NCBI RefSeq assembly: GCF_011386835.1
Contig: NC_088814.1
Coordinates: forward strand, 5,456,001-5,520,000
DNA: 64,000 nucleotides
Direction: 5' to 3'
Origin: Chrysemys picta bellii
Taxonomy: Eukaryota
In this document: positions 1-64,000 of the stretch, piece by piece
How the letters are laid out: each line of letters starts with the position of its first letter
How positions within the stretch are numbered: the stretch's first letter is position 1
Program-made: the position numbers and the translations under genes
Notes under the pieces: model-generated
Told to the model about the DNA's origin: nothing
What the model saw: only the letters and a program-made list of their open reading frames with translations
The model's database searches: none

Positions 1-435
1 GCAATTAATTGATCTTTGACTATTAGCAGTAAATATGCCCAGTGGTCTGTGATGGGATGTTAGATGGGATGGGATCTGAGTTACTACAGAGAATTCTTTC
101 CTGGGTGCTGGCTGGTGAGTCTTGCCCACATGCTCAGGGTTTAGCTGATCGCCATATTTGGGGTCGGGAAGGAATTTTCCTCCAGGGCAGATTGGCAGAG
201 GCCCTGGAGGTTTTTCGCCTTCCTCTGCAGCGTGGGGCAGGCACAGGTCACTTGCTGGCGGATTCTCTGCACCTTGAGGTCTTTAAACCACGATTTGAGG
301 ACTTCAATAACTCAGGCATAGGTTAGGGGTTTGTTACAGGAGTGGGTGGGTGGGTGAGATTCTGTGGCCTGCGTTGTGCAGGAGGTCAGACTAGATGATC
401 ATAATGGTCCCTTCTGACCTTAAAGTCTATGAGTC
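1..435 (+). mobile_element. CR1 LINE 3' UTR fragment (cut by window start)
   Basis: Nearly identical to 16549-16970, which follows a CR1 ORF2 C-terminus; ends in a CR1-type CTATGA tail. Confidence 0.85.
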
Positions 436-779
436 GCAGCGCCACGAGGCAGTGGGGCTGGTGGGGGCAGCACACGCAGCTGCCACAGCACAGACCCCAC
501 AGGCATGAGACAGCCAGAGATGGAGCGTGAGTCCGGGTCAGAGAGCGGAAAGCCCCCCCCCCAAGCTGAGCTCCGAGGACAAGGCGGTGGTGGCAGGGCT
601 GATTCAGGTTTGTGGGGAAGCGTTGGGCTGGGGTCAAATCTGAAAACGACTTGGTGTGCGAGTGGCATGCAGGTTGGGCTTTAAAATTAGTCCCAAGAGG
701 CTCTTGTACCAGGGAACACCTCAGGGAGTGGCATAGATGATCCAGGAGGGGGCGCTCTCTGAGCCGGTGCTGACCCTAG

Positions 780-1239
780 TGTGGTGAAGTAAAAAAGAAG
801 TGGGCAGCATTATCTCCTGCAAATTGTAACCAAACTTGTTTGTCTGAGTGATTGGCTGAACAAGAAGTAGGACTGAGTTGACTTGTAGGCTCTAAAGTTT
901 TACATTGTTTTATTTTTGAATGCAGGGGTTTTTTGTACATAATTCTAACATTTGTAAGTTCAACTTTCATGATAAAGAGATTGCACTCCAGTACTTGTTT
1001 TAGGTGAATTGAAAAATACTATTTCTTTTGCCTTTTACAGTGCAAATCAAAAATAAATACAAAGTGAGCACTTTACACGTTGTATTCTGTGCTGTAATTG
1101 AAATCAATATATTTGAAAATGTAGAAAACATCCAAAAATATTTAAATAAATGGAATTCTATATTTGTTTAACAGTGCGATTAATCGCGATTAATTTTTTA
1201 AATCGTGCGATTATTTTTTTTAATCGCTTGACAGCCCTA
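780..1239 (-). mobile_element. Truncated non-autonomous DNA transposon (hAT-like)
   Basis: Minus-strand terminus TAGGGCTGTCAAGCGATTAAAAA with subterminal TTAATCGCGATTAA palindromes; AT-rich body. Confidence 0.6.
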
Positions 1240-1749
1240 ATTATTAACCTATAATCATGAATATTTGATTTGTGTGGTACCCAAAGGCATAGTAGGTGCT
1301 TCAGACAGATTGTATTTTGAGGTCAGGGCCATCCAATGAGCTAGATTGTACCTTTAGTGAATTGTATGGGCCCCTATGTTCTCTTTAAATTGTTGTAAGA
1401 ATGCCCAGAGCAATCAAATGGGCCCTTATTATTATAAAGAGAAAGGAAGAAAGAGAGAACAAATGCATGGAATATGTTTTTCCTGTGTTTTCAAACTCTG
1501 GCCAGACCATCTGGTTGGCAAATATCACTCTGCCACATAGGACCGAGTGAGTACTGCAGGAACCCTGAGAACTGATTTGCAAATTCAGAAGCATTTGATG
1601 CCCCCTGGAGTTTCAGAATGACCTCTTCAGCCGGCTTCCGCAGATATCAGTTTTCAAGAGCCTCCACCCAGTCCTGCTAGATTCCACACAAGGGATAATG
1701 GTAAATCAGGTCTAGTTGCATGTAAACAGTAGCCTCTGTCTGTACTCTG

Positions 1750-1971
1750 ATTTCAGAGTGGTAGCCGTGTTAGTCTGTATCCACAAAAACAGCAAGGAGT
1801 CCGGTGACACCTTAAAGACTAACAGATTTATTTGGGCATAAACTTTCGTGGGTAAAAAACCTCACTTCTTCAGATGCCCCATCTGAAGAAGTGAGGTTTT
1901 TTACCCACAAAAGCTTATGCCCAAATAAATCTGTTAGTCTTTAAGGTGCCACCGGACCCCTTGCTGTTTTT
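1750..1971. mobile_element. Penelope-like element end in inverted arrangement (arms 1785-1876 / 1880-1971)
   Basis: The two arms are reverse complements with few mismatches; sequence TTTCAGAGTGGTAGCCGTGTTAGTC...GACTAACAGATTTATTTGGGCAT resembles turtle PLE termini. Confidence 0.75.
1834..1880 (-). ncRNA. Minimal hammerhead ribozyme motif of the PLE type (probably degenerate)
   Basis: Minus strand reads GGGCAU-CUGAAGA-(A)GUGAGG UUUUUUA CCCAC-GAAA-GUUU-AUGCCC: stem I, CUGANGA core, stem II, GAAA; helix III reduced to a near-palindrome. Confidence 0.55.
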
Positions 1972-2644
1972 AAACAGGAGTTGAGCTCTTTTGAAAATCT
2001 GTTTCCAGTCTTGCGTGCTGGACATTTGACAATCTTGCTCTTTTGATGATTTGGCCTCAAGAATAGAGCCAGGAACAAGGCAAGGGATTCTAAAAAGCAG
2101 AGCTCTATCATTTAAATTGCATGTTCCCTTAACCTCCTTTTCCTTGCCTGCTTGCTCTTGGATTGTGAGTTCCTGGCAGCAAGGACAGCGCCTGAGTATT
2201 TGAATAGCCCCTAGCACTGTAATATGTGATACAGTTCATAATAATATGTAAAAGGAATTAATTAATTAGGTATTAATATGTAACTTCCTTCATCACACAG
2301 GATCCCACAGCACTTTCCGTACAGGAAGGCAATGAAATGCAACCACTTCTGTGGTGGAACGGGGCAGCTGATCACATCAGTTTCCAAAAAAAGTGGCTGT
2401 TGATTAATGTGTCTCTGATGTTGCAGAGGTGCTGAGCGCCCACAAAGCCAGTTAGAAATTCGGAGCTCGGGGAGCTCCACACCTCTGACACTCCAGAGCT
2501 GGGCACCCAACAACTGCAGCCAATTTGGAACAAGTTATGTACATATGGAGGAGTGGAGGCCCAGCACTGAAATGCAACCACCTCTGAAGTGGAACAGCTG
2601 TCACTGTTACTAACCTTCCAGAATTCACAGGCCAGCTGATTTAG

Positions 2645-3115
2645 AGGAGCCAATAGGAGGGTGAGCTGGACCGTCTGGATTTTTGATTGGCTGTGATACA
2701 TATCAATCATCGTCTGTAGTGACCAATCGCATAACTCTACCGAAAAAAATCCCGCCTATTTTTAGTGTACTTCTCCCCTCCGTTCACTTGTCAATCAATT
2801 ACCAGTGGGCGATAGTTTGGTCTCCCGTCTATTGGTAAGCCGCACCGTCAATCAGAAATCGGTCTTTCTATTGGTCGTCCGCATCCGTCCGTCATTCTCA
2901 AATCAGCCGCCCATTGGTGCAGCCGGCACTCCATCACTGGGTTCGCTTGATCGGCGGAGACGCCAATCAGGCGTTAGTGGCATTTGATTGGTTAGTGCAA
3001 GTGTGTCAGTGCTCCCATTGGCCAGGAAACGTGCTGGTCGGGTGGGGATTGGCCGTACGGCAGCCGAGGGGGCGGGGCATTCAGGGCGGCGCCCGGGCGG
3101 CCGAGGAGGAGGAAG
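2645..3115 (+). promoter_or_regulatory. SP2: SP2 CpG-island promoter with 10 CCAAT/ATTGG boxes
   Basis: Boxes at 2650, 2686, 2723, 2831, 2870, 2913, 2963, 2987, 3017, 3048; GC box near 3070; CpG-rich to about 3480. Confidence 0.8.
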
Positions 3116-3123
3116 ATGGCGCC
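3060..3123 (+). other. SP2: SP2 first exon (5' boundary uncertain) containing an upstream AUG at 3116
   Basis: GGAAGATGGCGCC followed by the donor-like GTGAGG at 3124, inside the CpG island; alternative weak donor GTCGGA at 3132. Confidence 0.55.
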
Positions 3124-3482
3124 GTGAGGGGGTCGGAGCCGCCGCCGCCTCCGCTCCAGCCGGGTCTGTGCACTTCGCTCCCCCCCGCCCGGGGCGCGGG
3201 GGCCGGGCGGGCGGGGCACGGGGGCTCCCGCCCCGGGGCCCGAGAACGGGGGCAGGTCGCGGGGGAGGGGCCGGCCCGGGGCCCCGGCAGCGGGGCGGGA
3301 GGGCGGGAGCGAGCGGCGCCGACCCGGGTGGAACGGGGACCCGGAAGGGGGCGTGGGGCCCTGCTCCGCCCTCCCCGGGCTACGGGCGGGCGGCGCTTCC
3401 GGGGCCCGGGAGGAGGCGGGACGGGCGGGGATAACCCGCCTCCCCGGGGACCCGCAGCTCTTGCTGCGCCGGAGTCTCGGGG

Positions 3483-4460
3483 GGGACTTGCAGGGTCCCC
3501 GGTGCATTGGGGGCGCTCGGGATGGGCAGGGGGGAGGGAGGTTTGCAGGGTCCCCGGTGCATTGGGGGGCGCCAGGGATGGCGGGGGGGGAGGGAGGTTT
3601 GCACGGTCCCCCGGTGCATTGGGGGGCGCCACGGATGGGCAGGGGGGAGGGAGGTTTGCAGGGTCCCCGGTGCATTGGGGGGCGCCAGGGATGGGCGGGG
3701 GGAGGGAGGTTTGCAGGGTCCCCGGTGCATTGGGGGGCGCCAGGGATGGGCAGGGGGGAGGGAGGTTTGCAGGGTCCCCGGTGCATTGGGGGGCGCCAGG
3801 GATGGCGGGGGGGGAGGGAGGTTTGCACGGTCCCCCGGTGCATTGGGGGGCGCCACGGATGGGCAGGGGGGAGGGAGGTTTGCAGGGTCCCCGGTGCATT
3901 GGGGGGCGCCAGGGATGGGCGGGGGGAGGGAGGTTTGCAGGGTCCCCGGTGCATTGGGGGGCCCCAGGGATGGGCAGGGGGGAGGGAGGTTTGCAGGGTC
4001 CCCGGTGCATTGTGGGCGCCAGGGATGGGCAGGGGGGAGGGAGGTTTGCAGGGTCCCCGGTGCATTGGGGGCGCCAGGGATGGGCAGGGAGGAGGGAGGT
4101 TTGCATGGTCCCCCGGTGCATTGGGGGGCGCCAGGGATGGGCAGGGGGGAAGGAGGTTTGCAGGGTCCCCGGTGCATTGGGGGCACCAGGGATGGGCAGG
4201 GGGGAGGGAGGTTTGCACGGTCCCCCGGTGCATTGAGGGGCGCTAGGGATGGGCAGGAGGTTTGCATAGTCCCTTACTGCGTTGGGGTGAGCATAGGGGA
4301 TGGCATGGGGGGGGTTGTATGGTCCCCCGGTGCATTGGGCTGGACATTGGAGGGGCACTAGGGGTGGGCAGGGAGACTTGTGTGGTGGCTAGGGTGAGGG
4401 ACACTGGGATTGAGGGGTGTGGAGGTTTGCATGGGCCCGAGTGCATTGAGGTGGGTGTGG
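3483..4460 (+). repeat. G-rich minisatellite, about 56-bp unit, 14 near-perfect copies to about 4260 then degenerate
   Basis: Unit GGGGGGAGGGAGGTTTGCAGGGTCCCCGGTGCATTGGGGGGCGCCAGGGATGGGCAG; CCGGTGCATT recurs from about 3499 to 4224 at about 56-bp spacing. Confidence 0.95.
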
Positions 4461-5569
4461 AGGACACTTTGTGCAGCACCTTGGGGAAGGGGATGAGCTG
4501 CCCGGAGATGGGAATGGTGCATGGAGGGGATTAACTGGGTATCTGCTGCCCTACAGTACATGGGGTGACACTGACGGGGTTAGCAGAGGTGTGTGGGGAT
4601 ACAGGGATCCTTGGTCCCTGGGTCTTGGAGCTGGAGAACCTCACCTGCATGGGATGCTTTGGGAGCCACAGGATGCAGCAGGACTGATGCTGATGGAAGT
4701 CTCTGCAGGGCCTGATCACCCTCTCATTCCCTGATGCTGATGGAGTCCCAAGGGCTCCATGTAATGTGTTGTTTACTATCAAGCAGTTAAAATATCCACA
4801 CCCTCCATATGTTTCCTACTGTCTTTATAGGGAGGCTGTGAAGTACGGGTTTAGAGACCAGAGTCTGGGACCAAGTGACTCAAAACAATATCTTGGGGAT
4901 TAGGACTATGTTAAGTCTAAATTATAAGAGTGTGAGCGCCCTGGGAGCCAGTCATCTGTATACCATGACATATATATTGTCAAAGCACCAGTAGCCACCT
5001 GTAGTACTTTGTCCATGTTAGCACTTCCACTGTTACAGTACTATGAAGCTGAAATGGTGGGTGATTTCCCTAAAAAGTCTGAGGACAAAGCCATACAGCA
5101 GACTCCGGTGTAGCAAAGTAAAATGTAAGTCTTGTGTTGTCTCAGTGCATCCTGATGTGCTGGTTGCAAATTTGGGTATAGTGAAAACTTTTTTCTTTGA
5201 GGGAAAAGACAGCATTAAAGAATCAGAATTGCTGATGAAGAATTGATTGATGAAGAAACTCCAGAACTAACATATTGAAGTTTTGGTGCTAGAGGATCAC
5301 TCAGGTTAAACATCATATCTTAAAAACAGTTTGCCTTAGTGATAAACACTTAAGAATATTAAAGGGGTGCTGTTAAGTTGAAATTGACACATTTAAAAAC
5401 AAATTTTTTTTTGGCTAGAGATCACCCTTTGAATTACTGAAAATAAATGTTATATAAATAAAATTTTCAGTTCCCTTGTGGATGTTGATAAGGGTCTTAT
5501 TACTTATTCTTTAGTGCCAATTATACTAATTTATATCTAGCAATAAGAAATAAGGCACACATTTTACGG

Positions 5570-5795
5570 GGAGGATAATTAACCACTTGAGCAACTTATC
5601 TATGGATGCAGTTGAGTTTCTATCACTTCAGATTTTTAATAAATCAGGATTGGATTCTCTCTCTCTCAGACGTATGCTCTAGTTCATCCAGAAGTTATGG
5701 CTTGGTGTGGAAACCATTTGGTGAAATTCTCTGCTCTGTGTTGTGCAGGGGGTCAGCCTAAATGATCGCAGCGGTCTCTTCTGGCCCGAAATTCA
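5570..5795 (+). mobile_element. Old CR1-like 3' fragment
   Basis: Diverged similarity to the CR1 3' end (GTGTTGTGCAGGGGGTCAG...ATGATC) seen at 370-420. Confidence 0.45.
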
Positions 5796-5831
5796 TAACA
5801 TTTGTTTCTCCTTTGCCAGCTGCTTCGACAT

Positions 5832-6434
5832 CAGTGGTTCTCAACCTTTCCAGACTATTGTACCCCTTTCTAGAGTCTGATTTGTCTTGAGTACCCCCCA
5901 AGTTTCATCTCACTTAAAAACGACTTGTTTACAAAATCAGACATAAAAATACAAAAATGTCACAGCCAATAGTACTGAAAAATTGCTGACTTTCTCATTT
6001 TTGCCATATAATTATAAAATAAATCAATTTAAATATAAAATGGTACTTACATTTCAGGGTATACTATATAGAGCAGTATAAACAAGTCATTGTATGACAT
6101 TTTAGTTTGTACTAAGGGGGAGGGATAGCTCAGTGGTTTGAGCATTGGCCTGCTAAACCCAGGGTTATGAGTTCAATCCTTGAGGGGGCCATTTCAGGAT
6201 CTGGGGCAAAAATATTGGTCCTGCTAGTGAAGGCAGGGGACCGGACTTGATGGCTTTTCAAGGTCCCTTCCAGTTCTATGAGATAGGTATATCTCCATAT
6301 ATATGTACTGACTTCGCTAGGGCTTTCATGTAGCCTGTTGTAAAACTAGGCAAATATCTTGATGAGTTGATGTACCCCCTGGAAGATCTCTGAATACCTC
6401 CAGGAGTATGTGTACCCCTGATTGAGAACCACTG
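5832..6434. mobile_element. hAT-type MITE carrying a nested SINE
   Basis: Terminal inverted repeats CAGTGGTTCTCAA (5832) and TTGAGAACCACTG (6434). Confidence 0.8.
6116..6303 (+). mobile_element. Tortoise-type tRNA-derived SINE with CR1-derived tail
   Basis: Head GGGGGAGGGATAGCTCAGTGGTTTGAGCATTGGCCTGCTAAACCCAGGGTT with A/B-box-like motifs; tail AGGTCCCTTCCAGTTCTATGA; TGTACT on both flanks (6108, 6304). Confidence 0.85.
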
Positions 6435-7080
6435 CTCTACAGGGTAGCAGTGAAACCATCTAAACACACAGTGCTTGCCAATCCACAGAGTAAACACACT
6501 GAAAAAATACATTTTCTGTAACTTCTTTTAGGCTGTGCCTACACTTAAAATGCTACAACAGCACAACTGCAGTGGTGCCGCTATAGCGCTTCAGTGTAAA
6601 CGCTCGCCACGGCAACAGGAGGGGTTCTCGTGTTGCTGTAGGTAATCCACCTGCCCAAAAGGCAGTAGCTAGATTGACAGAAGAATTCTTCTGTTGAACT
6701 AGCGCTGTCTACGCTGGGGGTTAAGTCGGTTTATTACGCCTCTCAGGGGTGTATGGGTATCATCACAAGCTAATAAGAATGGCCATACTGGGTCAGACCA
6801 AAGGTCCGTCTAATCATCTCAAACAATTTTACTAAGATCCATTTTTTCTCCATTAGCCTTACATTTTGGACCTAATCTATCTGGCAGTCCTATTAAATGT
6901 AGAACCAGAGCTCTGCTCACCTACCCAATGTGCAGCTCCAAGCATCTTGTTGACACTAAACAAATAATAAATAACCATTGTGAAGAATATAAAAACAAAA
7001 TTTCTCCCTTGTCTGACTTATGGTTTTAGTAATTATTTTTAAGTTTCCTGACTCTGCTGTCTGACTGCAGTAAACATATA

Positions 7081-7275
7081 CAAGTCTACCCCGATATAAC
7101 GCTGTCCTTGGGATCAAAAAATCTTACCGCGTTATAGGTGAAACTGCGTTATATCGAGCTTGCTTTGATCCACCGGAGTGCGCAGCCCTGCCCCCTCCCC
7201 GCCCCGGAGCACTGCTTTACCGCGTTATATCAGAATTCGTGTTCTATCGGGTTGCGTTATATCGGGGTAGAGGTG
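7081..7275. mobile_element. Tc1/mariner (Tigger-like) MITE
   Basis: TIRs CAAGTCTACCCCGATATAACGC / GCGTTATATCGGGGTAGAGGTG flanked by TA on both sides. Confidence 0.8.
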
Positions 7276-7529
7276 TATTTCTAATCCTCTGCAAAAGAGG
7301 AAGCTTCTGTCCCCATCATTCAGTCGGTTTAACATCTTATTCTTTTTTAGACCTGTCCCCACTAAGAACAGGGCCATGTTACCTAAAGCTGTGATTTGGT
7401 GAGGTCAGCTGTAGCCACATGTACAAAGGCTGCTTTTGGCTAGGTAGGATGTTCCTTTGTGTTTTTTATTTCCAGTGTAGTTTCTTTCATATGTGAGCTC
7501 CAGGCATGCAATGTGATCCATATGGGTGG

Positions 7530-7745
7530 GAAGGATGGTTCAGTGGTTAGGGGGCAAGCCTGGAAATTGAGAAATTAAGTCCCTGCTCCACTATAGACTT
7601 GCAACCTCGGGCAAGTCACTTGGCCTTGCTGTGCCTCAGTTTCCCGTATGTAAAATGGGCCAATACGTTCCTACCTCACGGGGGTGTTGTGAGACTAAAT
7701 ACGTTAAAGATTGTGAGGCACTTGGATCCTACAGTAATGTAGATA
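7530..7745 (+). mobile_element. MIR/CORE-like SINE
   Basis: CORE-like GGCAAGTCACTT...TGTGCCTCAGTTTCCC.TATGTAAAATGGG. Related pieces lie near 12490-12680, 13315-13515, 26165-26270, 31235-31345, 34810-34905, 42745-43000, 48770-48905, 53385-53530, 54290-54420 and 63700-63855. Confidence 0.6.
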
Positions 7746-10700
7746 GATAGCCCTTTTACACCTGCGCAGTCTTCATATCTGTGTAGGAGACTGCCTGCGT
7801 AGACCAGATTGCAGGACTTGGAAACACGTTCTGCCGCTTGTGGTACTGAGTATCGATAGGTGTCTTATGTAAGTATTTGCATAGGCTCTTTATACTGAGA
7901 AGGAAGTTGTAGATACAAAGGAAAATTTCCTGATGGCAGAGCCTCAATGAAAGGGGCTAATTATCATTAGGGGAAAAAAAAACCCCAAACCACTCTTCCC
8001 TTTATCTCTTTTGTAGAATGTTGAAGATAATGGCAGAGTTTCAAACAATTAAGTCTTGTGACAAGTGAAGGCGTTGCCTCTCAGAAAACCTACCAATCGT
8101 GCTGGTGTGAATGTTCCAGCTGGCTTCTAACAGGCGTTACTACTGGCTGGAAATGGGTTCTCATTGCCTGGCGCGATTGGTAAGTTTTCTCGTTCTTGTT
8201 CTACAGCTTGATTGCTCAGATTGCAGTCCTGTGGAGTTTTTAAATGCATCCTAAACTAATGAAGAGAGCTGTTTAGCCTGCATGCTTAAAGACTCGGTCC
8301 CTAGACAGTTAGCTAGCATGCACATATCCCTGTTTGTGTATCCTAGGGCAGGAACAAGTCCTAATTGTATTTGCTCAGATAACTTGATAAAAGAAACAAC
8401 TCTTCAGCCAGCAGTCTTCAAGGTATCTTTGTTTCATCATCCTCTCAGAAGGCAAGGGAGTAGGAGAACATCAGATGGTGTGAGATTCATGGTTCAGACC
8501 GGACTTACCTGGTGATATATTTTTTTGCACACAACTGTGCCTGTGGCAAGCAGAGAGCCAAAGTACAGTGGGAATGGGGTAGACAGAGCGCTCTTTGACA
8601 GGTTGAAGGGGTGTTCTGTTCCGTTTGGCACACTGGACTGTAGTTGTGAGTTTACAGAAGGGCAAAGTGACTCTGAATTGTTCAGTGACTTTTTGGTGAA
8701 TAAGTGAGTAGCTCACAGCAAACTGCTGTTAGATGATGACAAATGGTGATCATTTGCCAAGGAGGAACTTCTCCTGCCTCTCGTAAAGGTCTGTAGCCCC
8801 AAAGACAGGCTTGGAAACATTTACTCTGGTAAATTCTGGTTCTGTCCCCAAATCTGAATTGGACGGAGAGATGGGCTCCTGGAAGTTGTGTTTAAGTAGC
8901 CCATTGGTCTTACCATGCTGTAAATGGATTTGCACTCCACTGCCTTTTCAAAATGTCAAACTGTCACCAGGGGACGTTGGGAGGAAATGTTTGGGTGACA
9001 GATTAACACTGGGTTCAAACAGCAAACACTGAGAGATGACTTCTCTCTCCACATTTATCCTCCTAACTGATTTATAAAGGTTAATGAGCCCCCCCACCCC
9101 CACACACTCCCTTAATGTGTTTAATTTTTTTGGCCTGGCTTAATGTCATTCATGTGCCATCCAAGAAGTTAATCCATAGCAGTTCCTGCTTTTGCTGAAA
9201 GGGAGGGGTGCAGTCATTTAGGAGTTCAAGCCCCTGGTTTTCTGGGAAGAATGTGTCCTTTTATCAAAGGCCATCTAGCTGGGCACAAACATCTGATGCT
9301 TCGGTGGCTGAGAGGTTACCACAGAGAGTGGCTTGAAGGAATGGATGCCCTTCTATCAGAGCTGGTGCAAATAATTTCCGTCTGATGATGTCCCAGGCTC
9401 TGGGAATCTCTAAACTGACTCTCTCTGAGGATTTATGCACTTGGCCATAGCAGGATGTGAAAGAGCCTTTGTGTAGCTTTGGGAGAAGCCTGGAGTCTCT
9501 CCTTACTCAGTGTTGAACTGTCTGCTTTTGGGAAGTGGACTCCTTGGTGACTTGGCTTGGAGCCCGCCAGCTCAGTTTCCGTGCTACTCTCTGTTTGGGG
9601 AAAGGTTCGGCATTGCTCACAGAGAAGTTTTCTCTCTCTGCTGACCAACAATAGTCAGTAACATGCAGGGCAGTCAAAACAGCAAACAGGAGAATGAGAG
9701 CATAGGACATTGACGTTACTAAGTGTTCTGGGTTTAATTGCATCTGAAATATATAAATAGCCTTTCTCCTAGCCCTGAGCTGTATTAAGATCAGATGACT
9801 GGCTCCTGTGGTGAGTAAAGTGTAGACACACACTGATTCCTAGAGTTGCTCCTTAAACTGATATAACATACTGTGCCGCTTGATTTGATTAATTCAGTAG
9901 GTCTCTCCATTGACCTACCTGTAAGAAGTATTGTAGTAATTCTGTTATATTTACTATTTATTATTTATATCGTGGTTGCCTGTAGGAGCCCCAGTCACTG
10001 ACCATGGCCCTATGGTGCTAGGCACTGTACAGACACAGAACAAACAGAGGCTCCTGCCCCAAACAGCTTGTGATCTAAAGATAAGACATGAGACAACAGG
10101 TGGATACCGACAGATGGAGGAGCATAAGGAAACAATAAGACAGTACTGGTCAGCACACCAGCTGCCTAACCGTTGTCAAGTTTTTTAGAGGCATCATGGC
10201 CCAGGAGAGTTTGAAGGAGGTCATGGGGGTGGCTTCGCAGATGGTTACAGAGATCCTCCATCCATACGTGAGAGGCAGTGTGGAAGAAAGTACTATCGAG
10301 CACTATTCAAGAACTATCCACCTGGTCTGAATCACCGGCGATGTAGTCAAATCTTCTTGTACCTGGTGGGAAATAGCCCCAGGGTTCACACTCCTGGCAT
10401 GTCAAGACTGTGTTCCTTTCCTCCCCTCTTTTCATAGGCTGAGGCAGACTCAGCTGTTGTGTGCCATGTGTCTCCTATTGTATAGAGACCATGCCTCCCA
10501 TTCTGTTTCTCTCCCATTGTGGTGTCTTCCCTCACACTGTTGCTTAGGGTGTTGGGTGGTGTGGATACTGCATCCTTGATTTGACGGTTGTGGCTCATGG
10601 GGAGCGCAGGGTGCGTGGGTACCGTACATCTCCCCAGGGTTGGTAGCTGAAGCTAGAGAGCCGAACTGCAGTACAACCTGTCTCCCCATTCTGAGATCAT

Positions 10701-12179
10701 CCCAAGCTTTGCTTTGAGGACCCATCTAATTGTAAACGGGCTGCTTTTGCTCATAGCAGCAAAGCGAAGCAAACTAAGAACTAAACACTTCCCCTCCCTA
10801 TTAGCTAAGACTTGGCTTCTCCATGTCATGAGTGGCTCGCTTTTCTTGGACTTCAGCGTTTGCCTTCTGCTTATGGGGCGGCCATGTCTTCACTAGGGGG
10901 AAAAAGGTGGGTTTGCATCATGTGCTAGTGTGGACTAGGCAATTGTTGTTTTTACAAGTGTTCACTAGTCGAGGTAAACCCTAGGCCCTCCCCATGTTCA
11001 TCTTGACGCTTGTGGAACTACAGACTGCCTTGTCCACACTGGGATCTTACCATGTGGTGCCAAACCAACCTCTTTTTCCTAGTGCGGATGCAGCGTTTGG
11101 TTGGGGCTAGTGTATTGGCAGTGTTTCTGACAGTGGGTGCCAGACCTTAAGGCCTAGGATCACCCCTCCCTTTATCTCTCTGAGATGGGAGAGTGGCTGT
11201 GAACATCCATGTTCCTCAAATGTCCATAACTCCCCATTTCATATCTGTGCCCTGCCAGGGATTGTAACGCAGAGAGTTCGGGGTTAGAAAAGCTCCCACT
11301 GGCATGTCTTCTAGGTAAATATTATCAAGCTATCGAGCCATAGAAGAATGTTAGGTGGGATGACCGGGGAATTTGCCAAAGGAAATATCATGGACGAAAT
11401 GTCTTTCTACTCCAGGACAAAAGACACTGCAAGTGCTAAGGATTTAGGAGGGTCTTTCCCTGGCTTCGCTGTATTTAAGCCTGTAAAAAAGCAATCCTTT
11501 CTGCTGTGCTCATCGCAACCTTCCTCATTCCCTGCTGTCTCGCTGGAGTCTGCAGAGGGCGTGGTAGGGCTGAGAGGTTGAGAACTTGCCCACTCCTATC
11601 AGAAGGACGTTCAGTGGAGAAGCACAAGTATTTCCATTAAGTGCCAACGATATTAACCTTTTCACTGCTGACGGTCATACTGGAAATCTTCAGCGAGTGC
11701 TGTGCCTGTCAGGTTCTGAGGCTGGGTAACAGGAATATAGTATCTAATCAGAGTACTCCAATAATTGCTACTGCAGTCTCTGCTTCCATCTGCTAAGTGT
11801 GTCAGGCAAGCTCTTTTCTTACCGGGTCTCCACTAGTGTAGCCTCATCCTTGACCTGAACGCTGCTCTCTTCCCATTCAGTTGCCTGTTTCAAACTCCGT
11901 GCACTCCACTGTCTAGCTTTGGCTCTGATGAAATCATCCGCCGTGCTTTCTTGTCCTTTCGTTTTGCGTACTGCGGCTATATGTCCTCCCTGTCCATCTG
12001 CATGTTCGCATCTTCCTTTCACCCTCCCGCAGTTGCACTGCCAGCAGGGGACCTCCAGCAGAGAGTTATCTCATAATGACTTGTCAACATTCTGCACCAA
12101 TAACACCCCAAAGGAATCAGCACTGACTGTCTTTCCAACCCAAAACAGCTTTAAAACTTTACCCTGATAGAAAACTTCA

Positions 12180-12435
12180 GGTATGTCTACACTGCAAAAG
12201 AAACCCCCCCGGCAGTGAGTCTCAGAGCCGGGGTCACGCTGCGGCACTGAAAATAGCTGTGTAGACCGTTTGGCCCCCGAAGCCCAGGGAGTGGGGTGGG
12301 CTTCAAGGCCTGAGCTCCAGCCCAAGCCAGAATGTCTACATGGCTGGTTTTAGTGCCAGAGCGCAGGCCTGAGTCTACAGACCCAGGCTCGGAGATGACC
12401 TGCCACAGGGGTTTTTTGGCAGTGTAGACATTCCC
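12180..12435. mobile_element. PIF/Harbinger-like MITE
   Basis: TIRs GGTATGTCTACACTGCAAAA / TTTTGGCAGTGTAGACATTCCC. Confidence 0.7.
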
Positions 12436-13045
12436 TTGGAAGCAAACAGAAGGCAACATGGACTTGCAGACAGAACTGGGAGTCAGACCAGAGGATCTCC
12501 TCTTCTTCCTGCTGCGTGGCCTTGGGCAAGTCTCTGGGCCTCTATTTCCCCTCCCACCCTTTCTCCGTCTGGTCTGTGTAGCTTGAAGGCTCTTCAGGGC
12601 AGGGACTGTCTGTCTCTTCCTCTGTGTTTGTACAGCGCCCGGCACAGCAGGGCCCTTAGGCGCTGCTAAGACACAAATAAATAATCGAGGGATCCAGCCA
12701 TTTCCCTCTGTCTTCTGATCCTTTGCTTCTGTTTGCTGCCCATGGTGACATAATGGTCCCTTCTACAGTTAGCAACAATCTGTGCAAAGGATGAAACAAC
12801 AAATTGCGAAATGATAAAATCGCACTTCACATGAAGGCGCACGCGGCCAGTAACCGAGCCATTTGTTAGGTCAGCGCTGATGATTTCGGAGGGTGAGATC
12901 AGTTCAGAGGACTGAAGTGCCATGTGACTCCTTTAGGTGTGGGGGCTGGGGGTGATGCAGAAGGGAGAGAATTATGCTCCTTGTTGTCACCATTCGCCTT
13001 ACTCCTCCCTCTGCGTGTTTCCTTCCTGCAGATCAAGAGGACAGC

Positions 13046-13108
13046 ATGGCCGCCACTGCTGCAGTCAGTCCCAGTGAATACTTGCAGCCTGCTGCCTCCA
13101 CAGCTCAG
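13046..13108 (+). CDS. SP2: Sp2 transcription factor, first coding exon (exon 13032-13108)
   Basis: MAATAAVSPSEYLQPAASTAQ matches the SP2 N-terminus; acceptor CCTTCCTGCAG, donor GTGAGA; AUG in strong context AGCATGG. Confidence 0.9.
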
Positions 13109-13654
13109 GTGAGAGGGAGATTGCCTGGCTCTTTACCGTGGCATTGAGAGCTCCGGGACACACACCGCTCACAGCTGTGTAATGTGCTTGGGAAACCGTT
13201 TTGCTAGTGGCTGCTTGACTGAGCCCTCGGGGGGTCAGCATCTCCTGCAGAGCTTCCTCCCCGTCTCTGTAGAGGTTGGTGCTGTTGATTCGGAAGGAAG
13301 GGTGGCCTTGTAAAACACACGACCAGAATCCAGGAGACCTGGATTCTCTTCCTAGTTGTGCCACCGAGTCACTTTGTGGCCTTGGAGAAGTCCCTTCCCT
13401 TCCGTATGTCTCATTTTCCCCATTTGCTTAATGGGTCTAGTAACACCATCTTGTCTCCAAAGGGGGATGTGGGGGTACATGTACGTAAAGTGCTTTGAGA
13501 TCAAAGGCACTGGTGGTGGGTAAGGAAGATTCTGACAGCTGCACAGAAACCGTAGAAGCTTGCTTTGTGTTGACATCACCTCTGAAACTGATCTCCTGCG
13601 TCAGCTGAACCAACTCAACTCGAACCCGTCTCTCATTCCTGTCTCCTCCTCTAG

Positions 13655-14608
13655 GACTCTCAGCCCTCTCCACTAGCCCTGCTTGCAGCAACATGTAGTA
13701 AAATCGGTCCTCCCGCCGTGGAAGCCGCCGTCACGCCTCCGGCCCCGCCTCAGCCCACACCTCGAAAACTTGTCCCCATCAAACCCGCGCCAGTTCCTCT
13801 GGGTTCCAGTAAAAACAGCTTTGGGATCTTGTCGTCGAAAGGGAACCTCTTCCAGATCCAGGGGTCTCAGCTTGGGACATCCTATCCTGGGGGGCAACTG
13901 GTTTTTGCCATTCAGAATCCAACCATGATCAACAAAGGGGCCCGCTCGTCCACGAACATCCAGTACCAGACTGTCCCACAGATTCAAGCAGCAGGGGGGC
14001 AGACCATACAAGTTCAGCAGAACCTCGCCAATCAGATTCAGATTATCCCCGGCACTAACCAAGCGATCATTACCCCCTCCTCTTCCACGCACAAGCCAGT
14101 GCCAATCAAGCCGGCTCCCGCGCACAAGGCAGGGGCATCGTCTGTGCAGAGCGCAAGCAACGTCGTCAAGCTGACGGGCGGCAGCAACGTAACGCTCACC
14201 CTGCCGGTTAATAACCTGGTGAACGCCGCTGAGCCCGGCGCTCAGGCTCAGATCATAACCGAGAGCCCGTCAAAGCCCTGTAAAAAGACTAGAAAGAAGG
14301 CCATGTCACCAGCCCAGACGACAGCCATGGCGGTGGCCGAGCAAGTAGAAACGGTGTTGATAGAGACTACGGCAGATAACATCATCCAGGCCGGAAATAA
14401 CCTGTTGATAGTGCAGAGTCCTGGTTCAGGCCAGCCAGCGGTGGTGCAGCAGGTCCAGGTGGTCCAACCCAAGCAAGAGCAGCAGGTGGTCCAGATTCCC
14501 CAGCAGGCCCTGAGAGTGGTCCAGGCGGCCTCAGCCACTCTCCCTACCGTCCCCCAGAAGTCCTCTCAGAACTTTCAGATCCAGGCAGCTGAGCCAACTC
14601 CTACGCAG
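13655..14608 (+). CDS. SP2: Sp2, large Gln-rich exon (318 aa)
   Basis: Sp box DSQPSPLALLAATCSKIG, repeated (L/P)VPIKPAP motif, Q-rich region; AG/GT boundaries, phase 0/0. Confidence 0.97.
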
Positions 14609-15256
14609 GTACAAGGTCCTTAACCCTTTCTGGTGGGTACATCTGTGTCTGGGAGCTCCACCGAGGATCACTGACTCAGCGGGTGGTGTATAAGGAAAGG
14701 CAGAGTGGCCTGGGGATACTGCATGAGACAGGAATCTCTTTGCAGGCAGGGTTTGCGTTTAGAAATGCCTGGGCAACTTCTCCTTTCCAGCTGCGTATTG
14801 CAAGCCCAGATTTCCATGTTATGCAAGCATGGTGGTTGGCTGTGTCGCGAGGGAGGTGGAAGGCTTATTTAAGGCTGTTGTACAGAGAGGGGTTGATGTC
14901 ACTAGTGTGTGGCAAGCAGCCACCTTCCTGTCTGTTAGAAGCCTTTCTTGTGATGGATCCTTGCAGGACTTGCCTGATTTTTACATAGCCTGCTCCTGAT
15001 TCTTGACTGATCATGACTAGGTGGAGAGATTCAGGGCAGCCCCGGTGCTGGGAAGGCACAGGAAACTCCTCTAGCAGGCTGGTCGTAGCGTATGTTAATT
15101 ACATTTAATTCCGCATGAATTGCGGACTTACTACGGCCTTGGGTGTCCTGGGCCTGAAGCCCATCATTCCGATCCTGTGGGTCACACAGGGCCGTATTTG
15201 TCCTCTTGCTAAGCGACGGCTGGTCTGATTCCTTTCCTGTTTCCTTCTTCCTTCAG

Positions 15257-15557
15257 GTCTACTTCAAAACACCTTCAGGGGAGCTGCAGACCGTGCTGCT
15301 TCAGGAAGCCCCAGCTGTGACGGTGGCCCCGTCTCCCACCTCGTGCAGCAGCCCCGTGTCCCGCAGCTCCCAAGCAGGAGGGAGCTGCAAAAAGCCAGCC
15401 GCACGCAAAGAGCGCACCCTGCCAAAGATCGCCCCTGCCGGAGGCATCATCAGCTTGAACGCGGCTCAGCTGGCAGCTGCGGCCCAGGCGATGCAGACCA
15501 TCAACATTAACGGTGTCCAAGTCCAAGGAGTACCTGTCACCATCACCAACACCGGAG
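15257..15557 (+). CDS. SP2: Sp2 coding exon
   Basis: VYFKTPSGELQTV...ININGVQVQGVPVTITNTG; phase 0/1. Confidence 0.96.
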
Positions 15558-15889
15558 GTGGGCTGTGCATTGTTACACACTGGTGCTGGGGATGGGACAC
15601 GTGCTGACCGGGGAGATGGGCGGGGTAGGGGGAGAAGGAACTATCCGAGCTCCCAAAACCTTAATGTTCTGGAGGCCAGGAACTTCCTAGCTGGCAGTGT
15701 AGATTTCAGTTGGATCCCCCCTCTTAAGCCAAGCCCTGGTGCCTGTGACAGAGTATTGCAAGGTGTTAACTGCCCTACAATTCTATAGCCCCTTTCATCC
15801 CAAAAGATCCCACATAGCATCTCTGCAGCCCTAGGGAGGCCTCTCCAGGCACTTCCTGGGAAAGCATTGCCTGTTAGATCAGCTGTGCT

Positions 15890-16970
15890 GAGCTCCAGCT
15901 GGGGATGCATCACTTGGAAGTAACCGAGGAGGAGAAGGACCTCGGAGTATTGGTTGATCATAGGATGACTATGAGCTGCCGATGTGATTTGGCTGTTAAA
16001 AAAAGCTAATGCAGTCTTGGGATGCATCAGGTGAGGTATTTCCAGTAGAGATAAGGAGGTGTTAGTACCGTTATCCAAGGCACTGGTGAGACCTCATCTG
16101 GAATACTGTGTGCAGTTCTGGTCTCCCATGTTTAAGAAGGGTGAATTCAAACTGGAACAGGGACAGAGAAGGGCTACTTGGATGATCTGAGGAATGGAAA
16201 ACCTGTTTCATGAAAGGAGCCTCAAAGAGCTTGGCTTGTTTAGCCTAACCAAAAGAAGGCTGAGGGGAGATATGATTGCGCTCTATAAATATATCAGAGG
16301 GATAAATATCAGGGAGGGAGAGGAATTATTTAAGCTCAGTACCAATGTGGACACAAGAACAAATGGATATAAACTGGACATTAGGAAGTTTAGACTTGAA
16401 ATTAGACAAAGGTTTCTAACCATCAGAGGAGTGAAGTTCTGGAACAGCCTTCCAAGGGGAGCAGTGGGGGCAAAAGACATATCTGGCTTCAAGACTAAGC
16501 TTGAGAAGTTTATGGAGGGGATGGTATGATGGGATAGCCTAATTTTGGCAATTAATTGATCTTTGACTATTAGCGGTAAATATGCCCAGTGGTCTGTGAT
16601 GGGATGTTAGATGGGGTGGGATCTGAGTTACTACAGAGAATTCTTTCCTGGGTGCTGGCTGGTGAGTCTTGCCCACATGCTCAGGGTTTAGCTGATTGCC
16701 ATATTTGGGGTCGGGAAGGAATGTTCCTCCAGGGCAGATTGGCAGAGGCCCTGGGGGTTTTTGCCTTCCTCTGCAGCGTAGGACACGGGTCACTTGCTGG
16801 AGGATTCTCTGCACCTTGAAGTCTTTAAACCACAATTTGAAGACTTCAAGACATAGGTTAGGGGTTTGTTACAGGAGTGGGTGGGTGGTGAGATTCTGTA
16901 GCCTGCGTTGTGCGGGAGGTCAGACTAGACGATCATAATGGTCCCTTCTGACCTTAAAGTCTATGATTCT
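15890..16970 (+). mobile_element. 5'-truncated CR1 LINE (ORF2 C-terminus plus long 3' UTR) in SP2 intron
   Basis: Translates as EEEKDLGVLVD...[15 protein letters not shown]...ELGLFSLTKRRLRGDMIALYKY...FRLEIRQRFLTIRGVKFWNSLP (CR1 ORF2 end, with in-frame stops); tail CTATGATTCT. Confidence 0.95.
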
Positions 16971-17388
16971 AACAGGGGGTTCACAGCCTCTCTGAGCTAC
17001 AACGTTAATTAATGAATGCAGGGATTGATAGTCACGCCTGTCTGAGGGCTAAGACTTGCTCTGTTTAGTCCTGAACCAGTCTCCCAAAAGTCCTGGTAGA
17101 TGTAGGGACCAGTGAGTTTTAAGGTCACCCACTTACCAGACCACCCCGAGACTAGAGGCAGATGGTTTGGAGAGCTGGAATTCCTGCTTCGTCCTAGTCT
17201 ATCCCTATCAGGTGATACCATCCCTTCATCCAATTTCCTTCTTGATTCTTTTGCCTTTCAACTCCCCATTATTTAAGCAGCTATTTAAAACAAAACCATT
17301 AGTGCTAGAACCCAGTGACTGATGCCACCCAAAAGTTTGGAATCCCAGCTTCCAAGTAGCATAAAGCCTTCATCTCTTATCTCTGGCA

Positions 17389-17620
17389 CAGGGGTTCTGA
17401 AACTTCCTTGCATTGCAGCCCCTTCTGCCAACAAAATTACTACATGACCCCGGGCGAAGTAGGGGGCTGGAGACCGAGACCCGCCATCCTGGGTGGGGTT
17501 GGAACTCGGACTTAAGCTTAAGTCCTGGGCCCCAGCAAGTCTAATGATGACCCTGGCGACCCCATTGAAATGGGGTGGCGACCCACTTTGGGGTCCTGAC
17601 CCACAGTTTGAGAACCGCTG
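17389..17620. mobile_element. hAT MITE with 8-bp target site duplication
   Basis: TIRs CAGGGGTTCTGAAACT / AGTTTGAGAACCGCTG; flanks CTCTGGCA and CTCTAGCA (7/8 identical). Confidence 0.8.
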
Positions 17621-17966
17621 CTCTAGCAGGTGGTGAGTTATTCTCTGCCACAGTCACATGGGGAAGGCTATTGTGAAGGTGCTTCCAGTAGTCCAACCAC
17701 TACAGATGCTTTCAGGATCTCTAATATTTTCCAAGCGCTGGTCCCGGACTAGTGAGTAGAAAGAAATCCAATGAATTCTGAGTGGCTGTGCATCCCAAGC
17801 CATGGCTGGAAAATATCCATCTTCACAATGCCCTTGCTGTTCAGTTCTGGACACAGCCCTGTGTCCCCTTCTTAGGGCAAGTGGCTTTCTTACCATGCCA
17901 GAGAAAATATCAAAACCACAACTGCCATCCTGCATTCGTGCAGGCTGGAGGTAATGGGGAGTCTTA

Positions 17967-18242
17967 GACCTGGTCTACACTGCGGGGGGATCAATCTAAG
18001 TTACGCAACTTCAGCTACGTGAATAACGTAGCTGAAGTCGACGTACTTAGATCAAGTTACCGCAGTGAGTCGACTGCTGCCGCTCCCCCGTCGACTCCAC
18101 CTGCACCTCTCGCGGCCGTGGAGTACAGGAGTCGACAGGAGTGCTCAGGAATCGATTTACCACGTCTAGACTAGATGCGATAAATCGATCCCCGCTGGAT
18201 CGATCACTACCCGCCGATCTGTTGGGTAGTGTAGACATACCC
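17967..18242. mobile_element. PIF/Harbinger-like MITE with internal palindromes
   Basis: TTA target duplication on both sides; TIRs ...GTCTACACT / AGTGTAGAC...; internal hairpin ACTTCAGCTACGT-GAATA-ACGTAGCTGAAGT. Confidence 0.8.
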
Positions 18243-19786
18243 TTAGCCAAGTCCCCAGATCTCTTTGGCAACAGAGAGGTTGCAAATACTGTGCTGCATT
18301 CTACTCCTCCTCTTCCAAGGTGGCATGGCAGACATAGACACTTCCTTTCATAGCTGACTACGGAGAATCATTGCCTACATCTGCCCCCACCCAACGTGGT
18401 AGATTGACCCATTGCTCTCAGTGGCAGGTTTTTGCATTCCAGAGCTCAGATGGGAGGCTTTTGCTGCAGGAAACATCAGGAGAGGAAGTTCTGTCTGGAG
18501 AAAGGCAGTCTGCTTTCGGATCCAGAGAGACATGCCAGAGGGCTTCTTCCTCATCAGGAAGTGGCAAGATTCCCAGCTGGATTTTTAAGTTGGAAGCTGT
18601 TCTTCCTCGCTTGGCTAAACCAAAGCAGTGTAAAATACGGAACAGTTGCTAAGTGAGTTGCCATGATTCGTGGCTTGCACGCAAATCCGTCCCGAAACCA
18701 GCATATAAATGAATCGGCACTGGCAGATATTCACCCCTGTCAGCCTCATCCATCATGGTGTAGTGGTTTCACAGTAAATTCCCAGCTTCCAGCGTAGGGT
18801 AGATGGCTGAAGAGACCAGTCCTGATGATAATGGGACCTTGCACCTCAAGGGTTGCAAGTTCAGATCCAGCCCAGGCTCCGCTGGCCGTTCCATACGTGA
18901 GATGAGTTGATGGGTGTCTCAGCCCGTTTTCCACAGAGACGTCTCCACTCCCCAGTTGGCGCTTATTGGCCACTTGCTTGGCGGGCCCCCGGGGTGAAGC
19001 CAAGCACTGTGGCAGCTGAGCTGTCCTCTCCACTGCAGAGAGAGGATCCCCGCAGAGCAGCCTTGAGGCATGCTGAAGGGAAAGCGCGCCCTGTCGATGC
19101 TGCATCTCTCAGCAGCTACAGGGCTTCGGTCTGAAGAGGCGCCGAGCTGACCTGTTTCAGCAGCACCGAAGGATGTTGGATTTCCATCATCCAGGGGCCC
19201 TGGGAGGATCAATTCCACTCACTGACATTGACATCGGTTTTCTTCTTTCCAGCCCCCGGCGTGGCCCAGGCTCCCGCGTCCCTGAAGCCAGAGCTTGGAG
19301 CTGGCCCCTCAGGGTGCCAGGTAAGTCCCGTTTTTTTGGTCAATATATTGCACGTTTTTTCAAAGTTTCTTTTTCGTTTCCTGTTCCGATCGTTCCCCAC
19401 CCCAAAGGGTTAAACTGAAAACTTTGAAAAACCGCACAGTATATTCAGAAAAAAGGGACTTACCTCCCCCTTAAAGGGCCAGCACCATGGGGGGGTCCAG
19501 GGCCTTTGGGACACTGCATGCTGGGGTGGCACAGAGGAGAAAAGGAAGTGCTGAGTAGGGACTGGTCACATTATTGGAGCTGGTTCCTTTCCCTTTGCCA
19601 GGCCTCCCTTTTAAGGATTTGATCTGCGTAGGCAGCTGGAGCATTGCCCGCGTGAGGAGTATGGGAAAAGAGGTGTGTACAACACCATCAGCGAGAGGGC
19701 TGCATCTCCCCTTGGAGTCGGGGGTCTCCAAGAGGGACACTGAGCAGCAGCCTTAATACCCTTCTCCCTCTGCTTCTCATCCGCAG

Positions 19787-19961
19787 GCCAGCAGCAGCTG
19801 ACGGTCCAGAACGTGTCTGGCAACAACCTGACCATCAGCGGCCTGAGCCCAACCCAGATCCAGCTGCAGATGGAGCAGGCGCTGTCCGGGGAGATCCAGC
19901 CTGGGGAGAAGAGGCGGCGCATGGCGTGCACCTGCCCCAACTGCAAGGACGGGGAGAAAAG
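19787..19961 (+). CDS. SP2: Sp2 coding exon with Btd box
   Basis: [14 protein letters not shown]...[20 protein letters not shown]; phase 1/2. Confidence 0.96.
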
Positions 19962-20086
19962 GTGAGCGGGCAGATGCGGTGGGACAGGCGATTGGAAGGA
20001 GAGGGGGGAGAGAGACCATGCCAGCCATCTTCCTTCACCTCCACGTCAGCAAGAGTAACGGTCGCGATGGTTTCCCGTCCCTCCAG

Positions 20087-20280
20087 GTCAGGGGATCAGG
20101 GGAAGAAGAAGCACATCTGCCACATCCCTGAGTGCGGCAAGACTTTCCGCAAGACCTCGCTGCTGCGGGCCCACGTCCGCCTGCACACGGGCGAGCGCCC
20201 GTTTGTCTGCAACTGGGTCTTCTGCGGGAAGAGGTTCACGCGCAGCGACGAGCTGCAGCGGCACGCCCGGACGCACACAG
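20087..20280 (+). CDS. SP2: Sp2 zinc fingers 1-2
   Basis: [58 protein letters not shown]; phase 2/1. Confidence 0.98.
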
Positions 20281-20751
20281 GTCTGTTGCCCGCCGCCCCT
20301 GCTCCCCATCTCCCGTGTCCTGCCAGGATGTTTTGCATGTAGTCGGGAGGAGAGCCCTGCCGCGTCTCGGAGCTGGTCTTGTGGGACTGTCTCCCCCCTC
20401 CCCTGCTTCTGCTTCTGCTTCGCCAGTAACCCCAGAGCATGCTGCCGCCTTGCCCGCCGGGGCGATGGGGAGGGGGGCTCCAGAACGTATGGGGTCTCTG
20501 CCGCCTTCGCGTCGCCCCAACCGCAGCTTGGCACGGATCTGTCATCTCCCTGCAGGGGGAGGGACGGGATGCTAGCTGTGCTCGCGGGGAGCTGGGCGGG
20601 AAGGGGACCGTGCATCGGTGCATTCCACCTTCCCGGCATGAGGCTGCAACACACGCCCTTCCGAGCTGGAGCGATCGAGTCTTGGGTGCTTGGCGGCAGC
20701 AGCGAGCGCCGGCCTCTGGCGCATTGAACGTTGCTCTTGTTTCCCTGGCAG

Positions 20752-20852
20752 GTGATAAGCGTTTTGAGTGTGCGCAGTGCCAAAAGCGCTTCATGAGAAG
20801 TGACCACCTGACGAAGCACTATAAAACCCACCTGGTCACCAAGAACTTGTAG
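20752..20852 (+). CDS. SP2: Sp2 zinc finger 3 and stop
   Basis: [33 protein letters not shown]; joined CDS is 1788 nt, 595 aa. Confidence 0.98.
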
Positions 20853-21854
20853 GCTTAGCGGCAGCCAGACGGGGGCCGCCAGCTGGCCCTCTAAGCACTG
20901 GCTAAGGCCCGCACTGTCATGGACAGTCCCTGGCAAGGGTACGGCGTAGGGGTTGGGCAGACGGCCAGCCTGGAACTCCGCAGCCGTAGTCGCGCTCCTG
21001 GCTTTGATACCCTCCCAGAGGTGTCCGCGCGGGGAGAGGAGTCATTGCTGATCTTCCTTCCTTGGAAGCCATCCGCCTTCCAGCACAATCCTTGGGAATC
21101 CAGCTCCTTCCTCCGCAGAGCGTGTCAGAGCCGGACATTGATCGCACGGGCCGGGACGAAGGAGAAGCCCTTGTTTCCAAAGGAAAATGCTGACATGGGT
21201 GCGAGCGGCAGCCCCTCCTCGCTGTGCCGCAGGCTGGGGGGACTGAACAAGCAGGGCCGTGCCAACCTCGTGTAAACGGCACAAGGATGCCAGCGAAACT
21301 TTCTCACGGTGGGCCCCCTCCTCCCCGCGCTTGTGAAGCTTTGACACAGCAGGGGGCAGCACTCCACAGACAGCCCACCCGGCGCTCTGCGGCACATTCC
21401 TACTTTATATTTAAAATCTATAAATATCTATAAATATCTCTCTATATAAACTCCTTTGGAAGGTCCTTTTTTTCTATGGAAATTGTTGCCTTACGCTCCC
21501 AGCTCCCGAGTATGAACATTGTGTATCGTGAGTGCTTTTTTTTTTTTTTTTATTATTTAATTGTGCCCGGTTAATAATCTCCCCTCCCAATCCTTTTCCC
21601 TCCAAAGTTCTTTTCCAATAATGAATTGAAGAGGGTTTTTTCCTCTCCGCTGATTTATTTTTCCTTTTCATTTCCCAGTGACACGGCGTTTCCTTTTGAA
21701 TCTTGGATCTTTAAATCCTCTTTTGCCCATAATGCCGACCCCCCCCCCCCACCTCCCCGCACTGTGTATAGTGTATATTGTATCATAGACTATATTGCTT
21801 CCGTGTTTACTACATGTTTCAAAAACATATGGCTTGTTATTTTTGAGCTTTTAA

Positions 21855-22001
21855 ATTAAAAAAAAAAATCCACTTTATTTTTTAGGTGTAACTGCTTGAG
21901 GTATGTTTTATGAATTAAGTGACCGATCTGTTATTCTTTATTAACGATGTAACTGGCTGGCTGGTGCAGAGTCAGCCAAGAGTTTTTTCTTGCTAAATAA
22001 A
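21855..22001 (+). terminator. SP2: Candidate SP2 polyadenylation signals
   Basis: ATTAAA 21855-21860 and AATAAA 21996-22001 after a U-rich 3' UTR. Confidence 0.5.
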
Positions 22002-23364
22002 TTTAGTCGCCAGAGGCAAACCCAGCATGGGAAGCAAAGGATCCTTTGTCTCGTAAGCGTGACGTCCGGTAAGAGAGACCAGCTTTTGGGGAGAGGTGAG
22101 AAGGTTAGTTGGGGGGGTGACCGGGTCAGTTGTTTATACACAGCACCAAGAGACTCGCCGAGATTTCAACCCACTGGAGCCACCTACATTGTCTCTGCCC
22201 CAAGGAGCTGACAGTCTACCTAGACCAGGCAAAGGCTGGGAGGAGAACGATCGGCACACAGAGGGGAAGTGATCTGCTCAGGATCAGTGGCAGAGCTGGG
22301 AATGGAACCGAGGTGTCCTGAATCCCAGGCCAATGCCCCACCCACCAGACCACACTGTTATTTGTATTAAGGCCCCATTGTGCTAGGAGCTGTACATTAG
22401 AATAAGAGACAGTCCTTGTTGCAAAGAGCTTTACAGTTGCTGCCCACTGGCTTTCATCTTTTGGAGCATCTCTTTAATCCTCCCGAGCTTCACCCAAAAA
22501 AGGATGCAGTTGGGCCGGACCTCAGAACCATCTGTGGGTCTGCAAGTCCTTCTCTGGATGGGGCGACACACGCTTTACCCTCTAACCTGCCTGACCTTGG
22601 GAAACGAGCTGCTGGTCCCCCCCAGACGAGTGTCCATGTGGAGATGAACCACCATGGCCATAATCCCCCTCGGGGGCATTCTCAACCAAAAATCAGAGGG
22701 AGGGGGCTGGCCCCTTTAAACCCCCTTCTCCAGGGCTGGGGCACTGTTGGGGAAGCCCTCGTGTGCTCCCTGCTCTGGGTACCCAAAGGCCTTCAATCAA
22801 GCCCCGTTCACCAGCCCCGGGCAGGAAAAAGTACAGCCCATGACTTTCAAAAGCTGCCCGGTGACCTGGAGGGTGGGAGAAATTGCTCTGGAACTGGAGT
22901 CATTGGAAAGTGTCCCCCTACCTCCATCCCTCCCCCTCCACACACACGCTGCCCCTACTGTGCTCTGTTAACATCTCCTGGAAGCGAGAGAAGGAGCCTC
23001 TTAAAGGAGCCAGCGTCATCGTTAGCTCGTTCTCAGGAATGGGAAAGTGGGAACTGCTCCATTCTGAGCCTGCCAGAGGAGGCCAATAATGCACCAAAGT
23101 GGCCACTTAGAATTCTCTTTCAGAGAGGCCTTCAGGCTGGATCATGGCTCAGGGGGTGGGTAAGAAATAGTTCAGGATCTGGGACAGGAGGGAAGGAACT
23201 ACGGTTAAAATTACCCAGCCTGTTTTGGCTGAGTCTACTGTAGGCAGCTTAGCATCCCAAGATGCTACTTTTAATCTCTATAACAACCCTAGCGACTATA
23301 AATTCCACGATCTTGGGGAAGCAGTAAGGAGGAACAACTGAGCCTGCACTGTTACATTCCAGCC

Positions 23365-23405
23365 TTTATTAGGGAAGTTGGGAGGAGAGGAAGGATTGTT
23401 TTATT
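23365..23405 (-). terminator. Candidate polyadenylation signals of the BEN-domain gene
   Basis: Two minus-strand AATAAA (plus TTTATT at 23365-23370 and 23400-23405), about 0.9 kb past the stop. Confidence 0.5.
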
Positions 23406-24268
23406 TACAAGAAATAGAGTATTTATGGGAACTTTCTTTACAGGGGGGGGAAAAAATGTCTCGCCCACCGTTAAATTCTTACAGGCGAGCAGAGAACTTG
23501 CCTGTTGAGCCAGGCCACGAGTCTCCGCAGGAGAGCAGACCTTGCCCGATGGGAGGGAGACTGAATCCCCCCTCACTCCACAGACTAAAGCTCTGGGTTT
23601 ATCTACAGGCCCGGCCGGTAAACAGTCCGGTAAGAACTGTTTCAAAGCAGAAGTTCCCCTGCTCTGGCCAGAAAGTCCAGTGCCGTGACTGCGGCACTGT
23701 CCCTCTTCCAGTCTGATGTGCTGGGAGAAGCGCTTGCCCAGAGGTGGAGGAGAGGGCCGCAGCGTTAATGTTCAGCGTCACGGAGCCGGGATTCCAGAAT
23801 GGAGCTGACGAGTTTTGAAAGAGGACAGAGATCATCCCTCCCTCCTCAGGGACTCGTTAGAACGGAAGAACACACCCGCCAGCTCGCTTCTCCCCCAGGC
23901 GCGGCAGATCCCAGACGCTTCCAGAAGGCGTAAGTCACTCCTCCCCAGGAATGCACGCACCGAGGTCTGCAGGCTAGGACTGAGCGCCCCAGGACGGCCA
24001 CACAACAGGCGCTTCAGGCCCCCCGGGGCATGTACTAAGTGCACGAGAGCTCAAACTGCGCCACTGCTGCCCCCGTAACGCGTGCCGGGAGGGGCGCGTT
24101 ATCTCCACCGCGCTCACCCCCAGAGCTGCTGTGCGGGAGGGGACCTGGGCCGCCAGCACCCCAGCGTCCGTTGGCGCGGGGGCGACGACAGATCCTCTCA
24201 GGAGCGTTTTCAGAGCTGGTTCGCCGTTGTCTTGATGGACGTTTGGGAGGCCCTGGCCCAGGCGCCAT

Positions 24269-24378
24269 CTACTCCATCTTGATGATCATTTTCTTGACCG
24301 CCCTCCGGGAGGTGCCACACTTGCTGTTGATCACGGCGTTGAAGTTGCAGCTCTTGCCGCACACTTTGGTGACGTACT
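24269..24378 (-). CDS. BEN-domain protein, last coding exon
   Basis: Acceptor CCCACCCTCCTCCAG; (E)YVTKVCGKSCNFNAVINSKCGTSRRAVKKMIIKME*; phase 1 matches the preceding exon; resembles the NAC1 BEN end NAIAADMCTNARRVVRK as I recall it. Confidence 0.88.
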
Positions 24379-25753
24379 CTGGAGGAGGGTGGGGAGGGCA
24401 GAGAAGTGGAGCAAACAACCAGAGGCGCTCTGGCTTTTTATGAATCCACTGAGATGAATCCCGCCGGATACCAGCATGCAAAACCCCTAAGACCCTGCAG
24501 CATGTGGGACCCAGACAAGGGCACCAGGCTCTCATCCCAGAGGTGCTACTAACTTGCTCTGCGGCCTGGGGCATCACCCATCCAATCTGATCTTGCATTT
24601 AGCCCGTTGGTCTCTTCACCCTCTGTGTCTGAATTCTTTGCTGCCGAACGGGGTGGTAATCCCTACATCATAGGAAGTGCACGAGGGCGGCGGATTAACT
24701 AGATCAGAAACACTAGTGAGTTGAAGGTGTGTAAAGCACGGGGGGACGTGACTGGGGATCTGGGCTGCCTTGGCTTGTGGGTGCCCAATCTGAGACCCCT
24801 TGATGGGGTTTTCAGAAAGCACTTAGCACCGGCACTCTGAAAATCAGGACCCTTTAAGGTGCCTCGAGTGGACCCTTTCTGGAACCCTTGGCCTGCATCT
24901 GCCGTTAGAATTGTTCCGGCGTCTCCGCCTGTCCAACCCAGGCACACAGCTTGGGGTATTTAAAGCTAACCCTCTCTTTCTGCATGTGCTTCTCACCACT
25001 AATGCTTCTCACCACTAATGCTGGGTGGTTATGTTTTGTAATTCGCTGGGCTGGGCCCAATGACTCTTTTGGCAGTAACAATGCTGCTGTGTTTGGGGGT
25101 CCTGAACTACGGCAGAAGGGGGAGTTGTACCAGCACAGATTAGGGTACGGATAAAATATATTCCCAAATAGCAGATTGGATGGTTCGAGGGGCTGGGAAT
25201 GGGCTCTGAGCTTTTCCTCTCTAAGTCCCCAATTCAAATCAAGCCCGGCTTGCCAGGGACTGAAAATCATCATCTCCCTGGGGCGGTGCATGGCCAAGGT
25301 GAAAGGAGTGGGGCGGCTCGGTCCTCTTTCCAGTAGACAGCTAGTCCCGACCACCCCGGCACTAACTGGCCAGCTCTGGCAGTCTCAGCAGGGGAGCTGA
25401 GAACTGAACCGGGCATGCAGACCGGAAAGGCTGCCCGAGGAAAACCCCAAGCAGGCCTCAGCCCCGTTGGCTTTGCTGTGGGACGGACGCTTGAAGTGCC
25501 CCTGCCGGTGCTATCTGCCGGCTCTGTGGATTCAGTCCCAGGCAGTCCGACTTCGCACCAAACAGAACCCCTCCTGCTGGGCAAGGACAATGGAGGAGGT
25601 GAGCAGAAGGAACCTGTCGGTCAGGATCAAACAGCGTCATCCTGTCCCTTTTGTGGGGGATCGTCACCATGTGCGCTCTCCACCCTCTGCGTCGTCAGGA
25701 GCCCCAGCCTCGCCCCATCTCCCTCCACAGAGCCCCCTGCCCACCCCCCCTAC

Positions 25754-26000
25754 CTTTGATAGCATTTACCACTGCGACCGGCAGGCGGATGGGTTTCTCC
25801 ATGGTCGTGTTGTTGTGGGCGATGCGCTGGCCGGTGGCCGAAGACCTGGCGAGCGTCTCCCGGGAGAAGAAGTAATCCAGCAGGCGCCTGGTCATCAGCT
25901 TGGGCTTGTCGGTAGAAACCTGCGAGAGGTCGTCCAGCTGGTGGTGGGTGACGTAGACCCCCGAGTTGGGGATCAGCTCCAGCTTGGGTCTCCCATTCTC
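25754..26000 (-). CDS. BEN-domain protein, BEN core exon
   Basis: ENGRPKLELIPNSGVYVTHHQLDDLSQVSTDKPKLMTRRLLDYFFSRETLARSSATGQRIAHNNTTMEKPIRLPVAVVNAIK; phase 0/1; aligns by eye to NAC1 KLELVTGTNVYITRAQL...[22 protein letters not shown]. Confidence 0.9.
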
Positions 26001-26277
26001 CTATGGCAAAGGGAGAGACGCCCCTCGTCATTCTGCTCTTTGTGGGTGCCCGGAGTCTGGGGAGACTCAGGCAGACCCCACCGTGCAGGCTAAACAAGCG
26101 ACAGACGCTGGGCTAACCCCAGCTGTCCTCTCTCAGGCCCAATCCCATTGATCTCAGTGGAGGGGATATCAGCCCTCGTTTTACAGATGGGGAAATTGAG
26201 GCACTGAAAGGTTGAGTAACTTGTCTTAGGTCACACAGCACGTTACTGGCAGAGCTGGGAATATAACCCAAGAGTTA

Positions 26278-26433
26278 GGGGGAGGGATAGCTCAGTGGTT
26301 TGAGCATTGGCCTGCTAAACCCAGGGTTGTGAGTTCAATCCTTGAGGGGGCCATTTAGGGATCTGGGGCAAAAATCTGGTCCTGTTGGACTAGATGACCT
26401 CCTGAGGTCCCTTCCAACCCTGATATTCTATGA
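26278..26433 (+). mobile_element. Tortoise-type tRNA-derived SINE
   Basis: Same head as 6116; CR1-like tail GTCCCTTCCAACCCTGATATTCTATGA. Confidence 0.85.
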
Positions 26434-27355
26434 AGACTAGTCTTTCTATGAAAGTCCTGCTCCAACCACTAGACTCCACTCCATCCTACAGCCAGGATTA
26501 GAACCCAGGATTCTTGCCTCCGTGCTCTAGTCACTCGACCGCACTCCTGCCTCTAAACTGGAATTTAAGCCTTTAAAATAGGGCAGGAAGGTGTTTGTCT
26601 GAGAGCAGGGGCCACACTCAGAGCTCCAAGCTGAGTCCTGCCAATCACCCCAGATACTATAGGGCAAACCTGCACCCCATTGCTCTCGGGAGAGCTGCCA
26701 GAGCTTGGACAACGCCCCCGGAGCCAGCAATAGGAGTCTCCTCTCTCATTCAGCCAGGAGAGGCTTAATGCTCCATTTCTGCAGTCCTCAGGAATCCAGG
26801 CACCTTTTAAGGCTGGAGCAGCTGCCTGTTTGGGCTCGGTTCTCCTGCCCAGCGCGGCGGGGGGCAAGCGTGGGCCCAGGGAATCGCAGAAGCCTGAGCT
26901 TGGCATGCGCTGGCTGATCGGTAAAAGGAAGAACCGAGGTGCGTCTGTTGCCGATTCAGGAAGACCCCCGTCGCAGCCATTTCCCCAATCCGTTCAGAGT
27001 CTGCCTGGGTCCCCTTTAAGAGAGCTGGAAGTGGTATGGGTGGGGCAGGATATGGAGCCTTTGATCCAAACAAAGAGGGAGGGGATCTCAGAGCAGGGCC
27101 CGGTCAGCTTCCCTAGGGAAGCTAGGAAGTAGCTGTGGTCCCTCCAAGTTCAGCCTCTGCCCAGACCAGTGTGGGACCGAGGTGTCCACCTGTCCTGCTG
27201 GAAGGGTAGGGATGGTCCTGGCTCCAAGGAGAAAAGATAATGCCCAACACTACCTCTCCCCCCGAGGTGTGTGCCCTCCCGGGGTCCCATTAGGCAGCAT
27301 CCCCAGGCATTCAATGACCAATGGCCCACATAGGAGCCGATCGCGAATCACCCAC

Positions 27356-27601
27356 CTCCACGGGCGACGCCCACACCGGGGTGCCATCGGGCAGCGTATC
27401 TTGTATGTTCTCCTCCCATAAGCAGGTGGCATCGCTGAGCGTGACGGGGCTCCCCGAGCCGTCCTCTGTGCTCATCCAGGGTGGGAAGCCGCTCGGGACC
27501 CCAGCTCGCATCCTCCAGACTGGGGGGCTTTTGGGGACCTCAGCTGGGGTGCACCTCTGCTCCCCCACAATGGGAGAGGTGAATGGCTGGAGGCCATTGG
27601 C
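27356..27601 (-). CDS. BEN-domain protein, Pro/Ser-rich linker exon
   Basis: Acceptor CTCCTATTGCAG, donor GAG|GTGGGT; 246 nt open, ANGLQPFTSP...WASPVE; phase 0/0. Confidence 0.78.
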
Positions 27602-28206
27602 CTGCAATAGGAGCGAATGCGTGGGGATGCCACGGACAGAGATGTGTGGTGGAAAAACTGAGTGATAAATTAGCTACCCCTTCCTGCCTCCGCCCCTCCC
27701 TGCTTCCCAGGAGGGGATAGGGCCTCCATAAGCTCTGGCCCAACCTGCTTTCAGTTCTCAGCTCCTCAACACCAGAAGGAAACTGGAGGGTGTTCAGAGA
27801 AGGGCTGGAGGAACTGAGCTAAATCGGTGAGGCTTGGCTAAACAGGAGGACGTGATCAGAGGCTATGGAGGGAGGAAACACCAAGGGGGTGCCCAGGAGA
27901 CTCGGCTTGCCCCTGCAATGATACAACGGGGTTTAACTGTGATATTGGGGGGTGGGGGGTGAAGAATGACAGCAGAGGGTGTGGGATCCTCTCCCCAGGA
28001 GCAAAATCCCTCCATTGTCTGGAATAGTTAAAATTACACTGGGGCAACTCTTAGAAAATGTTCTCCAGGGCTGCGGGGCTGGGCAGATGGGCTCGAAGGG
28101 GATTTCATCATCTCCGGCCTCCGATTCGTACACACCCAGGGAAGCCTTTCGCCTCCACGGTGCTGGTAGCTACCGCTCAGACAAGGGGAGACACTGGGGC
28201 ACCCAC

Positions 28207-28277
28207 CTGCAATGCTGCGTTGCTCTCCAGCAGCCCCACCAGGGCTTTCAGGAATTGGATGTTGCTCTCGTTGATGT
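28207..28277 (-). CDS. BEN-domain protein, short helical exon
   Basis: Acceptor TGTCTCTCCCCAG, donor CAG|GTGGGT; (D)INESNIQFLKALVGLLESNAALQ; its phase 1/0 bridges the neighbouring exons. Confidence 0.8.
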
Positions 28278-28929
28278 CTGGGGAGAGACATGTGCACAGA
28301 GACAGAGCTGAGCATCGCAGAGGAATTCCATCCCTGGCCAGGCCTCAGGCCGAGCTGGGTCACACGAGAGTCCCAGACACGCACAAAGAAGAGGGGTCCT
28401 TCCCTATCCACCCTGCTGCTCACCTGGTGCCCACTTCTTGCCCAGAGCCCCTACAGGTGTCTGTCTCTTTGATCCCAGCCCAGGAGCCTCTCTACAGAGC
28501 TGGCACCCGTGCAGCTGCCCAGATGGCGGGCCGTGCTCTTCTCTCTAGGCAGCACCACTAGAGTTGCAGCCACCACACTCGAGCTGGAGGTGGGACCCCA
28601 CTGAACGCCCAGCCAGGCGCAGGGGGAGGCCAGAGCTCACACATGGGTATCCCCAGCTCTAACCTAGGGACATGGGGTTTGCCCGGCTGGATCACACCAT
28701 TGGTCCATCAGGCTAAGCTGCTGCCTCCAGGCCTGACACCTCAGGATAAGGTGACGCCCCCACCACGCACGCTCTGATGCCGCTAGCCCGCTGGGCACCG
28801 TTTTAAGTGGGGAATGCAGAGACCAGCTGGGGCCTTGGAGCCCGAGAGCGGGTTAACGCCATCGGAGCTGGCCTAGCTGCAAACTGCCTCCACGATGCTA
28901 AGGCAGGAAAGGAAGGAGGATTGGGTTAC

Positions 28930-29600
28930 CAACACCGCCGTTTCCGGACCCCAGCACCGTCCTGCCTGCCGCTGCCCCTGCCCCGTTCCTGCTGGAGAGG
29001 AGGTCGTTCTGCTCCTCTAGGTTCCGGAGCTGGCTCTTCAGCTGCTGATTCTCCAGCTCCAGCTCCTTGATCCTCCTCTCCTGCCACATGGCGGCCTCTT
29101 CCCGAGAGGCGAGGAGATTCCGCAGCTCGGACATCTGCAGCTCCAGCTCCTTGACTAGCTCAGCGTATAGACCCGTCACCTTGCTCGCTCGGCTGCTAAT
29201 GCTGCTGCCTCCCGAGGGAGCTCGGCTGCTCCATGGGCAGCCGTCCTCGAGTCCGTAATTCAGGGATGGAGACTCCAGCTGCTCTGTGCTGGGCCTGTAG
29301 AGCACCGAGGCCCCAGAATGAGCGGCTCTGGGATTGTCCAAAGTCCTGGTGTGTGGCAGCCCGTCCTGGGGACGTCTGCTGTGGAGATCCAGGCTATTGC
29401 TCTGAAGGACGTGTCCGAAGGGGGACGGGCCCTGGGGCTGTGGCCCGCTCAGCGCACGAGGGAAGTGAGAGACAAGGCTGGGACTGGCCTGGGGTCCGTT
29501 GGAGAGCCTGGGTCTTTTCCGGTTCTTGATCTCCTCTTCCACGCACAGCAGAGAGTGGCTGGGCCTCCCAAGACTGCTCAGGGCTCCATGGGGTTGGGCG
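28930..29600 (-). CDS. BEN-domain protein, exon with basic NLS-like motif and coiled coil
   Basis: Acceptor TTTTGTCTGCTTCCAG, donor G|GTAACC; contains KNRKRPR and LYAELVKELELQMSELRNLL...IKELELENQQLKSQLRNLEEQNDLL; phase 2/1. Confidence 0.85.
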
Positions 29601-30269
29601 CTGGAAGCAGACAAAAGCCAAGAAGAAGCGAGTATAATGAAATCACATCTTTCCAGCCCTTACTGTCTCCAAATACTGTACAAACTGTGTGCATGCACAT
29701 GTGCGCACGCAGCAATCACATCGCCCACCAGTGAAATGCAGCCACCTCTGGGGTGGTATGTGGCAGCTGTTTAACACGGCAATTTATGGGAGGAAGTGAA
29801 GGAGAATGTTAAATCCACTTGAAACTCCAGGGGGAATTTCTGGAGGTAGATTGGAACCGCTGGAACTCCACCACTGGGCAGGCTACTGGGGCTAAGTCTT
29901 GTGAAAAGTTCCAGAGGATCTTTAATGGTCACAAGCCTTCAGGGTTGTGGCTTTCGGTGTAATTCAAGAGACAGTACATTCAAAGCCCCTCTGACTTCAG
30001 TGAGCATTGCAGGGGCCTCGCACTTCTGCGAATCCAACCTAAATTGCTGCTAAACACCTCCTGGCATGCTGCCGAATCACCAGCACTGGGGTGGTCTGGG
30101 GAAGTCTCCTGGACAAAGACTAGGCTCTGCTTAGCTTGTGAGATCAGACAGGTCCTAGTGACAAAGAGCTCTTCCATTCCCCCCCGCTACCGCTATCGTA
30201 TTCACTCGATCTAGGGACTTAGATGGCCCTCCTCACTGCAGCATCAGAGCCCCTCACCCTTATTAATGG

Positions 30270-30715
30270 ACTCAGATTCCCAGGCCAGGAAGGATCAATG
30301 TGATCATCTAGTCTGACCTCCTGTACACCTCAGGCCAGAGAACTCCCCCAAACAATTCCCAGGGCAGATGGTCTAGAACAACACATCCAATCTTGTTTTT
30401 AAATTGCCGGTGATGGAGACTCCACCATGACCGTTGGTCAATTATTCTAATGGGTAATGATCCTCACTATTAAACATTTACATCTTATTTCCAGTCTGAA
30501 TGGATCTAGCTTCATGGGAGCGTATTAGACCTTCCTCTTCTAGATTGAAAAGCCCATTATTAAATATTTGTTCACCATGTAGGTACTTACAGATCAAGTC
30601 ACCCCTCAACCTTCTCTTTGTTCAACTCAACAGATTGAGCTCTTTCAATCTATCACTACAAGGCGTTTTCTAATCCTTTCCTCATTCTTGTGGCTCCTCT
30701 CCAATTCACCTTCAA
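30270..30715 (-). mobile_element. CR1 3' fragment
   Basis: Reverse complement of CR1 ORF2-end/3' UTR motifs (GATCATCTAGTCTGACCTCCTG, CCAGTCTGAAT...CTAGCTTCA). Confidence 0.7.
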
Positions 30716-30724
30716 AGCACACCT

Positions 30725-30858
30725 GGGGTTTTTAAGGTCAGGCTTGACAAAGCCCTGGCTGGGATGATTTAGTTGGGGATTGGTCCTGCTTTGAGCAGGG
30801 GGTTGGACTAGATACCTCCTGAGGTCCCTTCCAGCCCTGAGATTCTGTGATTCTATGA
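30725..30858 (+). mobile_element. Short CR1/SINE 3' end
   Basis: GGTCCTGCTTTGAGCAGGGGGTTGGACTAGAT...GTCCCTTCCAGCCCTGAGATTCTGTGATTCTATGA. Confidence 0.75.
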
Positions 30859-31434
30859 TATGGGGGAACTATTCTCCCCACCTTACAGACGGGGAATTAA
30901 GGCACGGGATAGAATAAGCAACCTAAAGAGTCCGCAGCAGAGATGGGTGTAAAACCCAAGGCCAGCGCCCTCTCTGCTACGCTCACACGAGGTTCTGAAT
31001 TGTAGCTGCTGCTTCTGGGGCTGTGCAGAGTCATTCCCTAGGAATTGGGACCAGAGGGCTAAGGGGAATGGGAGCTGGTGCCTTTTCCCTGTCAGGGACA
31101 GTTCAAATCCAGGCCAGTGTCTGCCAGCTGTTCCCCTCAGGTGACTGTTCGAAATAAGTTTCAGGGTCACAATCCAGTTCCTGCGGGGCAGGTGTCCCAT
31201 AACAACAGCAACCATTAAAGCTGGCGGGGAAGTAGCTTGCCCAAGGTCACCCATCAGACCAGTAGCCAAGCCAGGAATCAAACCCAGGTCTGCTGAATCC
31301 CAGTCCAGTACTCTAGCCTCGAAGCCACACTGCCTTCTGCAAAAAGTCACCTCAGGCCCCCACTACTGTGCCTTCTCAGCAGTTCTCAGTGGGTCCAGCT
31401 GGGTGACTCTGTTGTGGCATGTCCCCCCTCATAC

Positions 31435-31649
31435 CTGGTACATTCTGGGGGGGCGTGTCCTCGGGACTCCTGGAGCTCCAGCTCCTGGGGCTGTTGGAAG
31501 TCAGGGCTGCAGAGAACAGCACCTTCCAGTCCAGGCTCAGGCAGTTTGTACAGTGGGTGATCGTCTGGCTGCTCGCCATCTCCCATCCCTTGGTCCATGG
31601 CCTGGAGGTGGCTCTGCAGAGCCTGCAGGTCAGTGACACCACCAGACAT
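31435..31649 (-). CDS. BEN-domain protein, first coding exon (exon begins at NAGNAG acceptor 31718/31715)
   Basis: MSGGVTDLQALQSHLQAMDQ...APPECT; donor AG|GTATGA, phase 2; in-frame stops upstream of the ATG; joined CDS is 1560 nt, 519 aa. Confidence 0.78.
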
Positions 31650-32167
31650 TGCCTCTCATAGTCACACCTTCCAGCCCCAATGAAACATAGTGGAGGAGAG
31701 GGAGGAAAACTCAACCTGCTGAAGAGAGAAAGAGATGGGAAGAGACACCAGCAGGAAAAAAGAAATGGAAAAGGATTGTATACAAATGCCAGTTTTGATC
31801 TGACACTGTCCTAACACCCTCACTGTTGATCCAGCCCCCAACCTCTACCCCTCAGCACCCACACACACCTTCTCTTGGTTTAGGATTTGTTTAGCTTTCC
31901 AGCCTTCTCTCTAATTAGCCCCATCACCCTCTCCTCTGACCTGGTTCCCCCATCTCCCTCCCCTCTCTCTGATGCACACGTCCCCCTCCTTGTCCCACAT
32001 CTGATTCCCCAACCCCCCCTCTAAAAACAGCCCTTTGCCTATTTTGACACCTGCTTCTCCCTCATCCTGGCCCTGCACTGCTCTCTGTTCCCTTCTCCTC
32101 CTCCATTACTACCCCTGCCTTGATCACCCACTTTGCCCTCTGTCTGGCCTCCTCCCTTTCTTGAAAC

Positions 32168-32505
32168 CTCACAGAATCATAGCACTGGAAGGGACCTTGA
32201 GAGGTCATCTAGTCCAGTCCCCTGCACTCTAGGCAGGACTAAGTATTAGCTAGACCATCCCTGACAGGTGTTTGTCCAACCTGCTCTTAAAAATCCCCAA
32301 TGATGGAGATTCCAAAACCTCCCCAGGCAATTTATTCCAGTGCTTAACCACCCTGACAGGAAGTTTTTCCTAATGTCCAACCTAAACCTCCCTTGCTGCA
32401 ATTTAAGCCCATTGCTTCTTGTCCTGTCCTCAGAGGTTAAGAAGAACAATTCTTCTCCCTCCTCCTTGTAACAACCCTTCATGTACTTGAACCTGTCTAT
32501 TCCTG
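32168..32505 (-). mobile_element. CR1 3' fragment
   Basis: Minus-strand translation FKYMKGCYKEEGEELF...TRSNGLKLQQGRFRLDIRKNF (CR1 ORF2 end). Confidence 0.88.
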
Positions 32506-32559
32506 TCTCTTTTCTCCTCTTCCTTTCCTTGTCCTCTGTCTGATTTCCCCCCACTCATG

Positions 32560-32865
32560 ACATCTGTCTGATCCCCACCCTCTTCTCCTTGCCCTGACTA
32601 AACCCACTTGTCTTCTATCTGGAGCCTTGTCTGCCCCCCCCCTTCCTCCTCCTCTCTGTTTTCCCCACATGTCCCCTGTTTGCCCCTTCCCTCTGTCTAT
32701 TCCCCCCACATGTCCCCTGTCTGCCCCCTTCCCTCCTTGCTCCTGTCTGTTCCCCCCACGTCCCCTTCCCTGTTTCCTCCATATGCCCCCCTGTATGGAC
32801 CCTCCCTTTCGTCCCCCACCTCCTGTTATCCACCCCCATCCTTCCCTCCCCCCGGGACACTGTAC
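32560..32865 (-). repeat. Degenerate C-rich (G-rich on minus strand) repeat
   Basis: Recurrent CCCCCACATGTCCCCTGT(C/T)TGCCCCCTTCCC blocks. Confidence 0.7.
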
Positions 32866-33119
32866 CTTTAACATCCCCTCCATGTGCCTGTTTACAGCCC
32901 TGACACCATTTCCTGGTCCCCGAGTCCCGCCCCTGCCGCTTCCCCACTGGCTGAGGTCTGGCCCTGTCTCCCGTCTGATTGGAGGCCAGGGATCGGCTCC
33001 CTATTGGCTGCTGGGACAGGGGCGTGAGCTGAAATCGCCCCGCCCCGGCGTGCGGGACGTCCGGCGTCCTGCCCTCTTAAGGGGCGGGGTCTTTGCGCGC
33101 GCGCGGCGGGGGCGGGGCT
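32866..33119. promoter_or_regulatory. Bidirectional CpG promoter for PNPO and the BEN gene, including a probable non-coding BEN exon 1 ending at 32866
   Basis: ATTGG at 32978 and 33003; GC boxes near 33040, 33081, 33110; minus-strand donor AAG|GTACAG at 32866/32865; strand skew flips across the island. Confidence 0.7.
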
Positions 33120-33254
33120 ATGATGCGTTACGCGGCGCGGAGGGGGCTGCGCGTTTGGGCCTGGCTCGGCTCCCGTCCTCCTGGGCAGGTGCTGGCGCCG
33201 GCTGCAGCCATGGACCTGGGGCCCCTGAGGAAAAGCTACCGGGGGGACAAGGAG
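33120..33254 (+). CDS. PNPO: Pyridoxine/pyridoxamine 5'-phosphate oxidase exon 1
   Basis: MMRYAARRGLRVW...AAAMDLGPLRKSYRGDKE; donor GTGAGA. Confidence 0.9.
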
Positions 33255-33261
33255 GTGAGAG

Positions 33262-33895
33262 GGGTCCGGGGGGGGAGGGGCACGTGGGGAGGGATCCAGG
33301 TGGGGGGGGGCTACAGGGGCCTCCCGGGGGGGCTACAGGGGTTCCCGTGGGGGAGGGGGCTACAGGGGGGGTCCTGTGGGGGAGGGGTCCTGGTGGGGGG
33401 GCTACAGGGGGAGTCGGGAGGGAGGGGTCCTGGTGGGGGGGGTCCCGGGGGGACGGGTCCTGGTGGGAGGGCTACAGGGAGGTGGGGGGGGGCTGCAGGG
33501 GTCTCCTGGGGGGGGAGCTATGGGGGGTCCGAGGGGGCTACAGGAGCCTCCTGGGGGGGGTACAGGGGGGATCCAGGTGGGGAGAACTACAGTGGAATCG
33601 GGGGGAGGGGTCTGGGGAGGGGCTACAGGGGGAGTTGCGGGGGAGGGGTCCAGGTGAGGGGGGCTACAGGGGAGGTCTGGGGAGGGGCTATGGGGGGGGG
33701 TCTGGGGGGGGGGGCTGCAGGAGGGTCCTGGTGGCAGGGCTACAGGTGGGTCCAGGGGGGGGGGGGGGCTTGGTGGTGGAGGGGCACGTGGGTGCTACAG
33801 GAGGAGGGGACTTGAGAAGGGGGGAGTCCCGGTGGGGGAGGGGCAGGTGGGAGGGTTCTAGAGCGGGGGCTCAAAGAGGGAGGTGAAGGGGGCGA
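33262..33895 (+). repeat. G-rich degenerate minisatellite in PNPO intron 1
   Basis: About 11 exact CTACAG cores embedded in G-runs (GGGGGGGCTACAGGGG...). Confidence 0.85.
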
Positions 33896-34221
33896 GGAGG
33901 AGGAAGGAGAGGGATCAGAAATCTGCTCTTCCTCCCCCCCACAGGTGGGGTGCACAATCACCCCTCCCCCACAGGTGCCCAGCTGGCAGGTGAGCTGGTC
34001 TTTACCCTGCTGCCCCTTGAGGCATGGTGCTCCCTCCCCTCGAGGCTCCCCCAGATCCTGCCCTGCTCTTATCCAAAGGCTGGGTGGGGGGTCATGGTGG
34101 GGATCACAGAAAAGCCCTGTGAGGGCCCTGTTCATCTCTAGGGGCCAGGGTAGGTTCCTTGCTCACAGCCACCCTGTGGCACTCGTCCATCAGGGGACAG
34201 CGCAGAGACCAGCAGTACAGC

Positions 34222-34484
34222 GAGGCTCAAAGAATGAGATGAGTTCCTGGAGCACAAGTCCATCAATGGTTATTAGCCAAGATGGTTAGGGACACAGCCC
34301 CATGCTCTGATTGTCCCTAACCTCTGTTTGCCAGAAGCTGGGATTGGACGACAGGGGATGGATCACTTGATGATGACCTGTTCTGTTCATTCCCTCTGGG
34401 GCACCTGGCATTGGCCACTGGCGGAAGACAGGATACTGGGCTAGATGGACCGTTGATATGATCCAGTATGGCCATTCTTATGTT
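34222..34484 (+). mobile_element. CR1-family 3' end
   Basis: GTCCATCAATGGTTATTAGCCAAGATGG...CCAGTATGGCCATTCTTATGTT tail; a reverse piece of the same family lies at about 6770-6812. Confidence 0.65.
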
Positions 34485-35322
34485 ACCCACAGGGCTGTGC
34501 CTGGCTTTAATAGCCCGCCCCTTCTTTCTAAGGACTTGGCTACACGAGACAGTTATAGCGGTATAAGCTAAAACGTGAATTTAGATTGTGGCTGTTCTGG
34601 TATAACCCCGATGTGGACACTCTTATTCGGGTTGAGAGGGCCTTTTGACAAGTTAGCTTATGTCAGTTGGGAAGGGTTGAAGTTAAACCAAAAAATCTCC
34701 CCATTTATTCCAGAATAAATGTGTCCACTTGTGGGGCTACACCAGTATAATTAGTTTAACCGGTAAAACTTTCCCATAACCACCTGTGAGGGACCTAAAT
34801 ACTAATCTTAATTTACAGGGGAAACTGAGGCACAGAGAGGCGAGAGGGTAAGGTCCTGCAGAGCTGGGACTAAAATCCAGGTCTCCTGACTCTCAGGTCC
34901 ATGATTTAAGCTTCGAGACCAGCCTTTCCATTACTCAGCATGGGACAAGACAGCAGCTTCAGAGCTCAGCTGACCTAAAAAAAAATCAACAAGCAGTGAA
35001 TGAAATAAAAAACCAGAGTGTTCTCCAGTGGCTAGAACAGGTAGATGGGCAGGACAGCGTCAGGACGTTAGGTTCTGTTTTGACTCTGTCATTGGCTCAT
35101 TGTGTGACTTTAAGCAATGTGCCTCCTTTCAAATGTGGATAATCAGAGACCGTTCAGCGGGCCGGGAGTTGTGATGCTAAACTCCTGTGGGCTGGTTCCT
35201 GCAGCTACAGGGTTAGCAGGATTTGAGATGATGTGTGGGAAAGCGAAGGATCCTGACGGTTGATGGGTGGGGGTGTAACACTCCAATTCTTCTGCTCCTC
35301 TCCCCGTTTCTGTCCTGTGCAG

Positions 35323-35447
35323 GCATTTGAGGAGAAACATCTCGCCTCCTTTGACCCGATTAAGCAGTTTGCCGTGTGGTTTGAAGAGGCCATGCAGTGC
35401 CCCTCAATCGGTGAAGCCAATGCTATGTGCCTGGCCACCTGTACCAG
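35323..35447 (+). CDS. PNPO: PNPO exon 2
   Basis: [41 protein letters not shown]; 125 nt, phase 0/2. Confidence 0.97.
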
Positions 35448-35944
35448 GTGGGCATTGCAAGGGAGTCGCTGGCCCAGAATCTCTCCTGTCTGCGTCTTTG
35501 GGTGGCTTCCTTTGCTGCTTTCCTGCAGGGAGGTGCCCTGCCAGCTTGCGTATCCTGGGCTGGGTAACCTGGCAAGTAGGGGAGCAGACAGCTTCCGGCA
35601 TGTTTGTATGGCTAGTAAGGAGTGGATCCAGAGGCACGGTTATGTGTTGGAACAGGACTGGGCATTTGCCCTATTACACAATTATGCTGACGCCAGCGGG
35701 GTCCAATCTCAAATGCTTTAGAGGAAGGCACAAAAGTCTGTAATGTGCAGCCTCCTATAATGAGGTACAGGGTGAGAGAGGGTGGTGAATCGTCCTTCCT
35801 GATCTCAGCAATGCTCAATTCATGACCGGAAAGAAGAGGGTAGATTCCCTTCACCTTTGCCTGGGCAGGAGGGCAGTCTCTGGAATGTATTTCTGTATGT
35901 GCTTGCCCTTCTGTGTTGACTGGTGCATTTGTTCCCTGGCTCAG

Positions 35945-36044
35945 GGATGGGAGGCCCTCTGCCCGCATGGTGCTCCTGAAGGGGTTTAGCCAGAATGGCT
36001 TTCGATTCTTCACTAATCACGAGAGCCGGAAAGGAAAAGAGCTG
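35945..36044 (+). CDS. PNPO: PNPO exon 3
   Basis: [33 protein letters not shown] (FMN-binding motif); phase 2/0. Confidence 0.97.
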
Positions 36045-36693
36045 GTGAGAGCTGCCTCATGGGTTACAGACCATGTTGTTCATGGATTTGTGTGGGGCAT
36101 GTCACTGAGGGCTGGGTTTGCTCACCTCTGATGGGGGTCGGCGGGGCGCCAGGAGGGAGGATCTTGGGGGACATAAGATGTTGACCAGCAAGCTGGTCAA
36201 CTACCCACTGGCCTGTATTTTCCATGTCTGTACGGGCACCTGAACTTTGCTCAGATGAGGGGCAGGACGCCGACTTGCCAGGTGCTCAAGGTCTGCACCA
36301 GGCTTACATCAAATCAAGTGGACAGCAGCTGCCTCTCTCCTTTGGTATAGAAGAGCAGCCCACAGATACACCTCAGGGACCAAAGTGCCTTGGGCTATGT
36401 TGATCCCAGGTGTGGGGATCAGAGAGTGGGAGGGAGATATCTCCTTGGGCCCCCCTCCACTCCCCATCCTGATTTGATCAAGGTGATGCATAGCATGTTG
36501 GCACCTCCCCATGGGCTGTGTTGGCTTAGTCTGTCGTGTGCTCTTAAATTCCTCCCAAGTCCCAAACCCTTGAGCAAAGTCTGAGCTAGGAGAGGTGGGT
36601 AATTTCTCTAGCTTTTAAGACGTGACACGTTACCCAATTGATGAAAGTCCTTTGTTTTGTGGTTTTTATTCCCCCCGCCTCCCCGCTCTGCAG

Positions 36694-36747
36694 GACTCCA
36701 ATCCTTTTGCCTCGGTCGTCTTTTACTGGGAGCCCCTTAATCGCCAG
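36694..36747 (+). CDS. PNPO: PNPO exon 4
   Basis: DSNPFASVVFYWEPLNRQ; 54 nt with AG/GT boundaries. Confidence 0.96.
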
Positions 36748-37798
36748 GTGAGTTGTGCCTTCTGATCCCGATCAAGGGGAGGAAGCGGCAGAGGGGATAA
36801 GCTCAGCACCCTGCATGCAGTATCAGAGTTACTGGTGAGGCCTGTTTGGGCGAAGTGCTAGAGGAGATGGCAGATGCAGTCTGCGTCAGAGCCACACTGG
36901 TCTCTCTCGCTCTCAAAGCGCAGACCGCAGCACTGAGCAGAGACCCTCTGCTCATCTTGGGCTGGGGAGGCTTCTTAAAAGCTCAAAAACTGCTTCACAC
37001 CAGATGGGACGGGTGACTGGAATCTGTAACTTACTCAGCTCCTTGGGGGCCGCGACTTTGACAGCTTGAGGTATTCTCCCCGTGCTGGACTAGCTGCTAG
37101 GTTATGAACTACGCTTAAAGAGAACGCTCACACACCACTGAATGCAGCTGCCTCTGGGATGGAAGGTGGTACCAGTTTAACAACCCTCAGCAACACTGCA
37201 CAGTAGTTCTTAAAAGGGGAATTGAAGAATAACGCCAAGAAGTGAGTCTATTGACTTGAAACTGCAAGGTGATTTAGGTCAGCAAAATATAATTACCGGA
37301 GTCGGAGACTGTTTCTCAGCTACGTACCAGAGAAAAAAGGGAGGGAGCGGCAGGTTTCTTATGGGGGAAGGAAATCTGGATCTGTAATAATGGACAGCGG
37401 GTGGAGGCACTGAAACCAACTGAGTTCTAAATGGATCTCAGGTGGGTTCTCTAGACCTTCTTCCCAATTGACTCTGCCTGAGGTGAGGGCTGGTGAGTTG
37501 GCTGCCTTTCGGGGAGCTAGTTCTGGAGGGGAGTTAGAGCTCTTTCTACCCTGCAGGATGTGGTGGTGATTCAAACCGCCTCATCCCCCTCTCACACCGG
37601 GGTTGGTGATCACCTGGTATAACAGCAGGGGACGGAGTCAGCACTTGACATTTGGCGAATCCGCAGAGGGAGGATAGCCTGATGCCCCACCCTGGATCCT
37701 AATCTTGTTGGCAAAATTAACTTGGTCTCCTTCTGGCCCCTGGCGGGAGTGTGCCCACCTTCCTGGGGCCAGGGCCCATCTCGCTGTGGCTGTTGCAG

Positions 37799-37927
37799 GT
37801 GCGTCTCGAGGGCTCTGTGGAGAGACTCCCGGAGGAGGAATCGGAGCACTACTTCCACTCCCGGCCCCGAAGCAGCCAGATCGGGGCGGTTGTGAGTCGC
37901 CAGAGCACCGTGATTCCCGACAGGGAG
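37799..37927 (+). CDS. PNPO: PNPO exon 5
   Basis: [43 protein letters not shown]. Confidence 0.97.
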
Positions 37928-38130
37928 GTGAGGCGCAGTGGGACTCGAGGGTGGGGTGGATTGTGCTGGATTCCGGCCCCTTGGGTGTCTCGGAGCTTGT
38001 TCCCTCGCTGTGTGTCCCAGTGCATCTTCTCTCCTACCGGGGGCAGTGAGGGCCCCAGGCCATGCGTTTTGCACGCGTGGTCCACGGCAGGAAGCCCCAG
38101 GCCTTCAGACGGTCTCCCTTTCCCTTGCAG

Positions 38131-38201
38131 TATTTAAGGAAGAAGAACACAGAGCTGGAAGAGCTGTACCGGGAGGGAACCGTGCCAAAGCCTGCGTACT
38201 G
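38131..38201 (+). CDS. PNPO: PNPO exon 6
   Basis: [23 protein letters not shown](W); phase 0/2. Confidence 0.95.
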
Positions 38202-38849
38202 GTGAGTGGTGCTTAGTGAGGAAAACCTGCCTTTGTGTAAGTTAGGCCTGGTCTTCCACTCTCTCCCTTGGTGTCCCTTCCCATTCCTCCGCTACACCTC
38301 CGAGTGCCTCAGCTGTGGCTATTAGAAACTGGGGAGATGTTGGTCTTAAAACGGCCAGAAGATCTCGGTAGAGATGGACAGACAGCACTTAGGTTTAATC
38401 TTTCCAAAGGGTGGTACCTCTCCGTAGTGCTGCTGCTTCCCCCTCCGCCAAGTGCCACCCTGCAGCGTCAATGTTAGATTTAGATTGAAGGCCGGGGCAG
38501 GGCTTGAACCTAAAGCTTTCATGCAGCTAAGTACCGGCTCCTGACAAAGCCTGGATTTACTTAAATGACACTTCGGGAATCAGTTAAGGTTGAGCTTGGC
38601 CTGCTTCTGAGCTGTTCCCTGCAAGAAGATGCAGAGCCCATCCCAGAGCAGCGAGCATCATTGGGCTTGACGTGGTTGTGTGCGGACGCCTCACGTCCTT
38701 GTTAGGTGCCCACAGGCCGTCGTGATATGTGCTGCGTAAAAGCTTAGCTCCATCCGCTTCGTTGTAGGGATCTTCCTGGTCCTCCTTGGCTTTGGATGAA
38801 GGCTGCTGCTGTGCATGGGCGCCTCTAACGGCATCTGTTTTTCCCTCAG

Positions 38850-39015
38850 GGGGGGATACGTCCTGAAACCAGACGTTGTGGAGTTCTGGCAGGGCCAAAC
38901 CAACCGCTTACATGACCGCATCGTCTTCCGGCGCCTCCGGGACGCCGCTGCCCCCACGGGACTCATGACACGCAAGGGAGAGGGGAACTGGGTGTATGAG
39001 AGGCTTGCCCCTTGA
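38850..39015 (+). CDS. PNPO: PNPO exon 7 to stop
   Basis: [28 protein letters not shown]...WVYERLAP*; joined CDS 780 nt, 259 aa; AATAAA at 39907-39912. Confidence 0.97.
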
Positions 39016-42000
39016 AGGCCAAGAGCGAGATCATTTCACACAGGGACCTGGGATATTTTCAATACTCTTCTGCCACCCCCCACCCCGCCCCACCCCTTAC
39101 CCAGGAGCTGCGGAGGATGGGGTACGGCCCCCTTGCTCCTGCCCTTCACAGGGCAACTGTCTTAACTTTTCCAAAACCAGGCAATATTTGGGGGGGCTCA
39201 GAGGTGCCAGATTGGCAGCCCTGGAGACTGAAGCCCTCCATCTATCCCAGTGGGAGCTTCCCCTGCCACGCGTGGCTGCCCTGACGTAAAGGGGCAACTC
39301 CAGGCCTGGGGTCAGTTCAGTCTCCATAGCTCATCTGATCCTGGGCACCTCTGCTGAGGATGCCGATGAACCAGGTGTCTATGGGGGCAGTTAGTGCCAA
39401 CTGTGTCATGGGGATGCTGCTTCACAGGGAATTAAGCTGAGACCCGCCAAACTCATTTCACAGAGAGGCCATTGGCTAGTGAGTCTCTCGGACCTCTTGT
39501 TGGTTATCTGGACCACCTACCAAGGGGGTGGCTGAGACAGAACCGCAGGCAGGCTGGCTCTCCTGGACAGCCTCCCTGGAAGTGCCTCCTGCCTGAGGGC
39601 CCCCCTGTTTTAACCTGCCAGTCCTCAAGCGCCAACGCGACATGGGGAGCAGACGTGTTGTGTGCGCGTTAGCTGTAATTGGGTGTTTAATTTTGTCCAG
39701 TGCTGCTTTGAGTGCAATAACGTAACCGATTCTGGATGCAGACAGGGTAATCATGTTGTTGGTAATGTCTGTGGCTGTGATATCTGTATAATCTCTCTGT
39801 GTAAGGATGTTCTCCTGCCAGACTCCAGCCTGGGGGCTGTGCCTCTGGGCTTAGAGCTGTTTTTATCAGTGCTGGTGTGTAGTCTCCCTAAATGTGTAAA
39901 CTCACAAATAAAGTCCAAGCTGCCGAGCGGAGCTGGAAGGGGATTTGGTTTACTATTAACTTGTGTGTTGCAGTTTTTAAAGGGGAAACAACATGCCTAC
40001 GTGGGGGCAGGCCGGGTTTGTATTCTTCTGTTCCTCCAGCAGGAGGAGCTGCGTTTGTTTTTCAATCTCTCCCCCCGGCAAGCAAGCGGTGCCAGGGGCC
40101 TTAACCCCCAGCAGGGGGAGCTGGTCTCCCGGCCGCGGAGCAGAAATTTGTCTGGAATGTGTGTGTTCCCTGCGTTTGCTCTCGCTTTCTTGGGTTGCGT
40201 CCCAGTGAAACTACAGCCTGATAACCTCTGCCCTGTCCCGGCTCCTTGCGCGAGTTTGCACCCTTAGTCATTTGCTTCCTCCCCAGCCAATCGGGGTCAG
40301 GATCTGTTGGCTGTTTCACTTGTGGTGGCAGGATTCCCATGCAGCAGGGGGAGTGACCAACCGCAGGCCCTAAGCACTTTCTTTGCTCTTAGCCCAGGGC
40401 TCGCCCTTAGCCCCAAGCCTGCGTGTCCTCCTCCCTCCTTTGCCACCTCATCGCTGCGTAAGAGCAAAATCAAAATCCAGGGCCTGCGGTGGGGAAGCGC
40501 CCTCCTGTCTCCCAGTCCTGCTTTTATCCACTAGAAACACTTGTGACCAATGAGCCCCTCTCCCTGTGGGGCTTGTTTTAGGAAGGATCCGTTCCTTTGC
40601 CACGCGGGAGACAATGAGCTGCAAGCGAAGTACAGAACTTCCATTCCCCTGCGCGGGGGCTTTCGTGATTGTCCGTGTCTGGGTTTCTTGCCTGGCTGCG
40701 GGCGGAAGCAGGTCTGATCTGCTATAGCAATTGCCCCCTTGTGCTGGGAGCAGTGAGGGGTAAGCGGCAGCCTCCTGTAGCCCTTTCTCCTGGCGTATGG
40801 AAGGGAGGGATGGTGGGCGGGAGAGGGGAGAAACAGGTGCATCAGCCGTCCTGCCGTGAGTGCCTCCATCAGCCTTTGTGTGGCTGCACGGCTAATCAGG
40901 GTGTCGCTCTTTCAGCTGCAGGCGTGGCAGCCTGGCTGAGCCGATCCCCCATGAACTATACGTGCCCGGTACCTTTAACCGAAGGGATGGGTGTGTTACG
41001 TATCCTCTAACCGCTCGCACAGCCCTCATTGGAGCCCCCCCCGGCTGCAGACTTGGGGGAGAGCTGCAAAAGTTGCGTGGCTCTCATCAAAATACAGCTC
41101 CTCTTCAAACCCTCCCTCGTAAGCTAAAATAGCTAAAGCCACACCAGTCACAGGGCAGCCGTCCCTCCTGCTGCCCTTTTCCACTTACATTTGGTGTGCA
41201 CGAATGCCCCCGCGTCTAGTGCATGCCGCCTGCTCCGTTGACAGACGGGCAGTGTTTCCAGTCCAGCATCTGCTGCTGTCCTGAACTCACTTGTCTTGCA
41301 GGGGGGTGGGGTACGGGGGGTTCACCTGCCTGGGATTCCCTTAGGGGTGCAGTGGGTTGTAATGGAGTGGCAGGCCTGGCCCGTTGTTTTGCTGGGAGGC
41401 TCGGGGAATCAGGTGTACCCCAAGTAGGTTTCACACTCAGCAGACATTTGCATAGGCTTAATGGTTCGTATTCAAATGAAGGTTTGACGCTGCAGCTGAT
41501 CTCTGAATGCCTGAGGGGAGTAGTGCAGATGAGGGAAAGCTGAGGAGAAGGGGGACCCCTAAATTCTGATGCAGATGGGGGGGGGCAGGATTGTCAGCCT
41601 AGAATAAATTCTGAGGGTGTCTGGCTGCAGCAATGGGAAGTGCTTGGGAGGGGTCGCAGGTTGGCTCTGAGCAGCAGGGAAGCGTGACCCCAAAGCTGAG
41701 CTCTGCAGGAGAGGGGAGATCCCAGCTCCGTGTGAATGGGGGTGGAAAACCATCCAGCAACACTGGCTTGGGAGTGAGTCACTCTCCACACCCTCTGCTA
41801 ACTAAACAGAGAGGAGCATTGCAGAGCCCCAGGGCTAGCTGTGTGCCCAGGGAGAAGGGCTGGGGACCGCACTGGGCTGTGGGAGTCCCAAGGGCAGAGG
41901 TTGTATCCAACACAGCTCTGGTTTCCAATACAGGCCAAATAGCTGTGAGCTGCCTCCACCCCTCCTGGGCTGTTTCACAACGAAACTAGCAAATGACAGG

Positions 42001-43306
42001 GAGATAAAGTGTCTGTTGCTACCAGCTGTTGCAGTGGTTGCCATGGCATCTTCTGCCTGACATGGCTTGAGGTTGTAAGTACTTTGAACCTTCCATAGCC
42101 CCTGTCCAAGGGGATCTCACGACATTTCACGTACGGGTGAGCTCCATTTCACCGAGAAGTGAAAAGACTTGCACGTCTGTTGTAGACCTGGGTATAAAAC
42201 CATGGAATCCTGACATCCCCCCGCCGTAATCACCACTCTTGTGCCAGAGCTGGGATTAGAGTCCAGAGGTCCTGATTCGCGGTTCCCTGCTCTAACCACT
42301 GGGCCACAGCTGGCTTTGGTTCTAGGTGGAGCCCACAGTTTGCTCTCTTGCAGTCTCCCCTTTGCGAAGGTGCAGGTTCATTTTCCTCTGGCCCTTTGGA
42401 GTGTGGCCTAGAAGCTGCTGGAGCAGGTGACCAGGAGGCAGGATCCTTGTGTGCTGTTCACAGCTCTGCCACTGACTCACCATGTGCCCTTGGAGCAGTC
42501 CCCGCTCTGCAGGCAGAAGTTCAGCCATCCATAAAATTGCGACAGCGCTTGCTTGCTTTGCGGGAGGGGGAGGGAAGGGAAGGGGGAGAGTCAGGGAGCT
42601 TCTGTGAAGCCGCTTTGAAGAGGGAAAGGGTCAGATCACTGATGTTTGGGTTTTAAATACTAAGCAAAACTCTGGCCAGCCTTTTCCGTTGCCGCTGCCC
42701 TAGTCGCCGATCAGAAATGGAATCTGCTTATGTCCGTTTCTGGAAGAGGAAGGATGACCCAGTGGTTAGGCCGCTATCCCGGGCAGTAGGGCATCTGCAT
42801 TCAGCTCCTTGCGCTGCCCCAGACTGCCTGGGTGACCTTGGGAAAGTCACTTGGGTCCAGATCCTCAGTTCTTTAGGCACCTAATTCCCATTGAAATCGC
42901 TGGGAATTAGGAGCTGACACACCTCTGGGGAGCTGAGTCTTTAGGCTCCTTGTGCCCAGCTGTGAAAGGAGACCTGCCTCCCCAGGGTTTGTGGCGACAG
43001 GTCCGTTAAAGATGGCAGCGCTCAGCTACGGTGGAGATGACGGCCAGATGCCTACCCCATAGCGGGTTATTTTAAAACGAGAACATTTCAAAACAGTGTC
43101 TTTAAACGAGATGAAAATGTTTCCTATGCCGCTGCCAGGAGTCAGGCAGCTGTGTAAGCCCCGGGGAGGGGGCACCGACTCAGTGACTGGGATGAGACAT
43201 GGTCTGGTTGGCTGGGGAGATCAGCACTGTGGATAGAGATAGGGGAAAGAGCAGGAGGTTCTGCTCTGACAGATCAGAGTAGCAGCACGTGGATGAATGA
43301 ACTCGG

Positions 43307-43368
43307 GCAAGGAACTCCCCCAAAATCCAGAACCTTCGAGCAAGGAACTCCCCCAAAATCCAGAACCT
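43307..43368. repeat. 33-bp tandem duplication
   Basis: GCAAGGAACTCCCCCAAAATCCAGAACCT twice, at 43307 and 43340. Confidence 0.9.
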
Positions 43369-44668
43369 CTCTTAAAGGAGCAGTAGCAGACAGCCGCTGC
43401 TTGGCTGTGCCGCTCCCCATATTCGCGTGGCAGTGTTTAGGAGCCCCAGTCTTGGACTGGGCCTCTGTTGTGAGAAGTTCTGTACAACCACGTTAAGCTG
43501 ACAGCTCCGCTGCTTCCTCTCCCAGGCTTTCCCGAGTGCTCTAACAAGACATGAGCAATGTGCTCTTGTTGAATAGAAGATTAAGTGACGCGAATATTTT
43601 CCCCCTCCCTTGCAGCTTTTCCATTGTCAGTGTAGAGCCGCTGTACCTGGTACGCAGCTGAATGTAAGCTGGGCTGTCAGGCTGAGGACAGCCAGGGTAG
43701 CTGCGGCGAATCTGACGACGGGGGAAATAGACCAGGATTTTCTACTCTCAGGGACTAATTACAAAGGTGAGTAAATTCCCAGCCTTCACAGCCGCCTCTG
43801 ATGGGCAGCAGCTCGAATTTTGCTTTAAAGCAGGGTTGCAAATGCCCAGATGCTGCGGTATGAGCTGCCGTGTAAACAGATCTGTAGCTGCCTACTGTCT
43901 TTCCGTCTCCATCCCCATCGGTCTTAGCCAATAGTTACATCCTTCTTCCTCTCCGCCCACCTGTTCGAGGAGCTGTGGTGCTCACTGATCACTTGTCTGG
44001 GACAAAGAACACCTTGTGTTCTGCAGAATTCTTCCCCTGTTTATTTTGGTAACAAACTATAAGGGTGGAGGCTGGGAACACAATATCCCTGGGTTATCTA
44101 GGGGCTGTGTGTTTGTGGAGTGACTAATTATGCGGGGGGGGGGTGTGTGTGTCTGAATCAAAGCTGGTGGGATAATATGGCCTTTGTAATAACTGGAGGG
44201 TCGCTACGTCCTTTCGTTTCGGCTTCAGGCTCAGCCACTCCCTGCTAATAAACAGAAAATCTTTTTGAGCATCCCTGTGAAACTATTTGTGTTGATCACA
44301 ATGCTCAGGCAAGGAGGGGCCCAACCCGATTCACCTCGCCCCCTGTCTGCTGGGGCAGCAGGTTTGACTCCTGGCATCAGGAGATGCGGTGGGGGGAAGG
44401 CCCTACTGGGCACCGGTAACATGAGAGGGAGCGACAGGGCTGGGTGGGCGGGAGTATGGCTTTCGCTAGAATGGTGTGTCTGACTGCATCCCTCTGAAGC
44501 GGTGCTGGAACTGGAGAGCTCTGCACCAGTGCACCCTCGTTCTAGAGCACTTCCCACATGGCCCTGGAGCTCCCCCAGTATGTCTACATGCACGCTTCAC
44601 CACAAGAGCGAGAGTCCTGAAAATAGCATTCCAGAGACTCAACAGTGGCACCCGTGAGGCCCTGAAGT

Positions 44669-44790
44669 GGGGTGACCGGATGTCGCTGTTTTAGAGGGAC
44701 AGTCCTGATATTTGGGGCATTGTCTTCTATAGGTGCCTATTATCCCCCACCCCGTCCCGATTTTTCACACTTGCTGTCTGGTCAAACCTA
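44669..44790. mobile_element. Short hAT-type MITE
   Basis: Ends GGGTGACCGGATGTC / GCTGTCTGGTCAAACCTA resemble TAGGGTGACCAGA-type TIRs. Confidence 0.55.
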
Positions 44791-44847
44791 CCCTGAAGAC
44801 TCATCACCTACAGCTAGGTGCAGGGAGACACCACCTCCCTTAATTTA

Positions 44848-45035
44848 GGGGGAGGGATAGCTCGGTGGTTTGAGCATTGGCCTGTTAATCCCAGGGTTGT
44901 GAGTTCAATCCTTGAGGGGACTACTTAGGGATCTGGGGCAAAATCAGTACTTGGTCCTGCTAGCGAAGGCAGCAGGCTGGACTCACTGACTCTTCAGGGT
45001 CCCTTCCAGTTCTACAAGATAGGCTACCTCCATTA
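44848..45035 (+). mobile_element. Tortoise-type tRNA-derived SINE
   Basis: Same head as 6116 and 26278; tail GGTCCCTTCCAGTTCTACAAGATAGG. Confidence 0.85.
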
Positions 45036-47014
45036 ATTTATTTAATTTTTTAATAGATACAGTATCACCTGCCCCCTTGTCCAGTGGTAGAGGGTGAGGG
45101 TCCCTCATCTTGCCAAGCAGAACAGTTTTCAATCTAATCCAAGCCTGGGGGTGTTTTCACAGATCAACCACTGAGCTCCCTTTGTTTTCAGGTTTGTTTA
45201 TTAACAAAGAACATCTACAAACACTTACAAAAGATGCGTCTTCAAAAAACAAAATCAGTGTCAGGCTCCGGCTATGAACCCTAACTATGAGCTACAAGCG
45301 TGTTTTGTCTCTTAAGGGTGCAAGGTGTTCCCCCCCCCCCCCCCCCCATAAGCCACCGCAACTGGCCTACACTTTGCGTACGGTGGCCAAACCTCACTCT
45401 CACCAGCATGGGGAACGGGTCACCTTTTAACTGCCCACCCCATGAATTAGTGACTCTGAACATGAAGAAAGCACCAGCCAGGAAGATCAAGGCCTCTAAA
45501 GTAGCAGCAGCAAAACGGCCCTTGGAAATTAAAAGGGTCAGCAAACTTTTCCTTTTGTAACCCGGAGGGGGGGAATTCTGCATCATTGCAACAGGCTCTT
45601 CGGCCAGAAACAACGTGAATTCAGCAGCTGCTCCTGTGCACAAAGTTCAGCAAAACATGCGCGTTTTATGAGTGCAAAATGGCTTGATGAGTGAGTTATT
45701 AGAATCTCTGCTGCTAAAGTCCACCTGGGCTGCCAGGTATGTGTGGCTGGTAGCCACTCAGAGGCAGATGAATGCAGTTAACCAATAACCTTGAATTGAA
45801 GTTACTGGGAACATTAGCGTGTCCTTCAGCATTTTTCACCCGTGCAGAAGGAAACTTAAAAGGGAGATTATGGTCAGAAAGCTGACTCAAAAGATGGCCC
45901 CTTACTGCTCATAGCAGGAAACCGAGGCATAGTCCAGGCTTTCTCATTCCCGGTGCTCCCGTGCTAATCACTAGACTGTCTGGCTTCTCCTCTGGCAGAC
46001 TCCAGCTGGTTTCTACATCAGCCAGTGCCCAGCAGTGAGAGAAAGTGGTCAAAGAAAATAAGCTCTCAGGGCCGTAACCCCGTTCCAAAGCCCCAGACCC
46101 CCCACCCGATTGGCAGCAGTTTTTCCTATCAGTGGAATCTTTCGTTCTCTTACCCCAGTGCCCACCCCCGGCTGGAAGATCAGATCTACTCAAGTGTTGT
46201 TCTTTAGTAGCCGGAGGCCAAGAGAGGCTATTGCTACAGCTAAGGGTGGTTCTCCTTTAGCTCAACTGGTTGAGTGCTGCTATCCAGGACATGAAGATCA
46301 CGGGTCCGATTCCTAATTCTGCCTTGAGTGGTGTAGTTCAGCTGGTGACTGCCTGTGGCCAAGTATTTCTCTTTCCCAGGCCAGGGACTAATCTCTGTGG
46401 TATTAAAAGGTGCAACTCTGTCTCCCAGCCAATCTTCTGTTTACCTTTCCTGTGTTGGTGGGTGCGGACAGAGCGGAGGCTAGTTGCTGGGAAATCCCCC
46501 AGGGCCGAGCCAGATGAAGTTCCTAGCCCTTCTCAGCCATCTTCTAGGTGCAGTGGTAGAACAACAGGGTGGATGAGAATAAACCGGCTCCTCCCATCCC
46601 ATGGCCCCCTGCATCGACCGCTGGCTCTAGCCGCGGGCCCTTGGGCACCGCTGAGGGTGTTTGCAAGAGGCCTCTGAGCTGCTCTGGGTTTGACTCCTCC
46701 CCACCTCCAAGGCTTCAGAGCAAGACCTGGACACCTCCAGCTCGTGACAGTCCCCCAGTGGCATTTATTTTAAATATGATGATTTGTATTAAATAAAAAG
46801 TATCGAGTCCTTTCTCCTTCGCGAGTGCACGTCAGGACCGAAAGTCTTTGAAATCTACAGCGGGGTGGCCCCTGCCCCCTCGTTACTTCATTTGCGGAGA
46901 GAACAGAATTGACATCTAGGCTGGCTCTGAGTCGTGACGGGTCCATGCGCGAGGGCCTCAGGGCGTTGGTCCCACCCTGCAGCGCTTTCCCCCCAATGCC
47001 TGCTTTCCCCTGCC

Positions 47015-47326
47015 TCACTTCTCCTCCCGCTCGCCATCGGCGAAGAGGTTGGGGTTTTCAGCCAGCGTGGCTCGCACTTTCTTCTTCTCCTTGAAGCGCC
47101 CGGAGTTGGAGACCTTGACGTGTTTGCCTTTTGTGTTCTTATCCACGATCTTCTCCAGCCGGGCGTTGAATTCACTCTCGGCGCCACCGTTGCTCCCTGC
47201 CTCTGTCCGTGTGGCCTCCTGGTGGTTCTCGTTGGCATAGATGTCTGGGCTCTCGTACAGGACCTTGGGGGTGGATTTCTTCTTCCGCAGGAAGGTGAGC
47301 TTCCACCAGCTGTTGGTCTCTGCCAT
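47015..47326 (-). CDS. PRR15L: Proline-rich protein 15-like (ATAD4), single coding exon
   Basis: [19 protein letters not shown]...[43 protein letters not shown]; Kozak ACCACCATGG; acceptor at 47357-47358; minus-strand AATAAA at 46764 and 45197. Confidence 0.96.
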
Positions 47327-48499
47327 GGTGGTTTCTGGTGGCAGAGGAACGTGTCTCTAGAGAGAAGGCAGATAGGTTAGCAGACCCTTTTCCTAGGGTT
47401 TGCTGTTTGCCTGGCCAATCGGATCAATTTTATACCATGCCCTCCCTTGGAACGGAGATGAGAACCCTGGATCTTCAACTCCAAAACCACAACTGTGCTA
47501 AGGGAGAGCTCCTTCAGATGGCAGAGTAAGGACAGGTCCCTTTTCTACCCTGTGGGCTGATCATTAGAGGGCAGCATTGCTTGCCCACACAAGCCAATAC
47601 ATTCCATTGTCCATCCCCATTCTGCGCCATCTGATTTGTCTCCACTTTTCCCGTCCCCTTTCATGGGCGTGGGTCAGCGTGACCATCCCCCTGCTGATTG
47701 GGATTCCCTTCAGAGCCCATTGCCCCCCAGGGAGAGGGCCATTCCGTTCTCCCCCCCGCCCCAAGGACCAACGCTGCCAACAAGAGAGGAGGAGCAGGCA
47801 TCCCCCGTGCGGTTGTTTCTGAAGAAGCTGCTGCAGTGATTGCTGTGGGGGGAAACTCACGGCTCAAAACTCAGTCAAGTCTCAGCAAGGCCTCTGATGA
47901 GACCCAGGTCAAAGGAGCGGTGGCCCCCGCAGCTATCGCTTTGTGGTGCTGTGTTTGCAGCCTCGACTCACTGCAACGTGACGACGCAGCCTGGCGCAGC
48001 GAGCCTTCGGCGCCCGCAGCGGCCGCTATTCATTTGCAAGATGCTAGGGCGCTAGCTTTGGAGGCGGGAGGCCTGGGGAGGGTTCCTACTCCCGGCTGAG
48101 CCGCTGATCTACGGTGGGACGTTGGGCCATGTCACTACCCCTGTCTGTGCCTCTTGTTCCTCTCTGGTGCTTGTCTGGTCTACTTAAATATCCGAACAGG
48201 GACTCTCTTGTGATGTGTTTGCACAGTGCCTGGCACAATGGAGCCCTGATCTTGCCTGGGGCCTACAACCACTATTGCGTCAAAGAGCCGACTCCAACCC
48301 ATTTATCTTTGCCCACATCAGTCTATGTTCTCCTTGCTACTTTTCTCCCCCTCTCTCCCCATGGTAATTCTTTGCTACTCCCCGTCTTAATCTGACAGAA
48401 AAGGCTGTGGGGCCACGGCCCAGCTCTTATCCTGCCTTACCCTGCCTAAGCGTGCTCCCAATAATCAGAAAATCCAGTTGACTCATTCTTCTGAACTGG

Positions 48500-48631
48500 A
48501 ACGAGGAGTCCGGTGGCACCTTAAAGACGAACAGATTTATTTGGGCATCCGCTTTCGTGGGTAAAAAACCCACTTCTGCAGAGCTGGACTCCTCGTTGGT
48601 TTTGTGGATACCGACACGGCTACCCCTCTGA
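48500..48631. mobile_element. Penelope-like element end, rearranged/inverted
   Basis: Same family as 1750-1971; 48500-48582 in one orientation and 48586-48631 in the other. Confidence 0.7.
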
Positions 48632-51600
48632 TACTTGGCTCTATTGAACGGGGCCATCTCTGGGGCCCGTAGGCATTTGGGCCGTATGCAAGACCTAACC
48701 CTGAAGCCCCGAGGTAAAACTCACTCTGTGCCTTTGGAAATTTGGCCAGAGTAAAGCTGAACCGTTTCCTGTTCATCCCCATTTTACAGATGGGGAAACT
48801 GAGTCACAGCCAAGTGACTTGCCCCAAGGGTAGCGCCAGAGATAGAATCCAGCGCTCCTGACGCCGCAGTCAGGTCCAGTCAGCGCTCCTGCTCTAAGTT
48901 TCAAGTCCTTGGTTTCCACCCTGCCTCTTTCCTGGACGGCAACAGCCTCCGGCATGATCCCATCTGGGTGTTTGCTGAGGGCGTATCTCACCCTTTGATC
49001 GCTCCCTCCAGCTGTTTGTACAGAAACATTCAATCACTCTATAACCAGCGTGGCAGCTGGGAGGGGGAAGGAGGTGGGGGGGGAGGTCAGTCCCTCATGG
49101 GGTGTCCCGTACACAGGTGCATCAGCACTGCCTGACCTAGAGCGACAGCCGAGCTCTTGAAGACACTCAGCAATATACTGGAGTGAGTTGGAAAAACCTC
49201 ACATGGGCACAGCTGGGCGGCCTCCCCTGGGTCGGTCTGTCCATTTGTGCAGCCAGGGGAGGTTAAGAAAAACTGGCCCGCTCCGTAGAGTCTCCCTGAT
49301 CAGTCCGTAGCAGGCTGACTGCCAAGGAAGGGGTACGGCACTGGGGTCATTAGCTGTGGAAAAGGCCTGTTTGATCAGTGAGTCCGTTCGCCACTGCCCT
49401 GCAGAACAGCCCCCGCCAGTAGAGCAGCTTGGTTTTAGGGGCTGTGGGTCAGAGTCACCCCACTGGAGAGCCACAGCCATTCGGTTGGCGTTGGCACAGC
49501 TCACCTGGATTTGTCTTTATGTAAACTATAGAAACTTGGGCCTAGTCCCCAAAGGGTTCATCCTAGTGTTGGAAGCAGTGTGAATGACGGACAGGGTGTT
49601 TTGCCCTTCAGGCGCCTGGCTCTGCGGGGGCCCCTCTCCGATTCTGGAGTGAACTTCGGACAGCCGGTGGGGCTACGTCACCGTTTGGGAGCAGAGGGCC
49701 GGGAGAAGGGCAGGGTGGGAGGGTGGGAGGGCGCGGAGGATAAATGTCAGACTCGGGTCCCTTGCATCAGGATGAGGTCGGAACCCCGGGATAGGTTCAA
49801 GGACGCTCCCCCACTGTAGCACGGTCCCTTTCCCAGCACAGAGCCCGATCGCTCCTTTGCAGCTTGCACCCGTTCACACCCTCCGCTCCAAGCCGGAGAG
49901 CAAGGGAGGGTGCTCTGTTGCCATCTTGCTCTAGGCGAGATGCTGCCTCGAGAACATCCCGTACAGAACTGCTGTGCCCCCCCTCAGCCCGGTGCTGAGC
50001 CCTTACCACCCACAGTGCCGTTTGATTGTCTGTCTGAGCACCCGTCTGGCACCTGTCTGCACAGACACTCCTGTGCGGACATACATGCACCTGCTGAGAA
50101 TCCAGTGCATGCATCCGTCGCCTGGCTGTACATCCACCTGCAAACAGACTCGCGCATTCACAGAGATCCCTGGGTACGTGCAAACAGCGGCCGGCACAGT
50201 CCCAGAAGGACACGTACACACACACACACACGCCTGCACGCACAAGCAGCATAAACGTGCAAGGAAAATTCCCATGTAAGAAATGAGCCCGGTCGCCAAA
50301 GCCCAGTCAACGTCACCCTGGCCCTGAAATCCAGTGGGTCTCTCTGGGGAAATGGAACCCATGGTCACGTGCAGGGACCTCCTGTACTGAGGGAGGGGAG
50401 AGGGCACGGTGAGGTTGCCAGAGGATGTGGCCAGCCTGGTTGGCTAGGAATTCTCTGGGCTTCCCGGCTCAGCTGTCCTCTTGCCCCCTGAGCACAGCCT
50501 GCCTGAGACAGGCCCAAGCCCCCACGGGTGCTGTTAGCCTGCGGGGGTGCATTTCCCCTCGCCAGCCCTGTGACCGAGGGGTGGAGTTCCTGCAAGCTGG
50601 GAGGTCGGTGTTACATCAGCTGGTGGTGGTGGGGGGGATTTCAGCACAGGCAGGCTTCTGGGGTGGGGGGTGGCGAGGGCACATCCCATGAGAAGTAGCA
50701 GTAACCTTGGGCCAAGTCCATCAAATATTTCATCAAGTTAAACATTTATAGCTCGGGCAGAATAGCAGAGCCCAGGCAGGGGTATGTGGGGGGGGGGGGT
50801 CAGTCCCTCATGCCTGGTGGGGAAGGTTGCCAGTGTCTGAGATCTCTGCCCTCTGGATCCCCCCGATTACCCCTCCCCCCGTATTCACTCTCTCTGTGCC
50901 CTGAGTGGCCCGTTTGCTCTGCAGATGGCATGAGAGACTCTTCTCCATACAGCGCTTCCTGGGGCCCTGTGAAATGAGACCCCTCTCCTGCTGTTACCTA
51001 CCCGCTAAGCAACCCTCCTAAATTCCCACTGGCCACCCCAAAACCCACACAGCCCTGCCCCACGCAGGTGATTCCCATGGAGGGAGCTGCCGCGGGGCGT
51101 CCAGTCGCTTTCATATGTCAGTGACCCACTGGGGGTGGGGGAGCCCCTTGCCATCTGTAGCCGGTGTTTGCATGTGATGGGGGCAGCCCCGGCGAAGACG
51201 GGGGGGCTGGTATAACCCTTCAGGAGCTGCAAATGGCCAGTATTTCTACACCCACCTCCCACCGCCCCTTAGCATTCGTTTGGCTGCCAAGGGTTAAGCT
51301 AAAAGCCCATTTTGCACGGAACAAACGCTGTATCCCCCCTCCATTGGCGCTGCCGCCATTCGTTCTGTCCCGGAGAGACCCCAGAGATGCTTCAGCAGGT
51401 CTAGTCAGGGATGAATTGGGCTAGTGGGTTGGGAGGCACCAGCTGTCTGTTCCACCTGGGAAGGCTGAAGCTTGACCAAAAAAGCGTCCCGTGAAAGGTG
51501 CTGGGTTGATGGCCCTTGATAGCCACCGATCCGGGCTAGCCAGGGGAAAGGCAAGGTAGCCATCCCCCCAAAACGCCCCCTCGGCATGTGCCTACATCTC

Positions 51601-54600
51601 TATGGCTAAGAGGAGTTGAGTCTCCCTGGCCCATTGACTCCTGGACCTTTCTGCTGAGATGGCACCATGAGATCCAAACGAATGCCCCTTATACACCCCC
51701 CCACCCCCATTCCCATGGATCCCCAATCCCACAGGAGCAGCTTTCGGTCACTGCCAGCCCGGGCTTGGGGTAACGGGCCCCACTTGAGGGGAAAGGCTCC
51801 AACTCCCATTCCCGACCCCCCAAGCCGCCCAGATCGCCCCTGGATCACGGTCAAACCTGGCCGGTTACAAAGAGCTGCCCAGCTACCCACCTCCTGAAGC
51901 CGGCTTCAGACCCGATCCTGTCAGGGGCTGAGCGCCCCTCAACTTCCCCAGAGCTGACGGCGCTCGGCACCAGGTTGGCCTGTCCTCGGCAGTACTGATC
52001 AATGAAACATTCATGGGTCTGGGCTCAGGTTTCCCTCTCCTGCCCCCCCCCCCATCCCCGAAAACACCCAGGCCAACACACCTGCTTCGATTCAGTCCCT
52101 TGCTGGGTGCGTTCTGCTCCCCCCGGGAGCACTCAGTGGCAGGAGAGACGGGACCGAGGGCCGGGATAGCTCCGGGGCGCTATTGCCAACTGAGGGGCCG
52201 GCAGGCTGAGCTGTGCCAGGAGAGGGTGGGGGCAGCGGCTGTCACATCTCAGGTGCATGCGGAGGCAGGTGCAGGGGTGCTGCTGTTCTACCTGTTGCTC
52301 CCTTTCGCTCTGTGTCAAGGTTAACCTGAGATCCAGCCACTCCTGCCTAAGTAAACAGTAGCAGAGGTTGGGCTAGGGGAGCTCTGAATATTCATGACAG
52401 GGGAAACCCGATCTGGACGGCTGGTGCCACTGGCGTCCTACAGGCAGCTCAGGTTGCGCTCACCTGGGGCATGGGGAAAGGAAGGGGCAGGGGCTTCTCC
52501 AGAGTAGGGCTCCCACGGGGAGGGTCTCGAGGTGGCCTGACGCCCTGGTGCTTGGGCAGCCAAGGGTTAAAGCGGCTGGTGCCATTTGCCTAGCAGGATA
52601 TTGTATTTTCGCTATTCTTTCCTTCTGAAGGATTAGTCGAAACTAGACTCTGGCTAAACTGGTTGCCAGACCGGTTCCTCTTTCTGCGCCTCTTGGCCTC
52701 GGTCCTTCCTCCATCTTTGCTTTCCTCTGCAGCCTGCCCCCGGCTCGGCACCCGCCCGCACCAGCCCCATCGCGCTCCTGTTTCCCCCCTTGCTCTGCTG
52801 CCATGGGTCCGTCTCCGCGGGGACAACATCAGAGTAATGGAACCCTAAAAATCCTACTGTCACGGCCCCAGAGGCAGCAGGGCCCCGTTGCAATGTGCTG
52901 CGTTATGGGTTAGGACTAGGCTAACACGGGACGCTCCTGCAAGCAGAAATTGTATCTATCTGAAGGGCCGCGTGTGCTGCCCTCAGCCGCCCCATACGTC
53001 CCTGGTCGGCAGTGGGGTTGCCTGGCTATAGCTGAGGGCAGAACGTGCTCTTTAAACTCTCCCCTTCGCCCAAAGCTCGGCTTCTGCTTTTTGTACAAAC
53101 GATCCTGCCGGGCAGCTCCAGGGAAGGCGTGAAAGTGGATCCAAAGCTGCCATGAATATCACCGCTTCCTCCCCCACAGGTGGATTGAACCAGCGCTCAG
53201 ATCAGCTCTGGCGGGCCTGAGGCCTGGCTAGTTTACTTCCCAGAGAAGCAGCCCCGCCTGGCAGGATTTCAGACCACAGAGCCGAGCTCTCGTTCGTTCT
53301 GAGCCGCTTGGCACTAGCTATAATTTTAACAATACTAATGCTTAGCAATATCCAGCCGTAGATCTCAAAGCACTCCCCAAAGGTGGGCCAAGATCCCGTA
53401 GCCCCATTTTACAGATGGGAAAACCGAGGCACAGAGAGGGAAGCCATTCGCCCAAGCCCACACAATGAGTCGGTGGCGGAACCAGGAAGGAATCCCAGAC
53501 CTGACTCCCAAGGCAGTGACATAGGAACTGCTGCTGGAGCTCTGATCAGTGGTCTCTCCAAGCTGATCTCTGCTGGCCAGTGCTCTGACGGTGCAGCCCC
53601 GGCTGTGCTCCGCTATCCCAGGGAGAGAAGCGTCTTCCTGACCCCCGTCTGGCAATCACCTGTAATTGAAGGGCAGTGGCTCTACTTATTTTTATCCTAG
53701 CTGGTTTCCCTGCAGACATGATCCTTATCCGTCTGAACGTCCGATGCTCTTTTGAAGCACGCTCCACCGTTTGACTCATTAACATCCCAGCCTATCTACC
53801 CAGACATCTATCCTGCGGCAGCCGGTTCAGTAGGTTAACTGTGTGTTGCATAAAATAGCGTTTCTGTTGGGCCATTTTATAGGTCAGCCATTCTATTTGC
53901 TCACTCTACAGCTCCTGGAGGCTACAGCTCAGGTTATGATGCATACGAGAGGCAGGGCAGGGCAGTGGTTAGAGCGGCAAAGGGGGAGTCAGGACTCCGG
54001 GGTTCTCTGCCCCTGACTTGCTGAGGTGACTTGGCCAGTCATTTCACCTCTGTGGACTAAATCTGAGACCTGCGTGTAAATCCAAGGAAAATGGCCTTTC
54101 CCGTAGCGCTTGGCACAACCTTCAGCCCCTGATACTCTAGCTAGAAGGAGTTTGTGCCTAGCTATGCATGCATTGAGAAGGCCCGGGGACGATAGTGCTT
54201 CGCCTGTCTCTAGTGCTACCCATATGAGGAGCTTAAAGCCATGAATGAATTAGGCCTCGCTATTCCCCAGGAGACAGGGACTTACCATTCTCCCTATTTT
54301 GCAGAAAGGGAAACTGAGGCATAGAGAGGGGACCTGGACTGCCTGAGATCACACAGCCAATCAGTGGCAGAACCGTGACGGGAATCCAGCAGGCCTGAGT
54401 GCCCGCTCTAGCTACTAGATGGCGCTGTTTCCCAAGTTATGCACAGGATGAAAGGCCAAGCTCCCCTAGGGTTATACTGATCCTCTGATGACCTTTGAAG
54501 GCTTCTCTGGGTGCTGCCTTCTAACCCTTCCCCGATGGGGCAGGGGTGCGCAAATGGACAGAGTCCTACCACTGGGTCTCTGGAACAAATGGGACTGGAA

Positions 54601-57105
54601 ACAGAGCAAGCCAGGAAACGTTCACATCCAGGGAATACACAAAGGAACCAAGATGGTGGAGCCTAAGACATTAGGCACTCCGATCAGGGTAGGGGCGGGT
54701 GTGGCCTTCGGGTTGCTCAACCAGACCACACTCCTCTTCGGCGTGGCTGAAGTCACGGAGGGTGGGTTTGCCGGGACCCCCTGGTTTCTGTTCCAGGTAA
54801 ATCTTTGCTGGGATCTTTTGTGTTTCCAGGAAGCAAGTGGAATTTACCCGGAGGCAATAGATGCTGCTCCTGATGCCTGGGGGCGCAGAGGAGGGTGATA
54901 CTGAGCGGGGGTGTGGGGCAGGAGGGGCTGAACAAACAACGCAAACAGGAAGAAAGAGCAGAGTGTGTTCGGGAAGCTACAGAAAGCCCATTGACTCCAT
55001 GCCAGTGGCTGGACTGCCTGGGAAAACCCAGCTCCGGGCTGTGGTTTACTTTCGCCCCGAGGGGAACTTTTCACGGCTCTGTTGCCAGCTTCGAGGCGGC
55101 TCCGAGCTCCTTGCCAAGCTCCATGACTTGGGGGTGGATGCAGGCAACCCTATGTGCCTCTTGTGCGTTCCCCATCCCCCTCCGGAGCTGGGGCTGGAAG
55201 CCGGACTTTGCTTGACAGAGGCGTTGGTGAGACGGTGGAACCTACGGTCATCCCTGTCCCCAGGTGGTGCCAATGTGGCTCTGGCCGTGGGCATCTTGCG
55301 GGGAACTTTGGAGGGGGTGGGAGTCCATCGGATCTCCCCACTCTCTATGGGGGTCTCTTCTCCAGTGGGAGACACCGCAGTCAGAGTCTGTGGGGTCTCC
55401 CCCACGAGTGGGAGTCTTCAGGGTGTCCTCTACCACCTCTTGGAGGACTGCCCGGTTTCAACCCCATCTCCAGGGAGCAGGCTCCAGTGGAAAATGCCTG
55501 TGTCCCGCGGGGCCCTTCAGAGGAGCCTCTGTCCCTAGCTGCCCTTCCCGAAAGCCCTCTCAGTGCTGCCGGTATCCAGCTGTCCCAGCACTGTCACGCC
55601 TCTCTCTCTGTCAGGTGAAAGACCTCAGCCACCTGGGGGCTGAACACATGGTGCTGGGCAGATCGAAGGAGGGGGCTGCCTGGCGCCATTCATCACCGAG
55701 ACAGATCCAATCGCAGCGGGGCAATCAACGTCACTTCGGCATGATGCGTGGCAGTGACCAAGGGGTCAGCCCCAGCCCCAGGCGACAAAGAGACTCGGTG
55801 GAAACAACTGCTTGATGGATGCAAGCGTTATCTAGGAGCCAGGGGTTATTTGTGTGTGTGTGCGTAGGTGAGGGAGGGTACGCCTGGGTGTACCTGGCAT
55901 GCATAGCTCAGAGTGTGGGGGTGCTCTCCTTGTGTCCATGTGCAGGCCTAGCCCAGCGCGCAGGGCGATTTGTTTGCCTGTTCAGTCTCCCACGTGCAAT
56001 CTCCCGCAGCTGCCTTGTTTGACGGCTGAACCCTCATTATTGCTAAAATCCAATTCAATAGAGCCACTCAGCAAGCAGCGGCGTGGGCTGGAGCCGCGGC
56101 TGTGCTAGCCGGTCTAGAGCTGCTGTCAGGAAACCCGCGGGGATGACAGATGGCACGTTCCTCCCGAGCCATTGGCCAAAAGCACAAAGCCTCTGTCATT
56201 CAGACACCACAGTGCTACCCCGGCTGACATTTTGGGGAGCCTTTCCATGGTTCCGATTCCAGCTCTGGGGGTTCTGGGCCCTCGGCCCCGTGTTTTTCTG
56301 TATTAAAGTCACTGGCTTAGTAAACTCTGGAATGGTTCTTCCGCTTCTTTCCCAGCTGGAGTGGTTGCCTCTGGTTTCCCGAGATCCTGTTTTCATGCAA
56401 ATGAATGAATATTAATTCAATACTAAATAATGACTATTCACAATTCCCTTCCCTCTGAGGATCTTATCGCGCTTCACAACCGTTAGTGAATTCTGCCTGG
56501 GATCTGGCCACGCTCGGAGGAAGACATTAGGCACTCTAGGTCGGTGCCGAAGGGTTGCGGTTTCCTTAGTCAGGTGACTACATCAGAAGTGCAACTTTCA
56601 TTTTAAAAAGGAAGTAGGTCTCAACCTCTCCTGGCTGCAAGGGAAAGCTTGAAAATGGGAAGCAAACGGCGTCTGCCTGAGTCTGCAGAGAGCCTGGTGC
56701 AGCAGCTCTGAGAGCTGTGAACTGCCCCATTCATCTGTAAGGGGTGATAATGTCAAGATCTGTTGTTCTGGGGGAAACCTGCCCACCCCACCCCGCTCCA
56801 CGAGGAATTTGCGTGTGGCAAGCGTAGAAGAGTTCAGTGGGCCCAGCCGTGGACGGTGGTTATCATAGGCTGGTGGAGGCTGTGCCTCCCCAAACAGCCA
56901 GGTGTGGTCCCGCCCATGCTCCATCCCCAAGCCACCCCCCCTTTGCTTCCTGCTCGGTGCAGCTCCACTAGTTTCTGTGGCCCTGGCTTGGGTCTCACCT
57001 GCCCTCCCAGTCCCAGTGCTCTGGGGCTGGGGGACGTGGATTCACTCTGGGGCTGGGGGCACTTGCCTGGGGCGGGGGCCAGCAGTTGCGCTGGGAGGAC
57101 CTCTG

Positions 57106-58022
57106 GGCTCTGACTGGGGGGGGGGGCAGTGTGGAAGGGACGGAGCTGGGGGCTAGCCTCCCCCAGCCGGCGGCTCACATGCTGCCCCTGTGCCCAGCAC
57201 ACCTATTCTTGATTCACGCCATTGCCTCCTTGCTGAGACTGCCAACATAAGGGCCAATCAGTGTCACGTGTAATAGGTGCAGAGGGACCTCTGGGCAGAG
57301 GCCCATCAAACTCATTTCACATAGATCAGATAACTTTAAATCACCAACATAAAGGTGAAAGGCTCTTTATCCTGTCACCAATCCCAGAGCTAGTCAGTTG
57401 CTCCCAGTTCCAGGGTTAGAACTTCACTGGCAGATCCAAACCCTCTGAACCTTCACCCCACATCCTGCCTTGTTCCCTACATGCTTCGTACAGAGACAAC
57501 GTACAGAGACACCTTTTCCCTCCACCTGCCACCATGAAGGTCGTTACTCAGTGGCCAGTAGAAGGCTCTGACTGGGGGGGGGGGGCAGTGTGGAAGGGAC
57601 GGAGCTGGGGGCTAGCCTCCCCCAGCCGGCGGCTCACATGCTGCCCCTGTGCCCAGCACACCTATTCTTGATTCACGCCATTGCCTCCTTGCTGAGACTG
57701 CCAACATAAGGGCCAATCAGTGTCACGTGTAATAGGTGCAGAGGGACCTCTGGGCAGAGGCCCATCAAACTCATTTCACATAGATCAGATAACTTTAAAT
57801 CACCAACATAAAGGTGAAAGGCTCTTTATCCTGTCACCAATCCCAGAGCTAGTCAGTTGCTCCCAGTTCCAGGGTTAGAACTTCACTGGCAGATCCAAAC
57901 CCTCTGAACCTTCACCCCACATCCTGCCTTGTTCCCTACATGCTTCGTACAGAGACATCGTACAGAGACACCTTTTCCCTCCACCTGCCACCATGAAGGT
58001 CGTTACTCAGTGGCCAGTAGAA
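57106..58022. repeat. Near-perfect 458/459-bp tandem duplication
   Basis: Copies 57106-57563 and 57564-58022; the only differences I saw are G-run length (11 vs 12) and one A/T substitution. Confidence 0.95.
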
Positions 58023-59201
58023 GCTCTTCAAGAAAACCAGCATCTATATAAATCCAGTCCCTAGTGACCTCGCTCCACACTGGGCACAAAACATGGCTTC
58101 ACATTGTGTTCACGTTGGCCACAAACTCATGCCCAGCAGTTTCAATACTCAGGATTCCTCCCAGAAAGCAGCCTGGGGTGTCTGGGATTTAAGGTGGCTT
58201 TAAAGGCAGCCTTACAAAATAAAATACACACAAGGAAACAATCTTTCCCCATGTTAACTCAGTGTATTTATTTGCATGTATGGGACTGGAAGGAGGAAAA
58301 AGGTCAAAAGCAATATTTTTCAGGCCCTGCAACAGGACAAGCAGCTGGCAACCTGCCCTGTGCCAACAATTATATCATGTGTGCCAAGGTTACACAATGT
58401 GACCAACTCTTGGGGGAGGCTAGCGGAAGCAAAACAAAATCGAGGCGGTGTCTGGCTCCCTGTTTATTGAGGACACCCACAAAAGTGCCGGTCAGAAGAC
58501 AGGGGTGGGGGTTCTGCAGGAAAATTTGATTTTGTGATCAGTGGGACTACAGATCTACCCTAATCATGAGATCAAATGGAAAAAGTCCATGAAAGTTCCT
58601 AAGATGTTACCATCGCCTATCGTAACAATTGTTGATGGAAAGTAGGTCAAGCTGCTGTTCAATAATGAGTGTAATGAACAGAGGCAAGAGGACCAGACAG
58701 ACTACATTAGTGCAAACAAAAAAAGGCCATATTGATATGATTCAAGGACTATGTTGAAATCATGCTTGGCGAAGCTAGAAGTGGAACCAGAAATTAATGA
58801 ACCAAAATGGATGTGTCAGATATTGGACCTAATTGGTGGACAAAATAAGGGGTGGGCTAGTCCACCCGTCACTCCCTTTTTTGGTCCTTAAAGAAAAAGA
58901 CTTGGGCGTGGGGGAGACAGAAGAACAGATGGAGGCTACTGGAGCAAGTTTCACCAGCATGGTTGCTGCCCACACTGTTTCCTGGGCCCCTGCGTCTTCA
59001 TCCCCCTAATCTTAAGAGATGTACTGACCAGACCAGGTCAGAGAGAGGGACCTAGATAACATCACACCTCTACCTGCTCCAGCTAAATCCAAAATGCTAC
59101 CTGGGATGGAATGGGATCGGACTGTAACAACAACAGCAGCTCCAGTCCATGTTAAGGTCTTCTCTTTTCCGCAAAAGGACAGTAATTACCGTCTTTGAGT
59201 G

Positions 59202-59330
59202 GGTGGGTGAGGTAATATCTTTTATTGGACCAATGTCTGATGGTAAGACAGATTTCCGAGCTCTTCTTCAGGAAGCTTGTCTCTCTCACCAACAGAAGTT
59301 GGTCCAATAAAAGATATTCCCTCGCCCACC
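59202..59330. mobile_element. Second Penelope-like family end with inverted arms
   Basis: 32-bp arms 59202-59233 and 59299-59330 (2 mismatches); minus-strand CUGAAGA-AGAGCUC remnant between them. Confidence 0.6.
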
Positions 59331-59609
59331 TCGTCGCGCTAATAGCGTGGGACTGACCCTGTGTATGTCTTTGACACTGTCAGACAAGGGGGCTATTCCT
59401 TCTAAAGCCTCTCTGCAGCTCCAGGGACGTGCTAGAACGAAAGCCTTACTCGGTCCTTTATGTGGCAGACGCTTTCGCTGTTTTCCCGTCTTTTCCGCCT
59501 CTTTAATGAAAGGCTAAGAGGGTTTTCAGGGCTGTCTTTGCCCTGGTACTAGGCAGGTTCAGGTCTCTACCCTGGACCTTGTTAACGCTGTTGGACAGTG
59601 AGTGGGTGA

Positions 59610-59776
59610 TGCCTAGGGAGGTTGTGCAATCTCCATCTCTGGAGATATTTAAGAGTAGGTTAGATAAATGTCTATCAGGGATGGTCTAGACAGTATTTGG
59701 TCCTGCCATGCGGGCAGGGGACTGGACTCGATGACCTCTCGAGGTCCCTTCCAGTCCTAGAATCTATGAATCTATG
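59610..59776 (+). mobile_element. CR1 3' end
   Basis: GCCTAGGGAGGTTGTG...GGTCCCTTCCAGTCCTAGAATCTATGAATCTATG tail. Confidence 0.85.
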
Positions 59777-59999
59777 TTAACACCTTTGGCCCATGTGTTC
59801 CAGCTAACTTAACACAGCAGCCCCCAACCTATTGCTGGGGGGCGCCCTGCCCCGCCCCCGCTGCAGGGAGCTGAGGTCCCAGGGTGCCAGGGCCAGCTGG
59901 GGGCTGGGTTCAAGCACACACAGCACATGGGGGTGGGGTCACCTAACCCTGACTGCGCGTGCGTAGTAGAGCACATTTTCCCCCTCCCGTTTGGGCCTG

Positions 60000-60315
60000 C
60001 GATTACAGCTCGCTGGGGCCACCTGCCGGGCAGTTGTCGCCACTATCCCCCTCTCAGCCACCTTCTAATTGGTCAATGTGCCGCCCTCGCTCCAGCCAAT
60101 CGGAACGCCGGCACGTGGCACTTTGCTTCTTTTTCATTGGGCGCGGTAACCCCGTGCGTGCGTACGCCCTGATTGGCTGCGCCGTCCTGGGGTGCTGCCC
60201 GGTGATTGGCTGGGTTGGGGGGCGGAGGGGGCGGAGTTTCCAAATTTCGACTGGGACAGGTACGAGCGGAGGCGAGCGGCTGCGCGGGAGGCCGGAGAGA
60301 GCTGGGCGGAGGGGC
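60000..60315 (+). promoter_or_regulatory. CDK5RAP3: CDK5RAP3 CpG promoter with five CCAAT boxes
   Basis: CCAAT/ATTGG at 60068, 60096, 60136, 60172, 60205; GC-box-like GGGGGCGGAG motifs. Confidence 0.75.
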
Positions 60316-60321
60316 ATGCAG
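60316..60321 (+). CDS. CDK5RAP3: CDK5RAP3 exon 1 coding part (Met-Gln)
   Basis: GGGGCATGCAG|GTGGGA; phase 0 joins exon 2 DYQNLPIDIQ. Confidence 0.75.
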
Positions 60322-60344
60322 GTGGGAGCCGGCCCCGCCCCCGG

Positions 60345-60890
60345 AGAGTGCTACCCCCCCCGGCCGGAGCAGCCCCCCTCCCTGTCCAGGGTGACACCCC
60401 CCCCCAGAGAGTCCTCCCCCTCGCCAGAGCAGCCCCCCCCGGCTGGAGCAGCCCCCCTCCCTGTCCAGGGTGACACCCCCCCCCAGAGAGTCCTCCCCCT
60501 CGCCAGAGCAGCCCCCCCCGGCTGGAGCAGCCCCCCTCCCTGTCCAGGGTGACACTACCCCCGGAGAGTGTCCTCCCTCCCCCACCAGAGCACACCCCCC
60601 CGAGTGTCCTCCCTCCCCCACCAGGGCAGCGCCCCCCCCCCCCGCGCCAGAGCAGCCTTCCCCCGAGAGCAACCCTCTCCCCGAGAGTGTCCTCTCCTCC
60701 TACCAGAGCAGCTCCCCCAGAGAGTGTTGTCCTCCCCCCACCAGGGTGCCCCCCCCCAAAGAGTGTCCTTTCTCCCCCCACCAGGGCAGCCCCCCACCCT
60801 GGAGATTGTCCTCACCCCACTAGGCACTAGCACCGCACCCCCCCGGAGAGGGTCCTCCCTGCCCCCCCGAGGAGTCCCCCCCACTCAGGG
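60345..60890. repeat. C-rich minisatellite in CDK5RAP3 intron 1 (79-bp unit about 2.3 times, then shorter degenerate units)
   Basis: GGAGCAGCCCCCCTCCCTGTCCAGGGTGACAC starts at 60366, 60445 and 60524. Confidence 0.9.
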
Positions 60891-60935
60891 GGTGCTGGTT
60901 GTCTTGGATTTGCACCATATACGTTTCTTTGAGGC

Positions 60936-61085
60936 CTGAGTTCTCAAACTGGGGGTTGTGAACAGGTGTCAGGGAGCTGCTCCCCTTCCCATGATAAATT
61001 GGAGGGGAGTCTCAGCGGCTTCCACTGTGGAACAGATTGATGGAGGAGTGAAGGCCCCCACGGTGGGAAAGGTTGAGAACCGCTG
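60936..61085. mobile_element. Small hAT-type MITE
   Basis: Ends GTTCTCAAACT / GGTTGAGAACCGCTG, related to the termini at 5832 and 17389. Confidence 0.55.
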
Positions 61086-61931
61086 CTCTGATCTGTATGC
61101 CTAGGTGCTCACATGGCCCTCATCCCCCTTGTATCTGAGGCCCAGATCCCCCGGGATATTTCAGCACCTAAGGGAGTTAGATGCCTAGATACCTAGGAGG
61201 CACTTAGGCCCAAGTCCTTCAAAGAAACAATTGGGAAATAACCTCTCTGGTTTCCTCCTGGAAGAGTCAAACCTAAACACACTAAATTCTGTTAATCAAG
61301 CAGGTTACACTGACTGTGTGCACGGGTGTAGAGCTGTTGTAGGAGAGCTAAATCTTTGCATTTAGTTCTAAGCCCCGTGAGACCCCTAGTCCTTCAGATC
61401 TCTTGTGGCGGGGAGTTCCCCAGTCTAGGCCCGACCACTGTCTGAGTTCCATCTCCTGCACTCGCTGTATTAGTCGACTGTTTTCAGAGTTCCGGTGGAA
61501 ATCTCTTCACTTATCCTCCCGCTGACTTTTGGTCTCCAAACAAAAACAGTTGCGAACGCTCGGTGCGGTCGTGACAATGCTTTTGTCATACCCTGGCTGA
61601 GCATAACCTCACCCATTGTCCCCGGATGTCCTCTGTCTGTCCAGGAAAGTAGAGCATCCAAGTTTGGATCAGCACCACAAGAGACTAGACCTTTGCCTTC
61701 TGTTAGGACATGGAACCCAAGGGCTGGGGAGCATCGTTTGCTAGGAGCTGGGGTAGCAGGGAAGTGTCAGAGATGGGCTTGGGAGATGGCAGATGCTAGG
61801 GGTGTGGGTGGGAAGGTGTGGCGGATGGGGAGGATTACAGGCCACGCACTGGCTTTGTTACCTGTATTATCAGGCTTTGTTCATCCCGCAGATTCTCCCT
61901 ATTTATGGCAATGTCTGTCTCTCTTCACCAG

Positions 61932-61977
61932 GACTATCAGAATTTGCCGATTGACATCCAGACAAGCAAGCTGCTAG
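61932..61977 (+). CDS. CDK5RAP3: CDK5RAP3 exon 2
   Basis: DYQNLPIDIQTSKLL; 46 nt, phase 0/1. Confidence 0.95.
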
Positions 61978-62722
61978 GTAGGATATTAGCTCCTGTCCCC
62001 ACCTTCCAGCTGGAGAGGGAGGATGTTGTGGGAGGGGGCACATGCTGGAGGGGGTGGGGGTTAGGTGGGCCAGAGAATGGGCCGTCAGCGTACGCACGAG
62101 TTTCCTTCCACCGTGAAGCTCGTGTCCTTCCGATTTCAGCAGGACTCGGGAATGAGAAGAGTTTGTCGTCATTTCTCCCGTTGGGATGAAACCCCGGAGG
62201 AAGTGGAGCAGAGTTGCCCCTGTCAGCACAGGCCTCGTATAGATTAGTGGGGTCAGTGTATGGGTGGGGCGCTGGCTTGCGATTGGAGTCCTCCCTTGAT
62301 CCCCCGAACGGGCTGGGTGCGGATCCCCTAGCACACTGACACGCCTCCTCCCTGCTCGGAGAAGTAAGAGAGAAGTTAGTTCATTCTTCATCTCTCTCTG
62401 CTGAGACAGCCAGCAAGGAGTGTGTGTGTGGGGGGGAAGCTTGTGGTGCAGCCCCCCCGGAGACCCTCCAGCTCAGAGGGGCTACTGGACAGCCGCCAGA
62501 GGGTAACGATGGCGTCTCGTCACTACCCATTTTGACCGCGTTTACGGCAGCTGCGTAGAGGTGAGGGACTCCCATCCCTGAGCCAATGATTGAATCTATG
62601 AATCTATGAATCTATGAATTGGAAGCCCCCGCAGCAGTGCCCTCCCTCTGCCGTCTCCCGGCTGCCCCTCGCTCCTGCTGGTGGATACCGCGGTGTTTAA
62701 CCTCCGTGTGTCCCTGCTGCAG

Positions 62723-62854
62723 ATTGGCTGGTGGACAGGAGACACTGCAACCTGAAATGGCAGAGCCACGTGCTGACTATCCGCGAGAAGATCAACGCGG
62801 CCATTCAGGACATGCCAGAGAGCGAGGAGATCAAGCAGCTGCTCTCAGGATCCT
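62723..62854 (+). CDS. CDK5RAP3: CDK5RAP3 exon 3
   Basis: DWLVDRRHCNLKWQSHVLTIREKINAAIQDMPESEEIKQLLSGS; phase 1/1. Confidence 0.97.
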
Positions 62855-63362
62855 GTGAGTGGGGCTGGGGAGAGGAGGAGGATCTCCCTGATGCAGGCTT
62901 GGGTGCCAGCGTCTGAAGTGGGGGTGGCGGGTCCCATTAATGCAGGGGATTTGCCAGGAAGGCCGTTCACGTGCGTGGGGCCTGGTCAGTCGCTTGGCAT
63001 CCTGTGGCCCCACTGGCAGTTCGCTGCTGCGATCGAGGGTCGTGAGCGTGTCCATCCCAGGGCTGAGGGGCTTGTGTGTCCCCGTCCTTGCCCCCCAGTC
63101 ATCTCTCGCAAGCACTAGGCCCATTGCAGATGCCAGAGGAATCCAGCCCCAAGGACTTTGGGTATTTCAAACATTCCTGTTCAGAAAGGAGACAGAAGCC
63201 CAGTGACACGTGCCCCCTTGCCCTGTTGCTGCGCCAGTGTACGGTGCGAAGGGCTGGAGCTTTGAACGGCAAACCTGGGAACCTCGCCCTTCCCCCCCCC
63301 TCAGCCCCGGGTGACTGGGTATCGCATCCCGTCTGCCGTCCCAGCTCTCTGTCTCATTCCAG

Positions 63363-63463
63363 ATATTCACTATTTTCACTGCCTGAGGATTGTGGACATT
63401 CTTAAAGGGACCGAGGCCTCCACTAAAAACATCTTTGGTCGCTACTCTTCCCAGCGGATGAAG
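63363..63463 (+). CDS. CDK5RAP3: CDK5RAP3 exon 4 (gene continues past the window)
   Basis: YIHYFHCLRIVDILKGTEASTKNIFGRYSSQRMK; phase 1/0. Confidence 0.97.
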
Positions 63464-64000
63464 GTGAGCAGCCCGTGGAGGCAGGCCCGGGCGGTCGGAC
63501 TTGTCCAAGAATTTGCCAAGTTGGTTCCACTTTCAAGCAAGTCAGGCTGGGCTGGGCTGTTAGCGGGATGAATGGAGGCAGCGTCTCTAGGGTGCCGGTT
63601 CGAATCCAGCCTGAGTCTACAGCAATTAGAAGCTGTTGCTCTCTGGGGCCTGTACGGTGGCCCCTGTGTGAAACGAGTGATAATAATAATCCCTATCTCT
63701 TATCTAGTGCTTTCCATCGGTATCATCAGCTCCATTGTACAGCTGGGGAAACCGAGGCACAGAACGGGGAAGTGATTTGCCCCAGGTCACTCAGCAGGCC
63801 TGTGGCAGAGCCAGGAATAGAACCCAGGTCTCTGAAGTCTCAGTCTGGTGCTGTGTCCGCTAAGCCAGCTGGATGGGTGGATGCCATCAGTTCAGTGCCC
63901 CATGTTAGAGGGGCCCCGGTGACTGCACCATTCCCAAGCACCGAACTCCCACTTCGCCGCCAAGTGTGGCCGCGTGCCCTGCCCCTGCTTGTTCTTTGGC

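Follow-up and report, generated by a model that had tools for sequence, protein, structure and literature searches.

A deeply conserved BEN-domain gene at the PNPO promoter of the painted turtle and its broken remnants at placental SP2-PNPO loci

A coiled coil followed by a single C-terminal BEN domain is the layout of BEND5, BEND6 and Insensitive. BANP has the same architecture as the turtle protein reported here, an oligomerising coiled coil and then a single C-terminal BEN domain, and its oligomerisation shapes DNA selection (PMC11472053). Nine BEN proteins are described in human, and the gene of the turtle protein is absent from that set (PMC11472053). The NACC1 domain contacts DNA through R400/R401, G419-x-R421 and R468/R469 (PMC11472053). 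NACC1 and NACC2 (PDB 8YZS and 7BV9) share a BEN layout of two strands and five helices, which is implied for the turtle protein, and the RR in helix 2, the GxR in the loop between helices 3 and 4 and the RR in recognition helix 5 are conserved in the turtle family. The turtle protein differs from both in carrying a coiled coil instead of a BTB/POZ domain, in lying at another locus and in having no placental copy. With BANP, BEND5, BEND6 and Insensitive it shares no recognisable sequence apart from the BEN domain.

At the level of the locus, XIST is a long non-coding RNA (lncRNA) fossil of a coding gene, Lnx3. Such fossils of protein-coding genes have been described in mammals (Hezroni et al. 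2017, PMC5577775). Like them, the present locus pairs a coding gene that outgroups have kept with the lack of an intact ortholog where the lncRNA occurs; going by the literature, synteny and strand would match as well, and the locus holds residual similarity with disabling lesions. Unlike them, the loss of the BEN gene is placental and not pan-mammalian, and its remnants are known at the locus level. As in other head-to-head promoter pairs, PNPO and the BEN gene have their 5' ends in a single small CpG island, where CCAAT, GC-box and ETS-like elements are shared, and this layout has persisted from shark to mammals. In contrast to the usual bidirectional pairs, one partner would have turned from a coding into a non-coding unit in a single lineage, with the promoter retained.

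The window is a stretch of 64,000 nucleotides of the painted turtle genome (Chrysemys picta bellii, NC_088814.1, positions 5,456,001 to 5,520,000), and 7381 nt of it matched Chrysemys picta CM062341.1 without a difference. Between SP2 and PNPO it contains an intact, spliced and expressed gene on the minus strand that encodes 519 amino acids and corresponds to RefSeq LOC101935747, "uncharacterized" (Table 1). By reading of the sequence, it has six coding exons and every intron is GT..AG; the coding sequence is 1560 nt, that is, 519 codons and a stop. Searches were made exon by exon, each piece was found at the correct offset in the RefSeq protein P0022 (519 aa), and this identical database protein stood for the full-length product. 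The literature search returned no mention of the LOC names of the gene, nor of a BEN unitary pseudogene.

Table 1. Features of the BEN gene and its neighbours, in positions of the window
Feature	Position	Strand	Content and basis
SP2 stop and 3'UTR	20850..22020	+	Stop 20850-20852; ATTAAA 21855, AATAAA 21996; ORF reading and signal scan
Last exon E6, whole	23345..24378	-	3'UTR of about 0.9 kb; polyA signals 23405-23400 and 23370-23365 (signal scan)
Last exon E6, coding part	24269..24378	-	End of BEN domain, helix with invariant SRR; TAG 24271-24269; P0022 residues 485-519
Exon E5	25754..26000	-	First (N-terminal) two thirds of BEN domain; Pfam BEN E 1.7e-8; P0022 residues 402-483
Exon E4	27356..27601	-	Linker, C-terminal end is the conserved DTLPDGTPVWASPVE; RNA contigs over 27355-27600; P0022 residues 320-401
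Exon E3	28207..28277	-	Conserved short helix NIQFLKxLVGLLES; joints 28930|28277 and 28207|27601; P0022 residues 297-319
Exon E2	28930..29600	-	RNA joints at both ends; P0022 residues 73-295
E2, content	28930..29600	-	KNRKRPRL nuclear-localisation motif, disordered stretch, coiled coil (KVTGLYAELVKELELQ...LEEQNDLLSS)
Exon 2, first coding exon (cE1)	31435..31720	-	ATG 31649; acceptor AG 31722-31721; donor after 31435; P0022 residues 1-71 (71 aa)
Candidate non-coding exon 1	32866..32913	-	Donor TTAAAG|GTACAG, exon ends at base 32866; 5' limit estimated (about 32913)
Promoter shared head-to-head by PNPO and BEN gene	32800..33200		CCAAT boxes, GC box, ETS-like GGAA, E-box-like CACATG
PNPO exon 1	33116..33255	+	ATG 33120, ...MDLGPLRKSYRGDKE; X10 RNA contig 33116-33255; PNPO annotated in painted-turtle record

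Spliced RNA contigs from four runs in four studies crossed the joints 31435|29600, 28930|28277 and 28207|27601, the first of which (cE1 to E2) was present in four runs. At the 5' side, the acceptor at 31721/31722 is in use: run X1 has a contig ending at 31720, a match of run X10 stops at 31718, and a 1996-nt contig carries 32 extra letters 5' of this acceptor that have no placement in the window. Runs X10 and X2 showed low read depth in the bin 32701-32900. The donor at 32866, together with the 40 nt before it, is near-identical in the loon and lies at the edge of the CpG-rich stretch, 254 nt from the PNPO ATG. In the scan, CpG observed/expected reached 1.0 only in 33000-33199, the core of a true CpG island. 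The used acceptor, the read depth, the loon-conserved donor and the CpG-rich edge together give good support to a start of BEN gene transcription within the PNPO promoter, at a candidate, approximate site. The initial annotation had placed a minus-strand BEN gene here with this candidate donor, an apparent start in the PNPO CpG island and a tail-to-tail end with SP2; the gene, its strand and its end were borne out, and the start is well supported.

PNPO exon 1 and the BEN gene are divergent, with 5' ends about 200-250 bp apart (the BEN start is estimated); taken from donor 32866 to the PNPO contig start, the distance is below the 1 kb used to define bidirectional pairs. SP2 and the BEN gene are convergent, with about 1.35 kb between their polyA signals. 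The promoter block 32982-32800 aligned to the loon (243/374 over a longer alignment, 33059-32701) and to the fruit bat (126/191); shuffled sequences scored 14-18. The head-to-head order of PNPO and the BEN gene holds in turtle, loon, opossum (synteny read from the gene table) and shark, and in these four lineages their coding sequences start 1.0-1.5 kb apart. The pair is thus at least as old as the common ancestor of jawed vertebrates.

At the protein level, P0022 scored 46.1 bits against Pfam BEN (PF10523) over residues 437-504, above the gathering cut-off of 23.2, and the opossum ortholog scored 44.1 bits. The E2 coiled coil gave weak Pfam matches to coiled-coil families, and its heptad-like columns are invariant in the ortholog alignment. 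The solved structure closest to the C-terminal domain is the BEN domain of NACC1 (profile E 1.3e-13, about 108 residues). NACC1 R400/R401 align to T438-R439 of the family, where the next position is Arg or Lys; G419-x-R421 corresponds to G458-x-R460 and R468/R469 to R508-R509, and these columns are invariant across orthologs. By our own mapping, the base-reading Asp462, Thr465 and Asn466 of NACC1 are Ser, Gly and Thr in the turtle protein. Since these three side chains differ, the turtle protein likely recognises a motif other than CATG, as far as can be judged from sequence. It is predicted to bind DNA as a dimer. An AlphaFold model of this domain, built on a 13-sequence alignment, had a mean pLDDT of 54, too low for use in a fold search.

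Sharks, coelacanth, amphibians, reptiles and birds each have one strongly conserved copy of the gene, and the named ortholog groups also include squamates, tuatara, turtles, crocodilians and marsupials. A search with the BEN region found 104 orthologs, from sharks through marsupials, none of them placental. An exhaustive HMMER search of 1.84 billion representatives with the coiled-coil exon returned 16 matches, which were orthologs only; none of the named ones was placental, and a few Logan contigs were unnamed. No placental or monotreme ortholog was found in the sequence collections searched. Identity of the BEN domain to the turtle is about 70% in sharks and 96% in marsupials, at least 11 of which have an intact ortholog; the opossum copy lies at the same locus. 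The coding gene is therefore conserved in outgroup vertebrates and has no intact ortholog in placentals, which does not extend to mammals as a whole. The proposal that mammals lost the reading frame was wrong as stated, because marsupials retain it, and an intact mammalian ortholog at this place had been named beforehand as grounds for rejecting it; the loss is placental, a call that leaves monotremes aside.

We examined the SP2-PNPO locus of a fruit bat, a capuchin monkey and two rodents among placentals. In the bat (locus L003, 39647-39437), a remnant of cE1 matched residues 1-71 of the marsupial protein (tblastn E 1e-7 to 4e-7), with 65% DNA identity and a z of 29. Its ATG has become ATA and it carries a frameshift; its own acceptor AG and donor GT are both kept. 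In the capuchin (locus L006), an E4 remnant (45988-45771; E 2e-6, z 20) has a 1-nt deletion and keeps one GT, and a remnant of E5, the first BEN exon (45651-45563; E 0.01-0.09, z 9), retains a polypyrimidine tract and an acceptor AG, followed by a frameshift and a stop. All remnants lie on the strand opposite SP2 and follow the order of the turtle exons. With reversed sequences the best E was 0.002, and the remaining three loci gave 0.08 or worse; a profile HMM put the same three remnants at the top. Neither tblastn nor the profile HMM found a trace of E2, E3 or E6 in the bat or capuchin interval, and the two rodent flanks, which stop short of PNPO, gave no significant match. Two other candidates were set aside: a capuchin tblastn match at 45275-45198 was an Alu translation, and a weak match in the vole by a predicted 72-aa gene (E 0.38) was put down to chance, being no counterpart of the bat remnant. 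Since different exons survive in bat and capuchin, with no overlap, there is no common lesion by which to date the loss to the placental stem.

Residual exon similarity had been set in advance as the decisive test of whether a coding gene was the ancestor of the lncRNA SP2-AS1, and it was found in three exons, each with disabling lesions. The idea of a coding ancestor thus stands in so far as decayed coding exons lie at the placental locus, and falls in its claim on all mammals. For the human transcript we relied on literature annotations. Published work puts SP2-AS1 at the CpG island of the PNPO promoter, extending into SP2: a DMR at the PNPO promoter carries the label PNPO/SP2-AS1, and a SNP about 23 kb away (chr17:45,995,891, hg19) is labelled SP2-AS1. 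These labels agree with the initial annotation, in which SP2-AS1 runs from the PNPO promoter back into SP2. Given the decayed remnants and this placement, the placental locus would be a defunct gene whose bidirectional promoter has survived and still drives transcription, with the position of SP2-AS1 as given by the papers.

Taken as a whole, we regard as rather probable that an ancient BEN gene decayed in place in placentals and that SP2-AS1 is read from its old promoter. In the turtle, the PNPO promoter would drive the gene from its antisense side, and the product would be a nuclear protein that dimerises and binds specific DNA sequences. In placentals, the coding gene would have decayed in situ, some exons being deleted and others left as broken remnants, and the promoter would have been retained because PNPO requires it, still firing both ways. 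Human SP2-AS1 would then start at the former BEN-gene promoter, cross the remains of the gene and continue into SP2. We infer that it descends directly from the transcription unit of the BEN gene. That SP2-AS1 and its placental orthologs descend from this tenth vertebrate BEN gene, with the same promoter and inherited splice sites (e.g., the AG and GT of cE1), is possible though less likely than not, and we propose it tentatively.

Beyond the promoter, the resemblance could also be a coincidence, with SP2-AS1 a generic divergent transcript of PNPO whose exons and polyA sites are new, for example from repeats. CpG-island promoters commonly fire both ways, by established knowledge and in the discussion of Hezroni et al. 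(2017), so an antisense transcript is expected here even without an ancestral gene. The donor of the non-coding exon 1 is mutated in the bat (GT>AT), so that continuity at the exon level is not guaranteed, most exons have left no trace, and SP2-AS1 runs well beyond the old 3' end into SP2. In addition, the text and the accessible supplementary tables of Hezroni et al. (PMC5577775) list neither SP2-AS1 nor PNPO among fossil lncRNAs. However, the remnants lie within the span of SP2-AS1 on the same strand, and the splice signals kept in the bat cE1 and in the capuchin E4 and E5 fit poorly with such a coincidence, which we consider rather unlikely.

Two further readings have far less in their favour. 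The surviving first coding exon might yield a short functional product in placentals, so that SP2-AS1 would not be truly non-coding; an upstream in-frame ATG in the bat does open a 66-codon ORF, the first 30 or so residues of which are homologous to the ancestral N-terminus. This ORF is known from one species, the ancestral start codon is gone, the frameshift puts the exon's conserved second half out of frame, and the DNA identity is that expected of neutral decay since an early loss, all of which makes a micropeptide very improbable. Still less probable is a placental gene that moved or diverged past recognition: distant relatives may escape word-based searches, but the exhaustive HMMER scan had no placental among its named matches, broken remnants sit at the ancestral site, and an intact copy would be easily found, since the BEN domain is so nearly identical between turtle and marsupials.

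The decay of an ancient gene in place, with SP2-AS1 read from its promoter, would add this locus to the known lncRNA fossils. It offers a concrete and easily testable case in which, at a bidirectional promoter, a coding gene has become a lncRNA or been overwritten by one. If SP2-AS1 does descend from the BEN gene, the transition from coding gene to lncRNA would be datable to after the marsupial-placental split, and placentals would have as a trait of their own the loss of a DNA-binding regulator that is deeply conserved elsewhere. For SP2-AS1 as a cancer marker, our findings suggest a transcript that may largely be a by-product of PNPO promoter activity. The gene stands for a BEN-domain regulator, so far unnamed and unstudied, that is deeply conserved and that a whole clade, the placentals, does without, and marsupials, birds and frogs, with the gene intact, make a functional comparison possible.

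Between the SP2 stop codon and PNPO exon 1, the minus strand of the window reads as a complete gene (LOC101935747), here called the BEN gene. The first coding exon is cE1 (exon 2 if a candidate non-coding exon 1 is counted), and E2 to E6 are the later ones. Introns are GT..AG throughout with compatible phases, and the coding length is 1560 nt (519 codons plus stop). We compared the model exon by exon with P0022, the RefSeq "uncharacterized protein LOC101935747 isoform X1" of Chrysemys picta bellii, and found each exon piece at the expected offset. The 7381-nt coding span is letter-for-letter identical between the window and CM062341.1 of the same species.

Coding exons of the BEN gene and flanking landmarks (window positions)
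Feature	Position	Strand	Basis
SP2 stop codon	20850-20852	plus	
E6, ends in TAG	24378-24269	minus	sequence reading
E5	26000-25754	minus	sequence reading
E4	27601-27356	minus	sequence reading
E3	28277-28207	minus	sequence reading
E2	29600-28930	minus	sequence reading
cE1, ATG at 31649	31720-31435	minus	sequence reading
PNPO exon 1, ATG	33120	plus	

At the transcript level, RNA contigs from four public runs (four studies) lay on the BEN-gene exons only. They joined 31435 to 29600, 28930 to 28277, and 28207 to 27601, with plus-strand CT..AC at each joint, which shows that the runs are RNA and that transcription follows the predicted model. On the 5′ side, one contig of 1996 nt carried 32 extra unplaced letters 5′ of the 31721 acceptor, two runs had slight depth at 32701-32900, and one contig continued in a colinear run to 31787, perhaps reflecting an intron retained in the RNA or a second start.

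The candidate exon 1 ends at the donor TTAAAG/GTACAG (last exon base 32866), nearly identical in loon, and the promoter block around it (CCAAT boxes, GC box, GGAA, CACATG) can be aligned to loon and bat. CpG enrichment proper is limited to 33000-33199, and the GC-rich stretch beyond is a G-rich repeat of PNPO intron 1. From the placement of exon 1, promoter block, and CpG core, PNPO and the BEN gene lie head-to-head about 200-250 bp apart, with the turtle transcription start a predicted one. At the 3′ end, the gene has AATAAA signals on the minus strand (23405-23400 and 23370-23365), and about 1.35 kb separates them from the SP2 polyA signals that they face (ATTAAA 21855, AATAAA 21996). The initial annotation described a minus-strand gene starting on the PNPO side and ending tail-to-tail with SP2; exon reading, the P0022 match, RNA joints, and the signal scan confirm this, with the start as the part that we infer.

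If exon 1 is as proposed (32883-32866 joined to 31720-31662), the 5′ leader contains an upstream ATG (ATGGAGGGG...), which opens a short ORF reaching TGA before the main ATG. Loon has an ATG at the same place.

The window also holds several repeats. A G-rich minisatellite at 3488-4257 (55-bp unit, about 14 copies, 92% match), in a stretch with 77% GC content (3001-4000), gives long spurious ORFs in all frames. At the start of PNPO intron 1 (33328-33765), degenerate tandem repeats, G-rich and CpG-poor with units of 25-70 bp (GGGGGCTACAGGGG...), inflate the apparent CpG island, which is larger by GC content than by CpG count. In every run, the intronic stretches 30700-30900 and 32170-32470 drew contigs by the thousand, with very high depth and many variants. 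They are interspersed repeats outside the BEN transcript, and their ORFs resemble CR1/LINE tail fragments.

At the protein level, Pfam detected a single C-terminal BEN domain (46 bits against a cut-off of 23). The closest solved structures are of the NACC1 BEN domain (8YZS, 7BV9), matched with E-values of 5e-8 for one exon and 1.3e-13 for the family profile. In its complex with DNA, NACC1 makes contacts at three places (PMC11472053): helix 2 supplies a pair of Arg residues, the loop between helices 3 and 4 a G-x-R, and the recognition helix Arg468/Arg469. The positions aligned to these contacts vary little or not at all across orthologs from shark to opossum. Three base-reading residues differ from NACC1, and for this reason we expect DNA binding at a motif other than CATG. 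Three conserved elements lie upstream of the domain: an invariant basic motif (K-x-RKRP), which is likely a nuclear-localisation signal; a coiled coil of some 60 residues, strongly conserved; and a short helix. By analogy with other coiled-coil plus BEN factors, the protein would most likely act as a nuclear dimer or oligomer on specific DNA sites. The predicted structure had a mean pLDDT of 54, too poor for use. Human BEN proteins number nine, and the BEN-gene product is not among them (PMC11472053); our literature search found no paper on the gene.

With the coiled-coil exon as query, exhaustive HMMER scanning retrieved only 16 representatives. The named ones were all orthologs (turtle, caecilian, axolotl, frog, coelacanth, shark, and birds), and thus the coiled-coil region has no detectable paralog. 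The BEN-region search retrieved 104 proteins, all named "uncharacterized". They came from sharks, coelacanth, frogs, salamanders, caecilians, lizards, tuatara, turtles, crocodilians, many birds, and marsupials (opossum, koala, wombat, Tasmanian devil, dunnart, bilby, and others), whose BEN domain is 96% identical to that of the turtle. None of the 104 was from a placental, a monotreme, or a ray-finned fish.

Painted turtle, loon, and opossum share the order PNPO (divergent), BEN gene, SP2 (convergent). The shark locus likewise has PNPO head-to-head with the BEN gene, next to an SP-like zinc-finger gene. The same head-to-head pair in shark, turtle, loon, and opossum makes it ancestral to jawed vertebrates. 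The initial annotation had mammals losing the ORF, but marsupials (opossum) keep an intact gene at the locus, a finding that the initial annotation itself had named as refuting, so the claim does not hold for mammals and the loss is placental at most.

In the shark Heptranchias perlo (L007 21842-28724), the SP-like gene shares its strand with the BEN gene instead of being convergent with it as in tetrapods; this is either an inversion or a different SP paralog. Bird orthologs are shorter (about 390-430 aa; e.g., P0011, 399 aa; locus L002 10001-12083). Most of what exons 1 and 2 encode N-terminal to the coiled coil is missing from them, and the whole gene has shrunk to about 2 kb. The matches listed include no galliform or passerine.

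For placentals, we retrieved SP2 proteins with the stop-free reading of a loon SP2 exon and took the SP2 loci with 10 kb of flank from four species: fruit bat (Pteropus alecto, L003), bank vole (Myodes glareolus, L004), pocket mouse (L005), and capuchin (L006). The bat locus contains the entire SP2-PNPO interval (7.9 kb). Using tblastn with 11 orthologs as queries, bat 39647-39437 matched marsupial residues 1-71 (E 1e-7 to 4e-7). This cE1 remnant is antisense to SP2, about 1 kb from the PNPO ATG; it is broken into two frames and its start codon is ATA, with acceptor and donor (CCAG/GTAAGG) both retained. In capuchin, 45988-45771 matched E4 (E 2e-6 with alligator, 3e-5 with marsupials), with a 1-nt deletion and the GT of the former donor retained. 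About 140 nt beyond, 45651-45563 matched E5, the first BEN exon (E 0.01-0.09), where the polypyrimidine tract and AG are intact and a frameshift and a stop follow.

Against shuffles, turtle exons scored z = 29, 20, and 9 on the antisense strand at the DNA level, and the same test gave no signal on the sense strand. In reversed-sequence controls the lowest E was 0.002, at one locus; the other three loci gave no E below 0.08. The family HMM ranked the same three pieces at the top. The bat locus keeps the order of the turtle gene: promoter block (40445-40262), cE1 remnant, E4/E5 site, and SP2 3′ end; the bat lacks a 4-kb segment that spans the E4/E5 site. We found no trace of E2, E3, or E6 in the examined placental intervals, and nothing significant in the rodent flanks, which do not reach PNPO. 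Together, these remnants look like a unitary pseudogene. With one bat and one monkey as their sources and no overlap between the pieces, they do not allow the loss to be placed on the placental stem.

In bat (39654-39454, minus strand), a 66-codon ORF begins at an in-frame ATG further upstream, and its first 30 or so residues share homology with the ancestral N-terminus; this ORF was seen in a single species and probably has no significance. In vole (22051-23860, minus strand), a submitter-annotated 72-aa protein with no Pfam family lies antisense to SP2, just downstream of it. It overlaps a block common to bat (34812-35053), pocket mouse, and capuchin; this could be a rodent antisense-transcript exon or an extended SP2 3′UTR.

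The initial annotation proposed the BEN gene as a possible protein-coding ancestor of the human lncRNA SP2-AS1, and the residual exon similarity that this called for is there at the locus in bat (cE1) and capuchin (E4, E5). The locus is not known to be among the lncRNA fossils tabulated by a systematic study (Hezroni et al. 2017, PMC5577775). SP2-AS1 may have exons inherited from the BEN gene. The preserved splice sites of the remnants favor this; the mutated exon-1 donor in bat, and the general readiness of CpG-island promoters to yield divergent transcripts, count against it.

For the position of SP2-AS1, one paper annotated a DMR across the human PNPO promoter (chr17:46018654-46019184, hg19) as PNPO/SP2-AS1, and another annotated a SNP at chr17:45,995,891 as SP2-AS1. 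Together, they make SP2-AS1 span at least from the PNPO promoter to about 23 kb back. We take that point to be well inside SP2. SP2-AS1 would thus start at the former BEN-gene start and run on the strand of the remnants, across the interval that holds them in primate and bat. With its position taken from these annotations, this start, strand, and span make a shared promoter with a dead gene underneath a well-supported reading of SP2-AS1.

Follow-up and report, generated by a model that had tools for sequence, protein, structure and literature searches.

LOC101935747 of Chrysemys picta bellii, an unnamed and widely conserved BEN-solo gene with a NACC-like BEN domain and a predicted coiled-coil dimer

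What is encoded between SP2 and PNPO in the turtle Chrysemys picta bellii, where an initial annotation of a 64,000-nt stretch of contig NC_088814.1 (positions 5,456,001 to 5,520,000, assembly GCF_011386835.1; hereafter the window) had placed an uncharacterised protein combining a coiled coil with a BEN domain? Both neighbours indeed flank the gene, with SP2 on the plus strand (its last zinc-finger exon ending near 20849) and PNPO on the same strand from about 33200. We consider it likely that the gene between them, LOC101935747, encodes a BEN-solo factor of an unnamed ancient family that acts in the nucleus as a sequence-specific homodimer, probably in repression, a reading in which dimerisation is supported by a structural model, and nuclear location, DNA binding, repression and a distinct target motif are suggested by sequence and by analogy.

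Six minus-strand exons (Table 1) join into a 1560-nt CDS of 519 aa with a single terminal stop, and reading by eye and by script revealed AG acceptors with pyrimidine tracts, GT donors and intron phases of 2, 1, 0, 0 and 1, which bears out the uninterrupted, canonically spliced model originally proposed; within the intron space of the gene, exon 4 is the sole open AG...GT segment of its length. An in-frame TGA lies 9 nt 5' of the ATG, so that the ORF cannot be extended by upstream exons and a hidden upstream coding exon is excluded. The spliced product is 100% identical to XP_008160913.3 / XP_023956524.2, [quoted passage not shown], and the gene model is therefore already annotated, though unnamed. 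The description of the gene as uncharacterised thus holds in that it has no name, with every ortholog labelled 'uncharacterized' as well, but not in the sense of a new gene model: the exact protein is a RefSeq prediction, what is missing is a gene name and any functional study, and LOC101935747 is not a new kind of system. RefSeq also lists isoforms X3 (493 aa) and X4 (489 aa), which have the first 478 aa in common and then continue into out-of-frame tails without BEN helices alpha4-alpha5.

Table 1. Positions of LOC101935747 features within the window
Feature	Position	Strand	Description
Coding exon 1	31435..31649	-	ATG at 31649, phase-2 donor; acidic disordered N-terminus; length as in Eretmochelys
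Coding exon 2, 671 nt	28930..29600	-	Disordered Ser/Pro-rich region, basic motif, coiled coil
Basic motif KNRKRPR, residues 97-103	29507..29527	-	Probable nuclear localisation signal, putative function
Coiled-coil helix, residues 205-276	28988..29203	-	Predicted parallel homodimer interface
Coding exon 3, 71 nt	28207..28277	-	Conserved helix NIQFLKxLVGLLES, residues 299-320
Coding exon 4, 246 nt	27356..27601	-	Disordered linker; 3' end is the conserved LPDGTPVWASPVEENG lead-in to BEN
Coding exon 5, 247 nt	25754..26000	-	BEN N-terminal beta strands, helices alpha1-alpha4; DNA-contact equivalents R439/R440, G458-R460
Coding exon 6, 110 nt	24269..24378	-	Includes TAG 24271-24269; BEN helix alpha5 INSKCGTSRRAVKK, residues ~496-518; predicted major-groove reader
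Alternative donor, internal GT (GTAAAT)	25767..25768	-	After residue 478; yields isoforms X3, X4

The protein would be built of four parts, namely a disordered, acidic and Ser/Pro-rich N-terminal half with an NLS-like motif, a coiled coil of about 70 residues, a short conserved helix and a C-terminal BEN. The features previously listed upstream of the BEN are all present, with 13 D/E against 2 K/R over residues 1-70, the KNRKRPR motif and a heptad-rich segment. In the alignment K100 of the basic motif is nearly invariant and an RKRP-like core is kept from shark through turtle, while many columns of the coiled coil are invariant and the exon-3 helix has a counterpart, IHFLQNLCTALEQ, in the Lingula relative. 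AF2 predicts the coiled-coil helix at pLDDT 84-96 and the exon-3 helix as a second one. Modelling residues 203-322 as a homodimer gave an ipSAE of 0.38 against 0.00 for the best control, with at least 55% of contacts common to the runs, a partner pLDDT of at least 66 and i-to-i contacts across 210-274. This modest score passes a mark reached by 21 of 30 solved homodimers and 0 of 23 solved single chains (17 of 29 and 0 of 30 in eukaryotes), a mark calibrated on solved proteins rather than on predicted or disordered chains, and the pass may owe something to the predictor's familiarity with coiled coils of solved structure. As judged from the model, the two chains of the coiled coil most likely pair in parallel and in register.

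The C-terminal region is a BEN domain by sequence and by fold. The sequence KLELIPNSGVY... quoted earlier for this region is present from residue 407, and Pfam BEN (PF10523) matches residues 437-504 over profile positions 2-76 of 76 with 46.1 bits against a cutoff of 23.2 (E 5.9e-12), the translation of exon 5 alone yielding 35 bits. No other domain of the turtle protein rises above the Pfam threshold, the remaining matches being sub-threshold coiled-coil families, and BTB (PF00651) gave no match at E up to 0.1 in the turtle, opossum, shark and Lingula proteins; with one BEN and no other recognised domain, the protein falls into the operational BEN-solo class of Dai et al. AF2 gives an all-alpha BEN fold over residues 388-518 at pLDDT ~90, with alpha5 and the alpha3-alpha4 loop positioned as in BEN structures bound to DNA, which Foldseek matches with probability 1.00 to the BEN structures of NACC1, Insv, Bsg25A, BANP and BEND6. 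The top PDB match is the NACC1 BEN-DNA structure 8yzs (E 8e-6, 33% identity), and Insv and Bsg25A follow with TM-scores of 0.82 and 0.83 in PDB, within a range by target of 0.82-0.84. Searching PDB with the family profile similarly ranked NACC1 (E 3e-20) ahead of BANP (7.5e-4), Insv (1.8e-3) and BEND6 (0.12), and NACC1/NACC2 are the closest named BEN proteins by sequence (phmmer E 8e-12), such that the proposal of a NACC-like BEN on a BTB-less, coiled-coil layout agrees with sequence, profile and fold alike.

Comparisons with named proteins place the turtle BEN more precisely. NACC1 and NACC2 (BEND8/BEND9) likewise possess two N-terminal beta strands and five helices, with Arg-Arg in alpha2, Gly-x-Arg in the alpha3-alpha4 loop and Cys-x3-Arg-Arg in alpha5, whereas their loop and alpha5 signatures differ (SCGTGIRSSTxD / AADMCTNARR against SSATGQRIAHN / INSKCGTSRR in the turtle family) and they carry a BTB/POZ domain, in place of which the turtle protein is predicted to dimerise by its coiled coil. 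The BEN-solo factors Insv, Elba1 (Bsg25A), Elba2, BEND5 and BEND6 resemble it in having a single C-terminal BEN with a helical or coiled-coil region upstream, but sequence similarity is weak (13-24% identity) and no orthology is indicated. BANP, BEND4 and BEND7 have a BEN of the same alpha5 and alpha3-alpha4-loop class at 14-22% identity; BEND4 and BEND7 are among the top Swiss-Prot structural matches, and neither gave a sequence-level match in an exhaustive search with the turtle protein. BANP recognises unmethylated CGCG and, unlike the turtle protein, carries a further DNA-binding domain at its C-terminus. It oligomerises via a coiled coil (PMC11472053), the mode proposed for the turtle dimer.

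Might the turtle ORF instead be a decaying, non-functional remnant or a gene-prediction artefact from which no protein is expressed, as the isoforms with a truncated BEN would allow? The ORF is intact and all 6 of 6 exon lengths are equal between Chrysemys picta bellii and Eretmochelys imbricata (hawksbill turtle) at a dS of 0.12, and dN/dS, a check called for in the initial annotation, lies far below 1, at 0.246 overall against the hawksbill (~0.07 in the coiled coil and 0.07 in the BEN) and 0.155 over 343 codons against the alligator (0.052 in exon 5), with the BEN exons at 0.05-0.12 and exon 5 at 0.05-0.07. Indirect hints of expression point the same way: 14 small assemblies, at 54-218 Mb much smaller than a genome, contain 77-100% of the words sampled from exon 2 and are absent among the top holders of an intron-containing stretch, and a frog ortholog sits on an intronless 1730-nt Logan contig from an RNA run, that is, a spliced transcript. 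We give the remnant or artefact reading almost no credence; LOC101935747 is under purifying selection and is a real, intact, functional protein-coding turtle gene. Nor does it seem at all probable that it is an ortholog, lineage-specific duplicate or BTB-less splice form of NACC1/NACC2, or of BEND5/BEND6, even with the NACC proteins as nearest named relatives and with BEND5 and BEND6 having the same coiled-coil and single-BEN layout as drawn in Fig. 1A of PMC11472053. From shark to turtle, orthologs are 69-96% identical to one another in the BEN, but only 31-33% identical to NACC, and in a tree with NACC2 as its NACC member, NACC2 forms a separate 100/100 branch. NACC2 and an ortholog of LOC101935747 coexist in Elgaria, Eublepharis, Varanus, Vombatus and Apteryx, which makes the two families paralogs; all NACC2 proteins list PF00651, and the NACC locus differs from that of LOC101935747, which is conserved beside PNPO. 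In the Swiss-Prot fold search BEND5 and BEND6 come at ranks 13-16, with 15-17% identity, the profile E to BEND6 is weak (given above), and Xenopus laevis carries both Swiss-Prot BEND5 and a LOC101935747 ortholog. These observations contradict orthology to NACC or BEND5/6, and the suggestion that the protein matches none of the mammalian BEND proteins stands, in that it is the ortholog of no named BEND or NACC gene.

A harder question is whether the BEN recognises DNA on its own. Mapping the NACC1 DNA contacts of PMC11472053 onto the turtle protein by NACC1 alignments revealed that R400/R401, R421, R468/R469 and R472 are kept as R439/R440, R460, R508/R509 and K512, whereas D462, T465, R429 and S423 have become S502, G505, E469 and A462, a tally in residue conservation of 5/6 Arg/Lys contacts and 2/4 base-reading residues retained. 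It is rather unlikely, in our judgement, that the domain serves mainly as a protein-interaction module, for example as a corepressor adaptor brought in by some other factor that binds DNA, much as Insv and BEND6 use their BEN domains to bind CSL. BEN domains do serve both DNA and protein recognition (PMC8887127, PMC4281564), and some, BEND3 BD1 among them, recognise proteins and show no specific binding to DNA (PMC8887127). The loss of two NACC1 phosphate contacts (R429 and S423, at E469 and A462) counts against DNA binding, the alanine mutant of NACC1 R429 losing >95% of affinity (PMC11472053), and near-invariance of the whole BEN surface would also fit a conserved protein partner. Yet R439/R440, G458, R460, R508/R509 and K512 are invariant across the family and common to NACC2, conservation is highest in helix alpha5, which is basic, and whether ranked by sequence or by fold, the nearest relatives are all BEN structures in complex with DNA. 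Because two of the four base-reading residues are replaced, and the replacements S502 and G505 are invariant in the family, the target motif, judged from these residues, probably differs from the CATG of NACC1.

Under the favoured reading of a sequence-specific factor, a homodimer formed via the coiled coil would enter the nucleus, and each BEN, of the NACC/Insv structural class, would place helix alpha5 in the major groove and reach into the minor groove with Arg460, an invariant residue of the alpha3-alpha4 loop, such that the dimer may read a bipartite or palindromic site. Nearby genes would then be regulated, most likely by repression, by analogy with other BEN-solo and NACC proteins, which act as repressors and as dimers (PMC4281564, PMC8887127). 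The Insv/Elba/BEND5/BEND6 class, whose members act as repressors and as homodimers on palindromes, may serve as the working model.

The family is not confined to reptiles, where the initial annotation suggested that it may have been retained: it is present there, and orthologs were found in turtles, crocodilians, tuatara, lizards, birds, amphibians, coelacanth, sharks and at least 11 marsupial species, with lophotrochozoan relatives (e.g. Lingula). The BEN region has barely changed, with coelacanth and marsupials 85-96% identical to turtle. No ortholog was found among the annotated proteins of eutherians, monotremes and ray-finned fish, an apparent loss of the gene in these groups, and because eutherians appear to have lost it, the family is invisible to human- and mouse-centred studies. 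Research on BEN proteins has been framed on nine human genes and three fly BEN-solo factors, the latter described in review as without direct vertebrate orthologs (PMC8887127), and LOC101935747 adds a further deeply conserved BEN-solo gene. The gene gives a natural point of comparison for the way in which NACC-type BEN domains determine their sequence specificity, and a candidate regulator to study in Xenopus, chicken or opossum. Its apparent loss in eutherians also makes a clean case for following what becomes of a locus once its gene is gone.

That locus is stable where the gene persists. LOC101935747 lies head-to-head with PNPO, and the synteny check found this linkage in shark, alligator, turtle and opossum. 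In human, the lncRNA SP2-AS1 is, as we assume, antisense to SP2 and located between SP2 and PNPO, which is the place and orientation of LOC101935747; the two were compared by position only, and descent is a candidate reading that, if true, would supply a datable shift from protein-coding gene to lncRNA. We offer tentatively, as a possibility we doubt more than we favour, the joint reading of a tenth vertebrate BEN transcription-factor family with bilaterian roots, a non-BTB sister of the NACC BEN with its own conserved DNA motif, whose coding capacity was lost in eutherians and whose transcription unit persists as SP2-AS1. In the opossum, the coding gene still lies between PNPO and SP2.

The six-exon gene lying between SP2 and PNPO (the BEN gene) was recovered exactly as the initial annotation had described it, in its coordinates, AG/GT sites, phases and CDS length, and every protein motif quoted there was found in the product. 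With a pyrimidine tract and AG at each acceptor, GT at each donor and phases of 2,1,0,0,1, splicing yields a 1560-nt CDS that encodes 519 aa and carries a single, terminal stop. In the intron space separating exon 3 from exon 5, exon 4 is the sole AG...GT segment of 246 nt that is open, and because a TGA lies in frame 9 nt upstream of the ATG, the ORF cannot be lengthened by exons further upstream. A cluster look-up revealed that this product is 100% identical to XP_008160913.3 / XP_023956524.2, such that the rebuilt and RefSeq models coincide exactly; annotation of the gene thus exists already but gives it no name, listing it as 'uncharacterized protein LOC101935747 isoform X1 [Chrysemys picta bellii]', and full-text literature searches found no papers on LOC101935747 or on five orthologous LOC identifiers. 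RefSeq also lists two isoforms, X3 of 493 aa and X4 of 489 aa, that match X1 over residues 1-478 and differ from it beyond that point, apparently through a GTAAAT donor inside exon 5. Their products would lack BEN helices alpha4-alpha5, the DNA-reading part; they may be dominant-negative variants under regulation, or mere noise of gene prediction.

Coordinates of the BEN gene and of other features in the window
Feature	Position	Strand	Remark
BEN gene exon 1	31649-31435	minus	
BEN gene exon 2	29600-28930	minus	
BEN gene exon 3	28277-28207	minus	
BEN gene exon 4	27601-27356	minus	
BEN gene exon 5	26000-25754	minus	
BEN gene exon 6	24378-24269	minus	
Internal GTAAAT donor, exon 5	25754-25770	minus	isoforms X3/X4 (apparent)
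SP2, large exon	13655-14620	plus	
SP2, last zinc-finger exon	ends near 20849	plus	
PNPO	from about 33200	plus	
CpG-rich stretch	32800-33400		at PNPO start; GC 0.71, CpG observed/expected 0.54
Acceptor-like site	near 31720		in 31650-33400, between BEN gene and PNPO
Minisatellite, G+C-rich	3488-4257		55-56 bp unit, 13.8 copies, 92% matches
Tandem duplication	57106-58027		459-bp unit, 2.0 copies, 99% identical
Open segment in SP2 intron	16191-16526	plus	
Open segment in BEN-gene intron 1	30481-30621	minus	

Comparison with other reptiles showed purifying selection on a real and intact gene. All six exons of the Eretmochelys ortholog have the same lengths as in painted turtle, and dN/dS between the two (Nei-Gojobori) was 0.246 for the whole CDS (dS 0.124), falling to 0.07 in both the coiled coil and the BEN region, with 0.34 in the N-terminal region and 0.30 in the linker. 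For alligator, whose old assembly departs by 35 nt in exon 2, the comparison used ungapped HSPs, and dN/dS was 0.155 over 343 ungapped codons and 0.052 in exon 5. These low values exclude a decaying ORF, and a pseudogene was rejected. Sequencing-run matches offer indirect hints of expression in turtle: fourteen small assemblies (54-218 Mb, far below turtle genome size) contained 77-100% of the words sampled from exon 2, none of the 14 ranked among the best matches to a 5.4-kb intron-including stretch with an exonic share of 22%, and six runs recorded as RNA contained 6-11% of this stretch. A frog ortholog is encoded on a 1730-nt Logan contig that is intronless and hence a spliced transcript.

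Evaluating the protein further, we found a single BEN domain by Pfam (46.1 bits against a cutoff of 23.2; residues 437-504, full profile), with no BTB or anything else above threshold, and an ESM Atlas feature search with exon 2 returned nothing above 0.89 and no informative family. AlphaFold2, run on a 41-sequence alignment, predicted disorder at residues 1-204 and 321-383, two helices, of which the first is long (205-276, pLDDT 84-96) and the second spans 299-320, and a confidently modeled BEN domain (388-518). Blocks conserved in the multi-species alignment coincide with these helices and the BEN domain, with further blocks at the LPDGTPVWASPVEENG lead-in and a basic motif (97-103). When two copies of residues 203-322 were modeled together, the ipSAE was 0.38 against 0.00 for the best control and passed the tool's mark, which is reached by 21 of 30 solved homodimers and 0 of 23 solved single chains (17/29 and 0/30 among eukaryotes). 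The runs had at least 55% of contacts in common with partner pLDDT of at least 66, and the contacts ran i-to-i at 3-4 residue spacing over 210-274, the pattern of a parallel in-register coiled coil, so that the modeling supports coiled-coil homodimerisation.

To which BEN proteins this one belongs was addressed by sequence, fold and phylogeny. The best solved sequence relative was the NACC1 BEN (phmmer E 8e-12, query residues 385-519), and a family profile built without any NACC sequence matched NACC1 at E 3e-20, BANP at 7.5e-4, Insv at 1.8e-3 and BEND6 at 0.12. Foldseek against the PDB similarly placed the NACC1 BEN-DNA complex first (33% identity), then Insv and Bsg25A (TM 0.82-0.84), with BANP, BEND6 and BEND3 at lower ranks, and the top fold matches among Swiss-Prot models were NACC1, BEND4, BEND7 and NACC2 at 13-18% identity, none of them an ortholog. 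These results, with the predicted helix and the Pfam architecture, bear out the earlier proposal of a NACC-type BEN in a BTB-less coiled-coil protein. A NACC ortholog was rejected, as NACC2 formed a separate long branch (100/100) in a BEN-domain tree that includes NACC2 without NACC1, and NACC2 and the BEN gene occur together in Elgaria, Eublepharis, Varanus, Vombatus and Apteryx, making their relation one of paralogy. The tree did not distinguish a placement of NACC2 outside the group of family plus invertebrate relatives from one inside it (AU p 0.40, long branches); a search seeded with NACC2 returned only NACC2 among its best 120 matches. An Insv ortholog was rejected because Insv matched the family profile far more weakly than NACC1 did, and a BEND5/6 ortholog was rejected as well. 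We place the BEN gene in the BEN-solo class (one BEN domain and no other recognised domain) as a new and so far unnamed member that has a NACC-type BEN and a wide range without eutherians. In the BEN-domain alignment, the NACC2 BEN sequence is identical from echidna and whale to lizards and kiwi, with constraint equal to that of the BEN studied here, and vertebrate family members lack an 8-residue alpha4-alpha5 insert present in invertebrate relatives.

Mapping the NACC1 DNA contacts (PMC11472053) onto the family by sequence alignments revealed both retained and replaced positions. Among base-reading residues, R469 (R509 here) and the minor-groove R421 (R460) are retained, and D462 and T465 are changed to S502 and G505; among phosphate contacts, R400/R401 (R439/R440) and R468 (R508) are retained, R472 is conservatively replaced by K512, and N466, R429 and S423 are changed to T506, E469 and A462. 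Across the family, the retained residues vary little or not at all, with most of them (R460, R508, R509) common to NACC2 too, and the replaced positions make up a family signature, INSKC[GA]T[SA]RR, that itself does not vary between molluscs and turtles. The simplest reading of these alignments would be a conserved DNA-binding scaffold with a different, strongly constrained specificity. Acting as such a DNA-binding factor, the protein would work in the nucleus as a coiled-coil homodimer whose two BEN domains would read a bipartite or palindromic site, and on the precedent of Insv, Elba, BEND5/6 and NACC proteins (PMC4281564, PMC8887127) it would most likely be a repressor. In the main rival to this mechanism, the BEN domain would chiefly offer a surface for protein interactions.

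The suggestion that the gene may be retained in reptiles stood as to presence and failed as to restriction. Querying with the hawksbill ortholog yielded 104 proteins, each labelled 'uncharacterized' or 'BEN domain-containing', and an exhaustive HMMER search with exon 5 found close full-length relatives. Orthologs occur in turtles, Alligator, tuatara, many lizards and many birds (whose models are often shorter), and also in caecilians, salamanders, frogs (LOC495228 and XB5788060.S in Xenopus laevis), coelacanth, several sharks and at least 11 marsupials (Monodelphis, Gracilinanus, Trichosurus, Phascolarctos, Notamacropus, Vombatus, Petaurus, Macrotis, Sminthopsis, Sarcophilus, Antechinus), and a reptile-specific gene was rejected accordingly. 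None of the 104 matches, which are annotated proteins rather than genomes, was eutherian, monotreme or ray-finned fish. As BEN-region identity from shark to turtle is 69-96%, an annotated ortholog in these groups would have been detected, which argues, at the level of annotated proteins and not genomes, for probable loss in all three; literature searches found no papers on BEN-gene loss in eutherians. The invertebrate range consists of a few matches from the exon 5 search: more remote relatives that share the loop and alpha5 signatures were found in the scallop Argopecten, the brachiopod Lingula and unnamed environmental proteins; the Lingula relative additionally has a coiled coil upstream, along with an IHFLQNL...LEQ helix, and a word-based homolog search seeded with it matched only itself.

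The BEN gene stands tail-to-tail with SP2 and head-to-head with PNPO, the latter pairing being kept in alligator, hawksbill, opossum and the shark Heptranchias; a C2H2 zinc-finger gene lies on the side away from PNPO in all four, and the opossum order is PRR15L-PNPO-BEN gene-SP2-like zinc-finger gene. The acceptor-like site between the BEN gene and PNPO suggests a first exon that is non-coding and, perhaps, a bidirectional promoter that the two genes share. In Alligator sinensis (L001, 10001-36758), the ortholog's annotated range runs ~18 kb past the stop codon and overlaps an SP2-like zinc-finger gene on the opposite strand, so that some transcripts pass antisense through SP2, an arrangement that recalls human SP2-AS1. 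The BEN gene may occupy the position and orientation of this human lncRNA, and three results are consistent with that: marsupials still have a coding gene here, annotation shows no ortholog in eutherians, and the alligator range lies antisense across SP2. Descent of SP2-AS1 from the BEN gene is a hypothesis. Literature searches turned up SP2-AS1 in cancer signature papers only.

Elsewhere in the window, the minisatellite, upstream of or within the 5' part of SP2, yields long spurious ORFs in all six frames, and the near-identity of the 459-bp units suggests a very recent duplication. The open segments in the SP2 intron and in BEN-gene intron 1 carry a peptide motif, ...LTKRRLRGD.I..YKY..., that marks them as putative C-terminal ends of CR1-type LINE ORF2.
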